DNA from: Planctomycetota bacterium
Lineage (GTDB): Bacteria > Planctomycetota > Phycisphaerae > Phycisphaerales > Phycisphaeraceae
Assembly (NCBI GenBank): GCA_039818285.1
Contig: JBCBUE010000020.1
Coordinates: 16,830-48,829 of the forward strand
Reading direction: 5' to 3'
Length of the DNA stretch: 32,000 nucleotides
In this document: positions 1 to 32,000 of the stretch, one piece after another
Layout: every line of letters begins with the position of its first letter
Position numbering within the stretch: position 1 is the first letter of the stretch
Made by a program: the position numbers and the translations under genes
The notes under the pieces: generated by a model
What the model was told of the DNA's origin: nothing
The model's input: the letters and a program-made list of their open reading frames with translations, nothing else
Database searches by the model: none

Positions 1-1191
1 CTGCGTCTCATCGCCGAGCACGACCCCAACGCCCACACCGCCGCCGTCGGCTTCTTCGTCAACGCCGGCGCCCGCGACGAGGCCCCGCCGGTCATGGGCG
101 TCTCGCACTTCCTCGAGCACATGATGTTCAAGGGCACCGAGCGACGCACCGCCGACGACGTCAACCGCGAGTTCGACGAGATCGGCGCGAACTACAACGC
201 CTTTACGTCCCACGAGCAGACCGTCTACTGGGCCCACGTCCTGCCCGAGATGCTCGACCGTGCGGTCGACCTGCTGGCCGACATGCTCCGCCCCTCGCTG
301 CGCGAGGGCGACTTCGACATGGAGAAGAACGTCATCCTCGAGGAGATCGGGATGTACGACGACCGCCCCGAGTGGCGGCTGCAGGACGCGTTGCTCGAGG
401 CGTACTTCAAGGGCCACCCGCTGAGCCACCGCGTGCTGGGCACGCCCGACACGATCAAGCCGCTGACCGCCGAGCAGATGCGGGCCTATTTCGAGTCGCG
501 CTACGCGGCCGACAACATCGTCGTTGCCGCGGCGGGCAACTTCGACCCCGACCGCCTCACGGGGCTGGTGGGCGAACGCACGACCCACTGGAAACCCTCC
601 GGCGTCGCGCGCGACCACGGCACGCCGCCCGCCATGGACTACGCCACCACCATCGCCGACGACCGCGTCAGCCGGCACTACCTCGCGATGCTCACCCCGG
701 CGCCGTCCCACCAGGACGAGCTGCGCTACGCCGCCAAGGTCTTCGCCGACGTCGTGGGGGATCAGGAGGGGTCCCGCCTGTACTGGGCATTGGTCGAGCC
801 GGGGGTCGCCGAGGAGGCGGACCTGTCGTTCTGGCCGCACGACGGCGTCGGGGCGTACATGGCCGGCGCGGTCTGCGACAAGACCCAGGCCGACGACGTC
901 GAGGGCCGGCTGATCGACACGATGACGCGAGCCCTGACCGACGAGCCGCCGACCGACGACGAGATCGAGCGGGCCAAGAACAAGCTGGCCACGCGGATCA
1001 CCCTGCGGGGCGAGCGGCCGCAGGGCCGGATGCAGTCGATCGGCCTGCAGTGGCTGTACCGGCGGGAGTACACGCCGCTGACCGAGGAGCTCGCGGCGTT
1101 GCGGGCCGTGACGCGCGACCAGATCGTCGCGCTCAACGCCGCCTATCCGCTGACGCCGCGCGCCGTGATCCGGCTCACCCCCAAGGACTGA
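1..1191 (+). CDS. M16 (pitrilysin/insulinase) family zinc peptidase, 5' end cut by window edge
   Basis: Frame 1 is open from base 1, so the listed ATG at 94 is internal. The inverted zinc motif HxxEH is present as HFLEH in ...GVSHFLEHMMFKGTERRT. Stop is TGA at 1189-1191. Confidence 0.85.
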   Translation: MRLIAEHDPNAHTAAVGFFVNAGARDEAPPVMGVSHFLEHMMFKGTERRTADDVNREFDEIGANYNAFTSHEQTVYWAHVLPEMLDRAVDLLADMLRPSLREGDFDMEKNVILEEIGMYDDRPEWRLQDALLEAYFKGHPLSHRVLGTPDTIKPLTAEQMRAYFESRYAADNIVVAAAGNFDPDRLTGLVGERTTHWKPSGVARDHGTPPAMDYATTIADDRVSRHYLAMLTPAPSHQDELRYAAKVFADVVGDQEGSRLYWALVEPGVAEEADLSFWPHDGVGAYMAGAVCDKTQADDVEGRLIDTMTRALTDEPPTDDEIERAKNKLATRITLRGERPQGRMQSIGLQWLYRREYTPLTEELAALRAVTRDQIVALNAAYPLTPRAVIRLTPKD

Positions 1192-1195
1192 CGCG

Positions 1196-1528
1196 ATGCC
1201 CGACGACGATGCCCCGCCGCCGATGACCGGCCCGGACCTCGCGAACAAGAAGCTCGCCGCCGGGCTCACGGGCATCCTGCTGGGCGCGTTCGGGGTGCAC
1301 AAGTTCATCCTCGGCTACCAGAACGAGGGCATCATCATGCTCGCGATCAGCCTCACCGGGCTCGCGTCCGGCCTGGTCGGCGGGTTCATCTGCTGCCTGC
1401 CGGCGACCCTGCTGATGGCCCCGACGGTCCTGGGCGTCATCGGGCTCATCGAGGGGATCATCTATCTCACGATGCCCGACGAGCAGTTCGCCCGGACGTA
1501 CGTCATCGGTCGCAAGCCGTGGTTCTGA
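1196..1528 (+). CDS. TM2 domain-containing small membrane protein
   Basis: ATG lies 5 nt after the M16 stop. KKLAAGLTGILLGAFGVHKFILGY matches the TM2 G-x-x-G-x-H-x-F-x-x-G signature. Two to three hydrophobic helices are visible. Confidence 0.6.
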   Translation: MPDDDAPPPMTGPDLANKKLAAGLTGILLGAFGVHKFILGYQNEGIIMLAISLTGLASGLVGGFICCLPATLLMAPTVLGVIGLIEGIIYLTMPDEQFARTYVIGRKPWF

Positions 1529-1588
1529 GCCGCCGCCTCGCAGGCCTGAGACCCGGCCCGCCGCCGCCCCCAGGCCCGGAGAACTCGC

Positions 1589-1616
1589 TTGCCATGCGAC
1601 GCCACGCCGCTAAGGT
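1589..1616 (+). promoter_or_regulatory. sigma70-like promoter candidate (TTGCCA-N16-TAAGGT)
   Basis: Hexamers at 1589-1594 and 1611-1616 lie in the only sizeable non-coding gap of this gene string, about 50 nt upstream of the 46-codon ORF. Sequence pattern only. Confidence 0.2.
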
Positions 1617-1667
1617 GCGTGCGTTCGCGACCTGCTTTCTCTCTTTCCAATTGTCAGGGGACAAGAC

Positions 1668-1808
1668 ATGCCTCAAGGTGAAGAACTCGCCCTCGGCCTG
1701 AACAAAAACGGCTTCATCATCTTCCTGCTGCTCGTGTTCATCTGCCTGCCGCTGTGCTGGATCCCGTTCGTCGTGGATTCGCTCAAGGCCGAGAAGCCCA
1801 ACCCGTAA
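1668..1808 (+). CDS. unlisted 46-aa small membrane protein (MPQGEELALGLNKNGFIIFLLLVFICLPLCWIPFVVDSLKAEKPNP)
   Basis: ATG at 1668 is preceded by GGGGA 8 nt upstream; stop is TAA at 1806-1808. It has one strongly hydrophobic helix and high third-position G+C. It is below the size cut-off of the ORF track and sits between two membrane-protein genes on the same strand. Confidence 0.35.
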   Translation: MPQGEELALGLNKNGFIIFLLLVFICLPLCWIPFVVDSLKAEKPNP

Positions 1809-1814
1809 GGCCTC

Positions 1815-2192
1815 GTGTCGGCCCTGACGCGAGCGACCTGGCAGTCGGTCGGCTGGACCGTCGCGCTCGGCTATGTCGCGTGGAACGCGGCCTGGCTGTC
1901 GCGTGGAACGCTGGCGCCGTCGGCGCTGACCTGGTTCACCGACGTCCCCTCGCCGACAACGGGCGGCACGCGAGCCATGCTCGCCCTCTGGCACGGCGAC
2001 GCCGCGGCCAGCCTCGCCTTGCACCCGCTGGCCCTGCCCATCCTGGGGCTGCTGGTCGCCACCCTCGCCCGACTGGCGTGGCTGATCTGGCGGCGGCAAC
2101 CCGTCAGGCTGCACGCTCGCTGGGTAGCGATATGGGGTGCGGTGTTGGGCGCAGCCTGGGTCGTCCAACTCGCCAACCCGGCGATCTGGTGA
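1815..2192 (+). CDS. DUF2752-like membrane protein
   Basis: GTG start. ...VPSPTTGGTRAMLALWHGDAAASLALHPLAL resembles the DUF2752 core (CPxCGxTRA...G...A...NP), but both cysteines are replaced. Multiple TM helices. Confidence 0.5.
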   Translation: MSALTRATWQSVGWTVALGYVAWNAAWLSRGTLAPSALTWFTDVPSPTTGGTRAMLALWHGDAAASLALHPLALPILGLLVATLARLAWLIWRRQPVRLHARWVAIWGAVLGAAWVVQLANPAIW

Positions 2193-2239
2193 CCGGCGTA
2201 TGCCATGCCACGCTCGAGCCGCTGACTTAAGCTGCCGCC

Positions 2240-2629
2240 ATGGACAATTCGCCCACCGAGCCGGACCCCACGCCTTCCCCCGCCCCCGCTTCGATCCCGC
2301 CGACCTCGCCGGTCGGTGCGTCGGAGCAGGACACGATGGGGCTGGTGTCGGTCATCCTCTCGTCGGTCGGACTGGTCGGCGCCTTCAGCGGCTGTCTGTG
2401 CCTGCCGGTGGGCTTGCTCGGGCTGATGTGCCCGGCCGGCGCGATTACCGGCTGGCTCGCACGACGCAAGCGGCCCGACAGCCCGCTGGGCTTGATCGGG
2501 TTCATCATCGGCCTGGTGGGCACGCTGCTCGTCTTGCTGCTGCTGATCCTGGCGGCGATCGGCATCACCGCGGCCGTCCTCGACGCCCAGCAAAGCGGCT
2601 CGTCCTCCCCGACGCCGTGGGCGCCTTGA
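2240..2629 (+). CDS. DUF4190-like small membrane protein with Pro-rich N-terminus
   Basis: It has a hydrophobic pair of helices flanking a basic loop (GLVSVILSSVGLVGAF...ITGWLARRKRPDSPLGLIGFIIGLVGTLLVLLLLIL). Third-position G+C is coding-like. Confidence 0.5.
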   Translation: MDNSPTEPDPTPSPAPASIPPTSPVGASEQDTMGLVSVILSSVGLVGAFSGCLCLPVGLLGLMCPAGAITGWLARRKRPDSPLGLIGFIIGLVGTLLVLLLLILAAIGITAAVLDAQQSGSSSPTPWAP

Positions 2630-2651
2630 TCATCCGCCGTACGCTGCCTCG

Positions 2652-3869
2652 ATGGACCCCGTCGCGGACATCCTCGATGAGCTCTCGGCCGGCCGGATGA
2701 TCGTCCTGGCCGACGACGCCTCGCGCGAGAACGAGGGCGACCTCGTCGTCGCCGCCGAGCACGCCACGCCCGAGGCGATCAACTTCATGCTCACCGAAGG
2801 CCGAGGCATGATGTGCGTCGCGCTCGACGGGCCGACCTGCGACCGCCTCGCGCTCGACCCCCTCAGCCGCATCAACACCTCGCAGCGCTCGACCGCCTAC
2901 ACCGTGACCGTCGACGCCGCCGAGCGTTTCGGCATCACCACCGGCGTCTCGGCAAACGACCGCTCGACCACCACCACGCGCCTGGCCGACCCCGACGCCA
3001 CGCCCCGCGACTTCGACCGGCCGGGCCACGTCCAGCCGCTGCGCTCGCGCGACGGCGGCGTCCTCGTCCGGGCCGGGCAGACCGAGGGATCGGTCGACCT
3101 CTGCAAGCTCGCGGGCCTGCGCCCCGCGGCCGTGATCATCGAGGTCATGAACGCCGACGGCACCATGGCCCGACGCGACGACCTCGCCCGACTCTGCGAC
3201 ACCCACGGCCTGAAGATGTGCACCGTCGCCGACGTCATCCAGCACCGACTCGAGCAGGATCGCCTCGTCGAGCGCATCGCCGACCAGCCCATCGACACCG
3301 CCTTCGGCCCGTTCCGCCTGATCGCCTACCGCGCCGCCGTCGACAGCCTGCCCCACGTCGCGCTGGTCAAGGGCGACCTCGCGCGGCGGGACGACCGCCA
3401 CCGCCCGATCGACCGCGACGACCCCGTCCTCGTCCGCATGCACTCGCAGAACCTGCTCGGCGACGTCTTCGCCGAGACCACGACTCACTCGTCATCAACC
3501 CTCCGCGCCGCGATGCGCATGATCCAGCAGCGCGGCCGCGGCGCGATCGTCTACCTCCGCCACGAGCGCATGGGCACCGGCCTGCTCCGCGAGTTGCAGA
3601 CCCTCCGCCACCCCACCGGCTCGCCCCTCGACGACGCCCAGCCCGACCACCCCATCACCGGACCCACGTCCGCCGACGACGCCCTCTCGGCCGCGACCAC
3701 GACCACCCGCCGCGACCAGGCCGCCTACGGCATCGGCTCGCAGATCCTCCGCGACCTCGGCGTGCGACGGCTCGAGCTCATCACCGACCACCCCTTCACG
3801 CCTACCGCCCTGTCCGGCTTCGGCCTGACCATCGATCGGTTCGTCCCGGTCGAACCGGCCCCCGCGTAA
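2652..3869 (+). CDS. ribBA: bifunctional-type RibBA: 3,4-dihydroxy-2-butanone-4-phosphate synthase plus degenerate GTP cyclohydrolase II-like domain
   Basis: The N-half has canonical DHBP synthase motifs (GRMIVLADDASRENEGDLVVAAEHATPEAINFM, GRGMMCVAL, RAGQTEGSVDL). The C-half aligns to GCH II (VRMHS...LGDVF...GRGAIVYLRHE...YGIGSQILRDLGV) but lacks the Cys triad. Confidence 0.85.
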   Translation: MDPVADILDELSAGRMIVLADDASRENEGDLVVAAEHATPEAINFMLTEGRGMMCVALDGPTCDRLALDPLSRINTSQRSTAYTVTVDAAERFGITTGVSANDRSTTTTRLADPDATPRDFDRPGHVQPLRSRDGGVLVRAGQTEGSVDLCKLAGLRPAAVIIEVMNADGTMARRDDLARLCDTHGLKMCTVADVIQHRLEQDRLVERIADQPIDTAFGPFRLIAYRAAVDSLPHVALVKGDLARRDDRHRPIDRDDPVLVRMHSQNLLGDVFAETTTHSSSTLRAAMRMIQQRGRGAIVYLRHERMGTGLLRELQTLRHPTGSPLDDAQPDHPITGPTSADDALSAATTTTRRDQAAYGIGSQILRDLGVRRLELITDHPFTPTALSGFGLTIDRFVPVEPAPA

Positions 3870-3892
3870 CCCGGGACGCCGGGCGAACCCGG

Positions 3893-4282
3893 TCAGTCCG
3901 GCAGGCGTGAGCCGGGCACGATGCGGTTGCTGTACCCCTGGGAGATCGGGGCGTCGTCGCCCGCGGGCTCGGCCTCGCCGGCCGAGGCGACGCGGGTGTA
4001 GCCGCCGTCGGTCTCGGTCTTGACCGGCTCGATCTCGCGGCGGTTGCGGGCCTCGTTGACGGTCAGCGGTCGGCCGTTGAACGGCTCGCCGGCGAGCTTC
4101 TCGATGGCTTCACGACCGGCCTCGAGGTCGGTCATCTGCACGAAGCCGTAGCCCTTGGGCCGGCCGGTCTCCCGATCCACGATCAGGGTGACCTTGCCGA
4201 CCTCGCCGTACTGGCCGAAATGCTCACGGAGTTCGCTCTCCGTGGTGTCGTAGGGCATGTTGCCGACGTAAATGTTGATCAC
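3893..4282 (-). CDS. RRM-type RNA-binding protein
   Basis: RNP-2 is IYVGNM and RNP-1 is KGYGFVQM, within an ~80-aa RRM. A ~45-aa C-terminal tail follows. Confidence 0.85.
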   Translation of the reverse strand: MINIYVGNMPYDTTESELREHFGQYGEVGKVTLIVDRETGRPKGYGFVQMTDLEAGREAIEKLAGEPFNGRPLTVNEARNRREIEPVKTETDGGYTRVASAGEAEPAGDDAPISQGYSNRIVPGSRLPD

Positions 4283-4592
4283 GGTGTGGGTTCTCTGCTC
4301 GACTCAGGTCTGCGGGACCCGCCCTCTGGCCACGCGGGCCTTCCACCGCACCCCGCGACGCGTCGAGCCGTGTCGTGGCGGGGCTTGAGGAGCTGCAGGC
4401 GGGCTCCGGTATGTGCGCGGGGTGAGAAAACGGCGGGACTCCGCGACATCAGCCACGGAGCCCAATCAAAATAGCCCGATTCCGACCGCTCGGCAACGAC
4501 GCGCGTCAACGAAGTGATTTCTTCGCTCGCCCGGGCCCGCCCATCGCGATTCCGCGGTACCCTCGACTTAACTCGACTTCCGGAGGCACCCC

Positions 4593-5678
4593 GTGCAGCA
4601 ACCCCCCGCACCGACGTTCGACGACGCCGATCAGGGCACGTCGACCCTCGCGATCGTCTCGCTCTGCCTGGCCATCTTCGGCTTCGTCACGATCTGCGCC
4701 GGCGTCGGCGTGGCGGTCTGCCTGGTCGCCCTGATCCTCGGCGTCGTCGCCATGAACAACATCTCCGCCTCGGGCAACCGCCTCGGCGGGCACGGCCTCG
4801 CCCTGGCCGGCACCATCATCGGCGGCGTCGGCACCGCCTCGGCCCTGCTCATCATCCCCCTGATGATCGGCATCATGCTCCCCGCGCTCGGCGCCGCCCG
4901 ACGCACCGCCCGCCAGATGCAAAACAACACCCAGGTCCGCGGCATCCACCAGTCCATGGTGATGTATGCCCAGTCCAACAACTCGATGTTCCCCGGCCTC
5001 ACCCCCGACGGCAACGTCCTCGTCGACGCCAATACCCCCTACCCCGGCGGCGTCAACGGCGGCCACCCCGCCGAGCGACTCGAACTGCTCCTCGACGGCA
5101 ACTACTTCACCGGCGAATACGCCATCTCCCCGGTCGAGACCGGCCTGACCGAATGGCAAGGCGGCCAGGTCAACGAAGACAACTACTCTTACGCCATGCT
5201 CCGCATCGCCGCCGGCAACACCGGCAGCCAGACCTGGCGCAAGCCCCCCGGTCAGCCCGCCCCCCGCTCCGGGTTGTACGGCAACCAGCCCGTCGAACCC
5301 ATGAGCGACAGCGTCTCCGAGTGGTCCGAAACCCTCAACACCGAGGCCCCCGTCCTTGGCGACCGCAACACCGGCGCCGACGCCACCACCCAGGTCTCCT
5401 CCATCCACACCCCGCTCAACTCCGGCGACTGGCGCGGCAGCGTCGCCTGGAACGACAACCACGTCGTTTTCGAGACCTACCAGACCCTGAGCACGCGCTT
5501 CGGCAGCGGCCCGTACAACGACAACTTCAGCGGCACCGGCGACAACCTCTTCGTCGACAGCGACGGCGCCCCCCTCTCCGGCAACGGCGTCGCCAACGCC
5601 GCCTGGGTCTATTCCGACGCCGTCACGTATGTCGACCAGCAGCCCAGCCTGGGCACGGCGGACAGCAGCCCGCAGTAG
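4593..5678 (+). CDS. pseudopilin-like (DUF1559 / H-X9-DG-type) protein with a DUF4190-like N-terminal membrane module
   Basis: GGAGG at 4582-4586 precedes GTG at 4593. The N-terminus (LAIVSLCLAIFGF...LILGVVAMNNISASGNRLGGHGLALAGTIIGGVG) is DUF4190-like. Next comes IMLPALGAARRTARQMQNNTQVRGIHQSMVMYAQSNN, typical of planctomycetal type II pseudopilin-like proteins. The C-terminus has IHTPLNSGDWRGSVAWNDNHVVF, an H-X9-GS variant of H-X9-DG. Confidence 0.6.
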   Translation: MQQPPAPTFDDADQGTSTLAIVSLCLAIFGFVTICAGVGVAVCLVALILGVVAMNNISASGNRLGGHGLALAGTIIGGVGTASALLIIPLMIGIMLPALGAARRTARQMQNNTQVRGIHQSMVMYAQSNNSMFPGLTPDGNVLVDANTPYPGGVNGGHPAERLELLLDGNYFTGEYAISPVETGLTEWQGGQVNEDNYSYAMLRIAAGNTGSQTWRKPPGQPAPRSGLYGNQPVEPMSDSVSEWSETLNTEAPVLGDRNTGADATTQVSSIHTPLNSGDWRGSVAWNDNHVVFETYQTLSTRFGSGPYNDNFSGTGDNLFVDSDGAPLSGNGVANAAWVYSDAVTYVDQQPSLGTADSSPQ

Positions 5679-5773
5679 GTCTCCGACCGAGTCGGCTTAG
5701 TTCGTTTGCCTGACATTGATTGATAGACCGTTTGATGGACACTCTTCCATCGATCACGAATAACAGTCCGGGG

Positions 5774-5801
5774 TGTCTTGCAAACGACCGTTTGTGATAC
5801 A
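5774..5801. other. crossover-site-like palindrome (13-nt inverted half-sites around a 2-nt core)
   Basis: TGTCTTGCAAACG-AC-CGTTTGTGATACA, with 10/13 half-site symmetry, lies about 20 nt upstream of the recombinase remnant. Further direct copies of the half-site CGTTTG-N4-5-ACA occur at 5703-5715 and 5729-5741. Confidence 0.35.
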
Positions 5802-5819
5802 CCAACAGAAGGGGGCTAA

Positions 5820-5942
5820 CCCACGCTCATCGGCTATGCCCGCGTCTCCAAAGCGGACCGCTCCCAATCCCTGGACCTCCAACGTGACGCCCTCGTCGCC
5901 GCCGTTCTAGAACGCACGAGCAGAAAAACTCGGGCTAGTTGA
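5820..5942 (+). pseudogene. serine recombinase (resolvase/invertase) N-terminal remnant, no start codon, truncated after ~27 codons
   Basis: Translation PTLIGYARVSKADRSQSLDLQRDALVAA carries the catalytic-serine motif GYARVS of small serine recombinases. An in-frame TAA (5817-5819) lies immediately upstream, so there is no start. Homology ends near 5903 and the frame runs into unrelated sequence up to TGA at 5940-5942. Confidence 0.6.
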
Positions 5943-6564
5943 AACTACTTCTTTTCCGATACCGACGGACAAGCAGAAGAGTACCGATAACACAGAGCGT
6001 TGCCGACCCTGGCTCGGGGACTACGTTAAGTGTAAACGTGTCGCGCCCGATTGCCGTTTCCCAACTCCATTCATAGCTTCCAGGCTCAATCCCTAGCGAA
6101 CTAAAAGAGGTGTTCTCATAGGTAGCTGAACCAGAAACCGGGGTACCTTCGACGTAATTTTCAGGCAAAAGTAAGAAAAATTGGCTTCTGAACCCAAGGC
6201 CGAAGAAATCACCCGAAGAAGAAGAAGCGGCTGTGACGTTCAATCCAGGCCCGATTGCAGTTGGCCCGGTGAACTGGGGCGTTCTAAAAACCGCCTCAAG
6301 TCCAGGATTAGTTGTTGAATTAGCGTCACCGCCTAGAACCACAGCGGCGAATGGATATATGGCTGGATTGCTTGTTGGAAGTACCGACACCGGTTCAAGT
6401 GGGTTTACAACAGCGCTTATGTCAGGCGTACCCCCGCCGGAGAAAACGATGTCATTGCCAACAGGCACCGCATTGACGACGATAGCAGCTTCGGAAGTGC
6501 TGGAAGCACAGGCGATTGTTGCCAAAACAATGATTTGCAAGGCCGAGCTTTTATTTCGCATCAT
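5935..6564 (-). CDS. PEP-CTERM sorting-domain secreted protein
   Basis: GGAGA lies 7 nt upstream of ATGATG. The signal peptide is MMRNKSSALQIIVLATIACASSTSEAA. The C-terminus VPEPGSATLCVIGTLLLVRRYRKR shows PEP motif, TM helix and basic tail. The gene is low in G+C. Confidence 0.8.
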   Translation of the reverse strand: MMRNKSSALQIIVLATIACASSTSEAAIVVNAVPVGNDIVFSGGGTPDISAVVNPLEPVSVLPTSNPAIYPFAAVVLGGDANSTTNPGLEAVFRTPQFTGPTAIGPGLNVTAASSSSGDFFGLGFRSQFFLLLPENYVEGTPVSGSATYENTSFSSLGIEPGSYEWSWETAIGRDTFTLNVVPEPGSATLCVIGTLLLVRRYRKRSSFN

Positions 6565-6775
6565 CTCTTATCTCCACGATACGGAGTACGATACAGCATT
6601 TCTCGATTTTGCGACTTGGGTCAAGTTAAATTCGGGATAGTATTTGGTTCGAGCGTGTCTGAACTGCAGCAACCCAGACAGCGCCACGAGGTCCACACTA
6701 GCGAGTAATCCAGATTCTCTCATTCGCAATTGAACATAAGCGAAATACTCTGACTACTCCCAGCACCATAAGTCG

Positions 6776-10552
<3,777 letters not shown>

Positions 10553-10641
10553 AACCGCGTGCTCGTGGCGTGGAGTGGACTGGCGCGGACCGCACCCCGC
10601 CAACGGCTGACCGTCGGCGAAACCCGTAGCCTAGACACTGC

Positions 10642-11565
10642 TTGCACACCCGGCAACGCGATGCGTCGCGCCGCCCGATAACTCACCGATCCTTGACCGC
10701 CGAAACGCTCCAGACCGTCGTCGTCGCCTGCCTGGCCGGCCTGTCCGTGGCCGTGTTGGCCGTGCTGCGCGTGCACCGACCGCGACGCTTGGCCACGGCG
10801 CCCGACCGCCGGTTCCCGTGGGGTGTCGGCGTGCTGCTCGTCGGGCTGGCGGTTTTCGGGATGATGAGTTTCGCTTTTGGCGGGATGGCGATCTCGCTGG
10901 GGCTCGTGTCGCCGGACGACGCCGACCCGCCGCCCGCGCGGGTGCTGGCGGTCACGCTGCTTGGCCAGGCGTTGATCTATGTCCCGTTGGCGGTGCTGCT
11001 TGTCGGTCTGGCGCGGCGCGAGCCCAACGGCCTGCGACGGGTCGGCCTGGTCGATCGTCGATGGGTTCGTCACGCGCTGCTCGGCCTGGGCGGGCTGCTG
11101 CTCGTGCTGCCGATCATCTTCTTCACGTCGCTCATCGCGACCGCGATCACGGCGGCGCTGGGGGAAGCGCCTTCCGAGATCGCGCACGAGCTGCTGAAGA
11201 CGATGTTCGCGGCGCCGCCGACGGTGCGGCTGGGCTTTGTGGTCTCGGCCGTGGTGCTCGCGCCGGTGCTCGAAGAGCTGCTGTTCCGGGGGTTGCTGCA
11301 GACGACGCTGCTCAACCTGGCTCGCCCGATGCCGGCCGCGCCGCGTCGTTGGCTGGCGATCGGTGTGACGACCGTGGTGTTCGTGCTGGCCCACGGCGGG
11401 GTCGCCTCGCCCCACGCGCTGCCGGCCCTGACGGTGCTGTCGATTACGCTGGGCTATCAGTACGAGCGGACGCGCTCGCTGATCACGCCGATCGCCTGCC
11501 ACGCGGGCTTTAATGCGGTAAACATCGGGCTCGCGTCGCTGATCGTCTCGTCGCCGCCCGGCTAA
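10642..11565 (+). CDS. CPBP family intramembrane glutamic endopeptidase (CAAX protease-like)
   Basis: APVLEELLFRGLLQ (EExxxR), FVLAHG and CHAGFNAVN motifs with multiple TM helices. Start is uncertain: TTG at 10642 or TTG at 10693. Confidence 0.8.
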   Translation: MHTRQRDASRRPITHRSLTAETLQTVVVACLAGLSVAVLAVLRVHRPRRLATAPDRRFPWGVGVLLVGLAVFGMMSFAFGGMAISLGLVSPDDADPPPARVLAVTLLGQALIYVPLAVLLVGLARREPNGLRRVGLVDRRWVRHALLGLGGLLLVLPIIFFTSLIATAITAALGEAPSEIAHELLKTMFAAPPTVRLGFVVSAVVLAPVLEELLFRGLLQTTLLNLARPMPAAPRRWLAIGVTTVVFVLAHGGVASPHALPALTVLSITLGYQYERTRSLITPIACHAGFNAVNIGLASLIVSSPPG

Positions 11566-11578
11566 CCGGCCGACCGCC

Positions 11579-12655
11579 ATGCACATCGCCCTGCTCGCCA
11601 ACACCGCCTGGCTCGACGAAGAGCTCGCCTCGCTCCGGCAGCTGGTCGTCGGGCTGATCGACGAGCACGTCACGCTCACGCAGGTCGTCCCCGCGTTCAT
11701 CCCCGACGAGGACACCTCGCCGTTTGCCCACCGGCTGGACTGGATCGACTCCCGCTGGCGGTTCCTCAATCAGCGCCGGATCGCGGCCCTGCACCCCCAG
11801 CTCGCCGCCGCCAAGGTCGACCTGATCCACGCCCTGGACGGCCGGCTGTGGCCCGCGGCGGTGAAGCTGGCCGAAAGGCTCGACCTGCCGCTGCTGCTGT
11901 CGGCGTCGTCGGCGCACGACCTCTCGGCCGCCGCGCGGATCGTCCGCCACCTGCGGCCCGACGCGGCCGCCTTCACCGCCGCGACCGAGCCGCTCACGTC
12001 CGCCCTGCGCGCCCGCGTGCCCGAGTCGATCCCCGTGCACCTCGTCCCGCCCGGCGTGCACCGCCTCGACGCCTCGCCTCGACCGACCGATCGCCCGCTC
12101 TGCGCCGTGATCACCGGCTCGGGCCGGCACGACAGCTACATCCAGGCCCTGCTCGAGGCCCTGGCCCGCGTCATCCGGCGCGACCCGCAGGCGCAGTTCT
12201 TCTTCGACGGCCAGACCAACGATCAGCACCGCATCTGGCAGGCCGCCGACAAGCTCGGCCTGCTCCGTCACATCTCGCTCGTCCCCCGCAAGCTCGGCAA
12301 CCGCGACCTGCTGCTCCGCACCGACGCCCTGCTCATGCCCCAGCCGCTGGGCAAGGCACGCTCGCTCACGCTGCAGGCCATGGCCCGCGGCCTGCCCGTC
12401 GTCGCCACCGACGACCCCTGGCTCGACTACCTCATCGACGGCGAGACCGCTTGGATGCTCAGCCACCCCGAGCCCACCGGCTGGCACGATCGCATCGTCC
12501 ACCTCCTTGACTATCACGAGTCGGCCACCGCCATGGGCCACGCCGCCCGCGCCTGGGTCAACGAGCACCGCCCGGTCACCAAGCAGATCGACGCCCTGCT
12601 CGACCTTTACCGCCGCTACACCGGCCAGACGATCCCGATGGCCCAGGCGGGGTAG
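11579..12655 (+). CDS. GT-B fold glycosyltransferase (family 1/4-like)
   Basis: The C-terminal region ALLMPQPLGKARSLTLQAMARGLPVVATDDPWLDYLIDGETAWML resembles the GT1/GT4 nucleotide-sugar binding segment. ATG lies 13 nt after the CPBP stop. Confidence 0.55.
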   Translation: MHIALLANTAWLDEELASLRQLVVGLIDEHVTLTQVVPAFIPDEDTSPFAHRLDWIDSRWRFLNQRRIAALHPQLAAAKVDLIHALDGRLWPAAVKLAERLDLPLLLSASSAHDLSAAARIVRHLRPDAAAFTAATEPLTSALRARVPESIPVHLVPPGVHRLDASPRPTDRPLCAVITGSGRHDSYIQALLEALARVIRRDPQAQFFFDGQTNDQHRIWQAADKLGLLRHISLVPRKLGNRDLLLRTDALLMPQPLGKARSLTLQAMARGLPVVATDDPWLDYLIDGETAWMLSHPEPTGWHDRIVHLLDYHESATAMGHAARAWVNEHRPVTKQIDALLDLYRRYTGQTIPMAQAG

Positions 12656-12703
12656 ACACCGCGCGACGCCGCGGCGGGCCTCAGTAAGCTGCTCGGCTCG
12701 CCG

Positions 12704-13591
12704 ATGCACCTGCTCGATTCCCCCTCATCCCTGCGCGACTGGCTCGCCGACGCCCCGCGTCCGCTCGCCCTCGTGCCCACCATGGGCGCCCTGCACGACG
12801 GCCACCTCGCGCTCATCGACCGAGCCCGCGAACCCGAGGCGACCCACGACCGACCCGCCCGAGCCGTCGTCGTGTCGGTGTTCGTCAACCCGACCCAGTT
12901 CGGGCCCGACGAGGACTTCGACCGCTACCCCCGCGACCTCGAACGCGACCTCGCCTTGCTGCGCGGCCGAAGCGTTGATGCCGTCTTCACCCCCACCGCC
13001 GATCAGCTCTACCCGCCCGGCCGGCCCGAGGTCGCGATCGACCTGCCCGAGCTGACCGCCCCCCTTGAGGGCGAACACCGCCCCGGGCACTTCGCCGGTG
13101 TCTGCCGCGTCTGCCTCAAGCTGTTCAACCTCGCCCAGCCGGACTACGCCGTGTTCGGCGAGAAGGACTATCAACAGCTCGCCGTCATGCGTGCGATGGT
13201 CGCCGACCTCGACCTGCCGATGTCGATCGTCGGCTGCCCGACGATCCGCGAGCCCGACGGCCTGGCGATGTCGTCGCGCAATCGGTACCTGACCGACGAT
13301 CGCCATGCCGAGGCGCTGGGCGTCTCGCGCGCCCTGAGCGCGGCCCGCAAGGCCTGGCTGGCCAACCCCACGCTCACGCCATCGGCGATCGAGCGCCGCA
13401 TGGCCGACACGCTCATCGAGCACCGGCTCGAGATCGACTACGCCGTCGCGCGCCACCCCGACACGCTCCACCCACTTCCCTCGGATCAACCCGCCCGCGA
13501 CGACGCTCGGCTGCTGATCGCCGTGACGTGCGGCGCGACGCGCCTGATCGACAACGCCCCGCTCAGCGCGGCCCCGTCGACGGCGGATTAA
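12704..13591 (+). CDS. panC: pantoate--beta-alanine ligase
   Basis: VPTMGALHDGHLALI (HIGH-like) and VSVFVNPTQFGPDEDFDRYPR motifs, and MSSRN near the C-domain. Confidence 0.9.
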   Translation: MHLLDSPSSLRDWLADAPRPLALVPTMGALHDGHLALIDRAREPEATHDRPARAVVVSVFVNPTQFGPDEDFDRYPRDLERDLALLRGRSVDAVFTPTADQLYPPGRPEVAIDLPELTAPLEGEHRPGHFAGVCRVCLKLFNLAQPDYAVFGEKDYQQLAVMRAMVADLDLPMSIVGCPTIREPDGLAMSSRNRYLTDDRHAEALGVSRALSAARKAWLANPTLTPSAIERRMADTLIEHRLEIDYAVARHPDTLHPLPSDQPARDDARLLIAVTCGATRLIDNAPLSAAPSTAD

Positions 13592-14624
13592 GCGAGACCG
13601 TCTCGCCGTGATCGAAGGCCTCGGCGTCGGCGAAACCACCGGCCGGGTACGCCGCGCGGCCGCGTTCGAGCACGAACGCCACGAACGCCTCGGCCAACGC
13701 ATCGCCCGCGCCGCGGGCCGGGGTGGTCGCCGCGAGGATCGACTGGCCGAACGGCTCGGCTTCGTCCACGGCCACGTACCGCAAACGATCGGGGAACGCG
13801 TCGGCGTAGAAGGCCGCGAGGTGCCCGAAGATCAGCCCCGCGTCGGCCTGGCCGGTCAGTAAGGCATAGGGCACGTCGCGGTGCTGGATCTTCAGCCGGC
13901 CGGGGAAGTCGCCGATCTCCCGAGCGAACAGCCGATCGGTCGCCTCCGTCCCGACCAGGGCCTGCAGCGTCTGGCGGTACTGCCGCCGCGCCCCCGCCTC
14001 GCCGGGCGTCGCAAACACGATCGGCGTGTCGGCCGCGACCAGGTCGTCGAGCCCGTCGAACTCGTCGGTCGCCCCGCGCCTCAGCAGCATCCCCATGCCG
14101 CGGTGCTTGGCGAACGGCGTCGCCGTGTCCGAGACGATCCCCGCCTCGGCCAGCCGACCCATCGGCCCCGCGCCGCCCATCACGACGTGCGGGAACACCC
14201 CGCCTTGAGGCGTCACCCGAAGCGTCGCGTTGCCGACCCGGATCGACCCGCTCGTCAGCGCCCGCACGACCATGACCTGCGGCAGCGTCACCACCAGCAC
14301 GTCGCCGGGTTCGATCGGCTCCAGGCCCGGCCGCTGCGCGACCCAGGCGGCGAACTCGTCGTACACCATCGGTAGCAGCACGGGGAAGTGATTGCCCTCG
14401 GTGAACACGACCAGCCGGGCCGTACCGTCGATCGGGCCGACGAAGTCGGGCAGCTCGTTCGTGTGGCCGCGCAGCTCCAGCCCGTCGACCTCGGGCCCGA
14501 AGGTCGGCCAATCGACCCAGGGCGTCGGCTCGGCCCAGACGCGATCCGCGCCGATCGCCAACGCCATCGCCACGCACCCCCAGGCCATCGATCGGGCCCA
14601 CGCCGTTGGTTGGAGCATCGCCAT
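13563..14624 (-). CDS. secreted periplasmic-binding-protein-like (type 2 PBP fold) protein, ligand unknown
   Basis: The signal peptide ends ...DRVWA/EP. Segments such as RLVVFTEGNHFPVLLP and TGQADAGLIFGHLAAFY resemble ModA/sulfate-type binding proteins. The assignment is weak. Confidence 0.45.
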   Translation of the reverse strand: MAMLQPTAWARSMAWGCVAMALAIGADRVWAEPTPWVDWPTFGPEVDGLELRGHTNELPDFVGPIDGTARLVVFTEGNHFPVLLPMVYDEFAAWVAQRPGLEPIEPGDVLVVTLPQVMVVRALTSGSIRVGNATLRVTPQGGVFPHVVMGGAGPMGRLAEAGIVSDTATPFAKHRGMGMLLRRGATDEFDGLDDLVAADTPIVFATPGEAGARRQYRQTLQALVGTEATDRLFAREIGDFPGRLKIQHRDVPYALLTGQADAGLIFGHLAAFYADAFPDRLRYVAVDEAEPFGQSILAATTPARGAGDALAEAFVAFVLERGRAAYPAGGFADAEAFDHGETVSLNPPSTGPR

Positions 14625-14643
14625 GCCGCAAGCCTACGCACGC

Positions 14644-15726
14644 TCAGGGGGCGTCGGCTCCCGGACCGCTCGATTGTTCACGCCCGGCGCGGACGGCGCT
14701 CGAGATGTCCGGGTCGTCGAAGTGTTCGCGGACCGCGTCGTCGATGCGGAACTTCTCGCGGGCCTGCTCGAAGGGCAGGTCGGTGTCAATCACGCCGATG
14801 CCGTGCAGCCCGCGGGCGATCCGGCCGTTAAGGACGATGTCGCGGTGCAGGCGGAACGGCTCGCCCCGGACGTGCTGCACCGCCCGCACCCAGACGGTCG
14901 TGCAGTTGTCCAGGATGATGTGGTACCACCGCGGCTGGTTGAGGATCTCGTTGGCCTCGGCGACCACCCGACGAAACACGGCCTGCACGTGCTCGGGGTC
15001 GGCGCGGATCGGATAGGCGTACAACGCCTGCCCGGGCTTGGCCCCGCGCACGGTCAGCGCGTCGCGCTCGTCGATGAAGAAGTACCCCAGCTCGAACTGC
15101 CGAAGCGCCCCCGCGACCGGGCCGTAGGTCTCGCCCGTCTCCATCCGGGCCTCGATCGAGAGCACCAGGCGGCCCTCGTCCCCGAAGTCGAACGACAGCA
15201 TCGTGTGGGCGACCAGCTCGGTCAGCGCGAACGGCTCGACGATCATGTCGACGCCCCGCAGCTTGCTCAGCGTGTACGTGCGGTCCTCCCAGCGAGGCTC
15301 GAACGTCCCGTCCGCGAAGCGCTCGAAGTTCCGCAGTCGCGTGACGTGGACGGTGTCGTCGGCGATGGAAAGTTCGGGCAGCACGGAGATGTCGACCCGG
15401 AACGCGCGGTCGTGGCTGGGGGATCGGACGGCCAGCCACAGCAGGACCGACAGCCACGCCGCGAGGACGAAGCGCTCGGGCCACCAGGTGTGCCAGCGCC
15501 ACGCGACGAGTCCGCCGGCGATCGCCCAGGCCAGGAAGATCGGCCACCAACGCCCGCCGCCGACCATGATCCCTAGGCACATCGCCGCCGCGGCGAACAG
15601 CACGATGACCAGCCCGCGTCGAACAACGGCACGCGCCCGACGCCAGCGAACGCGCGGAGCGGGCGACGACGCGCCATCGAGCGATGAGCCGGAGGCGTTG
15701 CTGGACTCGACAGCGGACGGAACCAC
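14644..15726 (-). CDS. DUF4105 (Lnb N-terminal-like) domain membrane protein
   Basis: N-terminal TM helices are followed by VHVTRLRNFERF...AHTMLSFDFGDEGRLVLSIEARMETGETYGP...FELGYFFIDERDALTVRG...YHIILDNCTT, which matches the DUF4105 pattern. The stop lies 19 nt upstream of the next gene. Confidence 0.65.
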   Translation of the reverse strand: MVPSAVESSNASGSSLDGASSPAPRVRWRRARAVVRRGLVIVLFAAAAMCLGIMVGGGRWWPIFLAWAIAGGLVAWRWHTWWPERFVLAAWLSVLLWLAVRSPSHDRAFRVDISVLPELSIADDTVHVTRLRNFERFADGTFEPRWEDRTYTLSKLRGVDMIVEPFALTELVAHTMLSFDFGDEGRLVLSIEARMETGETYGPVAGALRQFELGYFFIDERDALTVRGAKPGQALYAYPIRADPEHVQAVFRRVVAEANEILNQPRWYHIILDNCTTVWVRAVQHVRGEPFRLHRDIVLNGRIARGLHGIGVIDTDLPFEQAREKFRIDDAVREHFDDPDISSAVRAGREQSSGPGADAP

Positions 15727-15816
15727 GCGACCTCCTCGAGATGGGTGCCGGCGACGCGGCCACCCGGGTCACCCGAAGCGTAACGGCGTCGATGCCCCCG
15801 AGGCGAGCAGAATTCG

Positions 15817-16398
15817 TCAGGCTTGGAGCCGCGGCTCGACGAGGTCGCAGATCGTGTGGATGAGCAGCAGGTGGGCTTCCTGGATGCGGGCGGTGACGTC
15901 GTGCGGCACGAGCAGGTCGACGTCCGCGAGGCCGAGGGTGTCGCCGCCGTCGCGGCCGAGCATGGCGACGGTCTTGAGGCCTCGGTCCCGGGCGGTCTCG
16001 AGGGCCAGTCGGACGTTTCGGCTCTTGCCCGACGTAGAGAAGCCGAAGAGGACGTCGCCGGGCCGGCCGAAGGCCTCGACCTGTCGGCTGAAGACGGGGT
16101 CGTAGCCGTAGTCGTTGCCGATGGCGGTGAGGTCGCCGCCGTGGGTGGTCAGGGCGATGGCGGGGTAGGCCGGGCGGTGATCGACGTAGCGAACGACGAA
16201 CTCGGTGGTCATGTGGGCGGCCTCGGTGGCCGAGCCGCCGTTGCCGCAGGCGAGGAGCTGGTGGCCCGTGGTCAGGGCGTCGGCGAGGAGGTCGGCGGCC
16301 CGCCGGGTCGGCTCGGCGAGCGGACGCAGGGCGTCAAGCAGGGCCCGGAGGTCGTCGATGCGTCGGTCGAGCGCGGGGGCGGGCGAGTCGTGGGGCAT
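15817..16398 (-). CDS. gmhA: SIS-domain phosphoheptose isomerase (GmhA/DiaA family)
   Basis: LLACGNGGSATEAAHMTTEF, FGFSTSGKSRNV and VTARIQEAHLLLIHTICDLVE motifs. ATG at 16398 (MPHDSPAP...) is preferred over the GTG at 16464 of the maximal ORF. Confidence 0.75.
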   Translation of the reverse strand: MPHDSPAPALDRRIDDLRALLDALRPLAEPTRRAADLLADALTTGHQLLACGNGGSATEAAHMTTEFVVRYVDHRPAYPAIALTTHGGDLTAIGNDYGYDPVFSRQVEAFGRPGDVLFGFSTSGKSRNVRLALETARDRGLKTVAMLGRDGGDTLGLADVDLLVPHDVTARIQEAHLLLIHTICDLVEPRLQA

Positions 16399-16469
16399 CG
16401 GGGGAGCGTAACTCCCGGCCGGCCGGCCGTTTGCTGAGCCGACCCCCGGGGCCGAAATGCCCACGGACG

Positions 16470-16498
16470 TTGCACTACCGACAGCGAGGCGTTATCTT
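16470..16498 (+). promoter_or_regulatory. sigma70-like promoter candidate for glnN (TTGCAC-N17-TATCTT)
   Basis: Hexamers at 16470-16475 and 16493-16498 lie in the 220-nt divergent gmhA/glnN spacer, about 120 nt upstream of the glnN ATG. Pattern only. Confidence 0.25.
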
Positions 16499-16617
16499 TC
16501 GGGCCAACGCGCCGAGACTGCCTTAAAAGTAGGCAACTCGACTTGAATTGTGATCGATCGTGCGTCACCGCGGTCGATTTGGAGAGAGGCAACCCCCACC
16601 ACGGAGTTGATGCACCG

Positions 16618-18798
16618 ATGAGCGGCAAGCAAGCACGACTGGACGCCATGTCGGCGATCGCGGCCCTGGGTCCGACGCCCAGCACCTTCGATTTCTCCAC
16701 CGAGCCCACCGCCGAGGCCTGGGGCGAGAACGTCTTCAGCCTCAGCAAGATGGCCCAGCGCCTGCCCAAGGGCATCTACAAGTCGCTCAAGAAGACCATC
16801 GAGACCGGCACCGAGCTCGAGACCTATGTCGCCGACGCCGTCGCCGAGTCGATGAAGACCTGGGCCCTGGAAAAGGGCGCCACGCACTACGCCCACGTCT
16901 TCTACCCCCTGACCGGCCTGACCGCCGAGAAGCACGACTCGTTCTTCGACCCCGACGGCTCGGGCGGCACCATCGCCGAGTTCGCCGGCAAGAACCTCAT
17001 GCAGGGCGAGCCCGACGGCTCCTCGTTCCCCAACGGCGGCATCCGCGCCACCTTCGAGGCCCGCGGCTACACCATCTGGGACGTCACCTCTCCCGCCTAC
17101 ATCATGGAGAACCCCAACGGGACCACGCTGTGCATCCCCACGGCCTTCGTCTCCTGGACCGGCGAGGCCCTCGACAAGAAGACCCCCGTTCTCCGCTCCA
17201 TGCAGGCCCTCAACGCCGCGTCGCAGCGCGTCCTGAAGTTCTTCGGCAACGACGGGCCCTTCGTCTCGTCCACCGCCGGCGCCGAGCAGGAGTACTTCCT
17301 GATCGACAAGCACTTCTACTTCGCCCGCCCCGACCTCATGGCCGCCAACCGCACGCTGTTCGGCTCGCCGCCGCCCAAGGGCCAGGAGTTCGACGACCAC
17401 TACTTCGGCTTCATCCCCGAGCGCGTCCTCGCCTGCATGTTCGAGGTCGAGCGCGAGTGCTTCAAGCTCGGCATCCCGACCAAGACCCGCCACAACGAGG
17501 TCGCCCCCGGCCAGTACGAGATCGCCCCGGTCTTCGAGTTCGGCAACGTCGCCACCGACCACCAGCAGCTGATCATGACCATGCTCGGCAAGTGCGCCGC
17601 GAAGTACGGCATGGTCGCCCTGCTGCACGAAAAGCCGTTCGCCGGCGTCAACGGCTCGGGCAAGCACCTCAACTTCTCGATGGGCTCGGCCGCCGCGGGC
17701 AACCTGTTCGACCCCGGCGACACCCCGGCCGAGAACGCTCAGTTCCTGCTGTTCTGCTCGGCGATGATCCAGGCCGTCTTCCGCCACAGCAAGCTGCTGC
17801 GGGCCGTCGTCGCCTCGGCGTCGAACGACCACCGCCTGGGCGCCAACGAGGCCCCGCCGGCCATCCTCTCGATCTTCCTCGGTGACGAGCTCACCCAGGC
17901 CATCGAGGCGATCGCCACCGGCTCGTCCGTCACCGCCAAGAAGCAGGACATGAAGGTCGGCGTCGACGTGTTGCCGCCGATCCCCAAGCACTCGGGCGAC
18001 CGCAACCGCACCTCGCCCATGGCCTTCACCGGAAACCGCTTCGAGTTCCGCGCCGTCGGATCGTTCCAGTCGATCGCCGGCCCGCTGATCGCGATGAACT
18101 CGGTGATGGCCGAGTCGCTCAACGAGTTCGCCGACAAGCTCGAGGCCGCGGCCCCGACCGACCCCAAGGCCGTCGGCGACGTCGTCGCCTCGATCGTCAA
18201 GGACGTCTGGGGCGCCTGCTCGCAGGTCGTCTTCAACGGCGACGGCTACTCCGACGAGTGGCACGCCGAGGCCGAGAAGCGTGGCCTGCCGAACCTCAAG
18301 ACCACGGCCGACGCCCTGCCGATGTTCAAGACCAGGGAAGTCGAAGAACTCTTCGACTCGCTGGGTGTCCTCAGCCCACGCGAGCTCGAGTCGCGTTACG
18401 AGGTATACGCTGAGCAGTACATCGCCTCGGTCAACGTCGAGTCCAACCTCGTCATCGAGATGGTCCGCACGGTGATCTTCCCCGCCGCCGTCCGCTATCA
18501 GTCCGAGTTGGCCACCTCGCTGGCCAACCTCAAGGCCGTCGGCATCGAGCCGGACCAGGAGACCCTCAAGACCGTCACCGAGTTGATCGGCAAGCTGCAG
18601 GACGACACCAACGCCCTGGTCGCTCTCAAGGCCAAGGAAGAGGGTATGGACGACGTGGAGGCCCACTGCTATTTCCTCAAGGACGAAGTGCTGCCCAAGA
18701 TGCTCGAGGTGCGCGGCTATGCCGACGAGCTCGAAGGGCTGGTCGCCGACGACCTCTGGCCGCTGCCGACCTACCAGGAAATGCTCTTCGCCAAGTAA
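16618..18798 (+). CDS. glnN: type III glutamine synthetase
   Basis: At 726 aa it is the size of GSIII. The N-terminus [33 protein letters not shown] and the catalytic region [15 protein letters not shown]...[19 protein letters not shown] are typical. ATG at 16618 is preferred over the upstream TTG at 16543. Confidence 0.9.
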
Positions 18799-18826
18799 GC
18801 CTCGGCGAATCGGACACATGGGAGAG

Positions 18827-18859
18827 AAACCCGCGGCCTCGATGGCCGCGGGTTTTTTC
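18827..18859 (+). terminator. rho-independent terminator after glnN
   Basis: CCCGCGGCC (18830-18838), loop TCGAT, GGCCGCGGG (18844-18852), then a run of six T. A flanking AAA can extend the stem. Confidence 0.8.
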
Positions 18860-19107
18860 GTGTGGGCGCTCTGGGCGAAGCCGGGCGTGGGTGATGTCCG
18901 TTCGCGCAGGCAATACGCTGGGCCGGGCGGCGTTGACCCGGCCGGGATCGGTCCGCGCGGCCGGCGAGGCGTCGCACCAAGACACAAGGGTTTGACTTGC
19001 CGCCGGGATCGACGCGCTCGATAATGTGTTTCGCACCACGGCCGTCGCGCCTGCGCGACGCCGACATCGAGACGGGGCCGAGCCCGAGCCGTGGAGGCGA
19101 TGCGCCC

Positions 19108-21471
19108 GTGGTGCCACAAGACCCAACTCAGTTCGCCGCCCTGGTCCGCGACCACCACGCCATGGTGTACCGGCTGTGCTACCGCCGCCTGCGGCACCAC
19201 GAGGACGCCGTCGACGCGACCCAGCAGGTCTTCATCAAGCTCTTTGCCAAGGGCGACACCGTGCATACCGCCGTCGGCCCGTGGCTTCGGCAGACGGCGA
19301 TCAACACGGCCATCTCCCACCTGCGCTCGGAGATCACCCGTCGGCGTCACGAGCGGACGTACGAACCGGCCGAGCCGCCACGAGCCCGCGGGCCGATGGA
19401 GCACGACGAACTCAAGCGGCTGGTGCGCCAGTGCCTGGCCACGCTCGAGCCTCGCGACCGCGAAGCCGCCGAACGGCACCTCATGATCGGCGAGCCCCAG
19501 TCCAGCATCGCGGCCGACTGGGGGGTCACGCAGCAGGCGGTCGGCAAACGGATCCGCCGGGTGAAGGATCAGTTGCACCGCCATCTGCAGCGCGTGGGGG
19601 TGACCTCGCTGGGGGCCGGGATCGCGGCGATGCTGCCGACCCGGCTGGTCAGCGCGGGCGTCGCCCGGGCGATCGGGCTGATGGTCGGCCTCAAGCCCTC
19701 GCACGGGCTCGTTCCCGCCGCGGCCGTTGCGCTGCTCGCCCCCGCCGCACAGGCCCCCGACCGCCCGGCGAACTCCACGCCGACCGCGGCCGACGCCTCA
19801 GCCACGCCATCGATCGCCGCGGCCATCGATCGATCTCCCGCACGCTTCGCGGCCGACACGCCGACACCGATGCACGCCATCCTCGCGCCGCCGCCTCGCA
19901 CGATCCACGCCACCGCCGGCGGGTCGCGGCCCCCGGCCGCGTCATTCGGCGCCGGCACGCCGTTCACCACGACGTCGACGGCCCCGCGGCTCGGTCGGAT
20001 GCCGATAGCTCTTCCGCCCACGCACCGCCCGCCGCCGGCCAACGTCGCCCTGCCCGGCTCTCCACCGGCCACCGTCGCCTCGGCCGATCCCGATCGAGGC
20101 ACCGACACGACCCGCCCAGCCGCTCGCCGACCTCGGCCCCGGCTCGACCCCCTGCCTCAAACGCAGGCCCCGGCCCCGGCTCCCGCCGCCTCGCCCGTCG
20201 TGGATACGGTCGATCCGTCCGAACGGACCACACCGCCCGACACCCAGCCGGGGCTCGGCGTCCTGCCCGGGTGGCTCGCCTCTACGGTCGATCCCGCCCC
20301 GCCCAAGCTGGTCCGCGCGACGGTCGCCATCAAGGCGGACGCACGGGCCAGGAAAATTGCGTTTCTTGTCGACCGCCGGGTTGTGGCGGCTCGCTGGGCG
20401 GCGACTCTTGCACCGGACCGCGCGATCGCACGTGACGATCGCCTCGCAGTCAGCACCGGTCAGGAGGCGCCACCGATGTTCCCCTTGCACCTGAGAGAAA
20501 TCCTCCGCACACCCCTTCTCGCGGCCGTGTCGGCCTTGCCCGCCGCGACCGCGATCGCCGGCACGACCGTCGTCGACCCCGATGACGACGCCTATGCCGC
20601 CCTGCTGGACAACTCGGCCTACGACTCGGTCGGCATGATCACCGCCGGCAACAGCCTCGGGTCCGGCGTCTACCTCGGCGATGGCTGGGTGCTCACCGCC
20701 GCCCACGTCGCCGACGCGTCGGGCGATCTCACCTTTACCGTCGACGGGGTCGACTACGGCGTCAGCGACGTCTATCTCCACGACGACTGGACCGGCGACC
20801 TCACCACCGGCACGGACCTCGCGCTGATCCAGCTCGACGCCGACCCGGCGATCGAGGCGGCCGTCATCTACGAGCCGACGGTCACCGACCCCGTGAGCGA
20901 CAAGGACGCCCTGGACGGCGCGGTGGTCACCTTCGTCGGCTACGGCCGGACCGGCGACGGCGCGACCGGCGCGACCGGCAGCGCCGGCGAGAAGCACGCC
21001 GGCCAGAACACCCTCGACGCCTTCGGCGGCGACAACCTCCAGCTCCTCGGCTACGACGACAGCCTCTTCTTCGTCGACTTCGACGACCCCAACGCGACGT
21101 CCGACGGCCTGCGGTGGAGCGACGACGAGGCGCTGGCGCTGGAGTACCTCATTGCTCCGGGCGACAGCGGCGGCGGCGCGTTCGTGGAGATCGATGGCGT
21201 GACGTACCTCGTCGGGATCAACTCCTTCCTCGCGGCCACCGACGGCGAGGCCGACGCCGACTACGGCGACCTCGGCGGGCTGGTCTACGTCCCCGATTAC
21301 TACGACTGGGTCTTCGGCATCACCGGGGCCCTCGACACGGACCTCGACGGCCTGGCCGGGGTCGCCTCCATCCCCGAGCCGGGCCTCGCGGCCAGCATGG
21401 TGCTGCTCGCGGCCGCCCTCGGGCTCTGCCGACGACGCCAGCCCGCCACCCCCGCCCTGACCAACCGATAA
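19108..21471 (+). CDS. ECF (sigma-70 group 4) sigma factor domain + hydrophobic segment + Pro/Ala-rich region; the frame stays open into the downstream protease gene
   Basis: Region 2 is HHAMVYRLCYRRLRHHEDAVDATQQVFIKLF. Region 4 is LEPRDREAAERHLMIGEPQSSIAADWGVTQQAVGKRIRRVKDQL. GGAGG at 19093-19097 lies 10 nt before GTG at 19108; the maximal ORF starts at 18997. There is no in-frame stop before 21471. Confidence 0.55.
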   Translation: MVPQDPTQFAALVRDHHAMVYRLCYRRLRHHEDAVDATQQVFIKLFAKGDTVHTAVGPWLRQTAINTAISHLRSEITRRRHERTYEPAEPPRARGPMEHDELKRLVRQCLATLEPRDREAAERHLMIGEPQSSIAADWGVTQQAVGKRIRRVKDQLHRHLQRVGVTSLGAGIAAMLPTRLVSAGVARAIGLMVGLKPSHGLVPAAAVALLAPAAQAPDRPANSTPTAADASATPSIAAAIDRSPARFAADTPTPMHAILAPPPRTIHATAGGSRPPAASFGAGTPFTTTSTAPRLGRMPIALPPTHRPPPANVALPGSPPATVASADPDRGTDTTRPAARRPRPRLDPLPQTQAPAPAPAASPVVDTVDPSERTTPPDTQPGLGVLPGWLASTVDPAPPKLVRATVAIKADARARKIAFLVDRRVVAARWAATLAPDRAIARDDRLAVSTGQEAPPMFPLHLREILRTPLLAAVSALPAATAIAGTTVVDPDDDAYAALLDNSAYDSVGMITAGNSLGSGVYLGDGWVLTAAHVADASGDLTFTVDGVDYGVSDVYLHDDWTGDLTTGTDLALIQLDADPAIEAAVIYEPTVTDPVSDKDALDGAVVTFVGYGRTGDGATGATGSAGEKHAGQNTLDAFGGDNLQLLGYDDSLFFVDFDDPNATSDGLRWSDDEALALEYLIAPGDSGGGAFVEIDGVTYLVGINSFLAATDGEADADYGDLGGLVYVPDYYDWVFGITGALDTDLDGLAGVASIPEPGLAASMVLLAAALGLCRRRQPATPALTNR
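20476..21471 (+). CDS. secreted trypsin-like (S1) serine peptidase with PEP-CTERM anchor
   Basis: AGGAGG at 20462-20467 lies 8 nt before the ATG. The signal-like N-terminus is MFPLHLREILRTPLLAAVSALPAATAIAG. Triad contexts are LTAAHV, TDLALIQL and GDSGGG. The C-terminus is IPEPGLAASMVLLAAALGLCRRRQP. It is nested in frame within the long ORF above. Confidence 0.7.
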   Translation: MFPLHLREILRTPLLAAVSALPAATAIAGTTVVDPDDDAYAALLDNSAYDSVGMITAGNSLGSGVYLGDGWVLTAAHVADASGDLTFTVDGVDYGVSDVYLHDDWTGDLTTGTDLALIQLDADPAIEAAVIYEPTVTDPVSDKDALDGAVVTFVGYGRTGDGATGATGSAGEKHAGQNTLDAFGGDNLQLLGYDDSLFFVDFDDPNATSDGLRWSDDEALALEYLIAPGDSGGGAFVEIDGVTYLVGINSFLAATDGEADADYGDLGGLVYVPDYYDWVFGITGALDTDLDGLAGVASIPEPGLAASMVLLAAALGLCRRRQPATPALTNR

Positions 21472-21537
21472 CCGCTTCTCACGCTTGGCTTCCTCCTGGG
21501 TGCACGCCGTCCCTTGCCCCCGAAAGTGGACGGTGCA

Positions 21538-21572
21538 GCGCGGCCCGTCGTAGACGGGTCGCGCCTTTTTTT
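21538..21572 (+). terminator. rho-independent terminator after the protease gene
   Basis: GCGCGGCCCGTC (21538-21549), loop GTA, GACGGGTCGCGC (21553-21564, one G-U pair), then C plus a run of seven T (21566-21572). Confidence 0.8.
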
Positions 21573-21606
21573 GCGCGTCACCCATCGAGACGGGTAACGT
21601 CTGCCC

Positions 21607-22920
21607 ATGCGCATCGACGTGCTCACGCTGTTCCCCGAGATGTTCGCCGGCCCGCTGGGCACGAGCATCCTCAAGCGCGCCGCCGAGGCCGGCGCCGTCG
21701 GCTACTACCTCCACGACATCCGCGAACACACCGCCGACAGGCACGGCAAGGTCGACCAGCCGCCCTACGGCGGCGGGCCCGGCATGGTCATGCAGTGCCA
21801 GCCGGTGTGGGACGCGGTCGCGGCCGCCGATGACAAAGCGAAGCGCGACGGCGTGACAGGAACCCATCGCAGGATTTACCTCTCGCCGCAGGGCCAACGG
21901 CTCGATCAGGCGCTCGTGCAGGACCTCGCGGGTGTCGATCGGTTGTCGCTGATCTGCGGGCACTACGAGGGGCTCGACGAGCGCGTGCTCGATCGGCTGC
22001 GCGAGAGCGAAGACGGGTTGATCGACATCTCGATCGGCGACTACGTCCTCTCCGGCGGCGAGCTGGCCGCGATGGTGGTGATCGACGCGATCGTGCGGCT
22101 GTTGCCCGGCGTGCTGGGCGATGCGCGGTCGGTCGAGGACGAGTCGTTCAGCTCGACCCTCGACGGCGGCCTGGACTATCCGCACTACACGCGGCCGGAG
22201 GCGTGGGGCGGGCGGGCCGTGCCGGACGTGCTGCGATCGGGCGATCACGCGAAGGTCGAGGCGTGGCGGCGGGAGCGATCGGCCGAGCGGACGCGAGCGC
22301 GTCGGCCCGACCTCGCGGACGGCGGCGGTGTCGGCGAGGGCCGCGCGGCGGTCGTCGTGATCCGCGAGGCGACGCCCGACGACGCCGACGCGATCGCCGC
22401 CGTCCACCGCGCCGCGTTCGCCGCCAGCGCCCACGGCTACGCCGGCGAGGACGAGCTGGTCGTGGCGTGCGAGGCCGAGGGCGAGACGATCTTCAGCGAC
22501 GTGGCGACGGCGCGGGTCGGCGGGGCCGAGCGAATGATCGGGCACGCCATGTGGTCGGGCGTCGAGATCGCGGACCAGCCGGGGCGGCGGGGGATGCTGT
22601 GCGTGGGCCCGATCGGGGTCTTGCCGGGGTGGCAGGGCCGGGGCGTGGGGGCGGCGTTGATGGAGCGGGGGATCGCCCAGGCCCGCGACGCGCGGTGCGT
22701 GGCGCTGTTCGTGCTGGGCGACCCGGCGTACTACGGGAGGTTCGGGTTCCGGCCGGCGTCGGGGTTCGGGTGGACCAACCCGTACGGCGTCGATGCCGAG
22801 TTCATGGCCCTGCCGTTACGCGGCGAGGTGACCGATGAGTGGGCCGGCGAGGTGCGGGCCCGGGCCCGGTGCTTTCAGCCCGAGGCGCTGGCCGAGCTGG
22901 AGGCCCGGCACAGGGCGTAA
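21607..22920 (+). CDS. trmD: tRNA (guanine37-N1)-methyltransferase fused to a C-terminal GNAT (COG3153/YhbS-like) acetyltransferase domain
   Basis: TrmD motifs are MRIDVLTLFPEMF, DQPPYGGGPGMVM, LICGHYEGLDERV and IGDYVLSGGELAAMVVIDAIVRLLPGVLG, ending ...RPDL. With no stop, the frame continues into IREATPDDADAIAAVHRAAF...GPIGVLPGWQGRGVGAALMERG...LGDPAYYGRFGF. Confidence 0.85.
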   Translation: MRIDVLTLFPEMFAGPLGTSILKRAAEAGAVGYYLHDIREHTADRHGKVDQPPYGGGPGMVMQCQPVWDAVAAADDKAKRDGVTGTHRRIYLSPQGQRLDQALVQDLAGVDRLSLICGHYEGLDERVLDRLRESEDGLIDISIGDYVLSGGELAAMVVIDAIVRLLPGVLGDARSVEDESFSSTLDGGLDYPHYTRPEAWGGRAVPDVLRSGDHAKVEAWRRERSAERTRARRPDLADGGGVGEGRAAVVVIREATPDDADAIAAVHRAAFAASAHGYAGEDELVVACEAEGETIFSDVATARVGGAERMIGHAMWSGVEIADQPGRRGMLCVGPIGVLPGWQGRGVGAALMERGIAQARDARCVALFVLGDPAYYGRFGFRPASGFGWTNPYGVDAEFMALPLRGEVTDEWAGEVRARARCFQPEALAELEARHRA

Positions 22921-23058
22921 CACGCTGGACGCCGGGGTGGGCGGTTGTTAAGGTGTTTGGCTCGCCACGCCGGACCTCGGGTCCGCCTTTCGCGGATTCA
23001 GCCCGTGGCTCGCGTCCCCCGAACCGATCTTCAGCCCCTTACCCGCCGGGTGATCCCG

Positions 23059-23517
23059 ATGAGCGACGCCATCCTCGCCGCCGTCCAGCAGAGTCAGCTC
23101 AAGCCCGCCCAGGACGTCCCCGCGTTCTCGGTCGGCGACACCGTCGATGTCCACGTCCGCATCATCGAGGGCAGCAAGGAACGCATCCAGGTCTTCTCCG
23201 GCGTCGTCATCAAGCAGCAGAACGGCGGGCTCGAAGAGACCTTCACCGTCCGCCGCATCGTCGCCAACGAAGGCGTCGAGCGCACCTTCCCCGTCCACTC
23301 GCCCCGCGTGGCCAAGATCGAGGTCAAGCGTCGCGGCGACGCCCGACGGGCCAAGCTGTACTACCTCCGCGACCGCGTCGGCAAGAAGCGTCGCCTCCGC
23401 GACCGTCGCCGCGGCCTGCACCACGCGCTGGCCCCCGAGGCCACGCCCGAGACGAACGACGCCCCGGTCGAGTCGACCGAGTCCAGCGAGAAACCCGAGG
23501 CCGTCGCCGCCGAGTGA
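23059..23517 (+). CDS. rplS: 50S ribosomal protein L19 with ~35-40 aa acidic C-terminal extension
   Basis: [45 protein letters not shown]...[32 protein letters not shown] is canonical L19. ATG at 23059 is preferred over the upstream start of the maximal ORF. Confidence 0.9.
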
Positions 23518-23554
23518 CGTCCGGTCGGGATCGCACGCCCTGATGAACATCCAT

Positions 23555-23585
23555 CAGCCCGAGCCGAACGGCCCGGGCTGTTTTT
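23555..23585 (+). terminator. rho-independent terminator after rplS
   Basis: CAGCCCG (23555-23561) pairs with CGGGCTG (23574-23580), with an inner GCCG/CGGC stem. TTTTT follows at 23581-23585. Confidence 0.7.
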
Positions 23586-23609
23586 CTGTAAGCAGGTAGG
23601 ATCGACCCA

Positions 23610-25370
23610 ATGCCCGACGCGCCCGCCGCCACCTCCACCAAGTCGACCGACGAACTGCTCGCCGACCGCCGGCGGAAGCTCGACAAGCTCCGCGAGCTCG
23701 GGCTCGACCCCTACGGCCAACGCATCGACGGCGTCACCCCCCTCGCCGACGCCCGCGCCCGGTACGACGCCGCGGCCGACGAAGCCCACAAGGCCGACGA
23801 CACCGGCGCCACCGACGACCGCCCCCGCGTCCGCGTCGCCGGCCGCGTCATGCAGCTCCGCCAGATGGGCAACCTCATCTTCGCCTCGCTCCGCGACCCC
23901 TCCGGCGACCTGCAGGTCGCCATCAGCAAGAAAGCGATCGGCGCCGACGCCTTCAAGGCCGCCAAGCTCATCGACTACGCCGACCTCGTCACGGTTCACG
24001 GCCCGCTCGCCACCACCAAGACCGGCGAGGTCACCGTCTGGGCCGAACCGATTGCGGCGACGGAAGACGATTCACCCCGGGTGGAACCCGGGGCTAATGG
24101 CACGGACCCCGGCTTTGCCATCACCAGCAAGTCCCTCGCCCTGCCGCCCGACAAGCACAAGGGGCTGACCGACCCCGAAGCCCGCTACCGCAAGCGCTAC
24201 GTCGACCTGCACACCAACCCCGAGGTGATGGCCCTCGCGCAGAAGCGCATCGCCATCATCGACGCCATCCGGCAATACCTGCGCGGCCGGGGCTTCGTCG
24301 AGGTCGAGACGCCGATGCTCCAGGCCATCCACGGCGGGGCCGCCGCCCGACCGTTCACCACGCACCACAACGCCCTGGACCTGCCGCTCACCCTGCGCAT
24401 CGCCCCCGAGCTCTACCTCAAGCGGCTGCTCGTCGCCGGGATGCCCAAGGTCTTCGAGATCAACCGCAACTTCCGCAACGAGGGCGTCAGCCCCCGCCAC
24501 AACCCCGAGTTCACCATGCTCGAGGCCTACGCCGCCTACGGCAACTGGGAGACGATGGCCGAGCTGGTCGAAGACATGGTCTGCACCGTCGCCGAGCAGG
24601 TGTGCGGCGGGTTGGTGATTGAACACGCAGCTGCGTCGCCACGCGACGCTGAAGGAACGGATGAAAACCGCCAAGACGCCAAGAGCGCCAAGGGCCGCAC
24701 GATCGACTTGAGTCGGCCGTGGCGGCGGGTGTCGATGGCCGACTTGGTCGAGGAACGCACAGGGTGGAAGTTTGATAAAGATTTCATCGGGCCCGGCGAA
24801 GTCATCAAAAACGTCCAGCAAGCATACGTTGCAGGCCTCCAGCAAGATCCTGCATATCAAGAGGTAGCTTTCGGCGAGTTCGCTAATCCAAGCAAGCAAT
24901 CTGTGCTCAATCACGAGTACAAGATGAAGTCGCTTGCCTGGATTCAACACATGACTCAATTGACCCCCGCCGAGCAGCTTGTCGAGGTCTACGAGAAGCT
25001 CATCGAGCCGACGCTGATCGACCCGACGTTCGTGACGCGTGTGCCGGGGACGATCATCCCGCTCGCGAAGCGATGCCAAGACGACGATTACTTCGCCGAC
25101 GTGTACGAGTTGGCGATCAACGGCGTCGAGATCAGCCCGGGGTACTCGGAACTGAACGACCCCGATGTGCAGGAGCAGCAATTCCGGCAGCAGGTCGGCG
25201 ACGAGGCGGAGAAGCAGCAGATCGACGAGGACTTCCTTGAGGCCCTGCGCGTCGGCATGCCCCCGGCCGGCGGGATGGGGCTGGGGATCGACCGGCTGAT
25301 CATGATGCTCACCGGCGCCCAGAGCATCCGCGACGTGATCCTATTCCCCCTGATGCGCCCGAGGGATTGA
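23610..25370 (+). CDS. lysS: class II lysyl-tRNA synthetase carrying two lineage-specific insertions
   Basis: RYRKRYVDLHTNPE, FVEVETPMLQAIHGGAAARPFTTHHNALDLPLTLRIAPELYLKRLLVAG, FEINRNFRNEGVSPRHNPEFTMLEAY, ELNDP and GMPPAGGMGLGIDRLIM. At 586 aa it exceeds the ~500 aa typical length. Confidence 0.9.
   Translation: MPDAPAATSTKSTDELLADRRRKLDKLRELGLDPYGQRIDGVTPLADARARYDAAADEAHKADDTGATDDRPRVRVAGRVMQLRQMGNLIFASLRDPSGDLQVAISKKAIGADAFKAAKLIDYADLVTVHGPLATTKTGEVTVWAEPIAATEDDSPRVEPGANGTDPGFAITSKSLALPPDKHKGLTDPEARYRKRYVDLHTNPEVMALAQKRIAIIDAIRQYLRGRGFVEVETPMLQAIHGGAAARPFTTHHNALDLPLTLRIAPELYLKRLLVAGMPKVFEINRNFRNEGVSPRHNPEFTMLEAYAAYGNWETMAELVEDMVCTVAEQVCGGLVIEHAAASPRDAEGTDENRQDAKSAKGRTIDLSRPWRRVSMADLVEERTGWKFDKDFIGPGEVIKNVQQAYVAGLQQDPAYQEVAFGEFANPSKQSVLNHEYKMKSLAWIQHMTQLTPAEQLVEVYEKLIEPTLIDPTFVTRVPGTIIPLAKRCQDDDYFADVYELAINGVEISPGYSELNDPDVQEQQFRQQVGDEAEKQQIDEDFLEALRVGMPPAGGMGLGIDRLIMMLTGAQSIRDVILFPLMRPRD
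24668..24692. repeat. degenerate tandem octamer repeat inside lysS (CCGCCAAG ACGCCAAG AGCGCCAAG)
   Basis: It uses the same ACGCCAAG unit that builds the inverted repeat arms at 25386-25417 and 25812-25843. It encodes ...RQDAKSAKG... within a low-G+C insertion. Confidence 0.7.
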
Positions 25371-25371
25371 G

Positions 25372-25806
25372 GTGGATCGGTTGGAACGCCAAGACGCCAA
25401 GACGCCAAGACGCCAAGAACCGAGCGAGTTGCTCGACGAGTTGGCGCGGCGGGTGATCGGGTGTGCGATCGAGGTTCATCGTGAGCTTGGGCCGGGGTTT
25501 CCAGAATCCGTGTACGAAGAGTCGCTGTCGATCGCGCTGACCGACGCTGGGATTCGGTTTGAACGGCAGCCCAGAGTGAACGTGTATTTCCGTGAACGCT
25601 TGGTCGGTCAGGGCCAGCTCGATTTGTGGATCGAACGTCAACTCGTGGTCGAACTCAAAGCGGTGGAGCAGGTCGCCCCGAAACACAAAGCCCAGGTCAA
25701 CGCCTATCTCGCCGCCACCGGCAACCACCTCGGGCTGCTGATCAACTTCCACGAAGCCGTCCTGAAAGACGGCATCACCCGCATCGTCAATACCCCGCCC
25801 GACTAG
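25372..25806 (+). CDS. GxxExxY protein (PD-(D/E)XK nuclease superfamily, PDDEXK_3-like)
   Basis: RRVIGCAIEVHRELGPGFPESVYEESL holds the GxxExxY motif. QLDLWIERQLVVELKAV is a D...E-x-K nuclease-like core, followed by GLLINF. GTG at 25372 is the maximal start. An in-frame TTG at 25429 gives a 125-aa product of typical family size. Confidence 0.85.
   Translation: MDRLERQDAKTPRRQEPSELLDELARRVIGCAIEVHRELGPGFPESVYEESLSIALTDAGIRFERQPRVNVYFRERLVGQGQLDLWIERQLVVELKAVEQVAPKHKAQVNAYLAATGNHLGLLINFHEAVLKDGITRIVNTPPD
25386..25417. repeat. left inverted-repeat arm, (ACGCCAAG)x4
   Basis: Four perfect contiguous octamers, starting 15 nt after the lysS stop. Confidence 0.95.
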
Positions 25807-25811
25807 CCCGA

Positions 25812-25843
25812 CTTGGCGTCTTGGCGTCTTGGCGTCTTGGCGT
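25812..25843. repeat. right inverted-repeat arm, (CTTGGCGT)x4
   Basis: Exact reverse complement of 25386-25417. It starts 5 nt after the GxxExxY stop and ends 15 nt before the lolE-like ATG. Confidence 0.95.
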
Positions 25844-25858
25844 TGCCTCAGCTACCCC

Positions 25859-27340
25859 ATGTACGTCCTGCTGCTCATCTCGAAGTACCTCCGCCGCAAG
25901 CTCGCGCCGCTGTTTGCCTGCCTGGCGGTGGTGTTGTGCACGGCGATGGTGATCATCGTGATGTCGGTGATGGGGGGGTTCCTGGAGATGCTGCGGGCGT
26001 CGGCGCACCGGCTGTCGGGTGACGTGATCGTGCGGGCGGGGTCGATCACGGGGTTCGAGGGGTACGAGGACTTGATCGATCGGCTGGAGGCGTTGCCGGA
26101 GGTGGCGGTGGCGACGCCGGTGATCGACGTGCCGGGGCTGGTGAAGATCGGCCGGTCGTCGATCCCGATCGCGCAGGTGGTGGGGATCGAGCCGGGGGGG
26201 TACGACGCGGTGGTGGGGTACGCGGAGACGATGTACTGGGGGGACGAGCACCGGGTGGCGGAGTTCGAGCATCGGTTCGGGCCGTTGGTCGAGCAGGACG
26301 AGGCGGTGCGTGCCCAGCGGGACCGGATGGGGCAGATGGGGTTCGATCGGTTCGGGGCGGAGCTGGCGGTGCCGGAGCTTTGGCGGCAATGGCCGCAGGA
26401 GCGTCGGGCGGTGTCGGGGGCGATCGTGCCGGGGATCGAGGTGAGCCCGCGCAACGGGCGGGACGAGCAAGGGGCGTACGACTTTCGGTATTCGCTGGCG
26501 CGGGAGGGGGATCGGGTGATCCTGACGGTGCTGCCGTTGACGCGGTCGGGGGGGCTGCTGGAGCCGGAGACGCGGTCGTTTGCGACGGTGAACGAGTTCA
26601 AGTCGGGGTTGTACGAGGTGGACGCGAACCGGGTTTATGTGCCGTTGGGGGTGCTTCAGGGGATGCTGGGGATGGACGAGGGGGTGGCGGTGGACGAGGA
26701 GGGGATGCCAACGGGGGAGGTCATCCCGGCGCGGGTGACGGAGGTGCTGGTGCGTTCGGCGGAGGGGGTGTCGCTGGCGGCGGCGGCCGAGGCGGTGCGG
26801 GCGGCGGTGAACGGGTGGGAGCTGGACCGCGGCACGAGCGTGTTTGTGTGGACGTGGGAGCAGAAGCACGGGGTGCTGCTGAGCGCGGTGGAGAACGAGC
26901 GGGGGCTGGTGACGTTCTTGTTTGCGGTGATCAGCGTCGTGGCGGTGGTGATGGTGGCGACGACGTTCTACATGATCGTCCTGGAGAAGACGCGGGACAT
27001 CGGGACGCTGCGGGCGATCGGGGCGTCGGCATCCGGGATCGCGTTGGTGTTCCTGGGGTACGGGCTGGCGGTGGGGATCATCGGGGCCGGGCTGGGCAGC
27101 GCGCTGGCGACGCTGGTGGTGACGAACCTCAACGGGATCCAGGAGCTGCTGGTGGCGTTGTTCGGGTGGCGGATGTGGAACCCGCAGACGTACTACTTCG
27201 ATCGGATCCCCGACCGGGTGGCGGTGTGGGACATGGCGTGGGTGGCGGCGGGGGCGGTGGTGAGCAGCGTGGCGGGGGCGCTGATCCCGGCGGTGCTGGC
27301 GGCGCGGCAGGACCCGGTGGAGACGCTCCGGTATGAGTGA
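25859..27340 (+). CDS. LolC/LolE-family (FtsX/MacB-type) ABC transporter permease
   Basis: The N-terminus is ISKYLRRKLAPLFACLAVVLCTAMVIIVMSVMGGF. A large periplasmic domain is followed by a C-terminal FtsX-like 3-helix module (FLFAVISVVAVVMVATTFYMIVLEKTRDIGTLRAIGAS). ATG at 25859 is preferred, because the listed start at 25829 lies inside the repeat arm. Confidence 0.8.
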   Translation: MYVLLLISKYLRRKLAPLFACLAVVLCTAMVIIVMSVMGGFLEMLRASAHRLSGDVIVRAGSITGFEGYEDLIDRLEALPEVAVATPVIDVPGLVKIGRSSIPIAQVVGIEPGGYDAVVGYAETMYWGDEHRVAEFEHRFGPLVEQDEAVRAQRDRMGQMGFDRFGAELAVPELWRQWPQERRAVSGAIVPGIEVSPRNGRDEQGAYDFRYSLAREGDRVILTVLPLTRSGGLLEPETRSFATVNEFKSGLYEVDANRVYVPLGVLQGMLGMDEGVAVDEEGMPTGEVIPARVTEVLVRSAEGVSLAAAAEAVRAAVNGWELDRGTSVFVWTWEQKHGVLLSAVENERGLVTFLFAVISVVAVVMVATTFYMIVLEKTRDIGTLRAIGASASGIALVFLGYGLAVGIIGAGLGSALATLVVTNLNGIQELLVALFGWRMWNPQTYYFDRIPDRVAVWDMAWVAAGAVVSSVAGALIPAVLAARQDPVETLRYE

Positions 27341-28025
27341 GTCGGCGTTGATCGAGGCGACGGGGCTGGCCAAGCGGTATCGCTCGGGGTCGAAGACGCT
27401 GGATGTCTTGCGCGGGGTGGACCTGTCGGTGTCGCGTGGGGAGTTTGTGGCGGTGCTGGGGCGGTCGGGTTCGGGCAAGAGCACGCTGTTGCATCTGATG
27501 GGCGGGCTGGATCGGCCGGACGAGGGGGAGGTGACGTACGACGGGCGGACGGTGGTGCGAGCGGGGAAGCGCGGGAGCAACGTGTATCGGCGGTCGGTGG
27601 TGGGGATGGTGTTCCAGGCGTACCACCTGCTGCCGGAGCTGACGGCGACGGAGAACGTGCTGGTGGCGTCGATGCTGCACGGCGGGCCGGTGTGCTGGTG
27701 GCGGCGGCGGGGGCAGGCCAGGGCGCGGGCGGCGGAGTTGCTGGACAAGGTCGGGCTGGCGGACCGGGCGACGCATCGGCCGAACAAGCTGTCGGGCGGC
27801 GAGCGGCAGCGGGTGGCGATCGCGCGGGCGCTGATGAACGCCCCGGCGGTGCTGCTGGCCGACGAGCCGACGGGCAACCTGGACCCCGAGACCGGCGGCG
27901 AGGTCATGGCCGTGATCGAGGCGCTGCACCGCGACGGGCAGACGGTGGTGATGGTGACGCACGACGATGCGATCGCCGACCGGGCGGACCGGCGGGTCGT
28001 GCTGGAGCGGGGGCGGATCGCGTGA
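27333..28025 (+). CDS. lolD: LolD/MacB-type ABC transporter ATP-binding protein
   Basis: Walker A GRSGSGKST, signature LSGGERQRVAIARAL and Walker B LLADEPTGNLD. The start overlaps the permease stop (ATGAGTGA). Confidence 0.85.
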   Translation: MSESALIEATGLAKRYRSGSKTLDVLRGVDLSVSRGEFVAVLGRSGSGKSTLLHLMGGLDRPDEGEVTYDGRTVVRAGKRGSNVYRRSVVGMVFQAYHLLPELTATENVLVASMLHGGPVCWWRRRGQARARAAELLDKVGLADRATHRPNKLSGGERQRVAIARALMNAPAVLLADEPTGNLDPETGGEVMAVIEALHRDGQTVVMVTHDDAIADRADRRVVLERGRIA

Positions 28026-28030
28026 TGGCA

Positions 28031-28105
28031 GATTCATGATTTGCGATTTCAGGTTGGAGTCGGCATCGGGGGCCGTCTGAAATCTGACATCGCCCATCTG
28101 AAATC
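28031..28105. repeat. ORF-less hairpin built from inverted tandem heptamers
   Basis: The left arm is GATTCAT GATTTGC GATTTCA (28031-28051). The right arm is TGAAATC TGACATC GCCCATC TGAAATC (28078-28105), the reverse complement of GATTTCA-type units. The 8-bp perfect core is GATTTCAG/CTGAAATC, and the arms are 26 nt apart (24-nt loop once the 8-bp core is paired). Confidence 0.8.
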
Positions 28106-28124
28106 CCCTACCCTGTCGGGCTCG

Positions 28125-28862
28125 ATGTACATCCTCAAGGTCAACAACCTGGTGAAGGCCTACGCCAAGCGGCGGGTGGTGGATCGTGTGAGCTTCGTGG
28201 TCGAGGAGGGGGAGATCGTGGGGCTGCTGGGGCGGAACGGGGCGGGGAAGACGACGAGCTTTCGCATGACGACCGGGATGCTGACGCCCGAGGAGGGGCA
28301 GGTGCTCTTCGGCGGGCAGGACGTGACGCGGCTGGCGATGTACCAGCGGGCGCAGCTGGGGATGGGGTACTTGAGCCAGGAGCCGTCGATCTTCCAGCGG
28401 CTGACGGTGGAGCAGAACCTGCACGCGATCCTGGAGACGCGGCCGATGACGCGGGTCGAGCGCCGGCAGCGGGCCGAGGAGTTGCTCGAGCAGTTCGGGC
28501 TGACGAAGATCCGCCGCCAGCAGGCGCGGCTGTGCTCGGGCGGGGAGAAGCGTCGGCTGGAGATCGCGCGGGCGCTGATCACCGAGCCGAGCCTCGTGCT
28601 GCTGGACGAGCCGTTCGCGGGGGTCGATCCGCTGGCGGTGGAGGGGCTGCAGGACGAACTGCGTGCGTTGCGCGACCGGCTGGGGATCGCGATGCTGATC
28701 ACGGACCACAACGTGCACCACATCCTGGCCGTGTGCGATCGGGTGTACGTGATCTCCGACGGGCAGGTGTTCGCGGAGGGCACGCCCAAGGAGATCATCA
28801 ACAACGAGGCCGTGAAGCGGTCGTACCTGGGGTCGACGTTCCGCGGGGACGAGTTCGGATAA
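28125..28862 (+). CDS. lptB: LPS export ABC transporter ATP-binding protein
   Basis: GLLGRNGAGKTT, LGMGYLSQEPSIFQRLTVEQN, SGGEKRRLEIARAL, LLDEPFAGVDPLAV, ITDHNV and a C-terminal YLGSTF tail typical of LptB. ATG at 28125 is preferred over TTG at 28041, which reads through the heptamer repeats. Confidence 0.85.
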   Translation: MYILKVNNLVKAYAKRRVVDRVSFVVEEGEIVGLLGRNGAGKTTSFRMTTGMLTPEEGQVLFGGQDVTRLAMYQRAQLGMGYLSQEPSIFQRLTVEQNLHAILETRPMTRVERRQRAEELLEQFGLTKIRRQQARLCSGGEKRRLEIARALITEPSLVLLDEPFAGVDPLAVEGLQDELRALRDRLGIAMLITDHNVHHILAVCDRVYVISDGQVFAEGTPKEIINNEAVKRSYLGSTFRGDEFG

Positions 28863-28885
28863 GTCTTCAGTCCGGGCTCGATATC

Positions 28886-28912
28886 ATGCCTGCGCAAGCG
28901 GGCATTCACGCC
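28886..28912. repeat. left arm of 27-nt inverted repeat (ATGCCTGCGCAAGCGGGCATTCACGCC)
   Basis: It matches the reverse complement of 29227-29253 at 24/27 positions. Its first 20 nt are themselves a hairpin (ATGCCTGC-GCAA-GCGGGCAT). Confidence 0.85.
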
Positions 28913-28930
28913 CCCGCCTACGTTAAGCGC

Positions 28931-29227
28931 ATGAGTTCCGGGACGCGTGTCTACGCGGTGTACATCGTTACCAATCGCCGCCATGGAACGCTCTACGTCG
29001 GCATGACCGGTGACCTTAAAGTTCGCATCTACCAACACCGTGAGGGCGTTGTGGATGGGTTTTCGCGTCGATATGCCATGAAACAGCTGGTCTGGTACGA
29101 GCTTCACGCCACCGCGGAGGCGGTGATCATCCGGGAGAAGCGGATCAAATCGTGGAAGCGCGAGTGGAAAATTCAATTGATCGAAGAGATGAACTCCGAG
29201 CGGGCGGACCTGTTCACTCGGCTGTAG
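28931..29227 (+). CDS. small GIY-YIG nuclease family protein (COG2827/YhbQ-like)
   Basis: VYAVYIVTNRRHGTLYVGMTGDLKVRIYQHREG...LVWYE...REKRIKSWKREWKIQLIEEMN. An in-frame ATG at 28886 inside the left repeat arm is an alternative start. Confidence 0.85.
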   Translation: MSSGTRVYAVYIVTNRRHGTLYVGMTGDLKVRIYQHREGVVDGFSRRYAMKQLVWYELHATAEAVIIREKRIKSWKREWKIQLIEEMNSERADLFTRL

Positions 29228-29253
29228 GCGTGGATGCCTGCTTTCGCAGGCAT
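29227..29253. repeat. right arm of 27-nt inverted repeat (GGCGTGGATGCCTGCTTTCGCAGGCAT)
   Basis: It overlaps the last base of the GIY-YIG stop codon. It contains the perfect hairpin ATGCCTGC-TTTC-GCAGGCAT, and in one frame reads WMPAFAGMT. Confidence 0.85.
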
Positions 29254-29285
29254 GACGCGGTGGCAAGGAAATGTGAGATGATGCC

Positions 29286-30155
29286 GTGATGGTCGGTCGA
29301 CCCGAGAACGATCTCAAAGATAAGTCGCGGGGCGAGCGGTTGCAGAAGGTGCTGGCCGCGGCGGGGGTGGCGTCGCGGCGGGAGTGCGAGGCGATGATCG
29401 CCGAGGGGCGGGTCGCGGTGAACGGCGAGGTGATCATGGACCTGCCGGCGTGGGTCGACCCCGAGAAAGACAAGATCGCGATCGACGATCGGCCGATCCG
29501 CGGGCAGGGGCGCGGGCGGCGGCGAGGGACGATGCAGCGGCTCGTGTACGTGATGGTCAACAAGCCGCGACGCGTGATCTCGACGGCGGAGGACCCCGAC
29601 GGGCGGCAGACCGTGCTCGACCTCGTGCCGGGCGCGGTGAAGGAACGGCTGTACCCCGTGGGCCGGCTGGACGCCGACTCGACCGGGCTGATCCTGCTGA
29701 CGAACCACGGCGAGCTGGCGAACCGGCTGACGCACCCGCGGTACGAGGTGAGCAAGGCGTATCGCGTGAGCGTGCGCGGCCGGCTGGAGGCCGACGACAT
29801 CGTCCGGCTGCGGGACGGGCTGGTGCTGACCGACAAGCGGACGCTGGGGCGGGACGGTCGGTCGACGCGCGGGAAGGTCGGGGTAAAGCGGGCGGCGGTC
29901 GAGGCGGTGCGGGTGCTGAGGCGCGACCGGGACAGCAACGGCGAGGACCGCACGGTGCTGATGGTCACGCTGGCCGAGGGGCAGAACCGCGAGGTCCGGC
30001 GGCTGATGGCCCGGCTGGGGCTGAAGGTCCGCAAGCTACATCGCACGGCGATCGGGCCGTTGCGGCTCAAGGGGCTGGCGATCGGCGGGTCTCGGGCGTT
30101 GACGGTGGCCGAGAAGCGGGAGCTGCTCAAGGCGGCGGGGCTGGCGCGGCGTTGA
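29286..30155 (+). CDS. rluB: RsuA/RluB-family 23S rRNA pseudouridine synthase with S4 domain
   Basis: S4 domain ERLQKVLAAAGVASRRECEAMIAEGRVAVNG. Catalytic region VMVNKPRRVIST...LYPVGRLDADSTGLILLTNHGELANRLTHPRYEVSKAYRV. Start is GTG at 29286 or ATG at 29289. Confidence 0.85.
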   Translation: MMVGRPENDLKDKSRGERLQKVLAAAGVASRRECEAMIAEGRVAVNGEVIMDLPAWVDPEKDKIAIDDRPIRGQGRGRRRGTMQRLVYVMVNKPRRVISTAEDPDGRQTVLDLVPGAVKERLYPVGRLDADSTGLILLTNHGELANRLTHPRYEVSKAYRVSVRGRLEADDIVRLRDGLVLTDKRTLGRDGRSTRGKVGVKRAAVEAVRVLRRDRDSNGEDRTVLMVTLAEGQNREVRRLMARLGLKVRKLHRTAIGPLRLKGLAIGGSRALTVAEKRELLKAAGLARR

Positions 30156-30226
30156 TTCCCGATCAGGCCCGCCGCGACCCGGCCGAAATTAAGTGTTTAT
30201 CCTGATACAGGTTTTCCCTGATCGAT

Positions 30227-31318
30227 ATGACGTACAGGCCTGGAGTCTCTATAGATGCGGCCATGAAGATGCGCATCGCCGATGCCGTGGCCCCTGAACG
30301 ACGTTGCACACCCCTGGGCCTCGCGGCTGTGATCGCGGCGTTGGCGGCTTGCTTGGTCGCCGCCGCACCTAGGGGCTGGGCGGGGGAGCCGACGCCTTCG
30401 CTGGGTTCGACCGATTCGCCCGGCGTAAATGGCTTGGCGTCGTTCATCGAGCCCGAGGAGCTGAAACGCCTGCTCGCGCCGGACGGAACCGATGGGCAAG
30501 CGTCGCCTCGGGTGGTGCTCATCGACGCTCGCGACGCCCTGGCCTACGCATCGGGGCACCTGCCGGGCGCCATCAACCTCGGGCCGGACCAATGGCGCAC
30601 GCCGAAGGCCAAGCCGGGTCAGGGGCTGAGCCAGTACGTCTATCGCCGGGCCGACGGGTCGCCGGACGTGGCCTATTACGAACGGATGCTCGGCGAGGCG
30701 GGTGTCCGAGCCGACGACACGGTGGTGGTCTATGGCAATCACGCGGGCAAGAAGGACGGCACCGTCCCGGCGATGCTGCTCGACTGGCTGGGTCAGGAAC
30801 GAGTCCGATTCCTGGATGGCGTCGGCGTGGATCGCTGGCGGTTGGCCGGCGGCGTACTCGCGACCGAGACCCCTGCCCTGGAGCCGACGATCTACCGCGC
30901 CGACCCTCGGCCGGGCTTCGTGTGGAACGAGCCGGACGTGCTCGATAACCTGACGAATCCCGACGTGGTGATGTACGACACGCGTTCGCTGGAAGAGTGG
31001 ACGGGCGAGAACAAGCGGGGCAACGCGCGCGGCGGGCACCTGCCGGGCTCAATGCGTATCAATTACACGGACATGCTCACCGACGACAAGCGGGTGAAGT
31101 CAGCGGACGCGATGCGAGCGATGCTCGAAGCGCAAGGCGTGACGCCCGACAAGCAGGTCGTGCTGTACTGCCAGACGGCCACGCGGGTGAGCCTGCCGTA
31201 CCTGGTGATGCGCGACCTGGGGTACCCGCGGGTGTCGATTTACGACGCGTCGTGGTTTGAGTGGGGCAATCGCGACGACACGCCGATCGATCGAGAGACC
31301 CCGGTGAACCCGGGCTGA
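30227..31318 (+). CDS. two-domain rhodanese sulfurtransferase, probable lipoprotein
   Basis: Lipobox-like LAAC in ...LGLAAVIAALAACLVAAAP. The first rhodanese domain (VVLIDARDALAYASGHLPGAINL) has no active Cys. The second has the loop VVLYCQTATRVS and W..W.N tail. ATG at 30263 is an alternative start. Confidence 0.8.
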   Translation: MTYRPGVSIDAAMKMRIADAVAPERRCTPLGLAAVIAALAACLVAAAPRGWAGEPTPSLGSTDSPGVNGLASFIEPEELKRLLAPDGTDGQASPRVVLIDARDALAYASGHLPGAINLGPDQWRTPKAKPGQGLSQYVYRRADGSPDVAYYERMLGEAGVRADDTVVVYGNHAGKKDGTVPAMLLDWLGQERVRFLDGVGVDRWRLAGGVLATETPALEPTIYRADPRPGFVWNEPDVLDNLTNPDVVMYDTRSLEEWTGENKRGNARGGHLPGSMRINYTDMLTDDKRVKSADAMRAMLEAQGVTPDKQVVLYCQTATRVSLPYLVMRDLGYPRVSIYDASWFEWGNRDDTPIDRETPVNPG

Positions 31319-31349
31319 TCGATCGGGTCGGTCCGCGTAAGGTTGAGCG

Positions 31350-32000
31350 ATGTCGACGCGCAGGCTGAGGCTGGCGAGGTGGGGGGCGGTGGCGCTGCTG
31401 CTGACGATGATCGGGGCCTTGTACCTGCCGACGCTGGGTTACCCCTTGATCTACGACGATGCGCCGGGGTTGCTGGAGAACACGACGCTTCGCGAGGCGT
31501 GGGCGGTGCCGGGGCCGTGGCTGCCGCCGCAGGACAGCCCGCTGAGTTCGCGGCCGCTCAGTAACGTCTCCCTGTCGCTGACGTTTGCGGTGAGCGGGAT
31601 CGAGCCGTGGGGGCATCGGCTGGGCAACGCGTTGCTGCACGCGCTGGGGGCGGTGGTGCTGTTGCTGGGGCTGGAGAAGGCGGCCCGGCTGGGCGGCGTG
31701 GGGCGGTGGGCGGCGTGGGGAGCGGCGGCCGGGGCGGCGGGCGTGTGGGCGGCGCACCCGCTGGTGACCGAGGCGGTGGTGTACGTCACGCAGCGCACGG
31801 AGTTGATGGTGAGCGTCGCGGCGATGGGGGCGGTGGCGTTGCTGCTGGGCGGGGCGCGAGGGGGACGGGTCGGCTGGGGTTGGCTGGCGGGGTCGGTGGC
31901 GTGCTGCGCGGCGGCGATGGCGAGCAAGTATTTGAGCGCGGATCGGGCCTCGCTGGTGATTGTCGGCAACGCGGAAGAATTCCTCGAACCGCTCAAAGAG
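31350..32000 (+). CDS. polytopic membrane protein, PMT/TMTC-like glycosyltransferase N-terminus (3' end beyond window)
   Basis: ATG at 31350; the frame is open to the window end (217 codons). PLIYDDAPGLLENTTL...SRPLSNVSLSLTFAVSGIEPWGHRLGNALLHAL resembles the (F/Y)DD...N and RPL...H..N..LH pattern of bacterial PMT_2/TPR mannosyltransferase-like proteins. It is not in the ORF track because no stop is reached. Confidence 0.45.
   Translation, partial: MSTRRLRLARWGAVALLLTMIGALYLPTLGYPLIYDDAPGLLENTTLREAWAVPGPWLPPQDSPLSSRPLSNVSLSLTFAVSGIEPWGHRLGNALLHALGAVVLLLGLEKAARLGGVGRWAAWGAAAGAAGVWAAHPLVTEAVVYVTQRTELMVSVAAMGAVALLLGGARGGRVGWGWLAGSVACCAAAMASKYLSADRASLVIVGNAEEFLEPLKE

Follow-up and report, generated by a model that had tools for sequence, protein, structure and literature searches.

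Planctomycetal ECF sigma factors are known, in general terms, to sequester an in-frame downstream gene, and the extensions acquired in this way were described as recent, apparently fortuitous and non-conserved, with their function left open (PMC7671368). IutY from Pseudomonas putida (ECF243) is a fused sigma/anti-sigma protein that is activated by regulated intramembrane proteolysis by Prc and RseP, and SCO4117 from Streptomyces coelicolor (ECF52) combines a sigma domain, a zinc-finger anti-sigma domain, a membrane helix, a periplasmic proline-rich region and a carbohydrate-binding domain (PMC8999054). The locus analyzed here is located in a 32-kb stretch of planctomycetal DNA, which as a whole is referred to as the window. 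Like the extensions in PMC7671368, its protein consists of sigma2–sigma4, a poorly conserved and apparently former intergenic stretch, and an in-frame gene with stand-alone homologues, and it is found in Planctomycetota. Unlike those extensions, the fusion is old. Seven or more lineages have retained it in frame, and the protease gene that was captured keeps a promoter-like motif, a ribosome site, a start codon and a signal peptide of its own. The window protein resembles IutY in being a single chain that starts with an ECF sigma, followed by a candidate membrane part and a predicted extracytoplasmic C-terminus, in having no separate anti-sigma gene and, as we propose, in being activated by proteolytic release. 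However, IutY has a FecR-type anti-sigma domain and operates in cell-surface signalling with a TonB-dependent receptor, whereas the window protein has no detectable anti-sigma domain and its extracytoplasmic part is the predicted protease itself. The order of sigma, candidate membrane segment, proline-rich linker and extracytoplasmic globular domain is shared with SCO4117, but that protein is actinobacterial, has a ZAS domain, ends in a carbohydrate-binding part that is non-catalytic, and is without a nested start, promoter or sorting signal.

In the sigmaE/RseA/DegS/RseP system of Escherichia coli, the S1-clan protease DegS and then an intramembrane protease control an ECF sigma from the envelope side. 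The window protein likewise contains an ECF sigma and an S1 protease. The E. coli cascade consists of four separate proteins and its DegS is of the HtrA type with a PDZ domain, whereas the window encodes one chain with a protease of the chymotrypsin/elastase type without PDZ, for which cleavage is a proposal. In infB, cheA and clpB of E. coli, an in-frame internal start gives a shorter C-terminal product. The window gene likewise has an internal ribosome site and a start in the same frame, from which the short protein would match the C-terminus of the long protein. The two products of each E. coli gene come from one promoter and have the same function, whereas the products of the window gene would be a transcription-factor fusion and a secreted enzyme, the latter apparently with its own promoter. 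A PEP-CTERM pre-protein normally begins with a signal peptide, in contrast to the long product of the window gene in which 456 residues of cytoplasmic-type protein precede the signal peptide. The C-terminal PEP motif, hydrophobic helix and Arg cluster are as in the exosortase-sorted secreted PEP-CTERM proteins, which were reportedly described by Haft et al. in 2006.

Our main reading, to which we assign a probability of about 0.7, is that the locus is a nested sigma–protease gene with internal protease signals and a tethered sigma. The initial annotation had held that a genuine polyprotein would be a novel architecture. This needs tempering, because the capture of in-frame downstream genes by planctomycetal ECF sigma factors is known (PMC7671368), but the literature searched contained no ECF sigma with an S1 protease/PEP-CTERM partner.

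A single predicted transcription unit encodes sigma and protease

On the + strand, one frame ran without interruption from the sigma domain as far as the stop codon at 21469–21471. It spans 18937–21471 from stop to stop, and 824 aa when counted from TTG 18997 (18997–21471). The features of the locus were the following:

18997–19025 (+), predicted sigma-70-type promoter of the whole unit, TTGCCG-17-GATAAT (promoter scan, conservation)
19044–19059 (+), perfect palindrome GTCGCGC-CT-GCGCGAC in the conserved 5′ leader (read directly)
19093–19110 (+), ribosome-binding site GGAGG (19093–19097) and likely start GTG (19108) of the 787-aa product (gene-caller product, orthologues)
19141–19575 (+), ECF sigma core with region 2 (19141–19332) and region 4 (19417–19575) (Pfam and NCBIfam)
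19594–19755 (+), conserved segment after region 4, candidate membrane anchor, aa 163–216 of the 787-aa product (conservation)
19756–20352 (+), Pro/Ala/Thr/Arg-rich linker, translated, hardly conserved, predicted disordered (composition, pLDDT)
20353–20406 (+), internal ECF-type promoter-like element inside the ORF, with an A/T-rich tract (20353–20372), GGTTGTGG (20379–20386), a 15-nt spacer and CGACT (20402–20406) (conservation, enrichment)
20407–20475 (+), putative 5′ leader of a short transcript, also codons of the long product (substitution pattern)
20476–20559 (+), internal start ATG (20476) and 28-residue signal peptide MFPLHLREILRTPLLAAVSALPAATAIA with AxA↓G cleavage motif (conservation)
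20560–21369 (+), S1 (chymotrypsin-fold) serine protease domain (Pfam, conservation), with a putative catalytic triad of His (20704–20706), Asp (20815–20817) and Ser (21166–21168) (invariant residues)
21370–21471 (+), PEP-CTERM sorting signal (IPEP, hydrophobic helix, CRRR), short tail and stop codon (TIGR02595)
21538–21574 (+), intrinsic terminator with a 12-bp stem and then a T run, closing the transcription unit (terminator scan, conservation)

The initial annotation began the ORF at 18997. The frame is indeed open there, but the TTG was rejected as a start codon since it is part of the −35 hexamer of the conserved promoter. The likely start is GTG 19108, where the gene-caller product P0001 from contig L002, identical to the window, also begins; the long product is then likely to be 787 aa. 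The same arrangement of GGAGG and GTG was found in the orthologous loci L001 and L092. The promoter was the only promoter-like site in 18700–21700 (0.0 expected in shuffles), and it was kept in L001 (TTGCCC-17-GATAAT) and L092 (TTGTTG-17-CATACT). The leader at 19030–19107 was ~85% identical to L001, a conservation that equals or exceeds that of the coding sequence, and the palindrome, a potential operator or RNA hairpin, was kept just in part in L092. At the other end, the block 21499–21570 was also ~85% identical to L001. The terminator was the only terminator-like site in 18700–21700, and thus there is none between sigma and protease. As predicted from these elements, the locus is a single transcription unit from promoter to terminator with one ORF (19108–21471).

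The ECF sigma domain with regions 2 and 4 that had been recognised from the sequence was matched by TIGR02937 (sigma70-ECF) with 66.1 bits (cutoff 42.9) over model positions 3–164 of 165 and by Pfam Sigma70_r2 with 41 bits (cutoff 24). Sigma70_r4_2 gave 19.2 bits, which is under the cutoff of 25.7, yet at the right place. The profile search of the window protein gave no match to regions 1.1 and 3, and the presence of regions 2 and 4 without these two is that of an ECF (group 4) sigma-70 factor. Substitutions in the sigma core relative to L001 were 0.10/0.06/0.32 at codon positions 1/2/3, which indicates purifying selection in frame. The segment after region 4 has the pattern GI.SLGAA.AA.LP.R...AG, followed by K..K and then a short hydrophobic stretch. 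It was 76% identical to L001 with substitutions of 0.10/0.14/0.45 by codon position, and G164, L168, A170, A173, P177 and A183 were invariant across the seven homologues. Its Kyte-Doolittle maxima (1.37–1.81) were similar to those of the PEP-CTERM helix in the same proteins (1.20–1.64), which makes this weakly hydrophobic segment a candidate membrane helix. In wider sigma relatives, which carry other extensions, a clear membrane helix follows slightly further on, and the nearest sigma relatives bear other large extensions such as WD40. No anti-sigma domain of the FecR, ZAS or RskA type was matched in Pfam or NCBIfam between region 4 and the protease, and no anti-sigma gene was conserved next to any family member or present within the window.

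The protease domain matched Pfam Trypsin with 44.6 bits (cutoff 20.6) and Trypsin_2 with 28.8 bits (cutoff 27.6), and it matched elastase 1elt weakly in sequence (E = 6e-6). H533, D570 and S687 were invariant in the seven homologues, as were TAAHV and GDSGG, and substitutions relative to L001 were 0.12/0.11/0.25 by codon position. With the domain, the triad and GDSGG all present, the protease is a predicted member of peptidase family S1. The C-terminal order of IPEP, GLAASMVLLAAALGL and CRRR was read directly; TIGR02595 (PEP_CTERM) passed marginally with 17 bits against a cutoff of 16, and P756, E757, R775 and R776 were invariant in the seven homologues, the second Pro of the PEP motif in six of seven. 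Both the S1 triad and the PEP-CTERM anchor of the initial annotation were thereby corroborated. No exosortase of the EpsH/XrtA family was found in the window.

The fusion is kept in frame in related genomes

A homologue search with the long protein ranked fused proteins first. P0002 (794 aa, 65% identity) is one ORF with the same trmD neighbour, and P0009–P0013 (762–913 aa) were 36–43% identical to the window protein and scored 420–474 bits, compared to at most 279 bits for stand-alone proteases. Six further homologues (35–66% identity; genomes with 50–73% G+C) keep one continuous frame, and the order of sigma, hydrophobic segment, linker, signal peptide, S1 protease and PEP-CTERM is shared by all seven. 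A stop or frameshift between sigma and protease, the outcome that according to the initial annotation would speak for two conventional genes, was looked for in the six homologues and none was found.

The open frame is by itself weak evidence because the DNA has 69% G+C: the 720 nt of linker and junction stay open in 7% of shuffles (P ~0.07), and the opposite strand of the same DNA holds an 867-aa ORF. Its significance comes from the comparison of relatives. Frame 0 of the linkers contained 0 stops in 7/7 genes, whereas the other two frames contained 1–2 stops each in the two high-G+C genes and 4–14 each in the other five. The chance of openness for the seven linkers was 0.07, 0.07, 9e-6, 5e-4, 1.3e-3, 6e-3 and 7e-5, with the value of ~9e-6 belonging to a genome with 50% G+C. 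The DNA of the linker, which has ~200 residues, was unalignable to L001 (45–50% identity), and despite this divergence the lengths were nearly equal (603 vs 600 nt). In frame 0, the window and L001 linkers were both significantly period-3 in composition (chi-square p = 2.7e-8 and 1.4e-4) and had ~57% C at codon position 2. The net charge ranged from +18 to −6 across homologues and was not consistently positive. In the structure prediction the linker had a pLDDT of 23–30 and no secondary structure; the long product as a whole was poorly predicted (mean pLDDT 43), which is uninformative on contacts between the domains.

Judged by these comparisons, the fusion is no accident of the window genome but defines a family whose frame has been retained in seven or more planctomycete lineages, and we are highly confident that it is real and selected. 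Of the three readings considered in the initial annotation, this is the genuine sigma–linker–protease polyprotein with an internal second start, which stands since all seven homologues are open and also keep the ribosome site and start. The locus further fits scenario d of PMC7671368, with sigma2–sigma4, a former non-coding linker and a complete captured in-frame gene, because the linker is unalignable, the junction has no codon-position bias and the protease module matches more than 100 stand-alone proteins.

A less probable explanation, though the one that fares best among the alternatives, is that the fusion is translated but neutral. The sigma gene would have landed upstream of a protease gene, an event that Pinto and da Fonseca termed 'fortuitous insertion'. 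The sigma would function regardless of its tail, the protease would work solely as the internally initiated product, and the long protein would be a tolerated by-product. According to PMC7671368, planctomycetal ECF extensions commonly arise in this way, and such an origin agrees with a linker sequence that is almost unconstrained, with the retention of every signal for independent expression of the protease and with the existence of unfused sigma/protease neighbours. However, if truncation were neutral, then stops and frameshifts should have accumulated in the linkers, and there were none in linkers of 660–900 nt in seven lineages with identities down to 36%; the product of the chance-openness values is far below 1e-10. 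The neighbourhoods of the fusion genes mostly differ, which argues that the fusion gene has persisted as a unit.

Internal signals point to probable separate expression of the protease

Third-position G+C had been reported to decay ahead of the protease start, giving 20340–20475 an intergenic look although it is open. The in-frame GC3 was 0.8–1.0 up to ~20346, 0.62–0.72 in 20347–20526 and then at least 0.9, in agreement with that description, and the intergenic look is explained by a conserved promoter-like motif and leader that are spelled in genome-rare codons. In the motif, these are GTT (2.8% of Val codons) and ACT (1.5% of Thr codons). Substitutions in the 33 codons of the junction relative to L001 were 0.27/0.39/0.33 and showed no bias by codon position. 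No significant RNA structure was found in the leader at 20407–20475.

The motif GGTTGTGG-N15-CGACT (20379–20406) was present with identical spacing and at the homologous place in 7/7 fusion genes, in each case 70–82 nt ahead of the conserved ribosome site and ATG, and it was the only match in the window (0.01 expected). The exact pattern GGTTGT-N17-CGAC had 15 matches in 101 kb of fusion-gene loci, where 0.05 would be expected, and other loci had 2 matches in 525 kb. Extra copies were found 52–125 nt upstream of the fusion gene in three of the seven loci (L089, L006 and L086) and, within the same range of distances, upstream of autotransporter genes (L088, L006) and an AraC-like gene (L088). 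Neighbouring genes for secreted proteins are among those with a copy. The window and L001 had no copy upstream of the sigma start, and autoregulation is therefore not universal. Another match (L007:199) is located just upstream of two PEP-CTERM protein ORFs. A stand-alone S1 protease homologue follows these two ORFs in the same orientation.

Two boxes at a fixed spacing are the layout of ECF promoters, to which an ECF sigma guides RNA polymerase and among which its own promoter is often found. From the co-occurrence of motif and fusion gene, we lean towards the motif being the target of the sigma encoded by the fusion gene. Sigma-family and protease-family genes are divergent neighbours in L091 and L009, with a weaker version of the motif on the protease side, which we count as support for a functional link between sigma and protease also outside the fusion. 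It is improbable that the motif is not a promoter and is instead conserved as a peptide (VV....AT) needed in the long form, or as the site of another regulator. Inside the ORF it does encode a conserved V-V ... A-(A/T)-T peptide, but the same DNA motif and spacing occur outside the fusion ORFs in non-coding DNA, 52–125 nt before the start codons of other genes, the codons used in the ORF make up 1.5–3% of their families, and the two-box layout is typical of ECF promoters.

The AGGAGG at 20462–20467 and the ATG at 20476 were both present as first annotated. GGAG or GAGG was found 5–9 nt before the internal start in 7/7 genes, against a background of 4–7%, and the start codon was ATG in six genes and TTG in L001. 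This Met preceded the conserved A-x-A-G-(T/V)-(T/I)-(V/I) by 23–29 residues in 7/7 genes (27–29 in 6/7). Stand-alone S1 protease homologues of 300–380 aa, of which there are more than 100, have an N-terminal signal peptide and a PEP-CTERM tail, and they begin exactly at the internal start. The 331-aa product from ATG 20476 has the basic n-region, hydrophobic core and AxA↓G of a signal peptide, which in the 787-aa product is internal. Going by sequence, the protease part thus retains the expression signals of an independent gene, namely the motif, a ~70-nt leader, AGGAGG and ATG. We consider it probable that the protease is separately expressed from these signals. The locus would then be a nested gene with a sigma–protease polyprotein as one product and, in all probability, a secreted protease with transcription and translation of its own as the other.

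There is a small chance that the polyprotein is the only product, with the internal ribosome site, ATG and signal peptide being relics and the hydrophobic part serving as a signal anchor or cleavage site. No other stretch of the window protein is as hydrophobic as the internal signal peptide (Kyte-Doolittle 1.71), which would therefore insert in the long form too. Against this stand the fixed distance of the start codon from the cleavage motif in 7/7 lineages, a ribosome site kept in amino-acid contexts that vary among the homologues, and a promoter-like motif kept in 7/7 and spelled with rare codons.

The remaining two readings of the initial annotation, in which two ordinary genes were joined by a sequencing or assembly indel or by a very recent stop loss in the window genome only, could draw on the frequency of long chance ORFs at 69% G+C, on the overlapping antisense ORF, on the linker that stays open in 7% of shuffles and on the GC3 dip ahead of the protease start, but they can be ruled out with near certainty because the identical sequence was independently assembled from another run (L002) and six other lineages have an uninterrupted frame, i.e. 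a 65%-identical orthologue and five more distant homologues, with a chance openness of 9e-6 to 5e-4 in genomes with 50–61% G+C and an in-frame period-3 composition in the linker.

A model for the two products

In the nested-gene model, the long sigma–protease protein would be made from the upstream housekeeping-type promoter, and its C-terminal extension would hold the sigma at the membrane. The anchor could be either the hydrophobic segment after region 4 or the internal signal peptide in the role of a signal anchor, and Kyte-Doolittle hydropathy fits the insertion of either. If both were membrane-spanning, then the protease would be cytoplasmic, at odds with its PEP-CTERM tail. The sigma would be freed by proteolysis, as in IutY and SCO4117, with the S1 protease built into the sensor arm. 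Once active, the sigma would allow the short secreted protease to be made from the internal promoter and start. Tethering of the sigma at the membrane and its release by proteolysis are the tentative part of the model. The proteolysis-linked envelope signalling suggested in the initial annotation is a plausible predicted function.

One 762-aa member of the family, MEM9019854.1, is annotated by NCBI as a sigma factor. A family member is annotated as coming from Planctomycetota, and one unfused sigma relative as coming from Phycisphaerales.

Reading frame, start and outer promoter of the fusion gene

The initial annotation had described a single frame running from an ECF sigma factor into a secreted S1 protease, and this continuous open frame was confirmed. 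The AGGAGG and ATG ahead of the protease were also found at the positions it had reported. The TTG at 18997, where the reported stretch begins, is the first base of a sigma-70-type promoter, the only one in the 3 kb scanned, which was kept in the orthologous loci L001 and L092. From the sequence, the protein likely starts at a GTG that is preceded by GGAGG and is used in P0001, the 787-aa gene-caller product for a contig identical to the window. Neither the 824-aa nor the 331-aa product was found by exact look-up.

Features of the fusion gene and its surroundings (window positions)
18997..21471 (+): continuous open frame
18997-19025: sigma-70-type promoter, TTGCCG-17-GATAAT
19044-19059: perfect palindrome, GTCGCGC-CT-GCGCGAC
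19093-19097: GGAGG
19108: GTG, likely start of the 787-aa protein
20379-20406: promoter-like motif, GGTTGTGG-N15-CGACT
20462-20467: AGGAGG
20476: ATG, internal start
21538-21564: terminator stem
21607-22920 (L001 2780-4093): TrmD-GNAT fusion, 437 aa, 3' of the fusion gene; tRNA (m1G37) methyltransferase with a C-terminal acetyltransferase

With a housekeeping-type promoter, a single terminator and one continuous selected ORF, the gene forms a single transcription unit. The 5' leader (19030-19107) was conserved to the level of coding sequence throughout. The palindrome in this leader, just 3' of the promoter, was kept in L001 as GTCGCGC-CC-GCGCGAC and only partially in L092, and could be a repressor operator or an RNA hairpin.

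Domains of the polyprotein

Domain searches on the window ORF identified an ECF sigma core (TIGR02937, 66 bits against a cutoff of 42.9; Sigma70_r2, 41 bits; Sigma70_r4_2, 19 bits and under its cutoff), an S1 protease domain (Trypsin, 44.6 bits) and a PEP-CTERM signal (TIGR02595, 17 bits against a cutoff of 16). No anti-sigma domain was detectable in the window fusion protein with Pfam and NCBIfam searches, nor was a conserved anti-sigma gene found near the fusion genes in the window or in the neighbourhoods of family members. The sigma core is under purifying selection, as judged from its substitutions relative to L001 (0.10/0.06/0.32 by codon position), and the segment following region 4 (aa 163-216) showed a constraint equal to that of the core (0.10/0.14/0.45). 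In A4, the alignment of the seven fused homologues, this segment contained an invariant G..SL.A..A...P.....A, followed by K..K and a short hydrophobic stretch. The linker of 200-330 residues was hardly conserved and was predicted to be disordered (pLDDT 23-30). It is followed by an internal Met (Leu from TTG in L001) located 23-29 residues, and 27-29 in six of seven proteins, before AxA|G-(T/V)-(T/I)-(V/I). More than 100 stand-alone homologues of 300-380 aa begin at exactly the same signal peptide. The protease residues His533, Asp570 and Ser687 were invariant in A4, and the PEP-CTERM tail lies 3' of the protease. An AlphaFold2 prediction on the seven-sequence alignment (mean pLDDT 43) covered no more than the sigma core and portions of the protease, and gave no information on topology or on contacts between domains.

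In the fused homologue P0010 (L088) and in the stand-alone protease of L091, the Asp and Ser parts of the catalytic domain are separated by about 60-80 inserted residues rich in Gly, Phe and Arg; the window protein has no such insertion.

The fused frame is conserved among distant homologues

An open frame is weak evidence in DNA of 69% G+C, and comparison with relatives was needed. When the 720 nt of the window linker and junction were shuffled, 7% of the sequences remained open. The fusion gene is overlapped by an 867-aa ORF on the opposite strand (19942-22545, -) and by a 469-aa ORF in another frame (19026-20435, +). Both are chance products of the high G+C, and openness alone is thus no evidence in this genome.

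The homologue P0002 (794 aa), from another sample, is 65% identical and has the same continuous frame, with the same trmD-acetyltransferase gene after it. An exhaustive profile search recovered five more full-length homologues, P0009-P0013 (762-913 aa), which were 36-43% identical to the window protein in A4 and scored 420-474 bits, compared to at most 279 bits for stand-alone proteases. Fused homologues were not recovered in a homologous-protein search with full-length alignment, apparently owing to its word prefilter; the nearest sigma relatives in that search bear other large extensions. A contig scan with sigma N-terminus patterns from a two-sequence alignment found only unrelated Acidobacteria sigma genes. 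The 762-aa MEM9019854.1, from a Planctomycetota MAG, is labelled 'sigma-70 family RNA polymerase sigma factor' by the NCBI pipeline, a label that conceals a secreted protease and a nested gene.

Stops were then counted in the linker DNA of all seven fusion genes.

Stop codons in the linkers of the seven fusion genes (locus; locus G+C; stops in frame 0/1/2; probability that frame 0 is open by chance)
Window; 0.69; 0/1/1; 0.07
L001; 0.73; 0/2/1; 0.07
L006; 0.50; 0/11/14; 9e-6
L086; 0.61; 0/11/11; 5e-4
L088; 0.66; 0/9/6; 1.3e-3
L089; 0.66; 0/7/4; 6e-3
L090; 0.59; 0/9/9; 7e-5

The search for a stop in orthologous loci, which the initial annotation had proposed as a check, thus found none in frame 0 in any of the seven linkers. 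The linker DNA of the window and L001 could not be aligned (45-50% identity), and the lengths were nearly equal at 603 and 600 nt. Both had a period-3 composition in frame (chi-square p = 2.7e-8 and 1.4e-4), with C at about 57% of second codon positions. Apart from the trio of the window, L001 and L092, the neighbourhoods of the fusion genes were unrelated, which indicates that the fusion persists as a unit. Two of the three explanations offered originally, a lost upstream stop and an indel error, are excluded, because L002 is an independently assembled identical copy of the window sequence and the frame is continuous in six homologues. The remaining one, a genuine polyprotein with an internal second start, is supported by the conserved frame together with the conserved internal signals described below.

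A promoter-like motif and a start codon lie inside the sigma ORF

The dip in third-position G+C ahead of the protease was reproduced: in-frame values fell from 0.8-1.0 to 0.62-0.72 at 20347-20526 and recovered thereafter. This stretch, which had looked intergenic, contains a conserved motif. When the 150 nt 5' of the internal start were lined up for the seven fusion genes, all carried GGTTGTGG-N15-CGACT at one fixed spacing, with CGTCT in place of CGACT in L001. The distance to the internal start codon was 70-82 nt, and an A/T-rich tract usually came ahead of the motif. The window copy was the sole match in 32 kb, where 0.01 were expected. The motif is conserved at the DNA level, since its codons are rare in the window genome (GTT is 2.8% of Val codons and ACT 1.5% of Thr codons) and since substitutions relative to L001 between motif and start had no codon-position bias (0.27/0.39/0.33). 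AAA, ATT, TTT and two CTT were also among the 47 codons around it. A GGAG or GAGG was located 5-9 nt before the internal start in all seven genes, against a background of 4-7%, and this ribosome site fell in differing amino-acid contexts. Besides the promoter-like motif, the ORF thus embeds a ribosome site with its start codon and a signal peptide, and on sequence comparison all four are conserved. The 5' leader of the putative short transcript gave RNA-structure Z-scores of -1.5 to +0.8 across the seven loci, and so no evidence for a sequestered ribosome site, and Rfam returned no match at threshold for window 18700-21700.

The motif was also found with the same spacing outside the ORFs. It lies in non-coding DNA 125, 74 and 56 nt 5' of the fusion genes in L089, L006 and L086, 74 and 52 nt 5' of autotransporter genes in L088 and L006, 84 nt 5' of an AraC-like gene in L088, and on the strand of a divergent TPR gene in L090. 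No copy 5' of the sigma start was found in the window or L001. Exact GGTTGT-N17-CGAC had 15 matches in 101 kb of fusion-gene loci, compared to 0.05 expected, and two in 525 kb of other loci, one of which (L007:199) lies just 5' of two small PEP-CTERM protein ORFs. One-mismatch matches in L014 and L070 were dismissed, as they lie within unrelated coding regions and about 1.2 were expected by chance.

Two boxes at fixed spacing before start codons, with the sigma gene among the genes so preceded, mark the target promoter of an ECF sigma factor. Because the motif has two boxes at fixed spacing, lies 50-125 nt before starts and precedes the sigma gene in three of seven loci, we infer that it is the target promoter of the fused sigma factor. 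Its presence before both the L088 and the L006 genes suggests that the autotransporters belong to the same regulon.

Large autotransporter genes adjoin the fusion gene in these two unrelated genomes (L088 2701-5546 and L006 3032-5801). In L007 (199-2462), the two PEP-CTERM ORFs are followed on the same strand by a stand-alone homologue of the protease with 50% identity, and the contig carries no sigma gene.

Sigma factor and protease are also linked as separate genes

In L091, from a Phycisphaerales MAG, a 354-aa sigma factor of the fusion family (40% identical to the window sigma) has the same post-region-4 segment and K-plus-hydrophobic stretch and ends in a tail of some 130 aa. The divergent gene beside it encodes an S1/PEP-CTERM protease of 388 aa with 50% identity to the window protease, and the spacer between them carries CCTTGTAA-N15-CGACT on the protease strand. 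The same divergent layout was found in L009, with GGTGGTAG-N15-CGACT before the protease. The linkage of sigma factor and protease in two gene arrangements argues for a functional relationship older than the fusion.

The origin of the fusion gene fits scenario (d) in Pinto and da Fonseca (PMC7671368), in which a planctomycetal sigma2-sigma4 unit inserts intergenically and sequesters an in-frame downstream gene. Large C-terminal extensions are carried by abundant ECF sigma factors in Planctomycetes, and that study left open whether they have a function. Relative to it and to ECF reviews, four points appear to be new: a partner of the S1 protease/PEP-CTERM type, a fusion conserved through deep divergence, the presence of the captured gene's full expression signals, including the putative sigma promoter, within the sigma ORF, and the unfused divergent pairs in relatives. 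No paper on a sigma/S1 protease/PEP-CTERM fusion was found in the literature searched, which is not proof of absence, and a search on nested genes with internal promoters and on ECF01-Gob/WD40 found nothing. The family offers a clean test of whether captured extensions do anything, because the captured gene is intact and its frame was kept through deep divergence, because a putative sigma target promoter, a ribosome site and a start codon are retained inside the sigma frame, and because unfused pairs are available for comparison. The nested gene inside the sigma factor gene is well defined and amenable to experiment, and it comes with a predicted promoter motif and regulon.

A proposed mechanism

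The unit would make a long sigma-protease protein, and the internal promoter and start would also yield a short pre-protease that is exported, cleaved after AxA and sorted via its PEP-CTERM tail. The same stretch of DNA would then serve as coding sequence, promoter and leader at once. Active sigma factor would fire the internal promoter and so increase the output of free protease and of secreted proteins encoded nearby, a testable link between the sigma factor, the motif and a small regulon. Selection against stops in an otherwise unconstrained linker implies that being joined covalently to the C-terminal module is important. The simplest explanation would be that the sigma factor is kept at the membrane until freed by proteolysis, for which the fused sigma/anti-sigma proteins IutY and SCO4117 (PMC8999054) provide a model.

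Two topologies are possible. The post-region-4 segment may span the membrane, placing linker and protease in the periplasm; sigma relatives with other extensions have a membrane-spanning segment after region 4. Alternatively, this segment may form no membrane helix and the internal signal peptide, which is more hydrophobic than any other part of the window protein, may act as a signal anchor. Once signal peptidase had cut off the protease, a tail-anchored sigma factor would be left for an intramembrane protease. Hydropathy and charge counts did not separate the two.

The 787-aa protein might even hold a whole envelope-signalling cascade within a single chain, including a feed-forward loop of its own, an unlikely reading to which we would give about one chance in five. 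The membrane-tethered sigma factor would be released in two cuts, the first in the disordered linker by its own extracytoplasmic S1 domain or by free protease in trans, and the second by an intramembrane protease. It would then fire the promoter in its own coding sequence and those of neighbouring autotransporter and PEP-CTERM genes, resulting in free, exosortase-sorted protease. If so, sigmaE, RseA and DegS would be merged in one gene that contains its own target gene.

Other features of the window

No exosortase or site-2 protease gene was found within the 32-kb window. An Rce1-like CAAX-type intramembrane protease gene, directly followed by a group 1 glycosyltransferase gene (10630-12655), has no evident link to the fusion. 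A stem-loop with a T run (18829-18857, CCCGCGGCC-TCGAT-GGCCGCGGG-TTTTTT), which the terminator scan did not list, lies 3' of a type III glutamine synthetase gene (16543-18798). It looks like the terminator of this gene and separates it from the sigma unit. Downstream, the 3' untranslated block (21499-21570) was about 85% identical to L001, above much of the coding sequence, and has a hairpin, CCGTCC...GGACGG, without an Rfam match, before the terminator stem. The TrmD-GNAT fusion was likewise kept in L001.

Follow-up and report, generated by a model that had tools for sequence, protein, structure and literature searches.

Three consecutive spacers in a cluster of core genes hold inverted repeats, two of them around a small nuclease gene, which raises the question of whether these inserts form one family and how they came to lie there. 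We addressed this within the window, that is, the whole stretch of DNA analyzed (32 kb); this is the portion of the genome visible, and counts of hairpin copies are confined to it. Family matches identified all five flanking genes as the earlier note had named them (Table 1). The G+C content is 0.54-0.61 in the three spacers, compared with 0.69 overall. The note's wording that every spacer combines a G+C drop with an inverted repeat is too strong, however: the drop is present in these three, but lolE and lolD overlap, and the remaining spacers of the window contain just ordinary 12-bp hairpins or nothing. No promoter or terminator of its own was predicted for cassette (i) or cassette (iii).

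Table 1. Genes, cassettes, and repeat elements of the lysS-rluB region (window coordinates).
Feature	Position	Strand	Evidence or remark
lysS (lysine-tRNA ligase)	23610..25370	+	NF001756 E=1.6e-157, TIGR00499; upstream of cassette (i)
In-frame solo array AACCGCCAAGACGCCAAGAGCGCCAAGGGC inside lysS	24665..24694	+	encodes NRQDAKSAKG
Candidate Shine-Dalgarno GAGGTGG for the GxxExxY ORF	25369..25375	+	predicted from sequence only
GxxExxY / PDDEXK_3 ORF	25381..25806	+	TIGR04256 E=1.9e-37, PF13366 E=4.9e-37
Cassette (i), GxxExxY gene between inverted arms	25385-25844	+	lysS-lolE spacer
Left arm of cassette (i), A + 4 x ACGCCAAG	25385..25417	+	inverted-repeat match; octamer enrichment
Right arm of cassette (i), 4 x CTTGGCGT + T	25812..25844	+	begins 5 nt past the stop codon
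lolC/E-like ABC permease	25859..27340	+	TIGR02212 E=8e-48, under curated cutoff; FtsX + MacB_PCD
lolD-like ATPase	27333..28025	+	TIGR02211 E=9e-67; start overlaps lolE stop
Element (ii), degenerate ORF-less inverted array of ~7-nt units (xxCAGAT; first reading GATTTCA)	28024..28105	+	lolD-lptB spacer
lptB	28128..28862	+	TIGR04406 E=1e-95, exceeds cutoff
Left CGTC-type REP / SRM hairpin	28882..28908	+	tag TATC, stem ATGCCTGC, loop GCAA, stem GCGGGCAT, tail TCA
Cassette (iii), GIY-YIG gene between two hairpins	28884-29255	+	lptB-rluB spacer
Ssn-type single-domain GIY-YIG nuclease ORF, 98 aa	28931..29227	+	PF01541 E=4e-13
Right CGTC-type REP / SRM hairpin	29231..29257	-	CGTC-ATGCCTGC-GAAA-GCAGGCAT-CCA
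rluB-like pseudouridine synthase	29286..30155	+	TIGR00093 E=3e-44; downstream of cassette (iii)

The GIY-YIG gene of cassette (iii) indeed lies between inverted arms, but these comprise 29 nt at 90% (28884-28912 / 29227-29255) instead of the 27 nt with 24 matches first reported. Each arm is a small palindrome, ATGCCTGC-N4-GC(A/G)GGCAT. On the minus strand, the right hairpin is a canonical CGTC-1 unit that fits the published definition (PMC3733652) and resembles the NTS sequence CGTCATTCCCGCGMAVGCGGGAATCYRG; the stem of the left one contains one T.G pair. Neither arm matches the degenerate string published for SRM searches; the right one would do so after two substitutions, and the left one fails. 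The encoded protein is 48-62% identical to homologues flanked by NTS/SRM-type hairpins, and the spacing of its residues Y11/Y22/E69 is that of SsnA Y6/Y17/E64. Hairpins of the same kind flank the gene in all three homologues examined (Devosia, Lacibacterium, and Massilia) and likewise in the relative L001. By its sequence features, we assign cassette (iii) to a known kind, an SRM-ssn-SRM unit with CGTC tags pointing outward. The earlier note knew of no mechanistic description of such cassettes, but one exists for this type: the characterized Ssn nucleases bind and cut ssDNA adjoining the hairpins that flank their own gene, and the NTS-ssnA-NTS unit has an insertion-sequence-like architecture (Chenal et al. 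2025, Nat Commun, PMC11893778).

An inverted-repeat search of the window showed that the fourfold arms of cassette (i) are 33 nt long and 100% complementary, a stronger structure than originally claimed. The octamer ACGCCAAG occurs 11 times in the window versus 1.0 expected, and the unit of the arms can also be written (CGCCAAGN)n. The GxxExxY ORF likely starts at TTG 25381, which is homologous to an ATG-AAC start in relatives (GTG 25372 is the alternative), and the left arm encodes the N-terminal peptide ERQDAKTPRRQE. The candidate Shine-Dalgarno sequence overlaps the lysS stop codon and lies outside the stem. The catalytic D and E-x-K are intact, with D63/E73/K75 invariant in alignment A3. 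An AlphaFold2 model (pLDDT 95.5) gave Cas4 SSO0001 and lambda exonuclease as best Foldseek matches; together with the conserved residues, the model identifies the protein as a predicted minimal PD-(D/E)XK nuclease of Cas4-like type. A dN/dS of 0.11 relative to relative L028 indicates purifying selection on the ORF. A PADLOC search returned nothing for the protein apart from weak similarity to a Cas4 core. In the literature searchable here, we found neither a description of a GxxExxY cassette with tandem-heptamer arms nor a biochemical study of any GxxExxY protein. For cassette (i), we detected neither a target-site duplication nor an empty site, and all close relatives carry some hairpin at this position.

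The proposal that both cassettes share one architecture does not survive a comparison of their arms. Those of cassette (i) are long-range and consist of tandem heptamer/octamer units without self-complementarity, whereas cassette (iii) is bounded by a pair of CGTC-tagged REP hairpins that each fold on themselves. In the cassette (iii) counterpart of L001, two compensatory pairs preserve this local hairpin, and not the pairing from arm to arm. Because the arms differ in build and these compensatory changes favor the local hairpin, we distinguish two families with separate repeats: the spacers host two distinct nuclease-plus-cognate-repeat families and one probably decayed ORF-less relative.

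Cassette (i) belongs, by sequence, to a very widespread GxxExxY cassette type. In a metagenome scan seeded with the protein core alone, inverted arms were present in 45 of the 67 loci with both flanks (score >=14, mismatch -2). Relaxing the mismatch penalty to -1.5 gave arms in 53 of 71 loci, a set made up of these 67 plus the window, L003, L007, and L028. A permuted control scored 19% of pairs as arms, a figure that is inflated because CGCCAAG units are common to many loci. Each arm is an array of 3-4 CRCNRAG units, a unit sequence conserved across phyla, and the left one starts where the ORF does, at its start codon. The median distance from arm to arm is 446 nt (about 450). The octamer arms of cassette (i) recur in L003 and L028. 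Inverted arms also flank GxxExxY genes in three of four isolate plasmids, and isolate cassettes occupy spacers of core operons (Sphingomonas fabD-X-fabG, Bacteroides radA-X, Bernardetia ade-X-manC). We checked 40 GxxExxY loci and found no case inside an rRNA gene. Both neighbors are co-directional in 14 of 34 cassettes elsewhere, as judged by a crude ORF proxy, only a modest enrichment in co-directional spacers. The 40-kb stretch around the Bernardetia cassette contains no further arrays; therefore, high-copy dispersal is not general.

Element (ii) is much less regular. Its heptamers do cluster, with three exact GATTTCA copies in 61 nt compared with 1.3 expected across the whole window, but the best inverted pairs are weak (13 nt at 85% and 11 nt at 91%), its fold is not better than that of shuffled sequences (z = -0.24; 73 of 200 shuffles equally stable), and the "three versus four" units of the earlier note require loose matching. 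We regard it as probably a decayed ORF-less hairpin element. Its shuffle-like folding energy is also the one point in favor of explaining the repeats by chance matching or by assembly artifacts. Perfect arms and octamer counts of cassette (i), together with the recurrence of this build in dozens of independent assemblies as well as in finished plasmids from cultured isolates, refute that explanation for cassettes (i) and (iii) and leave it a practically negligible probability overall.

ORF-less versions, in line with the empty copy of the earlier note, are present in the orthologous spacers of relatives. In L001, the spacer orthologous to element (ii) has (GGACGAA)n arms of 27 nt that pair perfectly; in L028, as read from the sequence, it has an ~28-nt inverted repeat on GCGGAGG units. 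Across 327 kb of Phycisphaerae loci, we counted 20 CRCNRAK arrays with three or more units, compared with 0.25 expected; they occur as inverted pairs in orthologous spacers of L001, L002, L004, L011, and L028. Judging by these spacers, ORF-less hairpins with the same kind of unit fill the relatives' orthologous positions and turn over quickly. Alignment A1 shows a clean 106-nt hairpin insertion at the lolE/lolD overlap of L028, whose empty site is window 27338-27341 (TGAG); its left arm is perfect and its right arm degenerate. Solo arrays also reach into coding sequence: the first 27 nt of the array within lysS equal the 27 nt common to the commonest GxxExxY left arms (L036, L062, L072). This array is absent from lysS of L028 and L001, and L011 carries a hairpin inside lysS.

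A rival explanation, built on the first reading of this locus, treats the cassettes as acting mainly at the RNA level: RNase III would cut the stems of mRNA inserts resembling intervening sequences (IVS), excise the ORF RNA, and insulate the cistrons, with the encoded proteins taking no part in arm recognition. The perfect 33-bp stem of cassette (i) (RNA fold z = -6.9), the pairing of the long-range arms of cassette (iii) in the minimum-free-energy fold (z = -2.3), the start codon at the stem base, which recalls the buried Shine-Dalgarno/start of the RNase III-cut Coxiella IVS, the lack of predicted promoters or terminators in both cassettes, and the position of isolate cassettes in short spacers between co-directional core genes all agree with it. 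Conservation across phyla, however, concerns the sequence of the CRCNRAG unit and not pairing alone, and mismatches within arms show no excess of sense-strand G.U (39 vs 39). In cassette (iii), selection preserves the local hairpins, and the characterized Ssn enzyme acts on ssDNA, not RNA. Moreover, solo arrays and in-frame lysS insertions cannot serve as processing stems, and many metagenomic cassettes are not co-directional with their neighbors. We consider this explanation unlikely.

Aligned orthologous spacers of close relatives bore out the expectation of discrete cassettes with presence/absence and replacement polymorphism. L028 has ~95% identical DNA in the flanking genes, yet its lptB-rluB gap is just 19 nt and cassette (iii) is absent. 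L001 carries a cassette at the same site, with a protein 59% identical to that of cassette (iii) beside an lptB that is 98% identical, and L002 and L004 have unrelated genes at this junction. The site of cassette (i) is occupied in L003, L007, and L014, which could reflect vertical inheritance with losses instead of repeated insertion. By these sequence comparisons, the cassettes behave as mobile or rapidly replaced DNA.

Such differences bear on two further explanations. Hairpins could arise in place, the heptamers expanding by replication slippage and the palindromes being kept by intra-strand repair; they would act as terminators, attenuators, or mRNA-stability elements, and the small ORFs would be surviving passengers in the loops. 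Units differ between genomes at one site while the outermost bases (TTGGAAC...GTT) are common, the L028 insertion pairs a perfect with a degenerate arm, heptamer copy number differs among Coxiella strains, and ORF-less convergent heptamer arrays are known in Xanthomonas. Even so, we find local origin quite improbable: new sequence, not expansion, accounts for the 106-nt insertion of L028 and for the 450-nt difference made by cassette (iii) being present or absent, tight linkage of one protein family to one unit motif across phyla is unexpected for passengers, and the hairpins have no U-tract. Alternatively, the cassettes may have been domesticated and serve host functions instead of being selfish, for example control of incoming ssDNA in transformation or an accessory role in defense operons. 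SsnA of Neisseria modulates transformation via NTS repeats, four-helix-bundle cassettes lie inside DISARM-like and DUF1156/Swt1 operons, and the GxxExxY ORF is under purifying selection, but the weak Cas4-core similarity is all that PADLOC finds, and presence/absence between 95% identical strains speaks against an essential role. Domestication is hardly probable, although it is compatible with our best explanation and not exclusive of it.

We hold it moderately probable that cassettes (i) and (iii) are two nuclease families with cognate repeats and that the GxxExxY nuclease spreads and erodes its own arrays. The sequences themselves show the anatomy, family membership, generality, and polymorphism among relatives; the target of GxxExxY, the movement of the cassettes, and RNA processing are what we infer. 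By analogy to Ssn/SRM and RAYT/REP, the GxxExxY nuclease would recognize the heptamer arrays, either as a DNA hairpin/cruciform or as iterated binding sites, and cutting followed by host repair or recombination would cause cassettes to spread, be replaced, or be eroded. What remains of this process would be ORF-less hairpins, such as element (ii) and those of relatives, together with solo arrays, among them the array in frame within lysS. A stand-alone nuclease cannot rejoin DNA, which counts against nuclease-driven spread. As a side effect, read-through transcripts of cassette (i) would carry the perfect 33-bp stem, plausibly an RNase III substrate by analogy to the intervening sequences of 23S rRNA.

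This analogy proved stronger than first claimed. In the Coxiella IVS, tandem GACAGAT heptamers lie in the RNase III-cut terminal stem (Warrier et al. 2016, PMC4990558), and a four-helix-bundle ORF (PF05635, 23S_rRNA_IVP) between inverted tandem heptamers, the same build, occurs in L007 and four of five isolate plasmids. Like the cassettes, the Coxiella IVS is an ~430-490 nt insert with an ~30-bp terminal stem, a small loop ORF whose start is buried at the stem, and 5'-arm heptamers of variable copy number. It differs in its 23S rRNA location and RNase III cutting, whereas the window cassettes lie in mRNA spacers and their cutting is a prediction, and in its four-helix-bundle ORF in place of GxxExxY. 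The heptamer arrays of Xanthomonas and Nostoc (Rehm et al. 2015, PMC4692102) are likewise intergenic, often form two convergent arrays, and differ in length between close relatives; in contrast, they were analyzed as G-quadruplex formers, are linked to no ORF, and have the unit GGGAATC instead of CRCNRAG.

Cassette (iii) shares with the Ssn systems an ~100-aa single-domain GIY-YIG protein, a gene bracketed by CGTCAT-stem-loop-stem-ATCC hairpins, a distribution across phyla, and the IS-like layout. Its hairpins are variants, with the stem ATGCCTGC, a left tag TATC, and failure in the degenerate search; just two copies are visible within the 32 kb, and the activity is a prediction. CGTC-tagged REPs, reported also in Planctomycetes (Di Nocera et al. 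2013, BMC Genomics, PMC3733652), have the same 8-bp stem starting with AT, 4-nt loop, CGTC tag, and CCA tail and form opposite-orientation pairs between unidirectional genes. That study found no dedicated enzyme gene, whereas here, as in PMC11893778, a GIY-YIG gene is bracketed. REPtrons (RAYT, IS200/IS605-like), as described in PMC3733652, also carry inverted copies of the enzyme's short target repeat on either side of its gene and have ORF-less repeat pairs dispersed in intergenic spacers; their enzymes are HUH tyrosine transposases and not GIY-YIG or PD-(D/E)XK nucleases, and cassette (i) has tandem arrays, not palindromes, as arms. As cited in that source, Rickettsia palindromic elements and intragenic REPs lie in-frame in surface loops of housekeeping proteins, like the lysS array and the lysS hairpin of L011; the sequences differ, and what is inserted in lysS corresponds to a single nuclease-cassette arm.

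The window has a G+C content of 69%, and its closest relatives are metagenome-assembled genomes of the Phycisphaeraceae (Planctomycetota). Profile searches confirmed all gene names of the earlier note, which had been assigned from the sequence alone (lysS, a lolC/E-like permease gene referred to here as lolE, lolD, lptB and an rluB-like gene). That note had also read the spacers of this gene row as carrying a single type of hairpin-bounded cassette resembling the intervening sequences (IVSs) of 23S rRNA. Its observations were largely right and, of its interpretation, the mobility and the IVS parallel held; the single shared architecture and the lack of a known mechanism did not. The cassettes in the lysS-lolE spacer (cassette i) and in the lptB-rluB spacer (cassette iii) represent two families, each consisting of a nuclease gene and its own inverted repeats. 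The remaining spacers of the window contain ordinary short hairpins only, an Rfam search of the region gave no match, and a promoter and terminator scan of the cassettes found neither. Far upstream lies an island of low G+C content (42-55%), which holds a PEP-CTERM-like ORF, reads in part as an N-terminal serine recombinase fragment and is probably the remnant of an integrated element.

Positions of genes, repeats and inserts in the window and in the loci used for comparison
Feature	Location	Coordinates	Remark
Low-G+C island	window	5661-6821	
Serine recombinase fragment, N-terminal	window	~5822-5905	plus strand
PEP-CTERM-like ORF	window	5935-6564	minus strand
lysS	window	23610-25370	profile search
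Variable segment of lysS	window	24624-24949	
Solo array in lysS	window	24665-24694	
GxxExxY ORF	window	25381-25806 (25381-25803 in the comparison with L028)	
GxxExxY ORF	L028	6001-6423	
Arms of cassette (i)	window	25385-25417 / 25812-25844	
lolC/E-like permease gene	window	25859-27340	profile search
lolD	window	27333-28025	profile search
Empty site of L028 insertion	window	27338-27341	
Hairpin insertion in lolE/lolD	L028	7961-8064	
Element (ii)	window	28024-28105	ORF-less repeat patch
lptB	window	28128-28862	profile search
Arms of cassette (iii)	window	28884-28912 / 29227-29255	hairpin CGTCATGCCTGCGAAAGCAGGCATCCA, apart from left-arm variant
rluB-like pseudouridine synthase gene	window	29286-30155	profile search
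Inverted repeat inside lysS	L011	1870-1990	
Insert in lysS-lolE spacer	L015	1424-2202	
ORF at lptB-rluB junction	L002	4533-5639	
ORF at lptB-rluB junction	L004	9644-11134	
GxxExxY cassette with arms	Sphingomonas, isolate plasmid		fabD-X-fabG
GxxExxY cassette with arms	Bacteroides finegoldii, isolate plasmid		radA-X
GxxExxY cassette with arms	Bernardetia, isolate plasmid		ade-X-manC

The fourfold repeats proposed as arms around the GxxExxY ORF of cassette (i) form perfect inverted repeats of 33 nt, each with four copies of ACGCCAAG. The window has 11 copies of this octamer (1.0 expected), and the RNA fold of the cassette reaches z = -6.9 against shuffled sequences. The N terminus of close GxxExxY homologues from several phyla, M-N-R-Q-D-A-K..., is the translated left arm. 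To avoid the bias of N termini encoded by the left arm, metagenome contigs were scanned with a protein-core alignment alone. Inverted arms (score of at least 14) bracket the ORF in 45 of the 67 metagenome loci having both flanks, and a slightly softer mismatch penalty gives 53 of 71 when the window and its relatives L003, L007 and L028 are included; a permuted control scored as arms in 19%, a figure inflated by the CGCCAAG units that are common to many loci. A typical arm reads AACC(GCCAAGNN)3, with CACAGAG, CGCAGAG, CACGAAG and CGCGGAG as variants and CRCNRAG as the unit pattern common to the arms. The left arm begins at the start codon, and the median arm-to-arm distance is 446 nt. On finished isolate plasmids, three out of four cassettes have arms and lie in short spacers that separate co-directional core genes (see table); among the neighbors of the metagenome cassettes, the co-directional excess is modest by a crude ORF proxy. 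Three metagenomic GxxExxY loci (L034, L045 and L051) share an identical-scoring tRNA gene ~150-190 nt 3' of the ORF. In the Phycisphaerae loci, arrays of at least three such units are ~80-fold more frequent than expected (20 versus 0.25), and no further arrays are present in 40 kb around the Bernardetia cassette, so the term high-copy repeat family does not apply generally. The literature searched, an incomplete set that leaves room for an earlier description, gave none of this architecture or of any GxxExxY function. Cassette (i) is an instance of a widespread and apparently undescribed cassette type.

Bacterial genomes contain unexplained small genes, of which those for GxxExxY and "four helix bundle" proteins rank among the commonest. 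The ORF between the arms of cassette (i) was assigned to GxxExxY/PDDEXK_3 by profile search (E ~1e-37) and scores well above the cutoffs of TIGR04256 (128.2 bits, curated cutoff 35) and PF13366 (127.3 bits, cutoff 22). An AlphaFold2 model (pLDDT 95.5) has Cas4 SSO0001 and lambda exonuclease as best Foldseek matches (TM ~0.55), and D63, E73 and K75 (core numbering) are invariant among 18 aligned GxxExxY sequences. High-confidence modeling thus gives the protein a minimal PD-(D/E)XK nuclease fold, with a predicted alpha-beta-beta-beta-alpha-beta core and a D...(D/E)-x-K motif. A PDB sequence search found no relative. PADLOC and PHROGs returned nothing beyond a weak resemblance to the Cas4 core, and a reading as known defense component was therefore dropped. 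Between the window and L028, a strain ~95% identical in DNA, the ORF is under purifying selection (dN/dS 0.11). At 0.26, its dS is three times the value of 0.085 for lolE and lptB on its flanks, perhaps through weaker constraint on codons or through exchange with a different copy of the cassette.

Repeats of this type also occur alone. A solo array of 30 nt, AACCGCCAAGACGCCAAGAGCGCCAAGGGC, lies in frame within lysS of the window and encodes NRQDAKSAKG; its first 27 nt are the 27 nt common to the commonest GxxExxY left arms elsewhere. Neither L028 nor L001, another relative, has it in lysS. In the same lysS loop, L001 and L004 carry TEGTE, derived from (CACAGAG)n. ORF-less, solo and in-frame derivatives of the cassettes exist. 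The surrounding segment of lysS drops to 46% G+C and cannot be aligned with L028, with flanks ~95% identical, and relatives have other insertions at this position. Since these insertions differ, the segment is a hypervariable and probably recombined loop. In the relative L011, lysS contains an in-frame inverted repeat with 44-nt arms (89% complementary) that codes for a Gly/Glu/Pro-rich loop, an RPE-like intragenic hairpin insertion.

In cassette (iii), the GIY-YIG ORF does lie between inverted arms, which are 29 nt long, 90% complementary and individually small palindromes; the fold scores z = -2.3 against shuffles. The ORF encodes 98 aa with PF01541 over residues 8-81. An NCBIfam search with it gave no family, and its similarity to UPF0213 (1zg2) is weak (E=0.34). 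The minus-strand sequence of the right arm, CGTC-ATGCCTGC-GAAA-GCAGGCAT-CCA, agrees with family CGTC-1 of the CGTC-tagged REPs, defined by a CGTC tag, an 8-bp stem from AT, a 4-nt loop and a CCA tail (PMC3733652). The left unit has the tag TATC, the tail TCA and one T.G pair, and the hairpin is present in two copies within the 32-kb window. CGTC-tagged REPs lack a dedicated transposase (PMC3733652). In 2025, small GIY-YIG proteins of the cd10448 family (Ssn) were described as site-specific endonucleases that cleave ssDNA but not dsDNA or RNA, with a cut site adjoining hairpins (NTS, CGTCATTCCCGCGMAVGCGGGAATCYRG) and genes typically flanked by NTS-type repeats (PMC11893778). For the GIY-YIG type, a mechanism had thus been published, contrary to the earlier note.

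Several features link cassette (iii) to this system. Its ORF encodes a small single-domain GIY-YIG protein as in the Ssn family, and Y11/Y22/E69 have the spacing of the catalytic residues Y6/Y17/E64 of SsnA. With homologues from Devosia, Lacibacterium and Massilia the protein shares 48-62% identity (Massilia 48%), and hairpins of the type seen in the window bracket the gene in all three; the left hairpin of Massilia, CGTCATTCCCGCGAAGGCGGGAATCCAAG, agrees with the NTS consensus in 27 of 28 positions, its right arm being more divergent. In the window, hairpins of the right type lie on either side of the gene, but the published SRM string, HGTCWYN(0-2)YYVSBRHN(0-5)WNVSBRGN(0-2)RNCYNB, is two substitutions away from their right arm and does not fit the left one; it matches the arms of L001 and L030 and misses the near-canonical Massilia NTS. 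The right and left hairpins of L001 differ by two compensatory pairs, which keep the local stem and weaken arm-to-arm pairing, as expected if the individual hairpin is the unit that matters. Judged by anatomy and homology, the ORF probably belongs with the Ssn-type GIY-YIG genes, its hairpins being sequence variants, and cassette (iii) is a new representative of an already known type.

With the permease as query, 27 orthologous loci were retrieved in addition to L028. In the lysS-lolE spacer, L028 and L003 share the octamer arms and the GxxExxY ORF of the window (protein identity 94% and 75%), and L007 and L014 have GxxExxY with other units (ACACCAAG, CACAGAG). Hairpins without an ORF occupy this spacer in five loci: L001, L002, L004 and L011, with arms of tandem 7-10-nt units (CGCAGATGAA, CACAGATN, GCGGAG, GGCANGAA), and L005, where both arms of a perfect 26-nt inverted repeat are also palindromes in their own right. 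Most ORF-less hairpins of the orthologous spacers are made of CRCNRAG-type units. In more distant loci the repeats are absent; one of them, L015, has a 0.78-kb insert with apparently two small ORFs and no hairpin. The lptB-rluB spacer of L028 measures only 19 nt, and that of L001 holds a GIY-YIG cassette whose protein is 59% identical to that of the window, next to an lptB of 98% identity. L002 and L004 have unrelated ordinary genes at this junction, which by eye resemble those for an enzyme of the enolase superfamily (L002) and for a radical SAM protein (L004). Insertions in general seem to favor the junction as a hot spot. L001 and L002 come from one MAG bin (P01_F01_bin.24) with two diverged versions of the cluster (lolE 85% and 61% identical to the window, lptB 98% in both); this reflects either a mixed bin or a region made mosaic by recombination.

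A further insertion in L028, a tandem-heptamer hairpin of 106 nt, sits exactly at the lolE/lolD ATGAGTGA overlap. It consists of (CATGGAG)3.5 and degenerate inverted units and provides a new in-frame lolD start; TGAG at both of its ends may be an alignment ambiguity. The site is empty in the window and in L001. The lolD-lptB spacer has a different sequence in every close relative, with perfect 27-nt (GGACGAA)n arms in L001 and, as read from the sequence, a ~28-nt inverted repeat on GCGGAGG units in L028. In the window it contains element (ii), described beforehand as an empty copy of the cassettes. Three exact GATTTCA heptamers cluster within 61 nt, but inverted pairing is poor, at best 13 nt at 85% and 11 nt at 91%, and the predicted fold is no better than shuffled (z = -0.24). 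Compared with a MITE, which has terminal inverted repeats, no ORF and a target-site duplication, it has weak inverted repeats and no recognizable duplication; the 106-nt hairpin of L028 is related to it. Taken together, close relatives show rapid gain, loss and replacement of cassettes. The idea of mobile or replaceable cassettes, which uniform spacers would have contradicted, survives this presence/absence comparison.

The heptamer-armed build extends to another protein family. In a spacer that separates protein-coding genes of L007, an ORF of PF05635 (23S_rRNA_IVP, four-helix-bundle) lies between inverted (CGATTGC)n arrays, and in a sample of five four-helix-bundle genes on isolate plasmids, four have inverted tandem heptamers on their flanks. 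Several of these plasmid cassettes lie within defense operons; those of Chlorohelix, Planktothrix and Gloeocapsa (L112, L113 and L114) are found in drmD-X-MmeI and DUF1156-X-Swt1 HEPN contexts. The Coxiella IVS, 428-444 nt long and closed by a 28-bp terminal stem, carries a four-helix-bundle ORF with three tandem GACAGAT heptamers just 5' of it; RNase III cuts at the first repeat (PMC4990558). The anatomy of L007, the plasmids and Coxiella therefore indicates a build common to the IVS and the heptamer cassettes.

By analogy to Ssn with its SRM and to RAYT with REP, the GxxExxY nuclease would recognize its own arrays, and cutting followed by host repair would lead to both spread and decay of the cassettes. 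The perfect 33-bp stem could also form in read-through RNA and be cleaved by RNase III. RNA as the primary level of action is, however, made less probable by the arm mismatches, which show no sense-strand G.U bias, and by the inactivity of Ssn on RNA (PMC11893778); both are compatible with RNA processing as a side effect. The unit sequence itself, beyond pairing, is conserved across phyla. We tentatively suggest, as a possibility we rate below even, that GxxExxY and heptamer-armed four-helix-bundle cassettes form one phylum-spanning mobile class, with ORF-bearing 23S rRNA IVSs as its rRNA-resident subset and GxxExxY as a nuclease recognizing CRCNRAG arrays. GxxExxY would then correspond, among PD-(D/E)XK enzymes, to Ssn and RAYT, and the activity of this repeat-specific nuclease would seed ORF-less heptamer hairpins, solo arrays and in-frame inserts; by extension, this may explain so far unexplained intergenic heptamer repeats of other phyla.

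To our knowledge, it has been a puzzle for decades where 23S rRNA IVSs originate, what intergenic heptamer repeats mean and which enzyme stands behind CGTC-tagged REPs. The last question was answered only in 2025 (PMC11893778). The locus and its relatives join these puzzles through small ORF families, each with its own inverted repeats, in cassettes that are gained, lost and swapped in core-gene spacers between strains ~95% identical in DNA. If GxxExxY proteins turn out to be repeat-specific nucleases, they would be a second large source, after Ssn, of programmable sequence- or structure-specific nucleases.

Among known systems, integron cassettes were rejected for want of an attC-only 3' site and an integrase, free-standing homing endonucleases because the spacers all differ and share no identifiable conserved target, and toxin-antitoxin pairs because each cassette has a single ORF. 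REPtrons (RAYT and REP) employ an IS200/IS605 HUH/tyrosine transposase, whereas the ORFs of the window encode GIY-YIG and PD-(D/E)XK proteins. IVSs sit in a helix of 23S rRNA and the cassettes of the window between protein-coding genes; of the 40 GxxExxY loci checked, not one falls within an rRNA gene, and three have only a tRNA nearby. Cassette (i) nevertheless has the long terminal stem of an IVS, 33 bp and perfect, and the parallel drawn in the earlier note holds in that cassette (i), the four-helix-bundle cassettes and the Coxiella IVS are built alike.
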